DNA of 64,000 nucleotides from Penicillus capitatus (Eukaryota > Plantae > Chlorophyta): assembly GCA_965649825.1 (NCBI GenBank), contig OZ287699.1, forward strand, positions 372,001 to 436,000. The letters are read 5' to 3'. Of the stretch, positions 1 to 64,000 are shown one piece after another. Numbering within the stretch: the first letter of the stretch is position 1; every line of letters begins with the position of its first letter. The position numbers and the translations under genes were made by a program. The notes beneath the pieces were generated by a model. The model searched no databases. It had not been told where the DNA came from and was given only the letters and a program-made list of their open reading frames with translations.

Positions 1-776
1 CTGGTCAATAGAACTACATTTAGATAAGAAACGATCCGATCTCGCTTAAAAAGGAGATCAAAACATCGAGTAAACGAAGAACCAAAGAAAAAGCCGCGAA
101 CGTCTTCTCTGGCAAACAGGCAGGAGCCTTCAAACTTCGATCAAACTTTTATCGAGGTTTCACTAACGCAAGATTACTGATCACATCGATGCTCGATGCC
201 AACAAACATACTCTTAAGTTAGGGGAAGGCCACTGTCTGGCCGAAGCATCCGATATCTGCAAAAGTGCCACATAAAAGACATGCATCTCAGTGGCAGTTT
301 GATTTGCAGAAAAGCGAAACAAACATAGTATTGTGGAAGCTCGTGTATCCGCAAAGACAAAATGATTAAAAACACATCGAGAAACGAAAGGGTCGATCTG
401 CGAAAGAGTGCACCTACTCTCCATGCGGGTGTAGCGCTTCGAAGGCATCATTATCCGTCCCTATAAGAGAGAGACTAACGAGATCATCTTCTATTGTCGC
501 CTTTGAACGATCGCTCGGCGAGTGCGGCGAGCGACAATCGTTGTGAAGAGTATTTACATCATTGTCTTCTACGCCGCGAAATCGGCCGATCGACATCACG
601 CAACGATCAGCTGTCGCGTCACGTCACATCGCTAGCTCTAGCGATCTTGTCTGAACAAGTCTGACGGCGGTAGGGCGGGCTAAAGGACGAAAACGAAAAC
701 ATCGGCACGCTGGCCGGCGTGACAGCATTGCTCTCTGGCACAACGGAATATTCCATTCTGTCCTCACTCCTCTATA

Positions 777-1780
777 CCTTTTCCATCCCAATTTCAATAA
801 AAGTAAGAACGTATTCAAAACGAAAAAACCAAACTCAATATGCGTATTATCAATTTGAAAAACTAAATTTCAGCTCCGAATCCAATGAATTCATTTTCAA
901 ATACTCCATGTCCGAATTCAAATCAAATGATTTCATTTTAGAAGAACGTCATCTTTTTTCAAGAGCGAACCGTTCATTTTGAAAATCTGTCGACAAATTA
1001 CATCAACTGTTACTTCAATTTAATTTGCTGTCAACCCTTTTTCAATTACTGCCAAAGCGATTTGAAATCGGTCTCAAGATGTCAAGAGTGACATCACACC
1101 TATGAGACTGACTCCAAAAAAAAGCAAAAACAATTCAAAACAACTCTTTGCCACCCATCCTCTTGCAGTTGAATATGGAATGCCATTCTTGGAAGCCATG
1201 TCCTTCCAGTCCCTACCTTGCCTCGCTTCTTCTACCACCTGAGGCGAGCTGAACGTCGAGTCTTTTTGTAAACTCCACGTTTTGATCCTGGCTTAGTCCC
1301 TCTTCTTCGAGGCTGTGGAATTGTTTCTTCATTCATGCCTAAAACAAAGTAAAGAAACACCAAGGGACAAACGCCACTCACTTGTTGCCGAAATACTCGT
1401 GTCGAGAACGCTCCAAAGGGGGCGAAGAATCTCTTGTCCAATTGGAACGTCTGCAAGCTCCATTGACGGGACACAGAATTGAGATTATATTTATAATTGC
1501 TTTAATCTTTTTTGAAGATGAGATAATGTTCATTGAAAATGAATGGATATCTTTTGTAAACCAACGACATATTTTTTAAATGAATTGACTTGTTTTGAAA
1601 TGAGAAATTATTGTTTCAATTTGATGTTACCGGATGGGAAATCGTTGTCATAGAGATTGAAAATGGAGTCGTCATTTGTGAAAGTAAAATATTGGGTTTC
1701 AAAATGATTCTGTACTTTTTGAAAACCATTTTTCTGTTTTGAATACGTTCTTACTTTTATTGAAATTGGGATGGAAAAGG
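777..1780. mobile_element. Non-autonomous DNA transposon (MITE-like), 1004 bp, with 45-bp perfect terminal inverted repeats
   Basis: 777-821 (CCTTTTCCATCCCAATTTCAATAAAAGTAAGAACGTATTCAAAAC) is the exact reverse complement of 1736-1780. TATA flanks both sides (773-776, 1781-1784). The interior is AT-rich and has no transposase. Confidence 0.85.
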
Positions 1781-2514
1781 TATAGACACACCTTTGGTAC
1801 CCTCTTGGCTAGAAAAGAGCGATCTCATCGTGTTGTTCGTCGTCGAAGCGGACGGAGCTAGTGTTTCTGACAACGAGGAGTCCATTCACGATGAAGCGCG
1901 ACCGTCTTATTCCGTTTTCTCGAGAGCCTCTGAACCTCGACGAGCGCTTCACTCAGATCGATTTCATTTTCACATCGAGTGCTTCCTGTCCAGGCGATTG
2001 CGATGTTCCATGGAGGCATTTGTCCAGCTGAAGCGATACAAGAATTCTGTCTTCGTCCTCCACAATATCCACATCCGGTTTTGCGCGATCGGTTTGCCGA
2101 TGGACGAGGCCATGTAACCAACAGGATACATATATCAGATGACTTTAGATGAAACGTGCATTTGGTAGAGTGTCTTGCAGAGAGTCCGTTTCTCATCATT
2201 TCTTAGCTATTATAGCCTATGGTATAAAGCCAGAGATCAAGAGGAACAAACAACACTCGCTCGACATCGCAAGAAAAGTAACATAAAATAGCCATCCTCG
2301 AACAATCCAGACAAGAATCCCTCAAAGAAGCGAAAAAATAAATGTGGTGCCATGAATCAAACTTCTAGTAACGTTGGATGATGAAGATGAAGCTACTGAA
2401 TTCTGCAGAACGCGATTCCGCGTTTCTTCGCGCGGGCCGTGCCGCCGTCCTCAGCACCAACTCCTTCCCGATCCCTGCAAGAGTCATCTCAAGGAGAGAC
2501 GACCAGGAGAATCG

Positions 2515-4099
2515 TCAGACGCACTTTTGGCGATGCGCATCAACGGCCTGCGCTTCGCCGTTCACTGAGGCATCGTCCTTCTTCTTCTTCTCAATCTCGT
2601 TCCCCCCTATCAACTTTGCGTACTTCTCTAGCATCAGTGCCTGTGCTTGACGTTGTGCCGCCGTTGCGGTCTGTGCTTGATCATCGATCTCTTTGAATGA
2701 GAGGCAGGCGATCAGAGTCGACCATCCGTCTTCAATGAATCCTAGCCTCTTGTCTCGCAGCACTTTGGTCTCCATAAAGTGTTGCCAGCCCCAATTCGAA
2801 GTTCCCTTTTCGAATCTATGCTCGAGCTCTGTGCCATCACTCCTCAGCACAGTGTGACAGTAAAGAGACGGACACCTTGGGTGATGCTGTGCTTCTCTGT
2901 GCGATGGTTGAGCACTTTCATTCTGAGCTTGACTTGTGTAGCACAGGATCCTGTGCAGACGAGATATACACCATAGAAACCTCCACCGTCGCTCCTCTCG
3001 AAATGCTCGAGCTTCAGCTTCCTGCACCGAACGCATCTGTCTTCCCGGATCGCCGCAAGACATGACAGATGTCCTCACCAAGTGGCGTTTGCCGTGCGGA
3101 TCTCGTCGGAGTAGATCTTCGAATCCACCATCTCCTTCAAATCGCGCAGCTGCCACTGCAACAGCCCTCCCATCTGACACGACTTCAGACGTCTGACAGG
3201 CTTACGGTGATGACGCATGGATTCCCTTTGGTGCTGACGATGAGGTTCTCGTTCAGTGGAGAGACCAGACTGATATTCAGTCCGATCGTAAAGCAACCCT
3301 TCTCCATGTGACCAGCATTCGGATCTCGCACAACAGATGCCGAGTTCTCTTTCCCCTCAAACCCCCACAGCGACCCTGGCTCGAATACTCGACGCGTTCC
3401 TGACACGCGCTCGAATTCAACGCGAGAACGTAGGGTGAGTGCTAGATGTGACCTCCACTCATTGTTTTGGACCAGTCCAAGTGATTTGTCAACTGAACGT
3501 TGAAGCGAATCTCCACCGGTTCAGTGTTGGAGGATTTAAGGTACATGCCGATACGTCCATCCTTGTTTTTCACACCAAGCTGCCTGAGGAGATGCAGAGA
3601 TAGAGTAAGTAAGAACCTCGAGACGCGAGATGTGCGGCTCACCACTGAAGTCCTGCGACGGAGAACGTGTCTGTCATGAATTCCGTGGTGTCTGAGTCTA
3701 ATAGATATCTGTGAATATGACACTGCCGAAGACCCCGGGTCAGGATTGACTCCTCTTTGTGGCGTCTGCTCACTTCGTATCGTCCCGAGAGTCGTTTTGT
3801 CTGGAGAGTGTATGCATAGTTCACGCCATTGCTTGACCCGCTTCCCCTGAACCGCCAGTCGAAGACATGACGCGATTCGCGGAGCGTAACGCACTTGCGG
3901 TCGCTGCTGCGTCTACTCATGAAACGCGCGTCTGTCGAAGCGAAGAAAGGGTGTGAAGGCAGACACCGAGATAGGAAACCGCGACGTCGTAGATGACGCG
4001 GCTCTTCGAGCTTTTTCTGTGGGATGAATCGTACGCGTGGTCGAGCGGTTGAAAGAATGTCACGTCGTAGGAGAGTCGTCCAAGCGACGTCGACGTCAA
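2515..4099 (-). CDS. MATH/TRAF-domain protein, apparently two MATH domains, multi-exon; ends uncertain
   Basis: MATH-like segments GRIGMYLKSSNTEPVEIRFNVQLTN, FEPGSLWGF and EHRFEKGTSNWGWQHFMETKVLRDKRLGFIEDG occur in successive exon ORFs (3442-3894, 3185-3406, 2515-3180). Confidence 0.7.
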
Positions 4100-6180
4100 C
4101 AGTTGAGATCGATAGCATGGATTCCTGTCCTCATAAGAAATCTAGCAGCATCCGTCACTAGATCGACAAAAGACGCACGACTTTACTGTTAACGCTGGAG
4201 ATATCTGTCTCCTGCTCCAATTTGCGGAGACAAGAGCTCGGTCAGGGCTCGATACGTTTCATCGGAACAATCACAGCAGCTGCCACATGCACAGTCGACC
4301 GGAGTATGTCCGTCCGTCTTTGTCTTGGAGAGTCTTCGATGCTTCGACAGATTGAAGGACCTGAATCAAACCACCGAACGAGAAAGATGAATTTTGCGAC
4401 GCCAATCGCGAACGACATTGGAGGTGAAGGTCACTCCATTGGCTGAGAAGATCTTTTCAATGAGAACCTCTTTATTTACTCACCGAGAAACGGTATCACA
4501 GTCTTTAGATCTGGCCCAACCGTTAGGCGTGTTTCCAGTTAACGACGTTAGAATTAGATGCCACCACGGAGTGCCTTGTTTCAGCTGAACGCGATCTGAA
4601 AGCAGGGATGGACTATATCACCTATCCGTTCTCACTTGTATACAATATAGGCGTCACGCAGTTCTTCTGTCTGAAGTCAGCAACAAACAGCACACAGATT
4701 CACGCAGTCTTGCACGCCGCTACACGTTTTTCCACAAAAGCAAGCTCATTCGAACGTTCAGTCTGACCACTCTCAATCATTCCGAGTTCCCGCTTAGGGA
4801 AAAGGCTTCCGCTGCGCAAGAAATGCAGAAAACGGAGAGCTTCACGAAAGTGGACTAGAGAGAGGGAGGAACAGCAACCTTGCCCCAACATGTCCACCGA
4901 TATCTGGCGACTGAGGTGCGCAAAGATCTGTTATGCGGAACCTTTTTTGCTCCACTCATCTAGAAAACAGACACCGCAACAAAGTGTAACGATCCAACAA
5001 CGCCTCCTTCCTGATTCTTTCGATGCGATCCACAAATCTCATGAGCATCGCATCACAGCTCAGTTAGTTGACCGTGACGTCACAGGTGATATGACCCATG
5101 GTTTTGATTTCTCTAAGTATCCCAACGGAACGCGGATCACCGTATCGAAGTAAGCAGAAAGTGCGTGGAAGTCTGCGACGATCTCTCTGGCTCGCTCACC
5201 GCCTTCTGTGAGATGTTCTTTCCCGAATGCCTCTCAGGACAAAAATCGTCCATGCAACGTCATCAAAACCATTAGCAGTCTTCAGTCCGTGATGCTGACA
5301 CCAACCCTTTAAATACAAGCTGTCACATCACTTCTCTAGCTCCCTCGATTCAGCTCGATCAAGATCAGAGTCTCGACAACGGCTAGTGGCGAGGGCAAGG
5401 AATCCATTATCTTGTCAATATATGTCGTGTTCGTTGTCAATGCGGTATCCCTCAGTACGATGAGATTGGTGCAAGACGTGGGCATCTGCTGGTTGTTTAC
5501 TCGAGCAATTCCGCGAACAATGTTCTGCTCACGAAAGAATCGCCGATATAAAAAACCTCTTCCCCGAGGACAGGTACCACATCAAACCCAAACGATGCAT
5601 TTCATACTCCCTGAGATCCGCCCTCGTCTTCTGAGATACCTCCAAGATCCCGGGCCGTCTTCCATTCCAAGCAGACGTATGGAGATCGCAGCCCTTACCG
5701 ACAGAAACACACTCGACCAGAAAGCACCTCTGCCAGCTTTACCAAGACTCCCGACAGTATTGGAGCTAACGAAACCCATCCAGCTGTACTGATGGTTTAG
5801 ATAATCTCCTTCGCTGAAGACGATGAAGAAGTTGCCATGGTCACGCCTTTCTCACTCTCTTCGCACAAAGAACGCGTCAGTGTCGGCCGAATTCTGAATA
5901 CCGTTTTTGCGAAGTCTTTCAACAGTGCCACTCTGGCGACGGCCGCAATCCGCCATGCTGGACAGGTCGCCGAATGCTGTCGCATAGCAGCATACATCAT
6001 TCTCAAAGAGGGCTCGTTGGACTACTTCTTGACAGCAGAAGGTTTCCCTTGGCGTCGCCTCGTTCTTCACCTTCCGACGCTTTGCTCCCAGCATTGTCTG
6101 ACATGACATGAGAGATCGCGACCTTTTACAGATTTCACGTCTCTGCGTTTCCCCCTTGCACCACCACATCGCCGTCGAGG

Positions 6181-7893
6181 ATGCAGACACGATCGTCGCC
6201 GTCGGTTCTCACCGCCCCTCGCGGCGTCGGTTTTCTGACACCACGGACGGCGTCGTCTTCACGTGTCGCCTCGTCTTTCCCGGGAACGGTCGATCGAACC
6301 CTGATCGCCCCCCGACGTTCGCATCCGATGAGCCGCTCGAGAAACGCCGCCGTCTACGTTACGGCGATCAAAGACGGCGAGGGGCTTGATCGTCCACTTC
6401 GCGTGGCTGTGGTCGGTGGTGGCCCTGCCGGAGCCTGCTGCGCCGAGACTCTGGCCCAAGGTGGCATCGAGACCTACCTCTTCGAACGCAAACTCGATAA
6501 CTGCAAAGTGCATGTCCTCAGAACGACACGTCTGTGCTCACGCGTGCGTGCTCGTAGCCGTGCGGCGGTGCCATTCCTCTGTGCATGGTCGACGAGTTTA
6601 ATCTACCGGAGAGCATCATCGACCGCAAAGTGACAAAGATGAAGATGATCTCGCCTTCCAACAGAGAAGTGGATGTCGGCAAGACGCTCGGAGAGAACGA
6701 GTACATCGGCATGCTTCGCCGAGAAGTGCTGGATGCCTACCTGCGCGATCGGGCAAAGGAACACGGGACGACTGTGATCAACGGCCTCGCAAAGTCTGTC
6801 AAACTTCCACAAGGCAGCGAGGGACCCATCAAGATTCTCTACAACAACTATGACAACGTGGATGGAAAGGTCAGCCGAGTGGGAGAGCGATGTGTGATGC
6901 TGGAAGTTGGTTGGGAGCGGTAGGGTCGTGTGGGCGAGGCTGGGGAATTGGAGGTGGATCTGGTTGTCGGTGCAGACGGTGCCAACAGCAAAGTGGCCGG
7001 AGCGATCGATGCCGGTGACTACGACTATGCCATTGCCTTCCAGGAACGGATGCGCATCCCAGACAACAAGATGGAATACTATAAGGTCGGTATCCACAAT
7101 AGCCATTGCCACTCTGATCTTTACGATCGTTGGTCGACAGGATCTGGCAGAGATGTATGTCGGAGACGATGTGTCGCCGGATTTCTACGGCTGGGTGTTT
7201 CCCAAGTACGATCACGTCGCCGTCGGAACGGGGACGGTGATCAATAAGACAGCGATCAAGGATTACCAACAGGCGACACGAGACCGATCAAAGATCAAGA
7301 CGGAAGGCGGTAAAATCATCCGCGTCGAGGCGCATCCCATTCCGGAACATCCTCGGCCCAACAGAGTCAAGGGACGCATCGCTCTCGTGGGAGACGCTGC
7401 TGGATACGTGACCAAATGCAGCGGCGAAGGCATCTACTTTGCGGCCAAGTCTGGAAGAATGTGCGCCGAGGCGATCGTCGAGGGATCCGAACGCGGAAAG
7501 AAGATGGTCGGCGAGGCAGCCTTGCGTGTTTATCTAGACAAATGGGACAAGAAGTACTGGGCGACGTACAAGGTCTTGGACATCCTGCAGAAGGTGTTCT
7601 ACAGGTCTCATCCCCTCGCGATGTCGTAGAGTGATGAAGGGAAGTGTACCTCTAGGTCGAACCCTGCACGAGAAGCATTTGTGGAGCTCTGTTCAGATGA
7701 CTACGTGCAGAAGATGACCTTCGATTCGTATCTGTACAAGACAGTGGCTCCGGGCAACCCGGTGGATGACTTTAAGCTGCTCGTCAAAACCGTCAGCAGC
7801 CTGATTCGAGCAAACGCGCTGCGGCAATCCAAGAACGGAACGAGCGTTACGTTCGCTTCGAGAGAGAAGGAAGGCGTCGCTGCCCGAGTTTGA
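6181..7893 (+). CDS. CHLP: Geranylgeranyl diphosphate reductase, plastid-targeted, about 5 exons
   Basis: Ser/Arg-rich transit peptide, then LRVAVVGGGPAGA, ERKLDNCK/PCGGAIPLCM, VGADGANS, VSPDFYGWVFPK, LVGDAAGYVTKCSGEGIYFA and FDSYLYK. Confidence 0.97.
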
Positions 7894-8102
7894 GACGCGG
7901 ATATGATTTTGTTCGAAAGAATGAGAAGAAAGCAGATTTTCAATTATCGGATATTTTGAGCGTTTTGTGGTGACCGTTGTGAAACCCTTACTCATCTCGT
8001 GCAGATTCTCTTCGTCGAGCGGCCTGTTCATGTAGACCCACAAAGGCACCTACCAGATGCAATCCACGCATCGTGTCACATTCGTGGCAGACAGACAGGC
8101 AG

Positions 8103-9232
8103 CTAGGTATCACCTGCAGCATGATAGGGACGTGGCCCTCCAAAATGCAACATCAAGGCACGCTTGTTGTTTCGTACAGCTGCGCCTTGGCGAGAAGAGC
8201 AGGAACTGCATTGAGGATAGAATCTCTGGACGGGTGGCTGAAACGAAATGTCCAGTAGGTGTGTGATCTGCACAAGAACATTATCTCTGGACCGATGGAA
8301 TGGCACACACCATTCTTGCTTGTTTTCCAAATCCAAGTCGATCTGCCACGGACAGGGGATCGGCCAAGAGAGTGAACTTGGTTGGCGGAATGTGATCCGC
8401 AATGAATTTTCCAGATTTCGTTCCTTGAAGCACCCAGCCCAGCCTCACGGTCAGCCGCATCCACCAGGTGTGCACTTACCGCAGCTGTGACAGCCGTACC
8501 GTTTGAAGAACTCTCCGATCTCATTTCTCTCATTTGGCGTGGCATGAAACGAGACCCGTGCAGGAAGAGACTGTACGGCATAGGCACCCGGATGGAAGAG
8601 ATCGCTCGGCATGACATTGCGGAATCTTCCTCCCAAGAACTGCAGACAGAAACAACCATAGTGCACACCTGCATAACAAGACATCAATGCTTATCTTCCG
8701 CACCTTGTAGCAGGACAGTCCGATAATGATGTCCGTGATGACATGGTCCGAGCGGTATTTCCAAAAGGCAGGGTGTGAGATGGCATCAGGACCGTGGGAC
8801 TGCAGAAGGTGTGAGCATTTGGAGAATTGTGCAGCTGTGACAGAGGCCATGGCGACGCCTGTCGCTCCCAAAAGGCTGCTCAGTATCGGCGTTGCGCATG
8901 ATACACGACAGCAGTACCCAATCGTCTGCCAGTCGACATTTCTCGTACACGGACAGCATCGATGGTGCCTCGCACCTGAGCGGCAAAGAGTCCCAATGTG
9001 TAACCAGTCGTCGCCACAAAAGCATGCAACACGAAAGATGAGAGATCCAGCGCAACACGTCCCAGATCTCTTCCGGCACTCCGTTGCCAAGACCTTCGGC
9101 AGTTTTCCGTCCTGAATGGTTTGTACTCGAGATTGACACGTGATATACTTCAGACGCTGTTGCGCTTTCCTGCGCTGGGTTGACCAGTCGAAGTGCGTTA
9201 TCCTGAATTCACCGACGGACGATCGTAGGCAT
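8103..9232 (-). CDS. Protein with hydrophobic N-terminal half and C-terminal HNH-like (CxxC...DHxPP...CxxC) nuclease domain; start approximate
   Basis: Spliced exons give FLGGRFRNVMPSDLFHPGAYAVQSLPA...YGCHSCGTKSGKFIADHIPP...QRFYPQCSSCSSRQG. A GTAAG...CAG intron splits the CxxCG motif. Confidence 0.7.
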
Positions 9233-11187
9233 TAAGGGGTGCGGAATTGCCTTTGTCTGCGATAGGAGGTGGCGGCTGTTCGTCGGAATGTCGTCACGAG
9301 TCTTGGCATTCCTCCACCAACACGATGACGTGACGTGTGTGCTGTCCTGTCGCTTTCATGATGTGACGTCGTGTCTGTGCACCGTCACTTGCCAAGGCAA
9401 TCCTTAAATGGTCACACTTTTTCATTCGTTTCGACTGGTCTCTCTCCTTCTCAGTGTTTTCGCCTACTTCGTCGCCGGGATGTTATAGCCATCGACGAAC
9501 AACGGCGCCCAGCCGAATGCCGTCATCATCACATGGAAGGCTTAGACGACAACGTGGATTCGATGACATTGATCTGATCAATCAAAAGAAATGGATCGGC
9601 TGCGCGAAACAATGCTCTGTTTTGTTCATTTGTGTTACCGACGGGCTGGACGCTGAAAGGCCGCCTTATTCTCTCTTACTTGTTGCAGACCATACACACC
9701 TGTCAAGGTCAAGAACGAGACACACTTTAGTCTCCGAGGAGTCGATTCGATTACGGTTCTGTCTCCAGGAAACCTTCACCAGATTCTCACAAAGAACTTA
9801 CCTGCGTCTTCCACGCATCTCTTGGCTGCTGGATGGACCTGACGTCGACTGTTCTCGTAAAGGAGAGAAGAGAGCGATATTTCACGCTCCTGGGACTTCA
9901 GACGCAAAGACACCTTCAAAAGTATAATGAATTTGAGCTGGCCCATCTTCGAAGAATGGGGAATACCTAGAAGAGGAAGCCAATCCTTCTTTCCTTGTGG
10001 TGCCACCACATCATTGTCTTTAACGCGAAGTCATCACATCACCGTCGATGCCGATCGTTTCTTGGTTTGTCTGTCCGAAAGAAGGATCCATTCGAGCCGA
10101 ATGTTGGATGGAACCCTGGACGACGATAATATCTGAAGCGTTTATCTGCTGCAGCCTACTGATCTCGTCGGGAGGATTGCCACCAAGAGCAAACAGCTTC
10201 CTGTAAAGATCAATCTGGTCCAAGTGCATTGGCTGTCCTCGTGCATGAATGAAAGACATCTTTCACGAGCCCACTGAGAAGCAGCTCTGAAAAAGTCAGA
10301 TCGATTGTTTGATGTAGATGGTCTGCCAGTTGGATTCTGAGGCGTCTTTGCTGTCAGACCGACGCGTAACTCGTAATCTCACTCTTTCATAACAGAGTGT
10401 TGTCATCTATACTGTTCTGGGCCGTGTGGATCGCAGATGCCGGCCTCCAGCGGTCTGACAGACACGTCGTCGGTCCTGCCTTATCTGATTTCATCTTCGA
10501 CTGTCGCATTGGAACATTCCTGCGTCGCGCATCTCGTAATTGCAAAAAACAGACGTCTTATCGCCTCTATGGACGGCCTAGATCTCGAGTCTTTATCCAT
10601 CTGTGTTTTCAGTGCATCTGTGAAGTTTCCTGTGAAGAATTCGGGTACATCAACCGACCTTAGTGCTCATTGGACTTGACGACCGTCACCTTCAGCTTTC
10701 TCGATTAAGCAAATCTTTTCGATGTTACATTCGTCTGATCGAGAAACAGCCGTACTTCATTTCTGAACCTTATTTGTCGGTCGATGTTTTCCGTCCACAA
10801 AAAGTTCGACGACGAATTCGACGAGGTAAAGCCAAGACGCATTTCTCTCGACAACTAAGCCAATTTCCGTCCGCAGAACGACGTCAAGAGCCACAGCGAG
10901 TCTTTCTACCCTAAAAAGATGAACGACGGTTCCCTCCACTGCGCCAAACCCTCAGAACAGCGGGCGGGAAAGAAAAACGACCGTGCCCTAACGAAGACGG
11001 TAAGGATACCGAACTCTTCCGCCTGTCCCGCCATGGTCGGTGTTTTCCCAGCACGAGCGTTCAACGGTCGCCGAAGAATGCGCAGTCATCGAAGACTGTC
11101 CGAAGAAGCCGGTCGCTAGCGAAGTCTGGGTGCCGTACCGACTAGGAACACCTCATACGATCAACGTGGTCGACGCCGCGCGACGCA

Positions 11188-14100
11188 ATGACCGACCTCG
11201 ACGGGCCGAGGTGCGCGACAACAGCGCGAGACCACGAGCTCCGATTCGTGCCTATTTTTCAGGGAGGCCGACGCGAGGACGGAAATTTGAGTCCAAGACT
11301 CAACGTTTATCAGGCTTCGAAGGTGATAGGCCCCTTTCCGATGACTTGTATGCAACTATGTATTCAACAGATGTGGGACCCTGTGAGCGTCGTCAACACG
11401 TTTCCCTCGCACACTTCTCTTCCTCGATGCCGCGAAAAGGGCTCTTCGGTTCTCTTCTCCAGAGAATTCGACGGCGGACAAGCTCAGCGCATCAAATCAC
11501 GCATGACAAGGGGCACTGCTGCCAAAAACACGCCCCCGGTCAGCTCAACTTGGCCGCCTCTCCCTCAGACTGAACGGCACAGCTCCCGAGGTTCGACCCT
11601 CGATCGCGCAGAGGTGCGGTGTTTCTTGTCTCGTTCCGGCCTGCAGCTCTCCTCACAGGGAAACCAAAAGAAGATCTGCGAGATCGAGCTGGAGGGACAC
11701 GGTCTCGTGCAGATCCTTCAGGTCCGAGGGAGGCTTGCAGGGAGGATTGTCGAGCGAGCGGGACCGTTCTCGAGGAGGATTACCGTTCCGCTCTTCTCCA
11801 AGGGTTTCTCCGATCCAGAAGAAGCGACACGGGGATTGGCTCGCCTGCCGCCGAGCGCCGTCCGCCGTCGCGTTCACGTCCTTTCCGACAGAGAGAATGG
11901 CGTGGAGACGTTCATCTACGTGGGGGATCTAGGACTTCTCGGTGGCGGAGACAGAGAGCCCCCGGCTGGCGGCGGCGCGCTCGGACGCCAAGCTGCCGCC
12001 AGCTCCCGGCCAGAGAAGAAGCACTCTCTGGTCTCGCCCGACATCTTTCGCCACTATGCCGGGAGGAAGGAAGAATTCAGCGAACTCTTCGAGGCGTTCA
12101 CCTCAAGCGGCGAGTCGGTCGTCGTCAAGGCAATCGCCGGCCCGGCCGGCATAGGAAAGACGCAGCTCGCAATAAAGGTGTTCGAGTGGCTCAAGATGAA
12201 GGGCAGCTACGACCACACCTTCTGGATCCCTTCGGACTCGAAGGAAAACCTTTCCGCCGCCTTCCTGAACATGGCAGACTACCTGGAGATCTCTGCAGAC
12301 GACGAGATCCCTGTGTTCGTCGGCCGCGTTCACCAGGAGCTCGGAGGGTCGCGATGCCTCTACGTCTTCGACGACGCCTTTGATCTCGAACTGATCCGCG
12401 AGTACCTTCCACCGGAGGTCGGGCATGCGATTGTCACGACGCGAAACGCTGTAGCAGGGAGCTGGGAGGGCGACACGGTGCAGCTCGGGCCGTTCGACGA
12501 GTGCGATGCGTGGTTCCTTGCGCACAGCTTCGGATACACCCGGTCGCCGCACTCGGAGGGTCTGGACGATTTGATCGAGTTGCTGCCTCCCTACCCGCTC
12601 ACTCTGGCGCAGTTCTTCTCGATGATGAAGTACGAGGGCGTGCCGAGCCCCGCCGAATGGCTGCAACAGGTGGAACGGTACGCCCCTTCGAGATACGAAG
12701 CCGGGGTCGTAGAGATGCTCTCCGAAGAGCACGACGTCAGAGGAGCCAGCGCGATGGTCTACCTGTTTCGCTCGAACGTGCTGAGCATTCTGAGGGAACC
12801 CGACGACCTTGGAACGCACTGTCTCGACACACTCATCAGGCTGTCGCTGCTGGACCCTAATGGGGTGCCCATCAAGTGGGTGTGCGAATGGCACGGACAA
12901 GGAGATCGGCAATCCGAAGCAGAGGCGCAGACATCCGTAAAGCTTCTCGAGCACTACTCGTATGTCTCGTGGAACGAGAAGAACAATCAAATCTACATTC
13001 ACGCAGAGACACAGCTCCTTGCGAGACACCTGCTCTTACACAGCAACGAAGCAATTCCCGAATGGAGAGAGAAGCTCGCGAAAAAGGCCGAAGACAGAGC
13101 AAAAGATCACATCAAGACCATCGTCCATTCGATAAGGAAATACACCAGCGACTGGAGAACGGATCGTTCGAACCGAGAATCGTGGACGTCGCTCGCGCGG
13201 AACGGGGTCTCGCTCCTCAAACACTGCGAAGAGAGCAACGACATTGGCGTGGAGTTGAAGCTAGTCGAGCACATTGCATGGGCTTACTCTAAGCTGTGCA
13301 TGTTTCGCGAGTGGCTCTCCTACCGTCAAAGAGCCCTCGACGTGTGCGAGCGCCTCAAAGGCGACGCGGACCATCCGGATCTCGTCCAATGCATCCGGAA
13401 CTACGCCGTCGGACTCTCGCGAGTCGGAAGAGACAGCGAAGCACTGCCGTTCCGCAAGAGAGCGCTCGACATGTGCGAGCGCCTCAACGGCGACACGGAC
13501 CATCCGGACCTCGTCCAATGCATCCAGAGCTACGCCATCGGACTCGAGCGAGTCGGAAGAGACAGCGAAGCACTGCCGCTCTACAAGAGAGCCCTCGACA
13601 TGTGCGAGCGCCTCAACGGCGACGTGGACCATCCGGACCTCGTCCAATGCATCCGGAACTACTCCGCCGGACTCTCGCGAGCGGGAAGAGACACCGAAGC
13701 ACTGCCGTTCGACAAGAGAGCCCTCGACGTGTGCGAGCGCCTCCACGGCGACGCGGACCATCCGGACCTCGTCCAATGCATCCAGAGCTACGCCATCGGA
13801 CTCGAGCGAGTCGGAAGAGACAGCGAAGCACTGCCGCTCTACAAGAGAGCCCTCGACATGTGCGAGCGCCTCAACGGCGACGTGGACCATCCGGACCTCG
13901 TCCAATGCATCCGGAACTACTCCGCCGGACTCTCGCGAGCGGGAAGAGACACCGAAGCACTGCCGTTCGACAAGAGAGCCCTCGACATGTGCGAGCGCCT
14001 CAACGGCGACGTGGACCATCCGGACCTCGTCCAATGCATCCGGAACTACTCCGCCGGACTCTCGCGAGCGGGAAGAGACACCGAAGCACTGCCGCTCTAC

Positions 14101-14787
14101 AAGAGAGCCCTCGACATGTGCGAGCGCCTCAACGGCGACGCGGACCATCCGGACCTCGTCGACTGCATCCAGAGCTACGCCGTCGGACTCGAGCAAGTCG
14201 GAAGAGACACCGAAGCACTGCCGCTCTACAAGAGAGCCCTCGACATGTGCGAGCGCCTCAACGGCGACGCGGACCATCCGGACCTCGTCGAATGCATCCG
14301 GAACTACTCCGCCGGACTCTCGCGAGCGGGAAGAGACACCGAAGCACTGCCGTTCGACAAGAGAGCCCTCGACATGTGCGAGCGCCTCAACGGCGACGCA
14401 GACCATCCGGACCTCGTCGAATGCATCCAAAGCTACGCCGTCGGACTCGAGCAAGTCGGAAGAGACACCGAAGCACTGCCGCTCTACAAGAGAGCCCTCG
14501 ACATGTGTGAGCGCCTCAACGGCGACGCAGACCATCCGGACCTCGTCGAATGCATCCAGAGCTACGCCGTCGGACTCAAGCAAGTCGGAAGAGACAGCGA
14601 AGCACTGCCGCTCTACAAGAGAGCCCTCGACATGTGCGAGCGCCTCAACGGCGACGCGGACCATCCGGACCTCGTCGGATGCATCCGGGACTACGCCGTC
14701 GGACTCGAACGAGCGGGAAGAGACGAAGAAGCGTTGCCCTTGCGCGAGAGAGCAGAGGAAATGCGTAAGCGGCTTGGCAGTCAATAA
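11188..14787 (+). CDS. NLR-like STAND protein: N-terminal module + NB-ARC-type NTPase + 11 TPR-like repeats; intronless, 1199 aa (true start may be ATG 11503)
   Basis: Walker A GPAGIGKT (12139), Walker B LYVFDDA, sensor IVTTRN, GLPL-like YPLTLAQ, MHD-like IHAETQ, then kinesin-light-chain-type TPR units (DHPDLV..CI..Y..GL...GRD.EALP..KRALDMCERL). Confidence 0.93.
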   Translation: MTDLDGPRCATTARDHELRFVPIFQGGRREDGNLSPRLNVYQASKVIGPFPMTCMQLCIQQMWDPVSVVNTFPSHTSLPRCREKGSSVLFSREFDGGQAQRIKSRMTRGTAAKNTPPVSSTWPPLPQTERHSSRGSTLDRAEVRCFLSRSGLQLSSQGNQKKICEIELEGHGLVQILQVRGRLAGRIVERAGPFSRRITVPLFSKGFSDPEEATRGLARLPPSAVRRRVHVLSDRENGVETFIYVGDLGLLGGGDREPPAGGGALGRQAAASSRPEKKHSLVSPDIFRHYAGRKEEFSELFEAFTSSGESVVVKAIAGPAGIGKTQLAIKVFEWLKMKGSYDHTFWIPSDSKENLSAAFLNMADYLEISADDEIPVFVGRVHQELGGSRCLYVFDDAFDLELIREYLPPEVGHAIVTTRNAVAGSWEGDTVQLGPFDECDAWFLAHSFGYTRSPHSEGLDDLIELLPPYPLTLAQFFSMMKYEGVPSPAEWLQQVERYAPSRYEAGVVEMLSEEHDVRGASAMVYLFRSNVLSILREPDDLGTHCLDTLIRLSLLDPNGVPIKWVCEWHGQGDRQSEAEAQTSVKLLEHYSYVSWNEKNNQIYIHAETQLLARHLLLHSNEAIPEWREKLAKKAEDRAKDHIKTIVHSIRKYTSDWRTDRSNRESWTSLARNGVSLLKHCEESNDIGVELKLVEHIAWAYSKLCMFREWLSYRQRALDVCERLKGDADHPDLVQCIRNYAVGLSRVGRDSEALPFRKRALDMCERLNGDTDHPDLVQCIQSYAIGLERVGRDSEALPLYKRALDMCERLNGDVDHPDLVQCIRNYSAGLSRAGRDTEALPFDKRALDVCERLHGDADHPDLVQCIQSYAIGLERVGRDSEALPLYKRALDMCERLNGDVDHPDLVQCIRNYSAGLSRAGRDTEALPFDKRALDMCERLNGDVDHPDLVQCIRNYSAGLSRAGRDTEALPLYKRALDMCERLNGDADHPDLVDCIQSYAVGLEQVGRDTEALPLYKRALDMCERLNGDADHPDLVECIRNYSAGLSRAGRDTEALPFDKRALDMCERLNGDADHPDLVECIQSYAVGLEQVGRDTEALPLYKRALDMCERLNGDADHPDLVECIQSYAVGLKQVGRDSEALPLYKRALDMCERLNGDADHPDLVGCIRDYAVGLERAGRDEEALPLRERAEEMRKRLGSQ
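13330..14778 (+). repeat. Coding tandem array, 11 x 129 bp (43-aa TPR-like units) plus a partial unit
   Basis: The CATCCGGA motif recurs at a 129-bp period (13372, 13501, and so on). Eleven HPDLV motifs are present in the protein. Confidence 0.97.
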
Positions 14788-17700
14788 AATCTCCATCTTG
14801 ATCGGCTAACGTATTTTTATCTTCCAAGTTCCATTTGAAGGTTTCTACACATGTTTGTTTTTACATATCGTGGCCACGTCGTTAGGACTCTGGAAACGCG
14901 AACGACGATGAAGGCTTGTTGCATCACAAGGATTGTAAACACCTTTGTGGTGCGGATTAAATGGACTCGGAACGAACTAACGCGTTAAGCCGAATGCACG
15001 ATCACGTCGAATGCATCTCTCCTCGGTAAGTTGCGCGAAGCCGAGTCTGATGCCAATACGACAAAATCCGATATGCTGGCAATTGCGTTGATTGTTACGC
15101 TTCTACTATCGTACAAACTGCAGCATGGCTGTCGGTTGTGAGTTGGGTGTGATCGTTTCTCGATGACGAATTTGCAGTCGTTGCTCTTAATGTCGTCTTC
15201 TCATTCGATGTCATTAGCGTTTTGCGATTTTGCCACTCCATGCTGCTAGATTAGAGTGAGAAAACGGAGTTATCTGCTCTTCCTTTCCGGAGCTAGTGGT
15301 AAATGCTTTTCGTCTAGGTAGCTTTTTGCAATTTTCTTGCCGTTGGAGCGTCGATTGTAGAGAAGCGTAAAGTTGTGATATCGATATCGTTGCACTGCTT
15401 TCATCGACGGATCCCGATAACGTCGACTGAACAAAGGGGTGTTGCCAAGATTTGACGTGGCAATGTGACTGCCTCGTTTCCGATGGGTTCACGTCTTGGG
15501 GGGCGCAGGTAGAGTCATCTGAGGCGTCGCTCTCTGGCCATGGACGAGGGATGACTCACCTGTTCAGCGGGTCACATCGTTTTGGGCGTAGAAATGCGTA
15601 GGAGAGGAGACATTGAGACTCTCTGTTCTTGTAAGCTTTTGGACTCTGAGCGTGCCTTCGGCGTAAAACGTGTGTGAGCAACGCTCACCCTGGCTGACGA
15701 CGAGGCGCTAGCACCCTCGCGTGCCGTTGTTCCTTATCCACCGTTGTACCAGCATACTCCGTACTTATCGGCGCTAGACTTCTTCAGACAAGCGGAACGA
15801 GGAAATCCCGACGCTCGCCACGACGACACCCTAGCCGAGGACGAACCGCCCAGTCCGGGGGAGGACGGACCCACCGACGCAGAAGTTGACGAGGAAAGAC
15901 CTCAACGGGAGTCAGAGCAAGGGCGACAAGGGGCGCGACAATAGTAGCATTTGATTCTATCAGGCACGTGGTTCTTCTAGTAGGCGTCGTCTTACGTGCA
16001 GCATCACTTGCTGCAAACGCGTTCTCAGGTACAGATGCTTCATGTTTCGTGATTGTGTGTTTTCTTTGCGCCAACCGTTATAAGATCTAAACTCTAATCT
16101 TGTTTTTCGTCGTTCGTATTTCGTTCGACTATGTCGTTTGGTTAGTTCTTAGCAGTCCGTCAGTTAAAGCAGAGCTTTTTGTTGTAACACTCAACTGCTT
16201 TCACTCCTCAACTGCGTGAATTCCTCTGCTATCTTTAATTAACCGTTTAGTCTTACGTTAGTTTGTTGTCTTAGTTTTTGTAACTACTTGCATGTATGTC
16301 TTCTTTCTACGGACTGACTAACACTCACTTGTTGATCTTGTTTTCAAGAAGTCTCCTTTTTGGTGTTTTTTGTCGCGCAATGTCTTTTGGCTTTAAAGGT
16401 CGTCCGATTGCTAACTTCTTCTCGAGACACAATACCATATCACAAAGAGCCTTGCTTGCCAACACGAAGGAGAATGACGAATAATGGATGAAAAACAGCA
16501 TAAGAAAGCCATAGTGTGAACATATGTTTTGATTCTTTGTAAAATACGAAACGATCTTACAGTAAGATCTCACTAGGTCACCATCCTCCGATGTCGTTCT
16601 CACTCTTTGATACGCGCCGATCTTGTCTTGTACTTTATCTCCGTTTGTCTGATTTGGCTTCTCGGCTGGAGTAAGCACCCTTCCTATCTTTTAGTGAAAT
16701 CTCTTGTGCGTTTCCTTTCCGGGGACCTCCCTAATTATTTGCTAGTTTTCAGTTTTCATTGGCAGGTTCTCATTTCTTGTCATTTCTACTTTTTAACCTG
16801 TGAAACCCGTAACGCTCTTTCCATTGGACGAATTTTCAATCCTTTCGTTTTGCTTGACTCTTCACGAGCGCACTTTTCCTTCTTTGTACTCATGGATATT
16901 AACAACACATCCGTTCGACTTCCTTTACTCTCAAGCCTCCAAGTTCCTGGAAGAGGTGAGCCTACAGTGTTTGCATACCCTATTGCTATTTTAGAAGATC
17001 GATAATTTTTAACCTGATCTGCTGCTTTTACAGTCGGCAACGTGCTCTGTGCACGAATCTGTCGCTGGCAAAACTGGGATCTCCGGAAGGATGCAGGGGT
17101 ATGAATCAACATTCAATTAGTTTCGTTGGCCGGAAAGAGTCTTCCATGCAACCTGGAGTGCGAATGAAAATGGTCTGTTCCTCATCCTTGCCTTTGATGT
17201 GACGATTGTGACGTTTCGATGTCTGGCTCGCTGCTTTCGCGTCACCTTACTAAACGGACAACTCAAATGTTTGCCGGCACCATCCTCAGGTCAACCTCAC
17301 ATCGGCATTCACAACAATTTCGACGTCAGAATGCCGAATCTCAGCGAAATGTCATTGGAGTCCATGTGTTTTGAAAACTTCCATATCAATGTCATCTATG
17401 CAGCAACGTGTGACGGTTGGTTAACAGAGAGACACTCTATGCCAACAGCTGGGCGTCTGAGGTGTTCCTGGTGATCCCGGTTGTCGTACTCGAACGCGAA
17501 CAAACACTCGGCAATACTCTGCGTGTATGGGTTGCCGCACAGGTAACTTTCAAAAATAGCGAGGTGAGCGGCGCCGACATCAAATTCCCTTCGTTCCTGT
17601 CCTCACTTCAGACACAGCAGTTTGATAAATGACTAGCTGACCAAGTTCCCTGGGATCGTGGTTTTGATCTCTTGCATGTATGTACGATTGATCTTAGTAT

Positions 17701-18184
17701 TTATAATAGCGTTGGAGGGTGGATGGGTTTGAGTTGGAAAGTGTTCCCTTAGAAAGCAACAACTCTCAGATCTCCAGCGGCCTAGCAACGGGGAATCGAC
17801 AGTGATGGAATGCTTTCCTTTCTGGACAGGAGTGATGATCATTGACATCACCTTGAGCGAAAACCCTTGGAAGGAACAGGATCTTGTTCGGTGAACGATT
17901 CCTTTAGAGAGAGCAACAGTCTAACGTATGATACAATCTGCATATTCGAGGGCAGCGGACCTCAGATCAACTTCTCTTAGGTTTCTACCGTGTAACATGC
18001 GAATCCTTAAGCTGTGTATATCTCTCACACACATGTCACTCGTTGGACAAATTCGGTTGTCGGATCTTAATAGAATCTTCATTTTCTATCGTCTCTGCGG
18101 TCTCGACCTCACAATCGTGCAGAAGTCATTTCAACTACGGGCCCCAGTGTTGTACAGGGGCGCAAGTAATGTACAGCGGATTCA

Positions 18185-19403
18185 CTACTCTTCTATTTGA
18201 CGGAGGCGTTTGAGAGAGCACCAGGAATCATCTTCGGCATCGGTCGACGAAGAACAACTCTTGCGTTTCTTCTGCCTGGCGCCATGCTGCTCCTGTGCAC
18301 CGTCGATCAAACGATGAAAATAACCATAGTTCGGTTTCTCTATCATCCCCAGCGTCTTGCAGTGCGTCACCCACGAGACCAAAAAGAGAGGAACGCTCTT
18401 GGCCTACCCCACATATACTGCAGCGATGGAGATGACGTATGAAGGATTCACTTTGATCAGCGCTTTCCACCTTTTCTCGCGGCGTGTTGCCATCTTCGCC
18501 AAGTTCTGTCGTGTCCATCCTCCGTTCTCCACGGACGGTGACGCTGTGAGAAACCATGGCAGATCTCCAAGCCATATCTCCAACAAGGTGTATGCCAGAC
18601 TCTCCATGTCGTCTCGGTAGCTCTGATGCTGACCGCGCAGCGCAAAGGAGCTGGAGTAATCGGGTGTCCCGACGAAATCTGCCCGATCTCGCGTTTCCGA
18701 TTTCGGCACTTCGGCTGCCAATCCCAAGTCCACAATAAAGAGGGGACATGCATTTTCGTCACTCTCTTCTTCCTCCAGACCAAAGCAGAAATTCGAGGGC
18801 TACGCATGTCTCACACATTCGAGAAGACAAAAGAGTGAGCGATTTCGCTACTTTGATATCGCGATGGACGTATCCTGACCCATGGAGATAAGCCAAACTC
18901 TCGATCGCGGCATGCGCCACCTGAAAATACCTCTCCTTAGGGAAAGATGAATCGCCGACCGTGGACTGCAAACTCCTAAACGTCACATCATACAGCGACG
19001 CTGCCGCAATAGATCGCCGTCGCACTTTCCGAGCAGCTGCATGACAAGGTAGGGATGCAAACCGCCTCCGGGTACCTTGGCGATTCCTACGCATCAAGCG
19101 GCGTCGTTTCTTTGAACGAGCTCATCGCATCGGACCGGTCTCGACAACGTCTGGTATGCCGCGGCGATTGGCGACTCCCTTGCCGTAGTTCACCGCTTTG
19201 TAGGCGTGCCACTCTTCCATGTGTGTCATGGCATTGACGTCGGTGGCCTTTTCACGGTATTCGTCGTCGATCTTCTCTTTGCCGATCTTTATGGCGTAGA
19301 TCGTTCCGCTCTCGTCATCGCGACACTTGTACACCGAAGCGAATCCGCCGTGGCCAATCTGCTCCAGCAAAAGGTATTTGTCAAGGCGCTTTATTCGGTC
19401 CAT
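18185..19403 (-). CDS. Casein kinase 1 family Ser/Thr kinase, multi-exon
   Basis: IGHGGFASVY, YAIKIG, YVHRDIK, DLGLA (DFG variant), FVGTPDYSS and YRDDMESLAYTLL (CK1-type), PNYGYF, then a basic C-terminal tail. Confidence 0.88.
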
Positions 19404-19462
19404 GAGAAGGGAAAGGCACAAAAAGTGGATGCGCACGAGACAACTATCGTCGAAATGACGGT

Positions 19463-20634
19463 TCATGATGCGACAGCGCCGCCGGATGAGACGACGATGC
19501 GACTGAAGGGCCTTCCAAACCCCATTTCGGCAATGTCGGCACGCGGATCTCCGATCGCCTTGGCGGCCTTGAAGAAAAGAGAGCCTGAAGAAATGTTTGT
19601 TCGTGCAGAGAATGACAGCAAGAGACGAGCACTTCTGTTGTCTTTGACAGTAGGGAAGGTGCACATCCGAGTGACAACATCCATTCCTTCGATCACCCTT
19701 CCGATCACGAGATTCGTCGCATCGAGTTCCGGTGCCGCTCCCGTCGTGATGGCAAACCCCGTTCCATTTGGCCCTTTGCCTCCCCCTTCCTGCAGATCGT
19801 CGATGGATGCGCACGGAGCGTAAAGAGCGATGACGGACTTCGACGGTTTCGAACTTTCCTTTCACGGTGACGAGTTTCTTCTTTGGTGGACGCACGTTGG
19901 GGTCTTTAATGATCAGAGACACCACGCCCTTCGCATCGTGCACATGTCGCTTCTCATCCATTTCTGAAAACGACGTGCTCCTGCAAGGACGGACGCTTCA
20001 TGGGCTTACCTTTCTCGAGATCTTGTAGAGAATCGCCTCCGGTTATCGGAGAATCGGCCGTTTCGATGAAGGACAGAGCAGAGACGCCTCCGTTCACCAC
20101 ATAACGCTGCGTAACAGACATCCGATGCTATCTGGATCATCCGCGTGTCGATAGCACGTCAGTGAGGCGGATGAAACGGGTTGCTTGATAGCGAACGCCT
20201 TCTTTTCCGATGGCGAGATCGGCGAAACGCTGTGCTCCGATCGGCACGTCATCGTAAAGTTCGATGATCACACGGCCAAGCGGGTTTCGATCCGCACTGA
20301 TGTCGAGATAGACCTACATCTCTGCATTCCTCCGCATCGCTGTCGTGCTTGCGGCACTTCTGACCTGTCTGGATGTGTCGGTCACGTCCAGTTCGGTCGA
20401 CGACGCAGCGGCGACTTCTGCATAGGAGTTACCGTCGAGCAGCTCAGCGATCAGGGCCGAGGATAGAGCAAGAAACGTCGTTCGACGTGAGGGACGAAGG
20501 AAGACGCCATGTGTGTCGACGACGTCCGTTGCAGAAGGGCCAGCAGTTCGAGACGCGACGCGACAGACGACGCTACGCGAAGAGGCGGAAGGCAGTGCGA
20601 ATGCAGGAAACATTCTTTCAACCGTCCATGTCAT
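19463..20634 (-). CDS. CYP26-2: Thylakoid-lumen cyclophilin, CYP26-2-like
   Basis: Transit peptide plus twin-Arg signal (PSRRTTFLAL), VYLDIS..LGRVIIELY, GVVSLIIKDPNVRPPKKKLV, IGRVIEGMDVV, TVKDN..FFKAAKAIGDPRADIAEMGFGRPFSRIVV; these match my recollection of plant CYP26-2. Confidence 0.85.
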
Positions 20635-20673
20635 GCCGCTAGTGGATCCCTCCCCTCTCTCCGGCCGACCCGT

Positions 20674-22264
20674 TTACGACGCAGACGTCAATAGACCCTC
20701 ATCCGTCAAGACTTGACACTCTGAGGGCGTCAGACGCAAAGATGTCGTCGAACGATGACGAAGATCGGCACTGCATTCCGTCGGTCGTGCTGCGTTGTCT
20801 TGTATCATTCCGATGTCGCCGAGAATCGCCCGTGCGTTCCTCCTCAACGACGAATGACTGTGTGATTCAAGCGATCTGAGCAAAGGAGTGCATCCCATGA
20901 TGGCTACTCGATAACTGCAGACGAGGACATGCTGGCGGCGGATCTTTGTGGAGCAGCAGAGCAGGACCTGTTGATGCTCTCCATCGTCAGAAATTTGATA
21001 CAGGATGTGACGCAGACGAGCGTCTCCAGCTCTGACGGGTCTAGCGACAATGCACTCTTATCCTTCTTGCCGTTCCCCCCGCCTCCAGATCGAAGACATC
21101 TTTTTAGCATCGTAAAAGAGAAAAGATAGCCATCGAACTTTTGCGATCGCTGCCCTGGTGCACTATCTTCAAAAACAGAGAAGCCAGACGCGTGGCAGCA
21201 TCTGACTGGGCAAGGGTGCCGAAGATAGATGTGTTGCAGAGGAGGATACGAAGACAGTGCGTGGCCGCCTTCCGCGTATTTAGCTCCAGAATCGCTCGGT
21301 GAGGAATACGGAGGGATGAAGGTTTCACCTGCAACTCGCAGTCGAGATGCTGCCGCCTGTGCAAGAGATACGGAGCATTCCTGTCTAAACGGAGGTCCAA
21401 TGGCATCCAGCAATGGTGTCACTCCCCACACTGTCGCAATCTCCGTCTGAAGATCGGTGCTTCTTTCCAGGCACAGAGCCAGGCAGTCCAGAGTGCTCTG
21501 TGACACACTCCTTATCCGTCGAGATTGGCCTCGCTGAGATAGCCCCACTGATAGAGCGCGTTCTGTCCCGGCTCTGGTGATACCATACCAGCAAGCGCCT
21601 GGTAGGTTGTAAGATGCGCATCTTGCATGGACGTCGATGCTCTGAAATGGGTCGAGAGAGAGATATGAATGCGACTGAGCGAGTGATAGACAGGTACCAC
21701 TGACAGAAAGCGTTGGAGCAGTTGAGCAATCTCTGCTTTGAGGTCGTCTCTGCTGGAATGGCGCAACAGTCTCACCATCTTTTCCATTGAGGACGAGTCC
21801 TTGATGAGGTCCAAGTTCCCATTGACAGTCTGCAAAGCATCCATCGATTGTTCGGAGAGGTCGTCACACAAGAGAACCTGTTCAATCGCAGAAAGCGCCG
21901 CCAGCACTTTGATCAGAGGAAGAAGGGTCCATTCATCGTTGCTTGTCTCGAAGACCGCCAGGAGAAGAGGCAGAGAGCTCATGCCCTTTGAGCTTTTCGC
22001 CTCAGCAAGTCTGTCCAAAAATGCAGGATCTTGTTGACACAGGATCTGCAAGATGCCTGGCAATGAAGGCGGCAGACGTGACAAACACTTGGAAGGCAAA
22101 GGGAGCACACAGGTCACACAGCATCGCATTGCCGGATCGAGATGTGCGCTTTCCAGAGTCGTAAGCAAGACCTTCGGGAGATCTGGAAACTGAAGCAAGG
22201 CATCTGGTGCGTTTCTTGCATGATAGGACAGCAGAAATGCTGCATGTTCCTTTATGATAAGCAT
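20674..22264 (-). CDS. ARM/HEAT-repeat protein of unknown function, multi-exon
   Basis: Leu-rich helical ARM-like segments (LLPLIKVLAALS, MEKMVRLLRHSSRDDLKAEIAQLL, GCTPLLRSLESHSHSSLRRNARAIL). Confidence 0.6.
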
Positions 22265-22350
22265 GTATCACCCTCTGTTGTATTCTAGTATCCTTACTGC
22301 ATCGATCGCACTCTCCTTGGCATTAGATTTCTGAAAAAGGCCGAATTCCT

Positions 22351-23097
22351 TTAAGGGATCGCTTTTGTATCAGACATCACCATGGCGTCGATGAGGAGCG
22401 TGACATTGTTCTTCGCTTCGCATGTGGACTTTGCAAATTCTAAGCTCTGTACTTTGTCCATTTTTGCATCGAACGCGCTGACGACGAAGTGCTGATGCAA
22501 TCGAGGCATGATAAACCAACCATGCCGAGCATTAAACATGCACGCAAGCATGCATGATTGAGCTCTCTGTTAGGCACATTGCCCAACCTTCAATGGCATG
22601 AGTTAGAACTCCGACTGTCAACATTTCTGACATCGAATGCGTCTCGTCATAGATAGGCCAGTCAATGTCAGATGGCCGATCACAAACAAATAAACAACGA
22701 CGGTCCACCAGTTCACGGATAGATCATCCAACTCGTAGCAGTCTAACGGAGGGACCAACCAGTATAACGGATTGGAAACGCGAATCTCATGCTTCGTCCA
22801 AGCTCGTGATAGAAAGCAAGACATACTGATGCCGTTGATGAGGTTTCCGCAGCAGACAAGCACGAGACGCCAAAACTCTCTTTGCAATGCCAGAACTCTC
22901 CAGGCAATCGAAGTGATGATGTTCGAACACATGCCGGCCGCCCTTTCGTCCATCGACTTCATCAAGAGATACAGCACTATGAAGCATATTTTCCCATCCT
23001 CAATCTCACGGTCCATCAAAGAACACTCCTCGTTTCCCAAGCTCGGTGCAGAGACTCCAACGCTCAGCAATGAAAAACAGACCAGCATGCAACACAC
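22351..23097 (-). CDS. Hypothetical membrane protein (uncertain)
   Basis: 159-aa hydrophobic ORF (WWTVVVYLFVIGHLTL) followed by a second ORF; no family recognised. Confidence 0.3.
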
Positions 23098-23509
23098 AAA
23101 CGATATTCAGCATTCGAAATAGCTATCGCTAGTGCCATGGCAGGTGAAGAGTAATAGAAAAAGAAAAGTAAATGTCGACAAGACGTGAAATCCAGAACAA
23201 AAGCTTTGTCAAGAGCTTCGTCCTTCGACACTCTCACATCCATTCCACTCATTGCGTCTTCTTAAAAGAGTGAGATTTGTATCTTGATGCGTGTTCTAAA
23301 GGCAAACCACAGGGATCGAAAATATTCTCTGGTCTGAGACTGTCTGTCTTACTAAAGTCGTACACATCGCACAGACAGAGAGGCATAGACGAAACGTCGC
23401 GTCGATTACTGCTCTGGACAAGTGACTGTCCAAAGATCTGCTGCTGCCGGCGCCGTCTCTTCGCTCCCTCTTGCCACTCATTTGGCGCATTCTCTGCTGA
23501 AACGTCCGC

Positions 23510-25825
23510 ATGGACCCCGAACGCACGTCGTTGTTGCCGGATGGGACGCGTCCGAGTTCCCAGTCCATTCGCGGCATGCGAATCGTGATTCGTGTTCGTC
23601 TCTCTTCGCGATTCCCTCGTTTTGCGACCCTCTTGCCGTTTCAGGGCCTCGAGTATTCAGTGCCGTCAAACGTCGAGCGTGGCAAATTGGCATATCTCCT
23701 GCGCAACGTCAGTGGCTTCTTCAACCCTGGACAGATGTCTTGCTTAGTGAGGACAGAGATCGACAGCGTGTGTTCGTTCGACCATGCCTTAACAGATCGG
23801 CCCCAGCGGAAGTGGCAAGACAACGCTGATGGACATCTTGGCCGGACGCAAGACGCAAGGAAAGATCACTGGGACCCTTCTCTTCGCCAACCAGCGACCG
23901 ACCAAAACCTTCCTGAGGAGATATACTGGATACGTGGAGCAGTTTGACACTCTCCTCGAGTCACTGACCGTGAAGGAGATGTTGATCTACACGGCCGAGC
24001 TCAAGGTGCGACATCCAAACCTCGCACAAATGAACAATCGATCGCGAACTTGTACGGCACTTGGACTGTTTGCAGAGACCGATGTCGGAGAGCTTCGCAG
24101 AGAAGATGCAGAAAGTAGAGGAACTGATGCGCAAGATGAGTCTGACGACCACGCGGGATAGGAAGATTGGACAGCAGGGAGGACTCGTAAGCATGACGCA
24201 TGATTTGATGACGTGACAGATCGCCGTGCTGAATGCGTGTAGAAAAAGCGCGTCAACATCGGCATTGCTCTGATTACCGATCCACGCGTCCTCTTCTTGG
24301 ACGAGCCGACGACGGGACTGGACTCGAACACGGCAAACGACGTGAGGCATCTCTCTGATGTGACGTGTGGAATGGACGCCTGGTTTCTGATCTCTGCAGA
24401 TCATGACTGTCGTGAAGAATCTGGTATCGGACGGCACGACCATCTGCTCAACGATCCACTCTCCCACGCCATACACCTTCAGTCTGTTCGACAGTGTTCT
24501 GTTTCTACTGGCAGGCCAGGTGGTGTTCTTCGGAGAGAGAGGTGCGTTCGTTTCTCGTGATGGTGTTAATCGATTGAGTGACTGGTGATGTGACGTGTGT
24601 CTAGTCCAAGCTGTTCCTTTCTTGGAATCTTTCGCCTCGACGGAAGAAGCATATGACAATCAGGCGGAATGGCTCACGGCCGTCATGGTCAAGGCCGAGC
24701 GCGAGAACAAAGGACCAGAACTCGCAGCAAAGTTCGCCGGATCTCAACTCAAAGCGGATTCCGACAAACTCCTCGACACCTTCGTGACCACTAAAGATGA
24801 CACCGATGAGGTCACACGGGAAGAGCTGGCTGTCACAAAGGCGACAGTGACGCCAAGCTGGTTTGCCTTCAAGACGCTTATCAAAGTGCGGCTTCGTGTC
24901 GGATGAGAGTCTTGTCGACTGCTTTTCTGCGTCTGCAGTACCGTACGGCCAAGAACTTCACGGATCCCGGATTCTGGGTGCCTCGACTGGCAGACAAGAT
25001 CGTGATGTCTGCGTTGATCATTGTCACATACTATGGCATCGGAGACAACCGTGACGCACTCAACACGAACAACATCGCTGCCGCGCTCTTCCTGATTGTC
25101 GTGCTGCCCATGTTCAGTGCCGGAATCTACACACCGACACTCGTCCTGGGTACTTCTGTCGTCGTGCCTTCTGCCGTCTTGTCACGCTCCTGCTGTGCTC
25201 AGAGAGGGCTTTGTTCTACCGTGAGGTGGACAACGGTCTCTATCGTCCCGGAATCTATCTCCTCGCGAAGATGATCGACGAAGTAGTCGTGGCCTTGATC
25301 TGCACGTTCGTCTTCAGCACACTGATGTGGTATCTCATTGCCTTCGAAGGATCGATCATCTATCTGTGGGCCGTCTACTTTGGTCATTTCTTCAATGGCA
25401 TTGCGCTGGCCTACATCTGCGCTGCTGCAGCGCCGGATGTTAACGTTGCCAATGCTCTGCTGCAGACGACCTCTGTGATTCTCGCTTTCTTTGCTGGACT
25501 GTTCATTCTGCCGGACGACATGCCAGTCTACTGGGGGTGGATTTACTGGGTCAACTATTCTGCTTACGGTTATGGCGCGGTGATGGTCAATCAATTCAAG
25601 GATCAAGACAACGATCTGGAAGCAGGTATGTCTCCAGATCGTCTCTTTATCTTTTTGTGAGAGTTGTGCGCAGTCGGCGCGCCGAAAGAGTTTCAAGTGT
25701 TGCCGCGCTTTGATCTCGAAGATATGGACAAGAAGCTGAGTACTGGCCTCGTGTACGTATTCACTGCAGTATTCGTTCTGGCAGGATACTTCTCCATGAC
25801 GTATATCCGTCACCAGAAACGCTAG
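23510..25825 (+). CDS. ABCG (White-like) half-size transporter, paralogue 1, many short introns
   Basis: Walker [23 protein letters not shown], Walker [31 protein letters not shown] domain, ends YIRHQKR-TAG. Confidence 0.93.
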
Positions 25826-26308
25826 ATGCCCTTATCACTCTTTTTGGTGTGATAAATCCTGAGCACCATTCGAAGAGAGAAAACATGTCACTAACTCTTA
25901 CATTTCAGTGTGTAAGGGACTGCGACACAAGCAGGACTGCAAAGACAACGGTGGCACTTTCAAAAACGATCTCACGATCCGTCATCCGTCTGCATACGTT
26001 TTTCGATCGAAAAAGACGCAGGACAAAAAGAACACAACAGCGCATCTGACAGCCAAACTATATTGCAACCCAACCCAGTCGTTCATCCCGCCATATCATC
26101 ATCGTAGAAAGCGCAATTCTATTCGCTGCCATGGTCGTCGGCGGATCTTTCACACGGCAACCTGTCGTCGGAAGAGGCAAAATAGATAAAGCGGGATCAT
26201 ATGACCATCTGGTCGTGTCATATGTGGGATTCTTCTCCCGCAGAATGGTGACGATTGTGACGATCACACGTGTCCCTTCACTGCTGATCGTCATCGCGTA
26301 TCACAACG

Positions 26309-28495
26309 ATGCGGAACAACGCCCAGCGCGACTTAGAAGGAATGCTTCCAGATTTGGACGCGCTTCTCGAGAAGCGACTCTTTACGAAAGAAGAACTCAA
26401 ACAGGTCTTGAACAAGCGCGCCAAATTCGAATACGCGATCCGCAGCAGCACACGCACACAGCGAGACTTTTACAGGTAGGGGTTCTCTTTTGTCCTCCAC
26501 AGGCACAGTAAAAATGCCACGGAGCTAGATACATTGAATTCGAGGAAAAACTGGAGCAGCTGAGGAAACTGAGAGCAGGTCGACTGAAAAAGGAAGGTAT
26601 TATCTTGTCTACAGACAGTTGCTGATTGAAAGAGTCTTCTACAGGCGAAAGAGTGAGAAAGAGTGATCTCTGCAATTATTGCATTGTCCGGCATATTCAT
26701 GCTCTCTTCTCTCGTGCGACGTTCATTTTCAAAACGGATCTGGATCTCTGGAAGCAGTGGTTTCGCTTCTGTCGCCAGTCAAATTCGTTACAGAGATTGT
26801 CAAAAGTGTGATCCGTTGATCACTCTTTCTTTCCTGCCGTTGGATGCTAAGCAACCCAGGCGTTGTCGGATGCCTTGCGTCATAATCCTCATGCCGTCGA
26901 GATCTGGATCTATGCAACCCAATGGTGCGGATTCGGTCTCTTGCCGTGTCGTTATGCTATGGTGTGAGTTACAGGGAGTTACGAGACCGTCAGAACACCA
27001 AGATGGCACGATCATTGATGCAGCAAGCCGTGCGAAACTGCAAGCTCTCTGAGACACTGTGGCTGGAATATTTCAAGATGGTAGACACCAACCATCTTCG
27101 CAAGAGAGATGCTTCATGATTGGATCATGCAGGAACTCTCCATTTCTCAGCAACTATGGGAGCGACAGCGAGTTCTTGATGCATCCGATCAGCAAGGTGG
27201 GCGTTGTTCAATCTAACTGTCCTTTACTCAATGTGAACAGCAGAGAGGGAAAGCAGCCTCGATGGGCTCATGGATGGTTCCATGGCACTCTGTGTTTTTC
27301 GGGAAGCTGCAAAGACACTTCCTTCTAGCTTTGAATTTCGGAAAAGGTTCCTGGATATCGTAGCGGATTGTTCTCTTCCGTGTGCAGAGAAGTTAAGTGC
27401 TCAGATCCTTGAGAGTATTCAGGAGGACTTTGGAGATAAGGGAGAAACGTGGGACATGAAGGCGCGTTTTGAATTTTCGCGGACGTCTACATTGGACCTT
27501 GTTACGAGAATCGAGCGTGTGATGAATATCTATGCTGAGGGATTGAAGAGAGGAGATGCTACGGATGTGTATTCTTATACCATTATGTTTCTAGTCGATC
27601 TGTGGAACGAATGGGAGCGATCAAAGAAGGAAGATGACGGAACTGTGGACAATGTCGTGGCAGAAGCATTGTTTCAGCAAACAGAAGCAATTCTGCACAC
27701 AGCATTGGAAAATGGCCACGCAGTTGAGCTGGTCATCCCCTCTTTTATAGAGATTTGCAGAAAGCAGGCTGATCGCGCATGCCTTCTTCGCATTCTGACG
27801 CCTGCTGTTGAAAAATGTCCAAATTCTGAATCTATTGGGTGCATGTGGATCGATGCAGTAAAAGAAAACCATCTGCAGCATGAAGCGCCCAATCAAAAGG
27901 AGACGGAGGATCTACTGATGAGGATTCTGAGCAGCGATGATGTCATGTCAAATGTGTGGAGGCATGTTATTGACGTTTTCTGCGAGCTGCAGTTGCCGAT
28001 TTCCCGACTCCTGCATCTTCATTTCCAACGCATTTCTGGCGTTCTTGCAGTGAACAAGAGGAGGCAACTCAGTGCCGTTTCCTGCCATTTTTTGAAGACC
28101 TTAAGGTTCTGTAATCTGCAACGAAGTCGCGTTCAAATTCGTTCTTTTCTAGAAATAGAGGTCTGATGCAAGAGGCGCTGACATGCGCCCAGATGTGCCA
28201 GGAATGCCTAGTTGTGGATATTGACGTTTACCTGGAGATCATAGAGTTCTATTCGTCTCAGCTGCGTCTGAAATGCTCCTCTCTATCCATCGAGACCGTT
28301 AAGCGATTACTGGAGAAAGCAGTTCGAGCGCATGGTGCCATAAACGTCGAAGTTTGGATAGAACGCTTAAAGTTTGAGCATGAGTTCGGCGAGAAAAGGA
28401 TCGGTGACGTCTATCAAAGAGCACTTCATTCGGGGATCCAGGACTTGACAAAACTTGAGGACACCATGCGACGCCTACCACAGATCCGTTTGTGA
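26309..28495 (+). CDS. UTP6: U3 snoRNA-associated protein 6 (HAT repeats)
   Basis: MRNNAQRDLEGMLPDLDALLEKRLFTKEELKQVLNKRAKFEY, YIEFEEKLEQLR, DLWKQWFRFC, ARSLMQQAVRNC and HAT helices match Utp6. Confidence 0.88.
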
Positions 28496-28830
28496 TTAGC
28501 TAAACGAAGTTGTGTCGAATGTTGTGTTCCCAGGAGCGCCTTGTATCACTCACTGTCCATCACCCTCCCTAGACCTCTGCTCGTATCATTCTTCTCGGTC
28601 GCGTTCGACTCGTCGGTAACTGATCTCATTTGCCTGTTTCTCTTGGCACTCGTCACGATCTTGGCAGTAATAAGAGATGCATGCACCGAGTCCGTACAAG
28701 ACGAGATTGATCTCCTCGTCTTAATGATCCTGTTTACCCACGTTTACTGGATGTTTCATTTAGCTATCTATCAAAGGTGTGCGTGCTGTTTGAGTCTTCA
28801 TCGTCGAGCTCTTTGAGCTGTTTGTTGACA

Positions 28831-29703
28831 ATGGGAGGTCATGGTGGCCTCAATATTCTGCCGCAAAAACGTTGGAATGGTCGTTTGATTCAGTTGTTCA
28901 CTCTACGGCCTCTTTTACCTGGTTGTTTCTGTTGCAGTCTATGGACAACGCAATCGACTCAAAGTACACGAAGACGAAACTCGACACGCAGAGAAAGAGA
29001 AGAGGGAACGCGACCGCCACGAAAAGGCCGAGAGGGAGTTCAGAACGAATATTCTGAGAAAACGCGCTCATACTGTACCTCTCACTTCTGCAGTGGCACC
29101 CTCCCTAGAACAGTCATCTGCAGGAGGCGTCTACCACAGTGGAACACATTAACTTCTTTGAAGAAGAAGAACGGCAACAAGAGCACGAAGAAGTGAAAGT
29201 ATGGCTGGCCAGCTGCTGATGCCCTTCGCTGATCGATGCCTTATGGCAGCGGCAACGGGAAGAAGAGGATCGCAAACGTGGCCGCAAATCTGACAGGACC
29301 AGTGATGCGCACTTCGATAAGCGTTTTGCTTTCATTCATGGACTGAATGACACCAAGGTGCGATGTCCCAGAACTGTGAATAGTGGTAGAAGCAGCATGC
29401 CTTTTCTAGCCGTGGTATGCACGCCCAGTTCCGCGTACTGTCGAGTCCACGCCTCCTGCGAAGCAAGAACCAGCGTCGCTCCAAGCCACATCATCATCCA
29501 AGAAGGGGCCGGAGGACGAAAAGCGATCGAAAAAAGAAAAAAAGAAGAAGAAAGCACGTGCGCTGTTAAAGGAGCTGAAGAAGTCCAATTTTAAGAAAGC
29601 GGAGATCGATGTAGCTCTGCTCAGAATCGAACGTCTACGAAGGGAGAAGAAAGAGAGATCCAGAGCGGCATCCCTCAGGAAGCGTTTGCCACAAGACGCT
29701 TGA
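28831..29703 (+). CDS. LENG1: Cir_N-domain / LENG1-like nuclear protein
   Basis: MGGHGGLNILPQKRWN/VYGQRNRLKVHEDE start, charged coiled coil, C-terminal RIERLRREKKER. Confidence 0.7.
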
Positions 29704-29720
29704 ATCGTGCCGTTAACATG

Positions 29721-30711
29721 TCAGGTCCTTTCTGCATAAGTGACATCCGTTTCTTCCTCCGCATCTTCGTCTTCGATATAACGATGGACGGGAAGTACCT
29801 CGGCCATTGTGTCTTTGACTCTCTTTGCGATGCGATCCACCCGTGCGGCTTCGCGCCGTGCCTCCAGGGACTCTTCTTGATCCACTTTGGCTGGCGGCAT
29901 GAAGAAGTCATCGACATCCTCGTAGATATCTTCCTCTTCCCCTTCTTCTGAGTCTTCTGCAGGAGACCCATGATCGACTAACGAACTGGCGAACGCGCTC
30001 AGGAATTTGTGCCGAAAACGGTCCTGCGTGACAAATCGTGTGCCGGAAGAAAGGTGTGATGACGTATGAGTCACCCGGTCTTGAATCTGCGCCAGATCTG
30101 CAATTCTGTCGGCCACTCTGGCAATGACGAGCGGATCCAAAGCACCCAGATTATTTCTTGCATCTTCCAATTCCTCTTCTGGCAAAGCCGGTCCTAAGCT
30201 GTACGGAAAATAAGGACAGTGATCGACAGACTGCATCGGACGCACCCTAACTCCGCAACCATAATTGCATCGAGTGGGGTAAAAGATGTCATCCCCTTGT
30301 TCGTTCCCAATCAGTCGGTTCAAAGAAAGCGGTAACTCTTGGAATCTCACTTTAGTATTCGTTTGTCCACCAAGAGTGAACCGTTCGATGTGGAAACCGT
30401 CGTCCAAATGTACGCCGTCTTCTGAAATGGCCCCGTCTGAATGACAAGAGGCTGTCAGCAGTCGAACGTGTGCACAAGAGCGTGCCGCTGGCGATCAGTG
30501 CTTCCGACGGAACGCATGTTGGTCCAAGGAGACTGGAACAGCGTAAGTCACGTGGAAGTCCAAATTTCTCGCGTTGTGTTCTGAGTATTTGTGCTGCCAG
30601 TCGTTCTCGGGGAAACGCGACGTGTGCAATATGATTCAGAGATTCTGGAGGCACGTCATCCGATGTGCCAAACGTCAGAAGGAGTAAGAACAGGACGACA
30701 AAGAACGCCAT
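29721..30711 (-). CDS. Hypothetical secreted protein with acidic C-terminus
   Basis: Signal-peptide-like MAFFVVLFLLLLTFGTS, Cys-containing middle, and an E/D-rich tail in the 228-aa ORF 29721-30407. Confidence 0.5.
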
Positions 30712-30902
30712 GTGCAATGGCAAGACGGCATCAAATGATTGCTTCGTTGTCAAATCATTAATCGGCTTTGTGTCTTGTCAAAGGAAAGCTTCGCGTTCTT
30801 ACAGAGCTAAAGGTGAACATGCATTGACGTCCATGTATTCATATGCTACAGGTGACATGACACACGTGTAAGCGCCCCTTCGGAGATGGAACCCTTGGAT
30901 TC

Positions 30903-31874
30903 TGACGGGGATGCCAAACGAAAGACGCACCGCGTCGCGCGCACGCGCCACGGCGAAGCGGAGGGACGAACCTGAGCAAATGCAAATGCTACAGGCAGGG
31001 CGTTCACGTCACTTAAGTACCCTCGGCACCCGCGGTCCCCTGTCACGTCAGGAAGCGGACACCCTGTCCGGTCCGCGGGGCCGCAACCGTTATCGCGTAC
31101 CCATCAGGACTCCCCCAGCGGTTGACAGAACGTCCACGAGCCAACCGCTCCAACGGGGAGCGAACAGCCAAAGATGCAACAGAACAGTAGTACGGCTACA
31201 CGGAAAGAGATCGACGACAACGAAAAATCAACAACGCACTGGCCGTCCTAAACGGTCCAGCGCCAACAGACAAAAGAGTCGGATGTAGAAACGCCTCTTG
31301 CGTTTCAAATGAAATGCGTCGCTCTGCCGCGCAACGCTGCACCCTGTCCACTTCGTTATTGGTGCAGTGGCAGCGCGACTGTTGACTGCGACTGCCTGCG
31401 CAGGACGGAGGACGGACGGATACGAAAACGCAAAACACTAGGTGAAATGGCCACGCCCGCGCACGAGGAAGACACAGTACGCGCAGTCAGCCACGCGTGT
31501 CTGTCAACTCGGCCGGGTCGAGACATCGTCGTCTCCGCAGCTGCAGGCCGCAGCGTCTTCACTTGGCCGCTGACGGGGTCGGAATGTCTTCGGTCGGGCA
31601 CCACTGACGGCAGCACCTTGGCCTTCCACCTGTGGCATTGAGGGCGCCACTACCCCGGAGGTCCACCAGTCTGACGGGGATGCCAAACGAAAGACGCACT
31701 GCGTCGCGCGCACGCGCCACGGCGAAGCGGAGGGACGAACCTGAGCAAACGTAAGAACTACATGGTGAGGCGTACATGTCAATAAATACCCTCGGCACCC
31801 GCGGACCCCTGTCACATCAGGAAGCGGACACCCTGTCCGGTCCGCGGGCCAGAACCGTTGGTGTACCCCCATCA
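30903..31874 (-). mobile_element. Miniature non-coding LTR retrotransposon (TRIM-like), 972 bp
   Basis: Direct repeats at 30903-31106 and 31672-31874, both TG...CA with inverted ends. On the minus strand a PBS (TGGTGGACCTCCGGGG, 31668-31653) starts 3 nt after the 5' LTR, and a purine tract (GGGGGAG) lies just before the 3' LTR. Confidence 0.82.
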
Positions 31875-32078
31875 GTCTGAAAACCCGCAATAATTGGTGG
31901 GTACTTGGTTTAAAACATTCACGTTTATAGTTGAAAGTATCGTCCCGACTTTGTCCACACCTGATGATTTGCCTTGGAAGATACTACATACTACCAACTA
32001 CCACATTTTGTAGTTTCCAACTCATTGCTTCACGCATTATCAATACGATATTTGAAAAGAAATCTTTGAAGGTCTCAA

Positions 32079-32220
32079 TGTCGAAAGGTATTTCCGACAG
32101 GTGTCGAAAGGTATTTCCGACAGGTGTCGAAAGGTATTTCCGACAGGTGTCGAAAGGTATTTCCGACAGGTGTCGAAAGGTATTTCCGACAGGTGTCGAA
32201 AGGTATTTCCGACAGGTGTC
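32079..32220. repeat. Perfect tandem array, 6 x 23 bp (TGTCGAAAGGTATTTCCGACAGG), each unit an imperfect palindrome
   Basis: Units start at 32079, 32102, 32125, 32148, 32171 and 32194, followed by TGTC. There are no spacers. Confidence 0.97.
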
Positions 32221-32225
32221 TTGAC

Positions 32226-32382
32226 TGTCGGGAATCGTTACTCGACAGACGCGCCGCAGCTGAGCGAACGCGCAGAGCGAGACGGAAGAGACAACCACGA
32301 GCCAATGCAAAGACTACATGGTGAGGCGTACACGTCAATAAATACCCTCGGCACCCGCGGACCCTTGTCACCTCGGCAGCGG
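32226..32382 (-). mobile_element. Diverged third LTR copy of the TRIM family (partial or solo)
   Basis: 32313-32382 closely matches 31757-31826. 32226 onward (TGTCGGGAATC..GACAGACGC) aligns loosely with the LTR start TGACGGGGATG..AAAGACGC. Confidence 0.65.
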
Positions 32383-32424
32383 GTTCTGACACGCTGATAC
32401 AATCGGCAAGGTACGCAACCATGG

Positions 32425-32527
32425 TGCACATACGTCGCAGCAGTACGACGTGCCGTGCCGATACCGCTACGTCGCACTTCCAAGACGGCATCGGCACGGC
32501 ACGTCGCACTACTGCGGCGTATCTGCA
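32425..32527. repeat. Inverted repeat: 42-nt arms (about 5 mismatches), 19-nt loop
   Basis: 32425-32466 pairs with 32486-32527. Confidence 0.9.
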
Positions 32528-32685
32528 TCACAGCAGTGCCACGCGACGATACGGGTCACGTCAGGCCGCGTCGAGTTCGCACCGAGCGTCTCCTCCATCT
32601 CTTGTCCAAAACGAACGCCAACGTCCTTCGTTGATCAAAGGCGGGTATCGAGTCCTACCTTGTCTCTGTCCTCCTGAAAGTGTGC

Positions 32686-34400
32686 CTACGGTAACAAACT
32701 CAAATTCGAAGGTGGTGAGTGAATTAGACTATCCGAGTGTTCGTAGTCTAAGATGCGAAAGAGTCGAGTCGACTGCTGGCAGCTTGCAGATATCAGACAG
32801 AAACGTGTGCAAAGATCCACTGCTGCGATGATGAATCTTTGTGATCCGTCTGGCTTCATCGGTCCAATGACATCTAAACCTACGCACTGGTTCATCTGCT
32901 GCCAGGTATTGAATGATTGCGCGACAGGAGGGTCTTGTCGCGCAAAATGTTGACATCTGTCACAACTTTGCACCCAATCTTGCACATGTGATGGGGCATC
33001 CGGAAAGTAGATCATCTTCTGCAGGTTCTGGAGGGTTGTTTGGACTCCATAATGTCCGCTCTGCTCATGTGCTCTGCGCAACCACTGAATGATTTCACCC
33101 CTGTCGAGGCAACACGGTCTCCGGTGTATTCCATCGGCAGAGTATTCCATCTTGTTTGTCCGCAACTGAAAAGAACTGCTTCGATGCTTGAGACGTGCTC
33201 TCTGTTGCGGTGTCGCTTCTTCGGGACATCTCCCAGTTCTCAGATAATCTTCCATTTGCAGATACCATTCCGTCCATTCCTTACTGATCTTAGCTGCCAT
33301 CACCGTCGATCCTTCTGCCTTCGAATTCTTTAGCTCTCTCCTCCACCACGGACTCCTGCTGAGTAAGTCGGCCACGTCGTTGGCCACTCCGTCGACGTGC
33401 TGCACTCTTCCTGCAGCCAGATTTAGCGCGTCCAAATGCTTCTGCACCAAAAAGCTCTGGTCTTGGGTACCGCTGGCTTGCTTTACAACAGTCGCGTTCG
33501 TAAAGATTGTCAGCCGCCTGCCCATGATTAGATGTCTCACTTCCTTCGCCGCCCTTTCCATCCCGAGCAACTCTGCCTTCCCACCTGAATGGAACTTATC
33601 TCTTTGGAAGCCTCCAGCCCCGAGCCGCATCAATTGTTTCGTTTCTCTGCTGAAGAGAGCGTATCCGAATCCGTCTCTGCTCGCGTCGACGTATAGATCG
33701 ACAGAGATGCCGGATGCATCAGGTCGGTTGTATCACAAGCGGCTCATTGTCTTGATGATAGTACTCCAACGATCAGGATCTTCTTGCCAGTAGTTTCCGA
33801 TCGTCACTGCGTCAGCGTTGCACAACTGCTGCCAGACTTCTGACGTCGCTTCGACAGTAGCGCCAGTTGCTCTTCGGCCGACAGTGCCGACTGCGGGCAC
33901 GCTCCGAGAATGAGTTCCTTCAGGACATGCCACTTCTGTTCTGTCTCTATCGGGTTGACGGGAGCGCCAAAGAACTGATACACGAAAGCGGCGTTGCCCG
34001 TAAAGGCCGCGTTGAAGGCAGCGTTGGAAACGAAATGAGGTTCGATCTTGTCAGTCACTTGTCGCAACAGCTCAAACGCGGGGGGAACCGCACTGAAGGC
34101 TCTTAACCACCCGTCGTATGCGTGGGTGATAGTCGTCCTCGATGAGCACAGCAGCGCTCAGGATCGACGCGAACGCCTCGCGGTCAAGCCTCGAGGCAAG
34201 GCGCTCCGAAACCAATTGTGATCCCGTCACGATGAATTAAAACCGAGGTTGCAGTGCTTGTTAAAAAGGGGCGTTATTGACAAGATCTAGCGTCTTTTAT
34301 ATCAACAAGTATCCATCAGTGTATCCGTCAGTCAAATCATTCGCTCCTCGGCTTGACAATCGGTTGCAGGAAATGTAGCTCCTAACATCGGTCTTGTAAC
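32686..34400 (-). mobile_element. Defective Ty3/Gypsy LTR retrotransposon: LTR, PBS, gag fragment, RNase H, truncated integrase; protease and RT core missing
   Basis: PBS-like TGGTTTCGGAGCG (34214-34202) lies 2 nt after ...TCACA. Also present: gag-like WHVLKELIL...LLSKRRQKSG, RNase H LYVDAS..GFGYAL and GVANDVADLLSR, integrase HEQSGHYG...CDRCQ and GLDVIGP..VDLCTR, and an in-frame TGA near 33733. The outer LTR end is uncertain (34390-34682). Confidence 0.88.
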
Positions 34401-34884
34401 AACCGGAAGTAATAGAGCCGTAGCATGACCATCCAGGCGCACTGACCATCGGTCGCGTCGGATGTCGGCTCCCGAACTAACTTCCCCATAACGTTAGGTA
34501 TGTAGTTATCGGGCATACGCTAGAAGTTCACAGCTAATGGGTGCAAAGGTTAGGAAGTCCGTAACCGCACCGGATATTTAAGGCCGACAGTCTTCCTTGT
34601 AATACCTCGTGTTTATATCGTTAAGAATCTGATTGCGTTTCCGTCGTGTTGTCGTAGCTCGAAGTCGTCCCAAACGTTAACATAGAGTGCAAAAAAGAGG
34701 AACTGAAATTGAAACTGTTCTGGAAAGCATGAACCATTCTGGATCACAAACAAAGCAACCCGTTCTGTGCCGCCAATCTAAACTGCGCACCCATTCACAT
34801 CTTCACGTCTCATCAACCAGTTTAACAAATCTCATTCAGTCAATCCATTCCCGTCCTAGTCGAAAGAGGCGTAGAACTGGATCT

Positions 34885-37800
34885 ATGGCGTTGGAGATCA
34901 TTGGTTGTGTTCCGACGGGAAATGACGACTGTATCAGTGCACTGGCCTACAACCGCTTCCAAAAAGAACTCTTCAGCGTTCCACAAGGAGAGAAGAACAT
35001 TTATGTCCGAGAAAGAAAACTCCGCCGCTCTTTAACGAAAGAATCTGCGATTCCTAGACGTGGAGCGTTCTGTCCTGTCGACGAATGCGATGTCTGCGTG
35101 GGCATAAAGGATGCATTACGGGGTTAGTTTTCGACGATCCCACGCGCACTCTTTTTTCGATCGCCCTTGATGGACGGCTTCTTGTCTGGCACGATTACGA
35201 TACGCCAATTCATGTCTCACACTATCGCACCTTTCCCCTGCATTACTAACGATCGTGCTTAGGTGCTGGAGATCGGCGCGCCTTTGTTTTGCCTGGCATG
35301 GGATGCCGATACGCAAATTTTGGCGCTGGGCGGAAAGAAAGCCGTCTATCTATATCACGTCAACTACTCTTCTCCACCATACCGCTCTCCGACGGACGCG
35401 GCCATAGGCAAGAACGGATAAACTGAACGCCCTGGTACGCGAGGCAGCGCTTTCAGAAGTCAGTCAGAGTCCACCAGAGATCATAAATGCGACGAAGAAC
35501 AACTGTTCGGCGAACGCGATCGTTTTCGAAAAGCTATCGCCTCCTCTTGTCGGGCCAGAATTCTGCACGGCGGATGACGTTCAAAGCATCGCCATGCATT
35601 GCGGACGGGTCATTGCAGTCGGGTAATAATATCCATCCGACTTCTCTCACTTCCTGTCAGATGAGGATCGAACAGATACGACGGATGCCTCTGTCTTTAC
35701 GAAATCGAGAAACCCAGAGACACCTATCGGAAGATTCCAAAAACCCATGCCTCCGCCATATGCTCCCTGGACATCAATCCTCTCGATCATACGATTCTGC
35801 TTGGCGGCTACGACGGATCGCTGAGTTTCTGGAGCTTAGAGGGCAGGTCGGACCCCATTGCACAACACGCATGCATTACTGGTTTCGCTGTAGATGTACA
35901 GATCGCTTTCATGACGTGTCGGATGGCAAAGTTAGGATCACATATGTGCCTGTTCTCCATCAGTACTGGATCCTTGGCCGTGGCGGCCTGATCTCTGTTT
36001 TTGATCCGAATGGACCAACGGATATCACTCATGTCCTCTCCGATATCAGGAGGCATCCTAATGGACAAGCTCTGAAATTTTCTATGCTCTGTGCTCCGGC
36101 AAACAATGACATCGTGTTGGGAGCCACGTGTGACAGAAAAATCATTCTCTGGAACTACAGTCCATCGCGAGCATGCAGGCAGGTGTTGAGAGACAGCTTC
36201 GATTTTGAACGGTGTTTGCTGTAGGGTATTTCGAAACCCATCAGCAGCTTCTGTGGAATGTTTGATCTCGCTGCCGCAGTGTGACGAGATTGCGGGCCTC
36301 GCGAAGACGCATATCATGACGGGAGACGCATCTGGTCAGGTGTCCCGTTGGAAGTATGATGAGGAGAAGAGTTCAAACATTTTCCGTGCCGAGGTAAATA
36401 CGCATTTCATCTCAGCTCAGATGAACATCTCTTCCGCAGACTCTTCTTTCACTCGGCACCAGCATTGTCTGTTTGATCTCCCTCCCCGATCGCAAATGTT
36501 TAGCTGCTGGATGCGACAGCGGAAAGCTGATCTTATGGGAAGCAGACGACGTGGCATTGGTGCCGAGTTCCATGAGAACGACATGTCTGGATGGTCACAC
36601 GGAAAGGTTTGTTCTCAGATCTGCTCCTCGGCTGTCATCGCGCGATTAGTGTTTCGGCATTGAGCGCTCTTGGCGAAAAATGGCTCATCAGTGGATCCTA
36701 TGATCGGAAGATGTGTGTCTGGAACTTGGACAACACACAGTTGGCATCGGTAAGTCGCTTTGGTCGACCGCTTCATATGTGCGTTGGAATGGCAGGTGGT
36801 GGAAAAGGCTCACAGCGCTCCTATACAGTGCATCGAAGGCGTCGACGCGTCCTCTGTGTTCGCATCCTGTGCGATGCATCACTTGGTCAAGATCTGGACA
36901 GTCGATACAGCCGGAAAACTGAAACTGTTGAGAATCCTAAACCACAAAATCCGCGAACTCAACGAAACCGAGTGGCACGATCGAGCATCGGCTCCGACAG
37001 TAATCCACTCGAATCCAGCCGTCTTCCTCAATAAAAGGAATGCATGCAGATTGCGACTCGGACGACAATGGACGGCACTATCGGTTTCGATAAGCATCCG
37101 TCGCTGGATGGCAATGAACTTCTGCAGCAAGTCATGGAACAGGCCGATGTCGATGCCCCTGAAGTGACACAAGTGAGACACGTACCGTTTCCCTCTTCTA
37201 TCAAATAACCGGTGCCAAGGTGCGCTGGGTTGGGTACCTTGACAAATGGATCACAGCCGCGAACGATGAAGTTGTGCGTCTGTGGGACGAGAATGGAACA
37301 CTGGCGCACAGTTTCAAATACAAAGGCGGTTCCGTGCAGTGCCTCTATGTAGACAACTGCAATCAGCGCGTTCTGATGTCGATGCTGGATCTGACTATCT
37401 CTCTCTTCGATCTTGAACATCCGCTTCCTGTCACCACGTATGATGCATCATCGTATTGCTGACAAACGCGTTCACCCGTTGAATCTGCACTTGCAGATTC
37501 CGAGGCCATAAAGACGTCGTCTGCAGCATTGTGTATATCCGTGAGAGAGATGTCTATATGACTGGATCGTGGGATGGATCCTTGAGATTATGGAAATACC
37601 CGCGCCAAGACAGCACCATCCAGAAAAGCACTGGGCAGCTCTGTCACTCGACGCAACGACCGTCTTCAAAATCGACAGACAATGCGGAAGAGATATCTCA
37701 ACACCCTGCTTTTCTCAATACCGTCGTTTTTGCGTGTCAGCTGTGTGCGTCCCATCTCTGTCGTCTTTAGGATTATGATCAGCTGTGGAAGACGCTGGAT

Positions 37801-38034
37801 TTGATGGAGGAGTACGAAGAAAAGCACACGGCGGAATGGCAGATGGAAGAGCGTCGACTGCTGCCAGCGACACGTCCTTTGCCAGAAGCGCCGACTCGAC
37901 TCGAAGCATTGCTTGATGATGCAAACCGTCAAACGCTTATGCAGTTGCGCGGAGACTCGCAGACGACGCGACAAAGGAGCTCCTTGCGCAAAGGCCATTC
38001 ATTTCGCCGTCTTCCCTCGCGCCGCCGAGCATGA
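34885..38034 (+). CDS. WD40-repeat protein (probably two propellers), many introns
   Basis: Repeated WD motifs: ISALAYN, LDGRLLVW, GATCDRKIILW, SGSYDRKMCVW, TAANDEVVRLWD, TGSWDGSLRLWK. Confidence 0.8.
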
Positions 38035-38481
38035 GATCTGTACGCAAACGGTTTTGTACAGCATCTGTTGCGCAAGACAACGTCTTCATCTTCTGGAATC
38101 GGGTTCTCCGGTACTTAAAAGGAGAGAACTGTGATCGAAGGAGTATGATGTGACAGTTGCATTGTGACTTTCTGAGTTTCTGTTGACGATAACGGCGACG
38201 TTCTCTACGAATTCTCTCTGATCCCTCAACGCAGCTTCCGCCGTAGTGACAAGACGTTTCGGGCAAGGATACTGTTTCGCCGAAAATCTCCCTCGGAACA
38301 TGCAGATCGCCATGGCGGCGCAAACGGCGTCGATAAATCGATTGGTGAAGCGGCGGAAGAAGTTTTGAAGGATCAGCGCTCGCGTGTAGAGACTCTGTAC
38401 CTTCGACGTGACTCCTATCAAAACTGAAGGCGCCCCTTTCGCGACAAGACGTACTCAGCGGGCAAAATCGCTTTTAATGCG

Positions 38482-39388
38482 TCAGTTGTCGCTGTCAGTA
38501 TCTTCAGACAACTCGATCATATCTTCCGACTCCTCTTCTCCCTTGGCGTCAATTTCATCCTTTTCCTCTTCTGCCGTTTTGCTAAACAGCGGCACCATCC
38601 ATAGAGAACCATCGATCGTCGCTATCGACACCTACGTTTCCTGTTTCTTCCATGCCTCATCCAATTCGTCACTCAATTTCAGAGGCGGGTAGGTGTAGTC
38701 AATTCCCGCATTTCGAATTCTCTCCGCCAGAAGCGCATCGCTGACGACCATATCGTGACAGCGCTTGACGTACTCCTCATACGACGTGAAGGTCGGTTGC
38801 TGTGCCTTGCGTTTACGAGTGTCGAGTCGTCGATCCTTCTCCTCCACAAATCCTTCTTCCCCTCTAACCCTCACCGCCTTCGCCGCATCGTTTTTGCTAA
38901 AGAGATGCGGTCGCGTTTTGAACCATTCCGCCGTTTTCGCTTGGCATCTCAGCATCTGCCCGAACATCGTATACCGATCCATGCTCTCGCCAGCGATGGC
39001 GGCCACTTCTGGCACTTCGAACTTGACGTATCCAATCCCACACGATAGCTTCGATGCTCGACTTCGTTTTACTTTCACACACTCCACTGTGCCAAACTGA
39101 GAAAAGTACCCTGTGCAAGATGCCCTTCCACTAAGGCTTCTTCAGCGATGTGACGTCTCACCGAGCAGTTGCTGTTCGAAGAATCCGTGCGGTAAGTTCC
39201 TAGACAGCGACCATCAAAGAGCCCTTCTCTCTGTGATCCGGGAAAAGCACTTTATGACTAGGACGCCCGATTCCTCCGCCATCTCTGTCGAAAACGAAAC
39301 CGCGATGATATGATGACGAGATCTGTAGCAAATCGGTCACATCGTTGTCATCCCTGTCATCGACATCTTCCATTGTCTTCTTTATCAT
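38482..39388 (-). CDS. NIFK: Nucleolar RRM protein, NIFK/Nop15-like; start approximate
   Basis: NLPHGFFEQQL/GYFSQFGTV..VKRSRASKLSCGIGYVKFEVPEVAAIAGESMDRYTMFGQMLRC and GIDYTYP, then an acidic tail ending in TGA at 38482. Confidence 0.85.
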
Positions 39389-39423
39389 CGAGGCGGCAAT
39401 CTTCCCTCAACACGCGAGCAACC

Positions 39424-42400
39424 ATGAGCTCGGAACACAAAAGCGATGACCTGTCGTTTATGGAATTCGGCACGGCTGACGATTGTTCCAATTTCGACTT
39501 CAGTCAAGTGCCGAACACATTTCCGCCAAGGTTTCCGAGAGCAAACGCCTTTGCTTGCAGAGCTTGACGTGGGAAGATTCGGAGAGTCATGTACCGTCCC
39601 TCTCGCAACGCTCCGTAAGACGCATGCTCGTCGTTTGAGTGGAAGACGTAATATCTATTCAGGCAACGGGAAGCGCCATGGACTCCACAGACCTTGCTGC
39701 AGATCTAGCTGACGTCCGCCCCCTTTTCTCCCCTGCCCTCACATGCTGACTCCTGTGAGCCACAGATGCAATTCCAAGATGCGTTTCATGAGGAGGAGGA
39801 GTCTGATGAAGAAGTCGCTGAATGGGCATGCGCGTAAGGGCATCCAATTCTGATGTGACAGATAGATTAAGAGATGTGCATGTAGGTACTGTGGCATTCA
39901 GAATCCATCCTGTGTCGTCAAGTGCATCAACACAGGGAAATGGTTCTGCAATTCGCGCATTTCTGGACTGGCCGGGTCATGTGCTGTGGTCCATTTGGTC
40001 AAATCGAAGCATAAGGAGGTGCAACTCCATAAAGACTCACCTCTGGCCGACACCATTCTTGAATGCTATGCCACGGGTCTGGCACAAGAGGCAGAGCAAA
40101 GGGTGTGACCAAGGGAGCGTGCGTGCGTTTTAGGTATTCGGAATGTCTTTGCTTTGGGATTCGTGCCAGTCAAATCAGAGAATACCGTTGTTCTGCTCTC
40201 ACGCGAAGTGCAGTCAGGACTCCCGGCATTGAAGGATCTCGATTTGGATCTCAGTCTGTGGCAGCCGATTATCGAAGAACGTGCTTTTGTGCCATGGCTT
40301 GTCCGCGAGCCTTCCGAACAGGAAGCGCTCAGAGCACGCCAGATCACGATTCAACAAATCAACAGGTATCGCTTCCGTAGCAGGGAGCCAAAAAACAGAG
40401 CAGCGTTCTGCGGTCTAGACTGGAAGAGATGTGGAAGAGTGACCCCAGTGCTAACGTAGAAGAGCTTTACCTTCCAAACATGGACGAAGAGGCAACACCT
40501 GTGGCACTGAAGTATGAAGATGCAGACGAGTACCAGGCAAGATGCCGATGCAGATCAGTCCTGTGCAAAACAGAGATGCCGTGTGCAGAATGTATTCTAT
40601 CCCTTGATTCAAACAGAAGCAGATCACGACAAAGCCGTCAAAGAATCACAGAGCCGAGATAACATCACTGTCCGTTGGGACATTGGACTCAACAAAAAAC
40701 ACTTGGCCTACTTCTACTTCTCCAAGGTTAGCAAACTTGCATGGAATACAAGGATCTATGCTCTCGCTATCCACAGGACTCGACGGAACTGAGATTGATG
40801 CCGGGAGATGAGCTACGTTTGAAGCATCCATGTCCCAACGGCAATGCGCCGTGGGAGAGTACAGGGAGCGTTATTCGTTTGGATCCCTCCGAAGAGGTCT
40901 GCCTCGAACTGAGAGCCACCGTAAGTCACCCAAAATCGTACGTTTCTACATTCGAGTGGACGCTACAGCACGTTCCCAATGACGTGAAAGTGGGATTCTT
41001 GGTGGAGTATGTATGGAAGGCGACATCTTTCGATCGAATGAAGACGGCGTTGAAGACCTTTGCAAAGGACGAGACGTCTGTAAGTGGCTATCTCTATCAC
41101 AAGCTCTTGGGCCACGAATTGGCACCTCAAACACTCAAGGTCCCGCTTCCCTCTTCGGGATACTCTGTCAATGGTCTGCCTGCATTGAACGATTCGCAAG
41201 TCAATGCCGTCAAGAGTGTGATACAACAACCGCTGAGTCTTATTCAAGGACCGCCAGGAACTGGCAAGACCGTGACGACGGCAGCTATTGTCTATCATCT
41301 GTCGACGCTCTGTCATAGTCAAGTACTCGTTGCAGCCCCCAGCAACGTCGCTGTCGATCAACTGGCTGGCAAGATCAGCGCTACTGGACTAAAGGTGTGT
41401 GCTGTCTGAATGGCAGCGAGATCGCACTCTGTGCTGCAGGTGGTGCGTATCTGTGCAAAATCCCGCGAGGCTTTAGGTTCTCCCGTCGAGCATCTCACCC
41501 TACACTACCAAGTCAACAATTTAAGAATTCCTGGAAAGAAAGACTTCCAGAAACTCCAGCAGCTAAAGAACGAGAAAGGCGAACTGGATGACGAGGATGA
41601 GAAGAAGTACAAGCAGTTGAGACGGGCCTACGAAAGAGAGATCCTACAGAACGCAGATGTCGTATGCTGTACCTGCGTCGGTGCCGGAGATCACCGTGTC
41701 GCCACTTTCCGATTCAAACAAGTGATGGATGACGTTCAGAAGCCTCCCTGCTCATGTCTGTCGTATCAGGTATTGATTGACGAGGCAACACAGGCGACGG
41801 AACCGGAGTGTCTGATTCCGATGGTCATGGGCGTGAAACAAGTGGTTCTGGTTGGCGATCATTGCCAGTTGGGTCCAGTTATTATGCACAAAGCTGTTGC
41901 CAAGGCTGGCCTGTCGCAATCGCTGTTCGAGCGACTGATGCTTCTGGGGATCAAACCCATTCGTCTGCAAGTGCAGTATCGCATGCATCCGTGTCTATCA
42001 GAATTTCCGTCCGATACCTTCTATGAAGGCTCCTTACAGAACGGCATCATGGAGGCGTCCAGAATCTCCCCGGGTGTTCATTTTCCCTGGCCGGTGCCGG
42101 AGAAACCGATGATGTTCTACGTCCAGCTGGGATCCGAAGAAATCAGTGCCAGTGGAACGTCTTACCTCAACAGAACCGAAGCCATCAGCGTCGAGAAAGT
42201 CATTTCCACGTTCCTTCAAGGAGGCGTCATGCCAAAACAGGTCCATCCCTCTATTCTCTCTCTATGTGTGACTATTCTGTGTAGATTGGCGTGATCACGC
42301 CTTACGAAGGGCAGAGGGCTTACATCATGAGCGTCATCCAGAGACTGGGCACTCAGAATCAGCATCTCTATCGTGAGCTCGAGGTGGCCAGTGTCGACTC

Positions 42401-43188
42401 CTTTCAAGGAAGAGAAAAGGATTTCATTATTCTGTCCTGTGTGCGTTCGAACGAACGTCAGGGGATTGGATTTCTGAGCGATGCCAAGCGATTGAACGTT
42501 GCGTTGACCCGCTGCCGTTATGGCCTGGTCATCTTAGGCAATCCCAAAGTGCTGTCGCGCGATCCCCTGTGGAACAAACTTCTGGTGCATTTCAAAGAAA
42601 GAGGCTGCCTCGTGGAAGGCTCCATACGCAACCTGAAGCAGAGCCTGGTTCAGTTAAGCAAGCCAGCCAAGGCATTCAACCGAGGACGTTTTGGATTGGG
42701 TGGTGCTTTCACTGTCAATTTCCGTCCAACGCCCATCGTCGCCCACGTGGAAGAGGCTCTGCAGAAGAGCGCCCAGCAAAGTGCAGAATCGACAGCCATC
42801 AGCGAATCTTCGACAAACGGTGTGGTGAACGGGCACGCCACTGGACATGTCTTGCCACCGCAGCCGTCACCCTATGCCATCCCTGAACCGGTGAAGAAAG
42901 ATGCTTCCGTCAAGCACAAGGCAAGCATCTCTCCACCAACGACCGCCAACGACAGCCATGCCTGTTTCTGTTGTACAGCGAGGTACGAGTGGACAGCATT
43001 CGGCCTCCGGTGCCTCGGCATCGCAGAATCTGTTCTCTGAGATGAACACGCAGGCGTCTTTCGATTTTCTGGACGATCTAGCCACACAGGATCAGCAGTT
43101 TTCTCAGTGTCAGAGTGACGCGTGTTATGACGCTTCTCAGAGCTTTGCCGTGGAAGATGGATTGAAAAGCCGAAAAGGAGATCCGTGA
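39424..43188 (+). CDS. UPF1: Regulator of nonsense transcripts 1 (SF1 RNA helicase)
   Basis: CH domain [89 protein letters not shown]. Confidence 0.98.
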
Positions 43189-43852
43189 TATCGGCACGAG
43201 AAAACGGACCGAGCTCCAGAGAAGCCTCGAGATCAACCTCCACAGGAACTCAAAAAGAAGGTGACGCCATCCAGCTTGATTGTCTGATGTGTACGTGGCA
43301 TGAAATGGCTTCTCTCTTGGCAAGACGCCTCGACGATGACTTCCGACCGATCCACATTCAGAGCACTCTATTTGATTATTCTGCCTGTGCATTTTTTCTT
43401 CTTTTGGACAAAGATCCGTCTGTCCGTGTCTGTCCATCTGACTGTCTGTCTATCCATTTCTATGTCTCCAATGATTTGCATTTGGATTCTTAGCAGGTAA
43501 CCGTCGATGTGACGGATGTGACGGATGCACTGACTGTTCTTTTGTTGGATAGGGGCGAGGCGAAGACATTTGGGAGAACATCCTGTAGGGGATGCGTGGT
43601 TGGTTGTCTGTACATTCTATGTTGTTTGGTGGACGTTGGACGACGGATGGAGACATTAGTAAAATTCGCTCCTCATAAAAATGTGTCTTCTCTTTGCTGT
43701 GTGTCGTGGCCGGCAATCATCCGATAATAATATCTTCAAAAATCACACAGAGATAGAACCCAACGAAAGCAAGAGTGAATCTCAGATAATAACGAGCTGC
43801 CACGGAATGCAGCCCAGAGAGAAAAATCTGCGCGTGCGCTTGCAAAGAACAC

Positions 43853-44582
43853 TCAGACGGATCTGGCGCCGACATCCTTGACGTAGTCCTCGACTTCCTT
43901 AGGTCTGAACACCAAGAATCCAGCAATTTGCACCTACAAACACCAATACCATGACATGGATCATTGAAGAGTAATGTGACAGACCTGTCTGACAGCGTCA
44001 AAGGCGGCCAGACGAATATAGTAGCCAGGGAAAGTCTTCTGGCATTTTTCGATCTCGGCGAGCACGTCAGTTGAGTCCTTGCAACCAAACATAGGCAGCT
44101 TCCACATGGTCCAGTATCGGTTGTCGACGTAGTTCTTTACAAGACGCCGTCAATGCGTGCAACGTCGTGAGGAAGAGAGACGTACCGAAGACACTGGGCC
44201 GAATCGCACGTTCGCATTGGATTCGACGTAGGCGAGCTCAGGGCTTGCGAACTCGAGGCAAGGCGTCCATCCGTTTCTGACCATGTAGTCGACCTGCTTT
44301 CCGATCTGTTCGTTTGTAAGAGGCGGCAGGTAAGACAAGGTCTCGAAGTATCTGAAGGGAAACGAAACGTCGGATCATCGGATCGCGTTTGCGGCGGCGG
44401 CGAATGTACTTGTTGTTTGTTGGCGTCCACGTTCTCAATTGACGCACTTTGCAGCCGTTGGAGACGGTGCGTGCGAAGAATGCGTTCTTGGGCTGCGAGG
44501 CGGGTTTCAGCGACGACGGAGATGGTGCCGCTTTGCTGGTCATGGGCGTGAGAACCTTCGTCGTCGTGAAAACCGTCGCCAT
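43853..44582 (-). CDS. RBCS: RuBisCO small subunit with transit peptide, about 4 exons
   Basis: Transit peptide, then [65 protein letters not shown]; TGA at 43853. Confidence 0.98.
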
Positions 44583-44716
44583 CGTGAACGTTGCTGGAAT
44601 AGAAACGGAGCGATAAGCGATAAAGCGAGAAACCGGAGGCTGAGAATGAAAACCCTTGACTGCCACGCAGATTAAATGCAGATCTCGACGCAGTTGATAC
44701 GACGTCGTCCCATCAA

Positions 44717-46127
44717 TCAATTCACCGTCAAGAATGCTGCACGCACCAATCGTCCTCTCACAAGACTTCTTAGAAAAGCAATCGATTCTGGCACGGTATC
44801 TTCTCCCCCAACCCCATCGGTATGGTATTGAGCAACAGGTCCTGACACGGGAGGGAGATCCAGAGGTAGAGCGCTCAAGATGCTGGGCGGTACCTGAGGG
44901 GCCATCGCCATGTTCATGTGGCTTCGTTGCTAGACGCATCTTTTCATCGGCATCCACTTCCTGAGTGCTATCCTCCTTTATGGCCACACAGACGCGGTCG
45001 ATATCGTTGGCGATTTGGAGCGTCTGCCGTGAAGGTTTTCGAATGGGCTCGGGGACATTCTCTGTCCAGGAACGCTCGAGGCGCTTCTCGAGCGACGCGG
45101 TGCTCTTGTAAGACACGTTCTCCTCAACGTTGCCCCTTTTGGACGGTTTCGATGGAAGCAATGCTCCGTCACGAAGACGGGGACAGTGGAGAGACGACGT
45201 CACACGTGCAAAAGCATCGATGAGGGGCGTCTTCACGGACAGAGGATCCTCCAACCAACGACGCGTCTGCGGATCACGCCAAAAACGCAGCTTCTCCCGC
45301 CGATCCTGCGTTCGACCTGACGTCTTCTCTCGAGCGATGACGCGTTCCTCTGTGCGTCTAGCGAGATACGCCTCCTTCGTGGCCTCCCTTTCCTCAAGCT
45401 CCTTGGTAAAACGCGCCATCTTCGCCGCCTGTCGTTTCTTAAGCTTCTCCTCTTTCGCCATCCATTTCCAACGCTCTCTTAACTCGATTCTCTCCAGGTC
45501 TGAGAGGTCCGTTCCCTCACGCGCGAGCCGTTCTTCGATGTCCTCTTCCTCACGAATCTCCTCGAGACATGTCCTCTCTTGATCCTTTGCACGGATGCCT
45601 CGCAGACGGAGAAGCGTCGGATGCGCGTGCTTCGTCTTTGACAGTCGATATTCCGGTTCGTAAGGCTCTGTCTGCACCGACGTCTCTCTATAATCCGTCT
45701 GCACTCCGACAGTACAATGTCGCTTGCCGTCCACGACGTCCTCTTTCTCTGCAGCAAACAACTATCGCTCTTCAGTCGGTCAAAGGCGCAAGACCTGTTG
45801 GAGTGGGGAGGTCCGTCCGCAGAGACGGTTTGGAGGAAAGAACAGTAAAGAACTGCGTCCAGCGGCGGCTCAAGATCGTCGGATCTTCTGAACGGCATCG
45901 CCTCTTCGAATGGAAACTCCGGTCGATGTGCGATGGCACATGAAGGGCCGCGCGAATCCTAAACGCGCAATTCGACGCCGACCACCCACCGACAAAGAAA
46001 TCCCTTTCCTCGGTCGAGAGGCCGGATGGTGTACAAGCTCGGAGAAATAATTCTTAAATTCGGGCGCCTTCTCCACGCGCCATCCAGCTCGGCACTGTTC
46101 GCGAATGTGATCCTTCGCGCTCGACAA
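44717..46127 (-). CDS. CFAP91: Flagellar protein CFAP91 (MAATS1)-like, short C-terminus
   Basis: FKNYFSELVHHP, TVGVQTDYRETSVQTEPYEPEY, a coiled coil, and IQ-like IAFLRSLVRGR before the stop at 44717. Confidence 0.72.
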
Positions 46128-46410
46128 GAGAAATCCGTTATCTAATGCGCCGTGGCCATAGCGTCACCCACCCCAACATCGACCCTCCTTACCGTAGAAA
46201 ACATCGAGCAAGCGATGTGGTGGCATCACGTCAGCGAATGGCGGATGTACGTGTCACATCGTCGTTATCCGTACCACGTGTCTTATTGACCGTAGGCAGC
46301 GAGCGTCATCTCACGTCCTCTTTTCTGAATGCGTCCCGTCGATCGCTCCAAATCGCCTTTACAGGAAGCATCGCCCGAACGCGTCGATATCATATCAGCC
46401 AGCGTTCAGG

Positions 46411-47677
46411 ATGTCACGCAACAAGAAGCCTTGGAAGAGCGGGACAGTCGTCGACTGCTTCGACGACATTGATGTTTGTGGGTCTCCTCACTCTTTCCGA
46501 ATTTTATTTATTCTTCTGCACCTGAAGGCGTTGTCACTTTCTGTTTGCCTTGCCTTGTCTTCTCGGAGAACAGGAGCAGTAAGACGGTTGTGTATTGCCT
46601 TGCTGTCTATGGCAGGCCGTCTGTGATGCTGTGTAGCTCTTCATGGTGGAGCAGGAAATGTGAACGATGAAGGAATTGACCCGTGTCTCATATACTGCCT
46701 CATCATGTCTGTCAGCGCCTGTACGTTGCAGTGCCTTTACGCCTATTCCACTCGAACAGACATTCGCCGCAAATACAATTTAGAAGTGCCTAAACTGGTC
46801 ACTCTTTGTCCTCACACACAGTTACCTGTAGGAGGAACCGTGCGATGACTGTATGACGCATATCTGGTAAGCGATTGCAGCATGGAGATCTGTTTCGTTG
46901 GAGATGGACGTGTGTCACAGTTGCCATTGTTGCGCACTGTGCCAGGAGCACAGGGAATTGAGAATGTATCCGTTGACGACGTGGCCGTTGCCGGCAATTC
47001 AGGACACGGATTCGCCGCAGCAGACACCCAATGCACGCTATCAAATACCTCATACACGATATCAGACACCCACAGCATCCTATCAGACATCCAATACGTC
47101 GCATCAGACAGGCGATCCGGGATATATGCCGACCAATGCATTGCGTCCGACACCAGGTATGTCCGAAAATGTGTGGAATCGACCACCAAGAAAGCAGCGA
47201 CCGTGGCCGCAGTCGAGTCCGTACGTGCCATACGGTGGTCCAATGCCAGCGTATGGCGGCTATCCTGCGTCCTCTGTGTCCAGTATTGGGAGTTCCAGTA
47301 TACCTTACCCGTATGCCAATTATCCTCAACCGTATCCGGGGGGATCCCTTCCCTATGTGGTGCAAGGAGGCTTATCTCCGTTGAATACCTTCCCCGCAGC
47401 GCCACCCAACCCGGGACCGATGCAGCCGCTTGTGTTCGAGCCGCCGCGACCGGGAGATCCGTTCAATGGCGGCCTTCGTGCAGGCATTCCTGCAGAGGTT
47501 TATCATGTACCCAAGCTGCCGGACATACCTCAAGGACCGTTGCAGCCACTCACTCGATCCGAACCGCCTCACGGATCATCATCGCAGCCGCATATCAATC
47601 GATCCGAACCGCCTCAAGGATCATCATCACAGCCCCATCGCGATCGATCGGAAATCCAAGAGTCTCCTCGATCTTAA
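46411..47677 (+). CDS. PLAC8-family Cys-rich membrane protein with a long Pro/Tyr-rich tail
   Basis: KPWKSG..DCFDDIDVC, TFCLPCLVF, RTDIRRKYNLE, CHSCHCCALCQEHREL. Confidence 0.85.
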
Positions 47678-48705
47678 GACATTCTCCGATGATACCTCAA
47701 CGTTTTTCGATGCATCGTCGTTGTTGTGTACATCTTTGAACAAACAAATCTTAACAAGGGGTTGTTATTGCTCTTGACGCTAGCGTCTTGTCTACGTGTT
47801 GTTGTTGTTGACGATGGTATTCTTTCTTTAAGTGGACGGACGGACGTGTGGACGGATGGATGATATCATGATACAATTGTTATGGAATACGAATGGTTCA
47901 GACGAAATGTCAATCACAAGCAGCGCGGTTAACAATGATGTTAAGAACATCGCAACTAGGAAATAGTTATGTGTATATTGCCATCATCTGCCCTCCATCC
48001 TTGCCCCGCGGAGCCCTGTGGTTGAAGGACCCGTAAACAACACCTCTCTGAATTGCTTGCTCCCCGACAGTTTGCAGTTATGCAAAACTCTTTATTGATG
48101 CTACCGATAGAAAGTTAGTTTGTAAGTGAGAACACGAGCTCGTCAAAAAGAGACAATCAAACAAAATGCACATCATTCGAGACACATGGCTCGTCTTTAA
48201 CAGTTATTAAACAACGTGTTTGGAACAGCAACCACGTGTACAGCTGGGAATGATGCAAATTCATCTCTAAAACAAGATCATGTGTGTGTGTCGCCGTTTC
48301 CGCATTCGTAGCCGAGACAGGTTTCGAAAACTGGAACAAGAGATTCAATCAATCGATCGATCGTCGATCATCATCATCCCCCGAGACACTATCAGCCTCC
48401 TAGAGACATGACATGACAGATGGAACGGCACTTTTTGCTTGCGCTCATTTATTGAACGGGCATGAGCACAGAAGAGCACTACAATTAGCGATGGAAGTCA
48501 CCAAGTAGTCACAAGGTGGGCGGAAAGGGAATTTAAGAATGCACACAAAGGCACTGGTTTCTCTATCTTGACCGGTTCGACTAAAAGACGAGTGGTGGAT
48601 GTCAGTTCTCTAAGATAGATAATTAGCGCGGTGCGGGGTTCACGAGAAGAGCAACTCCAACAGCTATCTATTCATGTGAGCTGATATCCTGTTGCTGAGA
48701 CCAGT

Positions 48706-50197
48706 TTAGCTGGTTCTCCTTGGAAGTGGCATAGTTGGTGGTCGTGCATGTGGTGCCATGACAGGCACTGGTATCATCATCTCGGTTTCGGGTCGTTGAT
48801 ATCTTGGTTCAACATACACACGCTTTCCTTGAACAGTGGCACCCTTCTGGATGGCTGCTTCTGAAGAAGTAGCCGATGCGAAGTTGACAAACGCATAGCA
48901 GCCATTGCGCCCATCGCGCACTTGGATGCCGTCAATGCCGCCGACAATGGGACCGAATTCCTGAAAAGCCTCAGCGACATCGCGGGCTTGGATACCGAAT
49001 GGCAAGCGGGCGATGAAAACGCCGTAGCCTGAGGTCGGCTGCATGGCACGCATATCACCGCCCATCGACATGGATCGTCTTCTGAGCCCTGTCTGCGCCG
49101 CCGGACCCATTCCCATACCCATCGCCACAGAACCCATCGCCGGATGCGCTGGCATCATAGCCATGTTCGGCATCATGACAGGGGGCAGTGAATGCATGGG
49201 TGGCGGAATGGTCTGTCGCACAAGCTGCGGCGGATGCATGGCATCGTTGTGTGAGGCCGTTCTCTGGATATAGGGCACTGCGGTGCGGAATTCATCGTTG
49301 TCTGCCTCGGAGCCAGACGATTTCGACGCGTCCAGAGTATTCTCGTGCGGCGGCGGGGTGGCTGTTTGGATTTCCCGCGCCAGACTTTGAGACGGGACAA
49401 CATCTTCTGTGGCGGTGGCCGTGGAGGTGGTGGCATTTCGGTCCAAACGGAATCCAGCCTCGACTGCCTCCGTTCGTGGTGTTTTGGGAGACTCGCATCC
49501 TGATCCTTCTTTCTCCTCCTAATCCACAAGACACGCATATCTCACTCAATGACGCTCTCTCAAAAGAGTGACATCTACGAACCCAGACGAAAGGCGACGG
49601 CTCAAGTTCATGCCCTGAGCTGTTGAGTGGTCCGTGGTTCAAGACGTGGAGAGTGTCTGTGCGAATATAGAAGCCATTGTCCTGCGGCGCCAAAAGCAGA
49701 GCTTGCGTAAACAGACGTTCATCCTTCTGGCTCTAATCGTTGCGCGCCAGACCACACACAAGTCAATTCAACGCACTTCGCCTCTGCGTATGTACGTACC
49801 TTGCGGAACATGGTCCCATTCACCAGCAGCAAGACGCTTCCCTCCATCGAGAACTGTGGAACGGCGGACTCTACTTTGATCGTCACATCCTCGTACAGCC
49901 ACTTGAGCAGTTCCTTGCAGCTCTAGACGGCAGTCTATGACCATACGCGTCGTTTTCGCCGCAGTCCTACCTCTTCGTCCTCAGCCGTCTCGGTCATGGT
50001 TTCGCCTCCTTCTATCATTTCAGAAACAACGACCGTGCTGCTCTTTCCATAGAACTGGTAGAGATGTTCGTGATGCATGTTCAAGATGGAGTAGTACAAA
50101 CGCACGAACTGCTTGGCAACCTAAAGAATCCGGTGTGAGTATATGGCATTTGGCACAGGGTAAAGAGCACGGAGTCTTTGTTTGCACGCTGCGCCAT
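48706..50197 (-). CDS. NTF2 + RRM protein (G3BP/Rasputin-like)
   Basis: NTF2 motifs VAKQFVRLYYSIL..LYQFY, QFSMEGSVLLLVNG and LAPQDNGFYIRTD; RRM motifs VFIARLP and GCYAFVNF. Confidence 0.85.
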
Positions 50198-50606
50198 GTT
50201 TGCGTCTTGGAGGTTATGCCGAGGACAAGCCGCGTAAGCCAATGCAGGTCGGCTGCGTGTCTCCGAGGGTCGTTATGGATGTCGGACGTTGAGCGAAGAG
50301 ATGCTCTTTTTTCACAGGAAGGTGTGCGCTAAAATAATTAACTACAACTCAAGTAACCCGTCAGCGCGGTGGATGCTTTAGTAAAACGCTGAAGCAGTGC
50401 TGAGCCTTTCGATTTGCACAACCGTCGTGTCGAATGACAAACAATCGCGTCCCCAGATTGAGCCTCTCACGACGTGCTCGAATTTTGAGCCAAAACGCAC
50501 AACGAACGTATCAAAATGCTTTGTGAATTCGAGGCAATGTCACGACCGTGCTGTGGCGATGCTGGACGAATGGACGCCGAAGCTTCGGTCAAATGGACAG
50601 CAACCG

Positions 50607-51211
50607 TCATCGAGGAAGATCCGAGGAATTCCCCTTTGATGTAAGGTCTCTCTGGTCGGCATCGTCCATGTAGGCCTCGAACTCAGTGGGGTAGACAATG
50701 AGAAAGGTATACCACCACAAAGCAACGCCACTTGCCACGAGTCCCGTCCAGATCCATGATCCACTTGAGACCTGGTATATGAGACGCACGATGACCAGGC
50801 CGGTTCCTAAGATGGTGTATGGTTGGCACCACCATGGTTTATAGTCCCAAACATTACGAGACGGTGTCTCGTTCTAGAATAGAAGACAGAGAAGCCATAC
50901 ATGGTATCCGTTAGAAACATGCAGGCACAGCAGGGAGACACCTCTAGATTCGGGGATGGACGGTTCTGAGAATCGTCCCTCTGGCTGTAGGCGCGTGAAG
51001 GACGACGCCACGTGTGTCTCCAGATCACGTTATTCCTCGAGACGCGATGGCCACGACGTCCCGCGTCCCGCTGCACGAGGCGATGCGGAAGGGCGCAACG
51101 GGAGATGCGTTTGCCGGCGATGCAGAAACTGTTGCCAGATTCTTCGACGCCTGTCCAAGTCATCTCTGCACATCGCGACGATGTCATCGAGGAGACTATG
51201 ATGATGATCAA
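50607..51211 (-). CDS. Small hypothetical protein with about 2 TM helices, possibly plastid-targeted
   Basis: Arg/Ser-rich N-terminus; final exon reads YTILGTGLVIVRLI..WIWTGLVASGVALWWYTFLIVYP. Confidence 0.5.
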
Positions 51212-52243
51212 AACGCGTCTCTCGTTTTCTTCTTCTTTTTTCTTTGTTCAGGATTTATCCCTCTTGGTTATGAAAAGAGAGGAGAGAACGATGATGAGAC
51301 GACAAAGTTCTTAAATAAACCGAATGTTTGAATCGTTGTTTGTTGATCGAGTATGAGCACCATGAGACCATGAGTCAGGCGTTTATGTGGTGCATCATCA
51401 TCATACAGTCAGTACAACTGCATGTTATGAAGGGCCGCTCCACTTCTCCAAAAACCATATTCGCGAGCAGGCGGATTTATGAAAACATCCGATCGATGGA
51501 CATAAGTAAGAAAATGAAAAAATGGACCCTTGCATTGCGACCAACGACTATCCACGCACGTACGTCAGTCACATCACGTCAAGTTCTGATGATGATAGAT
51601 TGGTAGATGTGACCAAGAGGATCGCGACGTCCCTTTGATGTGAATCGTCCTGGTGATAGAGTAATGCATGATCAATGATCATCATTCATGACGATTTATG
51701 GAGAATTATGAAAGATAGGGGATATGAAGATCGCTAGCGAGTGTTTGTTAGCAAGACACCTATGGACCTAACCCAATTCGCTCTCGGATCATGTGCGTCC
51801 CGTCTGAGGGGTGACCTCTTTATTTCAATGCTTCTTTTGAAAACGAAATGGAAGGAGGAGCAACAAAAAAAGAAACCGTCCATCAGGAGTTTCTTGTACT
51901 TGAGGTGCTCCCAATAAGTGATGAGAATGAGAGTCGGCATGAGAGAAAGACTTCCCAAAAGAATAAAAAGGATGCTTCTCTGAGGTAGAGCAGATAGAGT
52001 ACATATGACAAACCGCGGTTCATTTGGTGATGGGAGGAAAGAGAGTTGAAAGGATCACGAAATCGAAGAAATTGCAATCGGGCAATTGTCCGCCACTCAG
52101 GCAGAAATCTTCAAACTCTCATTCTTTCGCAGTGAGTGAGTGAGAATGAAATGTTGGTGATGCATCATAGGTATGTATGTATGCACACTGGGAAGTGATC
52201 ATCAGCATCCATCTATCCGTCATTCCGTTTATGTTCAACGGAC

Positions 52244-53393
52244 TCAAGCGCGTCCAGGAATGAGCATGCGTTGACTGAGGCCTTCGTAGCTCATGAAATA
52301 GCGAAACAATGAATCATCTCGACGATCCATCGGATCTCGGGGAGAGGAAAGAAGACGTACGTCTCCCAATGTCAAAATGCGTTGCCCCGGTGCGGAAGAT
52401 GGCAACATCTCAACACGCAGCGGCATCGATCGTGCAGCATCGAGTCTCCACAGCCGCAGGATTTCTAATCCACTCCGTCGGTCGAAGTATGTCTCGAGCA
52501 TTTCATGCATTCGCCGTTCGTAGTCTGCCAGCCGATCGCCAGCGAGAATGGCAAATCCGCCGTGCTGATCGATGACCTGCTGCACGTGACGGCTGGTTGC
52601 CGAGTCCATTTCGACATCTGAACGGAGAATGCCGCCTTCTGTTTGAAGATTCCCCCCTCCAATTCTAAAGCCATCTCCTTCACTCGTTGCCTCTTCCTGA
52701 TCCGTCATTGATGGAGAAAAACAACAACACAATCGTTTTCGCAAGTTTTCACCTCCGCGCCTTAAATGATCCCACAGTTGACGGCGCTTGCGTGATGCTC
52801 GCCGAGCTTCGCCTCCCGATTCCGGTTCGGGGACAGCTGTGTCGATGCTCACAACAGAAGGGGCTCCCTCCTCTTCATGACCCGATCCACTCTCGCTCGG
52901 ACTGGCTTCTGTTATTTCCGTTTCTGCTGAGAGGCGCCGTCGAGAAGGAGGCGAGTGTGGAAACCAAACGCTCGATCCACTGTCGTCCGTTGTGCGATCA
53001 TGCGGTCTCAGCGTCACACTGGGCGTCGATGATTCATTACCCTCAGCACTGTTCCGCGGTTCCGATTCCACCGAACGTTCATCGCCGCCAGGTGGCTGTC
53101 TAATACGAGACCTTAATGTAATATCCGATACAACGGAGGACTGCAGACACACACAGCAGAACCATATCGCCATGCGTCCATGGAGGGATGCAGAAGGATG
53201 GCAGGAGCATTGCCCACTTGCGTTTCGCAGGATGGATGGACATCTTGTCCGCGTCGAGAATCGCGACTGGAGCTGCCTTCCCCTGCCGACGACCCTGTTG
53301 TAAGAGAAGCCTGTCCTTCTCCACTTGGTCCCTCATCCTAAACACAGACAGATACATGACTGGCTCAATGCCTCTCTGCTTCGTTGATAACAC
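52244..53393 (-). CDS. Hypothetical Ser/Glu-rich protein
   Basis: 309-aa ORF (52244-53173) plus an upstream exon-like ORF; no family recognised. Confidence 0.45.
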
Positions 53394-53580
53394 ACGGGTT
53401 GTCGCGTTCGTCCGTGTTCGTCATGGGACGGCGAGTGGCTCTCGCTACTCGACATGTGCTAAGGCGCGTCAACGCTGCGTCTTATTTTTCTCTCTTTACG
53501 TTGTCGTTGTATCTATTCAACTGGCAGCGCCAACGGAGAACAGGACACGCCAATCTTGCTGTTTCTTTTCTCGAAAGTGA

Positions 53581-54399
53581 ATGGGCCACACCTCACCTAC
53601 AGTTGATGCAATGCAGACGCTGCATCATTCAACCGGCGTTCGAGCAATGCTGCAATGTACACGATTGCAAACGACGACTGCAAAGGAAGAGGCCTCCCTT
53701 AAACGCTGTTTCCGAACACAGAGATGCAGAAGACGTTCGACCATACGTGCGGCGTCGAAACCGGAAAGTAACAACAGACCAACAACCACCATCACAACCA
53801 AGAGACTCGGCAAACTGTCCGGTCAGATGGGGAAACGACAGAGTCCCTCTTTGCCAAGGAGCTCAAGCGTCGAGGCATTCCGCAAGAACCGCTAGATCCG
53901 TCAAGCAGTATCGCCTGACACGTGCTGTGGGGTTGTTGACCTGAGATGTGATATCACAGAGTCTTTTGGACGTCGATCTCCGCCTTCTGAGAAAGCATCG
54001 TATGAGGAGAGGGGACCACCATTGCTGACGGAGAATCAGCTGCAGCGAGCCAGAGAGTTGAGCAGCGAGGGCCTCGAGGTGGGTGGGCGAGATGCATGGA
54101 CGGTTCATTCAGGGAAACGGATGGTGGGTAGGGACTGATACCTCGTGCCAAAGAACTCCTGACGCTCGGAGGGACATTTACCCTGTCCTTTGTTCCATCC
54201 ATCATGGCTGTCGCCGCCATCTCTGCAGCCCTCTACCTGGTAAGCCATCCAGATCGGCGATGCATTTGAGTGAGAATGTGTGATGCTGTGGTCGATGCAG
54301 ATCTTCGGCGCCAGTCTGATTCACTTTGGCAGCGCAGAGATGACGCAGCCAACGTACGTGAATCCGTATGAACTGTTGGGTTATCCGTACACGGATTGA
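53581..54399 (+). CDS. Small hypothetical plastid-targeted membrane protein
   Basis: Transit-like N-terminus; spliced RAKELLTLGGTFTLSFVPSIMAVAAISAALYL/IFGASLIH..PTYVNPYELL. Confidence 0.5.
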
Positions 54400-54443
54400 A
54401 CGGCTATGCTGTTCGAGACATGTCTATGTGTCTTTGTGGTTCT

Positions 54444-55911
54444 CTATGAGAAACAGAGGGGTTGGTTTCCTTTGAGGACTTCCATCACTTCATCCCCTGC
54501 AAACTGTTGAATGTCGATATCGTTGTTGTACAGCTCAGAACGACTCTCATCGACGATCTGCTTAAGGTGATCGGATGTGACGAGGCAGTCGTAGAGACTG
54601 CCCGTCCTGAGCTTTTGCAGATCTGCTTCGATCTGACTCAACCTGACGAAGACACGACCACATCGTCTCCAAAACGTCGCATCACCTATTTAGCGACCTT
54701 TGCTGGATTTCTTTCTGGCGTCGCTGTTCCTGAAGGTAATCAGGTTTTAAGGACTGGTAGAGAGAAGAGTGCTTGGATGTTGTGTCTCGGCCAGTCGACG
54801 AAACGGCGTCCCCTGTCCAGCACGACAGAGAACGAGATGCAGCATCCCCTAGCTCCGTTCAGGAAGCATCGATCTTTGGCCAATAGATGCGAAAGTGTTA
54901 CCTGAACGAGAGGTTGCGCTGTCTTGACAGTATGTCGATAGATCGTCAGGAAGGGTCACATCACAATCAAATGGATTCCGACTCAGTTCATCGTCCGACA
55001 TGCCCATCAACGCGTTCACTATAGCCAAAAGATATCGCGAGTTGTGTGAGCGATGTCGATCGATCGACAATGCGCCTGTTGCTCTGGTCGCAGATGCGAA
55101 CGACGTCTACCGCACACAGTGTCGTTCGTATCGCTGTCTTCTTCCAAAGAGTGCACAGCCGCTCTCAATCCTGCCATTCTCTGTAGCTGTGCTCTCTCCT
55201 GTCTACGAGTAAGTGAAATACTCGACAGATATTTTCAAGACGTCTGCACTTGAGGGTTCGCTTAAGCGATTTCTGAGCGGTGGACACAGAACCCAGTCGA
55301 TTTCTGCGAGCTTTTGTGGGAAGCGTCTGGCGTTGGACGAGGTATTCCTCGACCGTCTTCTCCTGCAGAATCCTGTCGAGTTCATCGATGGTGCGGAGGC
55401 CATCGATCGTCTTTCTGTCTTTTTCGTCATCGATCGCCAAGCGAGAGATCGGAAGATCTTGATAACGTCTGGGTCCCGACCAGTCTCGCAACGATACATA
55501 GCCGTTTTTGTTTTCGATGAAAAGACGCTCGACGATGCTATCGTAGTCGATCGGGAACTCGATCAGCACGTCTCCATCGTATGGCTGCTTTCTCAAACGA
55601 TCGACGAAAGCTTCGAGCTCTCGGCGAAGATCGTCTCTTTTCTCGACGTCTCGCCGAAGACGTTGCCGTCCGTCCGTCGTCAAATCCGCCGAGACGCACG
55701 ATGGCGCTTCTCGATCGGTCGAGAAGAGCCACGACGTGTTGTGGTGTTGGTGTCCTGCGAGGTGACGTAGGTACCACGGATCGCCGTTTTTGGATGCGTC
55801 TTTACCGTGGACGTCATGTTCCACTTCGTTCGGCAATTGCGACGAAGAGAACGCAAAGGCGTCATCGTCACGATTCCCCGAATCACTCTCCATCAAGACC
55901 CCGCCTGCCAC
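54444..55911 (-). CDS. Hypothetical coiled-coil protein, multi-exon
   Basis: 248-aa ORF (55165-55911) plus downstream exon ORFs with helical charged composition. Confidence 0.5.
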
Positions 55912-56086
55912 GGTATCAAGAATGGCGATGACAAAGCAGCGATCAAGAACGGCGTCGTCTTCTGGCAGAGCGATCTCGGATCACCACATCGCATAACCAT
56001 GTGCATTAGATGCATACCGTTTGGCGCCGGTCAACAGGAACGCTTTACTTGACGCCGCTCCGAGGCATCCTAGTCTGTTGCTCGGC

Positions 56087-57212
56087 ATGAAAACGGGATC
56101 GGACGTCGCCGTAGAGACATTGGACGAAGGAGATGTCGATGTCTTCTTTGCCAATTCCTGCACCACTGAAATGTGGCCCGTCAAGTCGCTCACCGTCGTG
56201 CCGCGGATTCGATCCGCACTAGTACTTCATGAAACCGCCCGCTCAGGCGCATGCGACGGATATGCACGGATGCGTTTTCTACCGTCGCTTAATCTTCTAC
56301 GCATGGGGCCTAGATTAGCCAGCGCCAGCGCCAACCACCACAGTGCAAAAACGGCGCGCAGTCCCATCATTATCGCTGTTGGCGATATGGCAACGTGGCA
56401 TGCCACATCGGATGCGCCACTGCGTATGGACGTCCGGAATGCATACAGTGTCGACTGCCCGTTGCTTCGTTTGGTTTCCTGAACGGACCGAGTCAACTCG
56501 TGGCGCTCGACGAGGATGATGTCTGGAAGATCGATGTCGGGTCGGCAACGGTTGCTGTCCTTCGCTATCTCTTCACGCAAACCGATGCCAGACCGATAAC
56601 CCCCGGAGTCAACTGTTGTGGGATCTATGCCGCAGGGACGGTTAACAGCCGACAGTGTCTGTGCAGCTGCATTGCAGCCTCGGATCCATCGGCGATGAAT
56701 CCATGACAAGTGACAGGTCGTATTGGGAGTTATCAAAAGAATGCTCGGCGTTTACATATCTCACTCTTACTGGAGGGGCTATTGGATGTGATCCTGCTTC
56801 GTCCGTCGGTGCAGCCATTGCCTGTCTGAATCGAATCGCCATCAACCGTCAGGCCGTTGGCCGTGCCGTGTATGCACTGCAGGTCTGTCTCACACTTTGG
56901 TCACTCAAAATCAACAACAAATGCGACTGCGGGCTTTCTGGAATCGACATTTTCACGGTGATTTGTACCAACAGAAGCTAAGGCATGCTCAAACTCGTAA
57001 TGGCCAAACAAAGGCATTCGGGGACGAGGGGTCCAACCCTCTCACAACTGACCGATCTCTCAGAACCGGCGATTGATTGGGTTAGCTGGCGCGTTCGATA
57101 GGAATTCGAGCTGCCATCCATGGCTGATACTACATACGAATTGATCCGTCCTTTTCGGAGCGCTTTACAATCGGATAGAGGTCCGTTTCTGATCCAGACC
57201 GTGCTACTCTAG
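56087..57212 (+). pseudogene. Degenerate bacterial-type acetolactate-synthase-like TPP enzyme
   Basis: N-domain FANSCTTEM..GACDGYARM..MGPRLA..VGDMATWH..DAPL; C-domain DESMTS..LTLTGGAIG..VGAAIAC..QAVGRAVY..NRS-TAA-GML..IDWV..TAG..GPFLIQTV. It has in-frame stops, an altered cofactor motif and a mostly missing middle domain. Confidence 0.8.
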
Positions 57213-58722
57213 AAACGTCTCGCAAGGCGCCACAAAGATATCCCGGCTATCGACGGTTCCCACAACGTTTCCCGTTGTTTCGTCAATAGCCCTGAGGTTG
57301 GAAATCGTCTGAATGCCGCTGCGAAACGAAACGAGGGAGATGGACACTTCACGACTCTCTCCACTCAACATCTCTCCCAATCGCACCCCTTCGGCACCCG
57401 ACATTCGCAATGCGCTATTCTCCACTTCGCCTCCCTCTACGCCAACCACTCTACTGACCACCAGGATACACATAGCCCGGCATTACGGTGCAAAGAGAGC
57501 ACAATGGGACCAACGGTGTCTTCTGTGAAGTTCTTGAGATGGACAACAATGTCAAAGGGATGGTAGAGAACAATCTCGGATGCCGTGCTGGACACGACGC
57601 GGCCGATGATTTCGTCTGGAGTGTCGTTCTGGACGTTCTGTCCCTGAATCTGTTGCGTCTGTAGACGACCAATCTCTCCGAAACCCGTTCTCCACTTGAT
57701 CTCCAATTTCCCAAGTGTCTTCACTTCCATGTCTTGTTGAGAGACGCCAGTCAACGCCGGATCCAAACGAAAGAGAAAATTCCGACTGCAACGATGGCCA
57801 TGCATCACCTCCGATCACACTTTTTCAAAAGAGTGATACCCGCTGCGCATCTTTCTACCTTCATCGCCTGGCCATTGATGTAGTCCTTCAACGGACCCTG
57901 TGCGACGTCCTCTTGATCGAACATGACGGCCGCTGCTGTATACCGTTTGACAGGCTCGAAGTGAACGTATTCCAACATGAGCGGCTCACTGCGCTTCAGA
58001 GATTCGATGCATGCTTCGAGCAAACAGCTCGCTCCCATCCATCTTACCTTTGTTCGAATGGACAGAGGGGAGAGGGCAATGAACGTCACCACTTGAGCCG
58101 GCAGCACGCTACATTCAGATGTTTGATAGAAGGCGGGCTGCGTTGTGTGAGATTGACATGCGCTCCTTCTTGGGATTTGTGAAAATCGCCATGCACTTTA
58201 GCTGATGTTCGCCGACGTCTTTGATATCGTAGCGCACCAAGAAATCGCGACGCTCCTCGGACGATAACTCCTGCACGGGCGAATCGCGATTTTCAAAGAG
58301 CAGTGTTCTGCCGCGTTGCGTCGACATCTCCACCACGATCTCGACGAGTTGCAACGTATAGCCCGAGTTGTTGCACGCGCTGACGTAACAGCAAACAGAC
58401 TGGAGGCAGGAGGAAAGCGTCAGATAGAGAAGATGTCGCTGGGCAGGACTTCGCCTAGGTGTAGTTGGCCAAAAGAGGGCGGCAGATGGAGATAGCCTTC
58501 CAGACCGCACAGGTCGGAGGCGTTCTGCACATCGATGCGTCTGGAGAAACCTTCACCGCCGACGAGTCGCGCGTGTTCTTCTTCGCCGAGAAGGCATTGT
58601 TCGCCGTCGCGTATGTCTTGTTTGAGGCTTAGTTTGACGGGAACGTCCGAGACGAGTTCTGGCTTCGAGAGACGCAAAATCGAAAAGGAAATCGGCAGCG
58701 TATCGCGTGAAGATTCGGACAT
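57204..58722 (-). CDS. TRAPPC13: Trafficking protein particle complex subunit 13
   Basis: ILRLSKP, LHLPPSFGQLHLGE, YDIKDVGEHQLKC, PLSIRTKVR, LGKLEIKWRTGFGEIGRLQTQQI, SGIQTISNLR. Confidence 0.92.
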
Positions 58723-58890
58723 TTGGAGAACGGGGCGTCAGCGATAAGGACGAGAGAAAGGGGGTCTTGCTCAGGCGCTTGATGCATCCAACATCCGAAC
58801 GTACACACTTTTTCATCACTCCATCGCCAAAAGAACACAACGACAGTTGCATGGGAGAGTGGCGGAGAGCGACAAAAGACAAGATGATTT

Positions 58891-59334
58891 CTAAAAGCTG
58901 CAATGGGAGAAGATGGTAGAGTTGGACACGTCGATATATAGAAGGCGATTGAGTGCTGTGTGTGATGGGACATAGCGATAGGACGTTTCGTCGCATCGCC
59001 CCAGAATGATGCATAAACGATCGACAAGTGCACGTTTCATTGCGATAAACCGCGATGCAAACTCATGATCCGATGGGTCAAAAGACGTTTGCACCGATTC
59101 CGTTGCGTCGATGGTGCGACCTCGAATACATCGTATCGACAATCGGAGATACGAAAACCGGATAAGCAATCTCTCTCGAACAGGAATTGCGATGAGACGC
59201 CGATCGAACTCTCCAATCGACGATGATTCCTGCGAAGCGATCGAAATCTCGGGTTCACCATCGAGGATCATCGAATGCGCATCGACGACGCGTTCGTTCG
59301 GAAATGACAAGACAGATGATGAATCCGACATCAA
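58891..59334 (-). CDS. Possible small hypothetical protein between BLOC1S1 and TRAPPC13
   Basis: 147-aa ORF with an ATG start; no family recognised. Confidence 0.35.
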   Translation of the reverse strand: MMSDSSSVLSFPNERVVDAHSMILDGEPEISIASQESSSIGEFDRRLIAIPVRERLLIRFSYLRLSIRCIRGRTIDATESVQTSFDPSDHEFASRFIAMKRALVDRLCIILGRCDETSYRYVPSHTALNRLLYIDVSNSTIFSHCSF

Positions 59335-59423
59335 TACATAACAACACGGCGTCTTCCGTATGCCGTCCAGACACTTCCTCCATTTCCCGACTCCCTCGAT
59401 GCGTTATTCATTCACCGCGTCCT

Positions 59424-59804
59424 TTACGATGCATTCTCTGGAGGAATCTTGATACGCGAGGCGATCTCCTGCAGTTGTGCCGATGTCTGTTCGAAAAACG
59501 TCTCCAAATCGCCAAACTGCTTAAGCGTCTCGTCGAGCTGTTGGACGGTTCGATTCCAGTTTTCGGATTGTATCTGAAATTCATGCACTTCGTGATGGAC
59601 ACGATGCGAGACGCCCTCGATGTCGTTCTGCGTCGACACGAGTTCGGAAATGACAGACGTCGACGAAGATGCCAACCCAGACTCGCCGTCGTCCGAGGTC
59701 TTGCGGAGCGTCTCTAACTGCTGCCGCACTTCTTCCTCCGCTTTTGCCCTTCGTGCCGCTAAGTCTCGTCGCAAATCGCTCAAACTGCGAGCCATCTCCA
59801 ACAA
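59424..59804 (-). CDS. BLOC1S1: BLOC-1 subunit 1 (BLOS1/GCN5L1), intronless
   Basis: FQIQSENWNRTVQQLDETLKQFGDLETF matches the BLOS1 motif W..L...F...LKEIGD.ENW; the size (126 aa) fits. Confidence 0.75.
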   Translation of the reverse strand: MLEMARSLSDLRRDLAARRAKAEEEVRQQLETLRKTSDDGESGLASSSTSVISELVSTQNDIEGVSHRVHHEVHEFQIQSENWNRTVQQLDETLKQFGDLETFFEQTSAQLQEIASRIKIPPENAS

Positions 59805-60077
59805 ATACCTTCACGAATGGATGAACCGACTAGAATGTTGACACACTGACTGCTCTCCAAGGAGCGGTACGTTGCTCAAGTGGACAGACGGGTTGTGATA
59901 GCTAACCGACGGACGTCGGACGTTTTAAGAAGCGTCGAATCAGGTGGCTCAATGCGACGCCTCGGACATGCCCGTATTGGATGGTGGGGAATAACGGCGC
60001 TGATGCGACGGGCGCTTATCCCTAAAGAGGTGACTTGCTGACTACATCGCCGTCTCTTTACAGCACCATTCATCATC

Positions 60078-62405
60078 ATGACGGACAGGAGAGACCTTCA
60101 CGAACCATTGGTCACAACACAAACGGGCGAAGTTCCGAGGACAGCGCCGTCGCTCTCGACGCGCGGCATCCGCATCGTCTTCAAGGTCGTGCGCTGTGCT
60201 GCGCCGACGCTCTTGTAGCGAATGTCATCTCGTGTCTCCGCAGGATCTCGAGTATCTCCTCCCCTCAAATGTCAAACGAGGAACGACAGCGACGGTATTG
60301 CATCGCATGTCCGGGTTCTTTAACGCAGGAGAGATGACCACAATTGTGGGTGGATCTTTGGCTGTGGTTGGCGTAGTGAGGTGTTTGTGTCGCCACAGAT
60401 GGGTCCGAGTGGATGCGGCAAGTCGATGATGATGGATGTGTTGGCTGGACGACGATCCAGCGGCAAGATCAACGGGACGATTACATACGCCGGAGTGCGT
60501 CCAACTCAGATGTTCCTCCGTCGCATCACGGGATACGTCGAGCAATTTGGAACCCTCGTCGAGAATCTCACTGTTTTCGAAATGCTCATGTACACGGCCG
60601 AGCTCAAAGCACGTGTCCTTTCCTTGCATGGATGACGTGACAGCTAAGCGTGTTAAGTAGAGGCCTGTGACAGAGAACTATGAATCGAAGAAGCGAGCCG
60701 TGAACGATTTGATTGATAAGTTGGCATTGGAGAAGTGCAGAAACACAAAGATCGGTAATCCGCAACTGGATCGCGGTATTTCGGGCGGACAGGCAAAGAG
60801 AGTGAACATTGGTATTGCACTGATTAGCAATCCAAGGGTGCTCTACATGGATGAACCGATCTCTGGTCTCGATAGCTACACTTCTAACGAGGCACGACTT
60901 CGATTATGTCAACGGTGATGTGACGTGCGGTGAACTAGGTGATGGATCTGGTCAAGAAGCTCGTGAGCGATGGAATCACAGTGATTTCGACATTGCATTC
61001 TCCGACGCCCTTTGTTTTCAATCTCTTCGACAAAGTCTGCTTGCTTCTCCGTGGACACATCGTGTACTTTGGCCGTCGTGACCGTGCCATTCCTTTCTTC
61101 GAACCCAACGTTCCGAGCGATGTGATCGCGGCCGACAGCGACGCAGAATGGCTCACAGATGTCATTGTCAAAGCAGACGCAGCTGGACAAGCTGAGGAAT
61201 TTGCCAGCTATTATGAACAATCCCCTAAGAAAGAAGTAAACACCGTCTCAATTCGACCAAGATCCGCAAACTGCTTTTACAGGAAGTGATCGAATCCCTC
61301 GGTGAAATTGTCGACGAAGCGCTGTTGCCAGAAGATCTCGTCCGGGACCTTTCGGCCGGAAAAACAACGGTCACCCCTTTCTGGTTTGCCATCAAGACCT
61401 ATCTCAAAGTCTGCACCGCCTGTCTCTCTATGTTATTAATCTGTCCTTCCCACAGTACCGCACGTCGAAGAACTATCTGGATTTATCTTACTGGACCACT
61501 CGCACGTCAGACAAGATCGTCTTGTGCATCCTTCTGGCCAGCGTCTACTCGCAGATGGGCCATGATTATACGCAAGACAACTTCACGAATCTGACAGCCG
61601 TTTTCGCCAGTTGGACGACCTTCTCCTCTTTTGGTGCCTCGGTCTATATTCCGACGCTCTTCATTGGTGCGTCACTTTACATCTGGCTCTGTGTCTTTTG
61701 AACGCCCTCACGCAGATCGGCAGCTGTTCTACCGCGAGCATCGGGATGGGCTCTACAGAGTGATAACGTACTTCCTGGTGAAGATGATTGAAGAGATAAT
61801 GCTGGCGGCCGTTTTCGGATTCGTCTTCGCCATTATTCTCTGGTGCATCATTGATCTCCAGAACAGCTTTGGACTCTTTTATCTCGTTTTTATTGCCAAC
61901 TTCCTCAGCAGTCTCGGTAACGCCTCAATGACCCTCCGCAGCGCAGTTGATCTGCATTCTGTGCATTCTTTTAGGTTTGGCCTTCTTGTTCTCGGCGATT
62001 GCTCCAAATATCGATACAGCTGTCGGTGGATACGCAACTTACCTGACGACGCTGACCCTCTACTGTGGATTCTATATAAGAACGGACGATATGCCGGATT
62101 ACTTGGTTTGGTATTCCAAGATCTCGTTCATCAAATACAGCTTTGGCGCCTTGGTCATCAATCACTTTGACTGCGAAGAGGGCAGAAATCTTAAGATCCA
62201 ACCAGGAGGTAAACACTTACTTGCCTACATTGAAGAGAGCATCTAGTGTTGTGATGGTGTAGAGGGAGAAGTGTCGGCACTGGATTTTTACGCATTGGAT
62301 GACGTGGATAAATTCGCCTACGCAGGATATGTCTTTCTCTTTTTTCTGGCATATGCGACGCTGGCATTTTTGGCAATGCAGTACGTGCGCCACGAAAAAC
62401 GTTGA
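60078..62405 (+). CDS. ABCG (White-like) half-size transporter, paralogue 2
   Basis: Walker A GPSGCGKS, GYVEQFG, signature ISGGQAKRVNIG, LYMDEPISGLDS, STLHSP, FYREHRDGLY, ends YVRHEKR-TGA. Confidence 0.94.
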
Positions 62406-62927
62406 GATCGATTGGACGACAATGTTTTCGGGCGCTGATCGCTTGATGCTCCGACATGTTGGCGTGGGGATATTTTTTTGAATGCTTGATGAAGAAGTGC
62501 TTGGTAATATCAGATGACTTGGATAAAAACTGTGTGCCATGCGCCATCGTCCGCGATCGAACAGAACAATGCGCAAAACTCAACCTGAGCCATCACAGGC
62601 TCCGATGAGCGTCATACCACGTCTCGTTACGAACTGCGCTCGATGCCAAGAAAGCTAAGAACAGTGGATCGAGATCGATGATGGATGTCCATAGGAGATA
62701 GACGATTAGCGAGCAGTGAGTCGGTCCTATGTGATCGTCACCGATCCATACGACGTATTTCGGTCAGAGGTGACGGTTAGTAATGGTCTGTGCTTTGTGA
62801 ACAGTCTACAGGACGCTGCGAACTGAGGTTGTTTGTTGTATTATTTTGGAAAGATTTGATGATGCCTTGGCAAATTGATTACACGTATCTGACAATGATG
62901 CAGGTATTCTGGCGTAAGGACAGATCG

Positions 62928-64000
62928 ATGTGCGCATTCCTACACTTGGCGTTGTACGTGGTGCTGTTTGTATCGCCGTCATCGCTATGCAGTCAAGGTT
63001 GGCGACCGCCATCCGACGTCGGTTTACTGTGTGTGGCAGATTATGGCAACAGCGTCTTTCCAGCTTTATTTCGTATTATTAAGATAACAGTAAGCAAAAC
63101 GATTGCGCTCAACCACACAGTCGATTCTGCGCCGTGGTGATACAGGGAGGGGGAAGGGCTCCACGTGGACGATTTCCTTACATGTGCAGTCTCCGAGAAC
63201 GCGGCACTCGAGTCCACAAATGCGGAGCGACGCTCTTCCGACCGAATTGGATCTTGACGGCAGCGCATTGCGTGGACCCCAATCAACACGGAACCGTTGG
63301 TCTTACGCCGATCGTCTACTGCGGCATCTACAAAGTCAACAAAATCGACGATGACAAAGTGATCTCTGTGTTTCTTCAACGACGAGTCCATACCCTCTTC
63401 TGTTGTAGGTGTTCGTCACAGTGGATGCCTATATACATGAGAAATGGAGCGGCAGTGTCGGTGATGGCTATGACATTGCTGTGTTGAAATTAGATAAGGA
63501 AGCGAATCTGACGCTGCCACATCTGGGATCCGCCAATGTCCCTATGGACGATGGGACATTTTTTACCGCCACGGGATGGGGTACGACCAAAAAGGTTCTC
63601 GCCCCCAAATATTTGCACGTGACGGACGAACTTACGAAAGAATCACCTGACAAGTGCAAAGAACCGCCAGTCCACGTCGACCCTGGCAGTTGGATCTGTG
63701 CAGGAGGAAGCGGAGAAGACACATGCAGAGGCAAGCGATCGACTTTGCAAAGTTATGTGCGTTGATCAACATGCGCGCTGCATTGCAGGCGATTCGGGAG
63801 GGCCTCTTATGCTTGCAGACGCTCCAGGCATTGCTAGAAACCTCAGCGCAGGGAAACCGAAATACGATCTCATCGTCGGAATTACATCATTCGGCTACGC
63901 AGACAATGAAACCAAAGAGTGCTCCGGAGACGTACCCGCTGTCTACACAAGTGTCGATTATTTCTTGGAATGGATAAAAGAGAAAGTTTCGGATCTCCCC
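62928..64000 (+). CDS. Secreted trypsin-like (S1A) serine protease, runs off the window end
   Basis: Signal peptide, IQGG, WILTAAHC (His), DIAVLKL (Asp), DTCR/GDSGGP (Ser; Asp189 equivalent present), VGITSFG, PAVYTSV. Confidence 0.93.

Follow-up and report, generated by a model that had tools for sequence, protein, structure and literature searches.

A gene at 11371-14787 of the 64,000-nucleotide stretch of Penicillus capitatus DNA analyzed here (the window) is probably the product of an old transfer from a bacterium to the alga, domesticated as an NLR-like STAND ATPase with an adaptor leader. The leader, a domain undescribed in any library searched (Pfam, NCBIfam and PDB), occurs exclusively in this algal lineage and uncultured Bacteroidota (exhaustive search of 1.84 billion representatives, and profile search), a patchy distribution, with the nearest relatives in another domain of life, of the kind that marks horizontal acquisition. 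Sharing of the gene across the two domains is well supported by sequence comparison and would most simply reflect transfer into the alga. The features of the gene are collected in Table 1.

Table 1. Features of the transferred-gene candidate, in window positions.
Feature	Position	Strand	Remarks
Putative exon 1	11371..11613	+	start codon and 81 codons, MWDPVSVVNTFPSH..., Ser/Thr/Pro/Arg-rich
Putative 45-nt GT-AG mini-intron	11614..11658	+	AG/GTGCGG...CACAG/GG
Leader domain, ~97 aa	11659..11949	+	contains 11677-11949; homology to Bacteroidota proteins
Linker	11950..12060	+	start predicted disordered, DREPPAGGGALGRQAAASSRPEKK...
NB-ARC NTPase and helical/winged-helix region	12061..13329	+	Pfam NB-ARC and motifs
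P-loop GPAGIGKT	12139-12162	+	
Walker B LYVFDDA	12358-12378	+	
Sensor (TTR) motif IVTTRN	12430-12447	+	
MHD-like IYIHAETQ	12991-13014	+	
TPR sensor array	13330..14787	+	eleven 43-aa (129-bp) TPR_10/TPR_12 units, two alternating types
Stop codon TAA	14785-14787	+	

The leader peptide reported in the initial annotation, CEIELEGHGLVQILQVRGRLAGRIVERAGPFSRRITVPLFSKGFSDPEEATRGLARLPPSAVRRRVHVLSDRENGVETFIYVGDLGLLGGG, is present as quoted, translation of 11677-11949 (+) reproducing it letter for letter within an ORF at 11188-14787 (+; 1199 aa, ~3.6 kb). The first 157 codons of this ORF do not hold up as one coding stretch: 11188-11658 is mixed, and coding constraint begins at 11659. Comparison of related loci supports a gene structure in which the start codon would lie at 11371, behind which a 45-nt intron would precede the leader. 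The first exon is exactly 243 nt long and is open and in phase in the window and in the loci L004 and L015; its start position reads ATA, not ATG, in L014, and no start was found in L016 or L017. Against the orthologue L004 it contains no indels, with 1-nt indels flanking it on both sides, and the block CAGATGTGGGAYCC is kept in four loci. Substitutions against L004 fall on the codon positions at 0.26/0.26/0.31, i.e., with almost no periodicity, so that constraint on this exon appears weak. It may represent a eukaryote-specific N-terminal extension replacing the bacterial lipoprotein signal and spacer. The intron boundaries (AG/GT...YAG/GG) are conserved in seven loci, with GC at the donor in L016, and the intron measures 43, 45, 45, 45, 45, 47 and 49 nt; despite this variation the spliced frame is preserved in the window, L004, L015 and L014, L001 being out of frame. 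Two 1-nt indels against L004 (11633 and 11651) both fall inside the intron, those in the coding part have lengths divisible by 3, and the 1123-codon reading frame of the gene is intact. In size the intron matches three introns of UPF1 in the same window, removal of which yields a clean UPF1. A 276-nt intron with its donor directly after ATGTGGGACCCT was considered and rejected, its GT being absent from L014 and the introns of this genome measuring 44-48 nt. The gene had been called intronless, which is true of the putatively transferred 3.1-kb block but probably not of the whole, since the putative mini-intron and the eukaryote-specific first exon precede that block.

Pfam NB-ARC (PF00931) matches aa 302-483 of the ORF with 35.8 bits against a cut-off of 23.5 (E 6.7e-9), and the Walker A, Walker B, sensor and MHD-like motifs are all intact (12139-13014). 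Tandem Repeats Finder (TRF) delimits the TPR array at 13330-14724 (period 129 bp, 10.8 copies, 91% identity), and the repeats are recognized by Pfam TPR_10 (5.6e-66, 10 stretches) and TPR_12 (5.7e-62, 7 stretches). Two units (13588-13716 and 13846-13974) are identical, and the differences between units, limited to 13 of 43 columns, distribute over the codon positions as 255/258/158, i.e., the units vary more at first and second positions than at third; judging by these patterns, the array is actively homogenised and diversifying. Intact NTPase motifs together with repeats that vary most at first and second codon positions suggest receptor behaviour, and we infer a receptor-type NLR-like switch: the fast-diversifying TPR array would bind a ligand, nucleotide exchange by the NB-ARC would drive oligomerisation, and the clustered N-terminal leaders would give the output, as N-terminal domains of other NLRs do.

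This architecture recalls several known systems. The equivalog NF040586 (FxSxx-COOH system TPR protein, AfsR-type bacterial STAND NTPases) likewise combines an NB-ARC core with TPR_10/12 and scores 317.4 bits at full length against a cut-off of 300, much of it owed to the TPRs (87 bits for the NB-ARC alone), but its model lacks the leader and the match begins at aa 289 of the algal ORF. No radical SAM maturase was found among the Pfam/NCBIfam families in window ORF pieces of at least 110 aa, and, with a genomic context that is eukaryotic or generic, the algal protein does not appear to be a member of the FxSxx-COOH system. Plant NLRs and Apaf-1/CED-4 share the NB-ARC fold family and the switch mechanism, but the best PDB chain (ZAR1, 6j5t) reaches only 28.5 bits (E 5.8e-6) with the NB-ARC alone, against 87 for NF040586, and the algal protein has TPRs instead of LRR or WD40; Pfam gave no match to a CC, TIR, CARD or PYD N-terminus or to an LRR/WD40 sensor. 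By its sequence it would work like an NLR, outside the plant and animal NLR clades. Fungal and other eukaryotic NB-ARC-TPR proteins have the same succession of N-terminal output domain, NB-ARC and near-identical TPRs varying at few positions, and Dyrka and co-workers reportedly described in 2014 fungal NLR-like proteins with highly similar, hypervariable repeats; their N-termini (HET, HeLo, PNP_UDP and others) differ from the undescribed algal one. In Ectocarpus, whose NB-ARC-TPR proteins Zambounis and co-workers are said to have reported in 2012, each TPR is its own exon, whereas the whole algal array is one exon.

With the leader as query, the exhaustive phmmer search returned 15 hits, three of them bacterial (33% identity, E 4.5e-4 to 7.9e-4 over the whole library), and a profile built on 11 leaders recovered nine further bacterial proteins (E 1e-10 to 1e-23); by these scores the similarity to bacterial proteins is far beyond chance. 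A word-indexed search with the leader alone gave one close relative only, a scan of JGI metagenomes one short contig only, and tblastn of a bacterial leader against plasmids no match. A 3138-aa repeat protein (P0014, E 9e-12, no aligned stretch) was discarded as a compositional artefact. In the bacterial carriers the leader follows a lipoprotein signal peptide (lipoboxes, ...SC or ...GC, judged by eye) and precedes an interchangeable cargo, namely NB-ARC-TPR, a ~420-aa helical module, a DUF294/SidM-like nucleotidyltransferase, or acidic repeats. No lipoprotein signal precedes the algal leaders, which have the putative 81-codon exon and intron there instead.

The resemblance covers entire proteins. 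The whole algal protein is colinear with the MAG protein MEN0016374.1 (P0019; 27% identity over 903 aa, E 1e-83), which consists of lipoprotein signal, leader, NB-ARC and TPR, and which, like MEO1300999.1 (both 'tetratricopeptide repeat protein', GCA_039208545.1), presents the same order of leader, GGG and linker, NB-ARC, helical region and TPR_10/12. MEN0016374.1 differs in its lipoprotein signal start (...LLQSC), its degenerate, non-tandem TPRs and its GC3 of 0.47; the algal gene has a GC3 of 0.73, its eleven TPR units are nearly identical, and a putative eukaryotic first exon and intron stand at its 5' end. The NB-ARC part scores 148-150 bits to the Bacteroidota proteins P0019 and P0020, and closer NB-ARC relatives may exist elsewhere, since the homologue search with this part was word-indexed and did not recover even P0019. 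A second shared architecture, leader plus helical module, links algal P0010 and bacterial P0017, which are colinear as well (28% over 497 aa, E 2e-52). The leader is therefore, as the initial annotation had supposed, a real domain common to Bacteroidota proteins with varied cargo, including one NB-ARC-TPR of the same architecture, and the motif given there (G.FSR...P...R.IHVL...VYVG.LGL.GG) recurs nearly letter for letter in the bacterial proteins P0016, P0024 and P0025. The carriers lie on true bacterial contigs, as indicated by housekeeping neighbours on two of them (LeuRS, TrmD and LptF/G on L002; S12, S7, EF-G and S10 on L007).

The leader is predicted to fold as a four-strand beta meander followed by two helices and two strands (DSSP order b-b-b-b-a-a-b-b); its AlphaFold2 model, which ends at window position 11970, has a mean pLDDT of 75.8 and a pTM of 0.65, with pLDDT below 50 from model residue 98 onward (the linker). 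A Pfam/NCBIfam search gave no match, a Pfam profile search of ORF aa 1-304 stayed empty up to an E of 1, also for the effector-associated models (EAD1-11) that Pfam contains, and a leader profile search of PDB sequences gave nothing relevant. Foldseek with the model returned no significant match in PDB or BFVD, the best E in PDB being 0.5 and TM at most 0.29 among the 50 matches listed, none of them a ubiquitin-like chain. The ubiquitin-like character once suspected from the terminal glycines is thereby not supported, the strand and helix order not being that of a beta-grasp. Across 21 sequences the conserved residues are G-x-F-S, P, C, L, H and GGG, and an acidic/Pro tail common to both kingdoms follows (GGG-[DE]-x-E-[PAT]-[PS]). 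The leader of the window ends in GLLGGG (11932-11949) and keeps the other conserved residues, with Ser at the otherwise near-invariant Cys (PLFSKG, 11788-11805).

Effector-associated domains and death-like adaptors of bacterial conflict systems, reportedly treated by Kaur, Burroughs, Iyer and Aravind in 2021, offer a parallel, effector-associated domains being short N-terminal domains common to STAND NTPases and to unrelated cargo of the same lineage; however, no Pfam model of this kind matches the leader, and the bacterial proteins with the leader are not immune proteins of the cytoplasm but lipoproteins for export. The leader may act as an adaptor, most likely giving its output by contacting other leader-bearing proteins or partner proteins. 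Algal leaders occur so far on STAND proteins only, so that no separate leader-tagged partner is known, although the adaptor model predicts one. Alternatively, the leader could be a removable pro-domain that is severed at the G-G-G of its C-terminus. It might do this itself, as a small autoprotease using the conserved Cys and His, or a deubiquitinase-type or other protease might do it; the bacterial cargo would thereby lose its lipid anchor, and the algal NLR would be activated or matured. We regard this as doubtful but worth weighing. One Cys, one His and a terminal L-x-GGG are among the most conserved residues, the acidic/Pro tail and a disordered linker come after the GGG, the leader always lies between signal or extension and variable cargo, and Amoebophilus-type symbionts live free in the host cytosol and encode ubiquitin-specific proteases (PMC8831229), all of which would suit cleavage, whereas the absence of fold similarity to a protease or ubiquitin-like protein (Foldseek, PDB and BFVD), the Ser for Cys in the window copy, the Arg that replaces the conserved His in P0009, and the origin of 'stand-alone' leaders ending at GGG as fragments of frameshifted genes weigh against it. 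Ubiquitin-like proteins and Gly-Gly leaders (double-glycine, NHLP/Nif11, viral G/G leader proteases) share an N-terminal L-x-G-G(-G) followed by variable cargo, but here the fold is not beta-grasp and the cargo is a large multidomain protein; ABC-transporter GG leaders do not fit, a Sec/lipoprotein signal preceding the bacterial leader. A further and improbable idea is that the leader is a new self-contained ~90-aa Cys/His processing module, cutting or being cut at its C-terminal L-x-GGG, with which intracellular Bacteroidota would free lipid-anchored effectors into the cytoplasm of the host, and that the algal copy is an integrated decoy. If true, the captured leader would be a built-in bait through which the leader-processing activity of symbiont or host switches on an algal immune receptor, and the decoy would stem from the effector system of the symbiont itself.

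The initial annotation had proposed that a bacterial effector gene was captured by the algal nucleus; cross-domain sharing and colinear homology bear this out, and the direction is argued from distribution and parsimony rather than from a rooted tree. The bacterial leaders are more diverse than the algal ones (40-44% against 55-69% identity among themselves) and carry lipoboxes, the NB-ARC is nearer to the bacterial NB-ARC-TPR profile than to plant NLRs, and 3.1 kb are free of introns, as compared with three in the 2.0 kb of UPF1 coding sequence, all of which points from bacterium to alga. The opposite course, in which the family originated in the alga or among its relatives and was taken up as eukaryote-like effectors by intracellular Bacteroidota, which added a lipoprotein signal, is unlikely in our judgement. 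It would agree with algal leaders that are 31-32% identical to each of three bacterial types and not visibly nested among them, with bacterial contigs whose broken genes, transposases and HSP90 fragment suggest dependence on a host, and with the many eukaryote-like TPR, ANK and F-box proteins of Amoebophilus-type intracellular Bacteroidota (PMC8831229), but it fits poorly with a leader that is found on more cargo types in bacteria and in no other eukaryote among the 1.84 billion representatives, with a bacterial-type NB-ARC core, and with a sole intron placed at the edge of the block. Under transfer into the alga, everything from the leader through the final TPR would descend from a gene of uncultured, host-associated-looking Bacteroidota. 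The transfer would be old: codon usage and CpG content would since have come to match those of the host, a eukaryotic first exon would have been added together with a 45-nt spliceosomal intron lying precisely on the 5' boundary of the block, and duplication would have produced a small family.

The donor lineage may be placed to phylum level only, on the MAG label 'Bacteroidota bacterium'. No Amoebophilus or Cardinium protein was among the leader matches returned, a leader profile scan of named bacterial genomes found no relative, and the 90%-identity clusters of the L007 ribosomal proteins and EF-G carry no taxonomy finer than the Bacteroidota label. The bacterial leader contigs have 47-52% GC; A. 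asiaticus and Cardinium have about 35-39%. No literature linking Amoebophilus or Amoebophilaceae to NB-ARC was found, nor any mention of the accession numbers in the literature. A published link between Ostreobium and Amoebophilaceae (PMC10223477) is a lead only.

Sequence comparison shows a genuine nuclear gene of the alga. Its neighbours are eukaryotic or algal (ChlP, kinase, ABCG, UPF1, CFAP91 and TRAPPC13), and a nuclear ChlP interrupted by introns (E 5e-87), together with CFAP91, UPF1 and TRAPPC13, identifies the host as an alga; the neighbours, described earlier as intron-dense, do contain introns, but tiny ones (44-48 nt). An orthologous locus on a 4-Mb contig of another assembly (L004) aligns across the gene and into both flanks, and a count of paralogues, proposed as a check, gave at least four in a related genome, on four contigs at 116-180x in one sample. 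The gene had also been described as richer in GC and CpG than its neighbours. GC is indeed higher (60% against 51% in the surroundings), as is GC3, by 12-15 points (0.73 against 0.58-0.61 in UPF1, CFAP91 and kinase exons), but the CpG o/e of 1.23 (host 1.14) lies inside the window's own range of 0.89-1.44. High GC was rejected as a trace of the donor, as the bacterial relatives have a GC3 of 0.47 and a CpG o/e of 0.56-0.71. Codon usage, likewise suggested as a check, is host-like and unlike that of bacterial genes (RSCU correlation r = 0.48 with host exons, -0.17 to -0.34 with bacterial genes). The window has no Rfam match; searches for a dinoflagellate spliced-leader relic and for a PADLOC defence-system match likewise gave nothing. 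The dN/dS against L004 (leader 0.31, linker 0.73, NB-ARC 0.29) indicates purifying selection, and the gene is on this evidence selectively maintained. That it is a decaying relic of an old transfer, devoid of present function, is very improbable: broken related copies (frameshifts in L001, a truncated TPR part in L004/P0002) and the unusual GC3 could be read in this way, but the reading frame is unbroken, leader and NB-ARC both have a dN/dS of ~0.3, no NTPase motif is missing, and the repeat array is still homogenised and diversified. Bacterial DNA co-assembled into an algal scaffold, or a chimeric join such as that of the related contig L014 (algal leader locus plus bacterial genome), is scarcely conceivable and, as far as sequence comparison allows, ruled out by the orthologous locus with aligned flanks in an independent assembly, the host-like dinucleotide content and codon usage, the conserved spliceosomal mini-intron, and an identity to bacterial proteins of only 27-33%.

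Exchange of NLR-like STAND receptors between bacteria and eukaryotes has been proposed, but few concrete cases are known that offer both an identifiable donor-type lineage and colinearity of the whole architecture. Here, two multidomain architectures and an undescribed N-terminal domain are common only to one algal lineage and an uncultured Bacteroidota group, and the algal copies display putative steps of domestication, i.e., an added first exon, an intron where the transferred block begins, host codon usage, growth of the family and a repeat sensor that rapidly homogenises and diversifies. They offer a testable system for how a bacterial gene turns into a eukaryotic receptor, for what the leader does, and for whether algae police intracellular bacteria using parts taken from those bacteria.

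The leader peptide quoted in the initial annotation is the translation of positions 11677-11949 (+), within an ORF (11188-14787) that continues into an NB-ARC domain (E 6.7e-9, Pfam) with all NTPase motifs intact and then into a long TPR_10/TPR_12 run, a 129-bp tandem array of 10.8 copies at 91% identity. FxSxx_TPR, the NCBIfam model of bacterial NB-ARC-TPR proteins, gives 317 bits to the window protein, and ORF residues 1-304 matched no family in Pfam or NCBIfam.

A word-indexed search with the leader returned a single close relative; exhaustive phmmer against 1.84 billion representative proteins returned 15 matches, 11 of them close relatives (58-78% identity) on large ENA contigs, three bacterial at 33% identity (P0016, P0017 and P0019), and one discarded as a repeat artefact. 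P0019 is MEN0016374.1, labelled 'MAG: tetratricopeptide repeat protein [Bacteroidota bacterium]'. Across 11 aligned leaders G, F, S, P, L, G, L and GGG are invariant, and the derived profile recovers nine additional bacterial proteins (E 1e-10 to 1e-23), one from a named Bacteroidota MAG. Carriers lie on bacterial contigs encoding QueA, LeuRS, LptF/G and TrmD (L002) or CysRS, S12, S7, EF-G, S10 and UvrC (L007), and occur in five Tara samples and one JGI contig. The bacterial leaders are preceded by a lipoprotein-type signal, judged by eye (…LLQSC, …LLESC, …LLTSC), and followed by varied cargo: NB-ARC-TPR in P0019, a ~420-aa helical module in P0017, a DUF294/SidM_N-like nucleotidyltransferase in a frameshifted gene of L011, and acidic repeats in L018. 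P0017 holds two leader copies (residues 69-139 and 292-384), the first degenerate, without G-x-F-S and GGG. The initial statement that Bacteroidota proteins, NB-ARC-TPR proteins included, share this domain is thereby borne out, the motif given there being close to the bacterial P0016, P0024 and P0025.

In two Tara contigs (L011 1877-4513, L010 7022-7267) signal peptide, leader and nucleotidyltransferase lie in separate frames, with an 81-aa HSP90 fragment nearby, and these broken genes therefore suggest pseudogene-rich genomes, possibly host-dependent. L009 (ENA ERZ26858540 ctg213609_4.29x; 2566-4077 and 13227-14090) is bacterial in its composition (CpG o/e 0.59) and contains, besides a leader gene, two genes with NACHT domains, much of the contig being non-coding.

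Homology to bacteria extends through the whole gene. The window protein is colinear with P0019 across leader, NB-ARC and TPRs (27% identity, 903 aa, E 1e-83), and the NB-ARC/helical region, with leader and TPRs removed, gives 148-150 bits to P0019 and the bacterial P0020 and 87 bits to the FxSxx_TPR profile, as opposed to 28.5 bits for plant ZAR1, the best solved structure. P0010 and P0015 represent another algal architecture, in which a helical module stands between the leader and NB-ARC-TPR; its leader and helical module are colinear with those of P0017 (28% over 497 aa, E 2e-52).

The locus belongs to the nuclear genome of an alga (see table for neighbouring genes). In UPF1, two of three mini-introns are in frame, and excision of all three yields an unbroken UPF1 sequence; their small size may be a clue to the algal lineage. 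About 4 kb separate the NLR-like gene from ChlP, which lies upstream and has its N-terminus, with the FAD-binding motif VAVVGGGPAG, near 6415. Neither a dinoflagellate spliced-leader relic nor any Rfam family was found in the window. Between 37.7 and 64 kb lie three trypsin-like ORF pieces, a second ABC2_membrane match and a piece weakly matching NPHP3_N (P-loop; E 4.7e-4), ruled out as an NLR paralogue, as phmmer with the full protein against the window's six frames matches the gene alone.

Features of the window, with the exons and intron of the NLR-like gene inferred by comparison of loci
Feature	Position	Strand	Remarks
ChlP (geranylgeranyl reductase, chlorophyll pathway, nuclear)	about 6100-7700	+	TIGR02028 E 5.3e-87, three ORF pieces
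Putative exon 1	11371-11613	+	comparison of loci
Putative intron	11614-11658	+	comparison of loci
Putative exon 2	11659-14787	+	comparison of loci
Integrase fragment, Ty3/gypsy-type retroelement remnant	32689-33732	-	Integrase_H2C2 E 2e-12
UPF1	about 40.1-43.0 kb	+	zinc-binding, 1B, helicase domains
UPF1 mini-introns	41395-41439 (45 nt), 41722-41769 (48 nt), 42241-42284 (44 nt)	+	canonical GT-AG
CFAP91, TRAPPC13, GCN5L1, RRM proteins, trypsin-like proteases, ABCG transporters			in window

On sequence comparison, the gene is neither contamination nor a recent arrival. L004, a locus on a 4-Mb contig from a separate assembly, can be aligned with the window along the gene (76% nucleotide identity) and on either side of it (window 9552-10621, 16159-16271 and 17055-17302), which speaks against a chimeric assembly. 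In the sample that L004 comes from, paralogues number at least four, spread over four contigs (116-180x), each adjoining eukaryotic genes. Relative synonymous codon usage (RSCU) is correlated with that of host exons (r=0.48) but not with that of bacterial genes (-0.17 to -0.34), against co-assembled bacterial DNA. The ORF has a CpG o/e of 1.23 and the window one of 1.14, as opposed to 0.56-0.71 in bacterial contigs, and GC3 is 0.73 as against 0.47 in P0019. Because composition and codon usage are host-like, the GC richness noted initially is no donor trace. The gene's GC3 exceeds that of neighbouring exons by 12-15 points.

L014 (ENA ERZ25074695 ctg340236_5x, 337 kb) is a chimeric contig, probably a low-coverage misassembly: its algal part (1095-2383; CpG o/e 1.2-1.3) is 70% identical to window 10686-11964, and the sequence from 2384 onward is bacterial, from a compact genome encoding a beta-lactamase, a glycosyltransferase and a sulfatase (CpG o/e 0.6-0.8). 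The join falls directly after GGGDREPPS, a curious coincidence with the domain border. L001 4478-6234 (ENA ERZ25074695 ctg339181_23x) is a degraded paralogue, with exon 1 out of phase, no TPR part left and its leader frameshifted after VHVFSN, which therefore indicates birth and death within the family.

Against L004, codon periodicity of substitutions begins only at 11659, with indels of 3 and 9 nt downstream and of single bases upstream. Directly 5' of the leader, seven loci carry AG|GT…YAG|GG (one with a GC donor) spaced 43-49 nt, and in four a 243-nt open exon from a conserved ATGTGGGAYCC is in frame with the leader once the interval is removed. From this break and these shared signals we infer a spliced gene of two exons, 1123 codons in all. 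The gene, described initially as intronless, is so throughout its 3.1-kb bacterial-derived block, but not at the exact 5' edge of that block, where the putative 45-nt intron lies. Values of dN/dS are 0.31 (leader), 0.73 (linker) and 0.29 (NB-ARC), with dS at 0.46 for the linker and 0.67-0.80 for the other two.

An AlphaFold2 model of the leader (14-sequence alignment; mean pLDDT 75.8, pTM 0.65) predicts four strands, two helices and two strands, with the GGG tail disordered. The predicted fold is not ubiquitin-like in its order of strands and helices; Foldseek gave no significant match in either PDB or BFVD (E 0.4-0.5 at best), and the sequence profile found nothing relevant in PDB. One Cys, one His and L-x-GGG are among the best-conserved residues (n=21); in the window copy the Cys is replaced by Ser (PLFSKG, 11788-11805). 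All other full leaders, algal and bacterial, retain the Cys, the L004 orthologue included. By analogy with other NLRs, we prefer an N-terminal output/adaptor domain as its candidate role; a pro-domain taken off at GGG also fits the anatomy.

The eleven TPR units are of two alternating types. Those at 13588-13716 and 13846-13974 (129 bp each) are 100% identical in DNA, and further pairs 97-98%, implying that unequal crossing-over or gene conversion acted here very recently. Differences between units are restricted to 13 of 43 columns and are more frequent at first and second codon positions (255 and 258) than at third (158), a sequence pattern of homogenisation of repeats with diversification at few sites.

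Transfer from bacterium to alga is favoured from sequence, though not proven: the leader's cargo range is wider and its divergence greater in bacteria, it is absent from the other eukaryotes searched, the NB-ARC core is bacterial in character, and the intron pattern (edge intron, intronless block) agrees; the leaders of the alga, equally distant from each bacterial type, leave the case short of proof. As leads only, Amoebophilus-type bacteria, which live in the cytosol of their hosts, possess ubiquitin-specific proteases and numerous TPR proteins (PMC8831229), and Amoebophilaceae are core associates of Ostreobium, a coral-skeleton alga (PMC10223477). The initial observation is confirmed and its reading, horizontal transfer from Amoebophilaceae, supported in part, at the level of the phylum Bacteroidota: the alga has domesticated an NLR-like STAND gene of bacterial type whose N-terminal domain is undescribed.

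What the first reader, a model, noticed from the sequence alone, without database searches (positions are those of the whole stretch)
13330..14778. TPR array with a modular, shuffled residue code (resembles fungal HiC-NLRs and TALEs)
Seen: 11 units of 43 aa on an almost invariant DNA scaffold, with variation concentrated at a few sites: position 3 (A/T/V), 10 (Q/D/E/G), block 13-22 (type A RNYSAGLSRA versus type B QSYA[I/V]GLE[R/Q]V), 26 (S/T) and 31-32 (FR/FD/LY). Block order is A' B A B A A B A B B C. Units 2-3 and 4-5 form a near 258-bp dimer, and the blocks recombine independently with the flanking sites. By eye, synonymous differences are few relative to replacements. Known: fungal NLRs such as HET-E use highly conserved internal repeats reshuffled by unequal crossing-over to generate new specificities. 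Inference: a diversifying non-self receptor or effector in a green alga.
Basis: partly seen in the sequence, partly recalled or inferred. Interest (0 to 1): 0.78.

Follow-up and report, generated by a model that had tools for sequence, protein, structure and literature searches.

The report
Algal NLR-like receptor, near-identical TPR repeats
The repeat array is real: it is the sensor end of an NB-ARC–TPR (NLR-like) switch protein in a green alga, built from 11 almost identical 43-residue repeats that differ mainly on the predicted ligand-binding face, a design already known from fungi, bacteria and brown algae.

Summary
Window 13330-14748 holds 11 in-frame units of 129 bp (43 aa), 91% matching, and units 3 and 5 are identical in DNA.

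The array is the C-terminal part of one 1199-codon ORF (11188-14787, + strand). This ORF also encodes a conserved N-terminal domain with no detectable relative and an NB-ARC NTPase with intact motifs. It is therefore an NLR-like STAND protein with "high internal conservation" (HIC) TPR repeats.

At least 10 relatives sit on long contigs from two metagenome assemblies, with 2-14 units each.

Variation is concentrated at unit positions 20, 23, 24, 27, 30 and 31. These correspond to canonical TPR positions 2, 5, 6, 9, 12 and 13, the concave binding face.
- At these sites omega is about 1.1-1.9, not significantly above 1.
- In the scaffold omega is about 0.2-0.27.

Reassortment and concerted evolution are supported by:
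- four-gamete tests;
- a same-contig pseudogene copy whose differences fall almost only at the variable columns (38 of 40, P = 4e-19);
- array-specific fixed differences.

Not supported or not shown:
- Positive selection is not proven.
- A TALE-like code is not supported.
- An immune role is inferred, not tested.

The host is a green alga; the best named match is a trebouxiophyte. The nearest non-family relatives are bacterial. This is a new member of a known kind.

The parts
11188..14787 (+). Single uninterrupted ORF of 1199 codons: leader, N-terminal domain, NB-ARC NOD, TPR array. The true start codon is uncertain. The first ~160 codons are poorly conserved and carry compensated frameshifts relative to the paralogous copy.
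11674..11964 (+). Conserved N-terminal domain of ~97 aa (ICEIELEGHG ... VHVLSD ... GDLGLLGGGDREPP), with no detectable relative and an unknown fold. This is the position where NLRs carry their effector or signalling domain. In one relative (P0012) the same module is fused to a beta-lactamase-type domain instead of NB-ARC.
12091..12636 (+). NB-ARC nucleotide-binding domain (Pfam PF00931, aa 302-483). Motifs: Walker A GPAGIGKTQ at 12139-12171; Walker B LYVFDDA at 12355-12381; TTR at 12427-12447; GxP-like YPLTLAQ at 12586-12618.
12637..13236 (+). Remainder of the NOD module (helical / winged-helix region with a conserved IYIHAETQLLARHLL motif at 12991-13035) and a helical linker. It is conserved with the bacterial relatives.
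13237..13329 (+). Degenerate TPR-like 'unit 0' (N-terminal cap of the solenoid).
13330..14748 (+). Eleven 129-bp / 43-aa HIC TPR units. Edge units 1 and 11 are the most divergent. Units 3, 5, 6, 8 are type A and units 2, 4, 7, 9, 10 are type B.
13459..13974 (+). Recent 258-bp dimer duplication: units 2-3 and 4-5 differ at 4 of 258 nt.
14749..14787 (+). C-terminal capping helix RAEEMRKRLGSQ and the stop codon. The cap is conserved in the orthologue (KAEEMRKRLGNQ).

Best explanation
The array is the ligand-sensing domain of an NLR-like STAND NTPase: unknown N-terminal domain, NB-ARC, then 43-residue kinesin-light-chain-type TPRs. It is encoded in the nuclear genome of a green alga.

Shown:
- The gene is intact and its NTPase motifs are intact.
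- It belongs to a family of at least 10 paralogues and orthologues with 2-14 units.
- Every array examined shows high internal conservation.
- Units within an array are homogenised, including at silent sites, while a fixed set of codons stays variable.
- Those codons correspond, by the TPR signature residues, to the concave binding face of helix A.
- Variant states are reassorted among units and between two copies ~57 kb apart.

Inferred:
- Unequal crossing-over and gene conversion between near-identical units change unit number and recombine a limited stock of surface variants. This generates new binding surfaces on a constant scaffold.
- Ligand binding in the TPR groove releases the NB-ARC switch.
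- The protein oligomerises and the N-terminal domain signals, probably in defence or non-self surveillance.
For: Architecture:
- TPR_10 5.6e-66, TPR_12 5.7e-62, NB-ARC 6.7e-9.
- Walker A, Walker B and TTR motifs are present.
- The best solved match is the kinesin light chain TPR domain, E about 1e-18.

Family:
- P0001-P0011 and P0142 have 2-14 units.
- Psim (aa) is 0.79-0.93 in the 8 arrays analysed.

Variable sites:
- They are the same in independent arrays. Position 20 takes 14 different residues; positions 27, 30, 42, 23 and 24 follow.
- The polymorphic columns of the window and of the orthologue overlap (P = 1e-5).
- Small residues at 26, 38 and 2 match TPR signature positions 8, 20 and 27. 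So positions 20, 23, 24, 27, 30, 31 equal TPR 2, 5, 6, 9, 12, 13, the concave ligand-contact positions (PMC1261162).
- The entropy helical moment on helix A is 0.41 (P = 0.036).

Selection heterogeneity:
- Binding-face stripe: 12 N to 2 S events in the window, 97.5 N to 23.5 S pooled.
- Scaffold: omega about 0.2-0.27.
- Fisher P = 0.03 (window) and 2.7e-8 (pooled).

Reassortment:
- Hudson-Kaplan Rm is at least 2-3 within 129 bp.
- Against the same-contig copy L002, 38 of 40 differences lie in the 36 polymorphic columns (P = 4e-19). 35 of 40 reuse a base already seen in the window array.
- Variable columns differ at 21%, flanks at 1.8-3.8%, scaffold columns at 0.4%.

Concerted evolution:
- Scaffold nucleotide distance is 0.071 within arrays and 0.161 between arrays.
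- 45 of 52 units have their nearest neighbour in their own array.
- Edge units escape homogenisation.

Unit number differs between the orthologous loci: 11 here, 7 in L001.

The nearest non-family relatives carry Lipase_3, TIR or OTU N-termini, as NLR-like proteins typically do.
Against: - Omega at the predicted binding face is not significantly above 1 (binomial P about 0.3). Relaxed constraint on exposed residues would give a similar picture.
- There are no population data, so repeat-number or order polymorphism within a species is untested.
- The 3-D mapping rests on sequence correspondence only. The AF2 model has mean pLDDT 66 and its coordinates could not be inspected.
- The N-terminal domain has no recognisable cell-death or signalling fold.
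- No expression, ligand or phenotype data exist.
- The translation start is uncertain.
Confidence: 0.7

Rival explanations
1. Neutral young tandem amplification. Two ancestral unit types (A and B) were amplified and mixed by slippage and unequal crossing-over. The variable positions are simply solvent-exposed residues free to drift. The array has no diversifying role, and the protein may bind one fixed partner.
For: - Event-based omega at the variable sites is about 1.1-1.9 and not significantly above 1.
- Overall pN/pS is 1.16-1.54.
- Much of the variation in the window is a linked A/B dimorphism.
- One copy has already decayed to a pseudogene.
Against: - The same positions vary in 8 independently homogenised arrays, with up to 14 residue types at position 20.
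- Variation is confined to one face of helix A. The equally exposed helix B shows no such pattern (helical moment 0.14, P = 0.77).
- Differences between the two recent copies are about 5-10 times denser at these columns than in non-coding flanks.
Confidence: 0.17
2. A non-immune STAND regulator or adaptor. It could be a signal-transduction ATPase like bacterial MalT or AfsR-type regulators, or a cargo adaptor like kinesin light chain. Its TPRs would bind an endogenous partner.
For: - The best solved similarity is to kinesin light chain TPRs.
- NCBIfam gives weak AfsR and strong FxSxx_TPR matches.
- There is no recognisable death or TIR domain in the algal proteins.
Against: - Multi-copy family with variable unit number, pseudogenisation and adjacent retroelements.
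- HIC repeats are strongly enriched in NLR-type proteins (PMC13449251).
- The nearest relatives carry TIR, lipase or OTU N-termini.
Confidence: 0.08
3. Assembly artefact: a collapsed, expanded or chimeric repeat in a metagenome assembly.
For: - Near-identical 129-bp units are error-prone in assemblies.
- The window comes from a metagenome contig at about 41x coverage.
- The paralogous copy L002 is riddled with indels.
Against: - The array has an exact 129-bp period with 0% indels and stays in frame over 1.4 kb inside a 3.6-kb ORF.
- Equivalent intact arrays occur in 7 other loci from two independent assemblies.
- The array is shorter than typical long reads. That last point is my general knowledge and was not tested here.
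Confidence: 0.03
4. A TALE- or PPR-like modular reader in which each unit specifies one letter of a linear polymer through a few code residues.
For: - Discrete unit types in a tandem array on an invariant scaffold.
- Weak PDB hits to designer PPR proteins, E 1e-11 to 1e-6.
Against: - About 11 variable positions per unit spread over three helical turns.
- The TPR_10/12 and kinesin-light-chain matches are far stronger than the PPR ones.
- The PPR hits are to idealised consensus repeats of a different period.
- The array is fused to NB-ARC, which is not a known architecture for TALE or PPR proteins. That last point is my own knowledge.
Confidence: 0.02

Closest known systems
Fungal NB-ARC–TPR NLRs with highly conserved internal repeats (e.g. 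Podospora anserina Pa_2_10340; het-z/PaPLP1 class), Dyrka et al. 2014 (PMC4986451); Ament-Velasquez et al. 2026 (PMC13449251)
   Same: - Tripartite N-domain / NB-ARC / kinesin-light-chain-type TPR architecture.
- Intronless array of near-identical units (Psim well above 0.7).
- Unit number differs between loci.
- Variable residues lie on the concave helix-A face.
- Concerted evolution and repeat reshuffling.
- Nearby transposable elements and pseudogene copies.
   Different: - Unit length is 43 aa, not 42.
- The N-terminal domain is unrelated to known fungal effector domains.
- The NOD is closest to bacterial sequences, not fungal ones.
- The host is a green alga.
- Population-level repeat-number polymorphism and positive selection, shown in Podospora, are not shown here.
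Ectocarpus (brown alga) NB-ARC–TPR candidate receptors, Zambounis et al. 2012 (PMC3341825)
   Same: - Algal NB-ARC–TPR gene family with birth-and-death dynamics.
- TPR units of about 42 aa.
- Shuffling of units and evidence for diversifying pressure on TPRs.
   Different: - In Ectocarpus each TPR is a separate 126-nt exon and shuffling is exon-based. Here all 11 units lie in one uninterrupted ORF.
- Internal conservation in Ectocarpus is described as weak. Here it is strong.
Bacterial NB-ARC–TPR NLR-like proteins: 'MAG Bacteroidota' relatives P0144-P0168; NCBIfam NF040586 FxSxx-COOH system TPR protein
   Same: - NOD is 30-37% identical over about 330 aa, including the IHAETQL motif.
- Same 43-residue TPR period.
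- Tripartite layout with swappable N-termini.
   Different: - The bacterial TPRs are not HIC (lag-43 identity 0.26-0.45 versus 0.68-0.88).
- Their N-termini are Lipase_3, TIR or OTU.
- Their genomic context is bacterial.
- No FxSxx-COOH system context exists in the algal locus.
Kinesin light chain TPR domain (PDB 7ai4, 3nf1, 3edt)
   Same: Best solved sequence match, E 1e-18 to 1e-13. It shares the 'G-(x)DHPD...NL/Y..G......A' helix-hairpin pattern, and cargo peptides bind the concave groove.
   Different: - 42-aa units that are not internally conserved.
- Only six TPRs.
- No NB-ARC domain; it has an N-terminal heptad-repeat region instead.

Membership tests
NLR-like STAND NTPase (NB-ARC–TPR architecture) | Central NB-ARC/NOD domain with intact Walker A, Walker B and sensor motifs | tested here: met
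   Pfam PF00931 6.7e-9, above its cut-off. GPAGIGKTQ, LYVFDDA and TTR motifs located. 4251 NOD relatives at E<=1e-3.
NLR-like STAND NTPase (NB-ARC–TPR architecture) | C-terminal superstructure-forming repeat domain | tested here: met
   TPR_10 5.6e-66 and TPR_12 5.7e-62. The AF2 model is all helix hairpins.
NLR-like STAND NTPase (NB-ARC–TPR architecture) | N-terminal effector or signalling domain | tested here: inconclusive
   A conserved ~97-aa module is present in all family members. It has no Pfam or PDB match, and the AF2 model has pLDDT 40.
NLR-like STAND NTPase (NB-ARC–TPR architecture) | Ligand-triggered nucleotide exchange and oligomerisation | not testable with these tools
   Requires biochemistry.
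HIC (high internal conservation) NLR repeats | Repeat units near-identical (Psim >= 0.7; or >85% identity over >=100 aa) | tested here: met
   Window Psim is 0.867 (aa) and 0.936 (nt). All 8 arrays fall between 0.79 and 0.93.
HIC (high internal conservation) NLR repeats | Repeat-number polymorphism between alleles | tested here: inconclusive
   11 units here versus 7 in the syntenic orthologue from another sample, and 2-14 among paralogues. No within-species alleles were available, and the JGI metagenome scans found no close relatives.
HIC (high internal conservation) NLR repeats | Few hypervariable positions located on the binding surface | tested here: met
   The variable sites 20, 23, 24, 27, 30 and 31 equal TPR positions 2, 5, 6, 9, 12 and 13 by signature-residue register. 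A 3-D check was not possible.
HIC (high internal conservation) NLR repeats | Positive diversifying selection at those positions | tested here: inconclusive
   Omega is 1.85 (window) and 1.13 (pooled), not significantly above 1. It is significantly higher than in the scaffold.
HIC (high internal conservation) NLR repeats | Concerted evolution and repeat reshuffling | tested here: met
   Within-array versus between-array scaffold distance is 0.071 versus 0.161. Array-specific fixed differences exist. Rm is at least 2-3. 38 of 40 differences to the paralogous copy fall at polymorphic columns.
FxSxx-COOH system TPR protein (NCBIfam NF040586) | HMM score above the curated cut-off | tested here: met
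   317.4 bits against a cut-off of 300. The repeated TPRs inflate the score.
FxSxx-COOH system TPR protein (NCBIfam NF040586) | Bacterial locus belonging to an FxSxx-COOH peptide system | tested here: not met
   The locus lies on a 1.58-Mb eukaryotic contig with ChlP, CFAP91, kinase and retroelement genes. Identity to a named family member is only 24%. The whole neighbourhood was not scanned exhaustively.
TALE / PPR-type modular code repeats | One or two specificity residues per unit on a 33-35-aa nucleic-acid-binding repeat | tested here: not met
   The unit is 43 aa with about 11 variable positions. The fold family is TPR_10/12 and kinesin light chain.
Ectocarpus-type exon-shuffled NB-ARC–TPR | One TPR per exon | tested here: not met
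   All units lie in one continuous ORF with no interruption.

The most novel reading that the evidence does not exclude
A green-algal (trebouxiophyte-like) lineage acquired an NB-ARC–TPR43 module from bacteria and fused it to a previously undescribed ~97-aa N-terminal domain. It then independently evolved the HIC repeat-reshuffling regime. This would give a lineage-specific, fast-diversifying intracellular receptor family, possibly used against viruses or in partner recognition, whose N-terminal module is a new signalling or cell-death effector.
Probability: 0.2. Interest if true: 0.7.

Novelty: new member of a known kind. Interest (0 to 1): 0.45.

Why it matters
Green algae are usually described as poor in intracellular immune receptors. 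This locus shows a whole family of NB-ARC–TPR proteins in one algal lineage. It uses the same 'constant scaffold, reshuffled surface' design that fungi use for non-self recognition.

The family adds an independent eukaryotic instance of HIC-NLR evolution. It also offers a compact natural system: 2-14 nearly identical units and a defined set of about 6-11 variable positions, suitable for studying how TPR solenoids acquire new specificities. The uncharacterised N-terminal domain may be a new effector module.

The apparent bacterial affinity of the NOD-TPR module bears on how NLR-like proteins spread between domains of life.

Tried and rejected
- AF2 of the TPR region from a single sequence gave only a medium-confidence helix-hairpin solenoid (pLDDT 66). 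Its Foldseek hits were generic alpha-solenoids and uninformative.
- AF2 of the N-terminal domain with an 11-sequence alignment failed (pLDDT 40). No fold search was run on it.
- Pfam at E<=10, a PDB profile search and PADLOC gave nothing credible for the N-terminal domain.
- A protein search with the CFAP91 ORF, meant to identify the organism, returned only the window's own protein and one unnamed relative. The ChlP exon was used instead.
- Two scans of JGI metagenome contigs found no close relatives, so no alleles were obtained.
- A paper search for the two sample accessions found nothing.
- Rfam found nothing in the window.
- tblastn found no second family member inside the window.
- A/B alternation as a significant higher-order 86-aa repeat was rejected (P = 0.21).
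- Fungal origin of the gene was considered and set aside. The nearest NOD relatives that carry names are all bacterial MAG proteins.
Full report

Tandem Repeats Finder reports a single array at 13330-14724 with period 129, 10.8 copies, 91% matches and no indels. It is by far the strongest tandem repeat in the window.

Cut in frame from 13330, it gives 11 units of 43 aa followed by a 12-residue cap (RAEEMRKRLGSQ) and a stop codon. Only 36 of 129 nucleotide columns vary among the 11 units, and 23 among units 2-10. Units 3 and 5 are identical in DNA. The dimer of units 2-3 differs from units 4-5 at 4 of 258 nt.

The order A' B A B A A B A B B C is correct.

Three refinements:
- The 'block' is separable. 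Units 1 and 11 are mosaics, and so are units of a paralogous copy.
- The alternation of types is not significant (P = 0.21).
- Replacements outnumber silent changes in raw counts. Per site, pN/pS is only 1.16 (all units) or 1.54 (units 2-10).

**2. What the array belongs to**

The array is the 3' third of one uninterrupted 1199-codon ORF, 11188-14787 on the + strand. Pfam finds TPR_10 (5.6e-66), TPR_12 (5.7e-62) and an NB-ARC domain at residues 302-483 (6.7e-9, above its cut-off).

The NTPase motifs are intact:
- Walker A, GPAGIGKTQ;
- Walker B, LYVFDDA;
- TTR;
- a GxP-like YPLTLAQ.

Upstream of the NB-ARC domain lies a ~97-residue module (ICEIELEGHG...VHVLSD...GDLGLLGGGDREPP; 11674-11964). 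It is conserved in all relatives. It has no Pfam, PADLOC or PDB match, and AlphaFold could not model it (pLDDT 40).

The best solved sequence match of the array is the TPR domain of kinesin light chain (E 1e-18 to 1e-13). That domain has 42-residue units; the algal unit has one extra residue in the 'G-D-x-DHPD' loop.

The protein is therefore a tripartite NB-ARC–TPR STAND NTPase, that is, NLR-like.

The NCBIfam equivalog model for the 'FxSxx-COOH system TPR protein' scores above its cut-off (317 versus 300). However, the locus is eukaryotic and is only 24% identical to a named member, so I do not file it there.

**3. Organism and locus**

The window has sparse long ORFs and split genes. These include a geranylgeranyl reductase (ChlP) exon, a CFAP91 ORF, a kinase, a helicase and a retroelement integrase.

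The ChlP exon is 86% identical to Apatococcus (Trebouxiophyceae) and 71-85% identical to land plants. Genes near family members encode VDE, TPT, PAP-fibrillin and PsbP. 'Green alga' is therefore supported. The species is unknown.

The window is positions ~1,221,931-1,285,930 (reversed) of a 1.58-Mb ENA metagenome contig, ERZ25074695 ctg340523.

**4. A gene family with variable unit number**

A search with the N-terminal and NOD part found 11 close relatives, 52-88% identical, all on long contigs (0.3-4 Mb); the eight looked up lie in two assemblies. A profile-free scan of 1.8 billion representative proteins added P0142, which has 14 units.

Unit numbers are 2, 2, 3, 4, 5, 6, 6, 6, 7, 8, 11 and 14.

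L001 (P0005, 7 units, from the other sample) is syntenic with the window on the downstream side. It also carries ChlP on the same contig, so it is a positional orthologue with 7 units instead of 11.

L002 (P0001) lies on the same contig as the window, ~57 kb away and in the same orientation. It is a colinear duplicate of 10682-16864. It has decayed through at least eight small deletions in the NOD and several indels in the array, so it is a pseudogene.

**5. High internal conservation and concerted evolution**

Psim (aa) is 0.867 for the window and 0.79-0.93 for all eight arrays for which I fetched DNA. This is above the 0.7 threshold used for HIC NLRs (PMC13449251).

- Scaffold nucleotide distance is 0.071 within arrays and 0.161 between arrays.
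- 45 of 52 units have their nearest neighbour in their own array.
- The window and its orthologue differ by array-wide fixed substitutions, for example D4/N10 throughout one array and E4/H10 throughout the other.
- Edge units are the most divergent within an array. The terminal units of two paralogues differ by a single nucleotide. This is the edge effect expected from unequal crossing-over.

**6. Where the variation sits**

Across eight arrays the same positions are variable. Position 20 takes 14 residue types. Positions 27, 30, 42, 23, 24, 32, 36, 41, 35 and 31 follow. Most other positions are nearly invariant.

The polymorphic columns of the window and of the orthologue overlap far more than chance would give (P = 1e-5), and 14 columns share the same segregating bases.

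The invariant small residues at positions 26, 38 and 2 have the 8-20-27 spacing of the TPR signature. The alignment to kinesin light chain agrees. This register makes positions 20, 23, 24, 27, 30 and 31 equivalent to TPR positions 2, 5, 6, 9, 12 and 13. Those are the positions Magliery and Regan identified as the hypervariable, ligand-contacting residues of the concave face (PMC1261162).

Variability on helix A has a helical moment of 0.41 (permutation P = 0.036). Helix B shows none (0.14, P = 0.77).

This mapping is by sequence correspondence. I could not inspect coordinates.

**7. Selection**

I used this a-priori stripe of six codons and counted minimal substitution events.

| Site class | Window | Pooled, 8 arrays |
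|---|---|---|
| Stripe, N:S events | 12 : 2 | 97.5 : 23.5 |
| Stripe, omega | ~1.85 | ~1.13 |
| Scaffold, omega | ~0.20 | ~0.27 |
| Stripe vs scaffold, Fisher P | 0.03 | 2.7e-8 |

Neither stripe value is significantly above 1.

Pairwise estimates give pN 0.336 and pS 0.088 at the stripe in the window, against 0.013 and 0.053 in the scaffold.

Purifying selection or homogenisation of the scaffold is therefore shown, together with unconstrained-to-diversifying evolution of the predicted binding face. Strict positive selection is not shown.

**8. Reassortment**

Treating units as haplotypes, 26 of 105 informative site pairs show all four gametes. Hudson-Kaplan Rm is at least 3 within 129 bp, and 2 for units 2-10.

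The comparison with L002 is more telling. In the five gap-free unit pairs:
- 38 of 40 differences fall in the 36 columns that are polymorphic within the window array (expected 28%, P = 4e-19);
- 35 of 40 use a base already present at that column in another window unit.

These columns differ at 21%. The downstream non-coding flank differs at 1.8%, the NOD at 3.8%, and scaffold columns at 0.4%.

Since the two copies separated, their arrays have therefore diverged mainly by exchanging a limited stock of pre-existing variants, while the scaffold stayed homogenised.

**9. Relatives outside the family**

Beyond the family, the best NOD matches are 30-37% identical over about 330 residues.
- They share the 43-residue TPR period but are not internally conserved (lag-43 identity 0.26-0.45 against 0.68-0.88).
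- Their N-termini are Lipase_3, TIR or OTU domains.
- All that carry a name are 'MAG... Bacteroidota bacterium'.
- One sits in a compact bacterial context with an IS3-type transposase.

No closer eukaryotic relative appeared among 1.8 billion representatives. This is compatible with inter-domain transfer, but no phylogeny was built.

The gene is also compositionally distinct. Its GC3 is 0.74-0.77, against 0.46-0.61 for neighbouring ORFs. That could reflect foreign origin or GC-biased gene conversion.

**10. Comparison with what is known**

- Fungal NB-ARC–TPR NLRs with highly conserved repeats show repeat-number polymorphism and positively selected sites on the concave TPR face (PMC4986451).
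- Bacterial NLRs also include HIC TPR and WD arrays.
- Ectocarpus has NB-ARC–TPR receptors with one 42-aa TPR per exon, shuffled as exons (PMC3341825).

The present locus is a clear new member of this kind. Its particular features are the 43-aa unit, an unknown N-terminal module, a bacterial-like NOD and a trebouxiophyte-like host. In the papers I searched, I found no description of this algal family.

The TALE analogy is not supported.

**11. Verdict**

- Best explanation (confidence 0.7): an NLR-like receptor whose TPR sensor is diversified by unequal crossing-over and gene conversion among near-identical units.
- An immune or non-self function, ligand binding in the groove and effector signalling by the N-terminal domain are inferences.

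Noticed in passing
L002 1-19237 (same contig as the window, ~57 kb away; gene at 8001-11740): A segmental duplicate of window 10682-16864. Its NLR copy is a pseudogene, with at least 8 small deletions in the 3' NOD and indels plus an inserted upstream fragment in the array. It is flanked by VDE, TPT and PAP-fibrillin genes.
   Followed up: yes
window 11188-11670, especially 11352-11453: The first ~160 codons of the ORF are poorly conserved. Relative to L002 the window has paired +1/-1 indels. As a result a peptide conserved in P0001 and P0004 (TDVG.CERRQHVS.A.FS) is read in another frame here (ORF 11040-11573). The real start codon, or a 5' exon or uORF, is unresolved.
   Followed up: partly
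window 11650-14787 versus neighbouring ORFs: The NLR gene has GC3 of 0.74-0.77, while neighbouring ORFs have 0.46-0.61. Possible causes are GC-biased gene conversion in a recombining family or foreign origin.
   Followed up: partly
window 13261-14809, other frames and the minus strand: Three further long ORFs (404-511 aa) overlap the array in other frames and on the opposite strand. They are a mechanical consequence of a stop-free repeat unit, not evidence of genes.
   Followed up: partly
window 32079-32220: A perfect 23-bp minisatellite, TGTCGAAAGGTATTTCCGACAGG, 6.2 copies at 100% identity. Each unit is partly palindromic. It lies ~470 bp from an ORF with a retroelement integrase zinc-binding domain (32686-33633, minus strand).
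   Followed up: no
window 47550-47653: A 45-bp tandem repeat, 2.3 copies at 86% identity, inside ORF 46882-47739, which has no Pfam match.
   Followed up: no
P0012 (598 aa, on a 337-kb ENA contig): The family's N-terminal module is found fused, in one continuous predicted protein, to a beta-lactamase/transpeptidase-like domain (PF00144) instead of NB-ARC–TPR. This is either domain shuffling of the module or a read-through gene model.
   Followed up: no
P0006, P0011, P0142 (L008 3001-6423): Three family members carry an additional ~450-residue helical region between the N-terminal module and the NB-ARC domain. It has no significant Pfam match.
   Followed up: partly
L001 1-2905: A Ty3/gypsy-type retrotransposon (protease, RVT_1, RNase H, integrase) lies ~3 kb upstream of the orthologous 7-unit NLR gene. 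This echoes the transposable-element association reported for fungal HIC NLRs.
   Followed up: no
L004 unit 8 and L005 unit 6: The terminal TPR units of two paralogues (P0004, P0008) differ by 1 nt, yet they are 17-18 nt from any unit of their own arrays. Edge units escape homogenisation and retain paralogue ancestry.
   Followed up: partly
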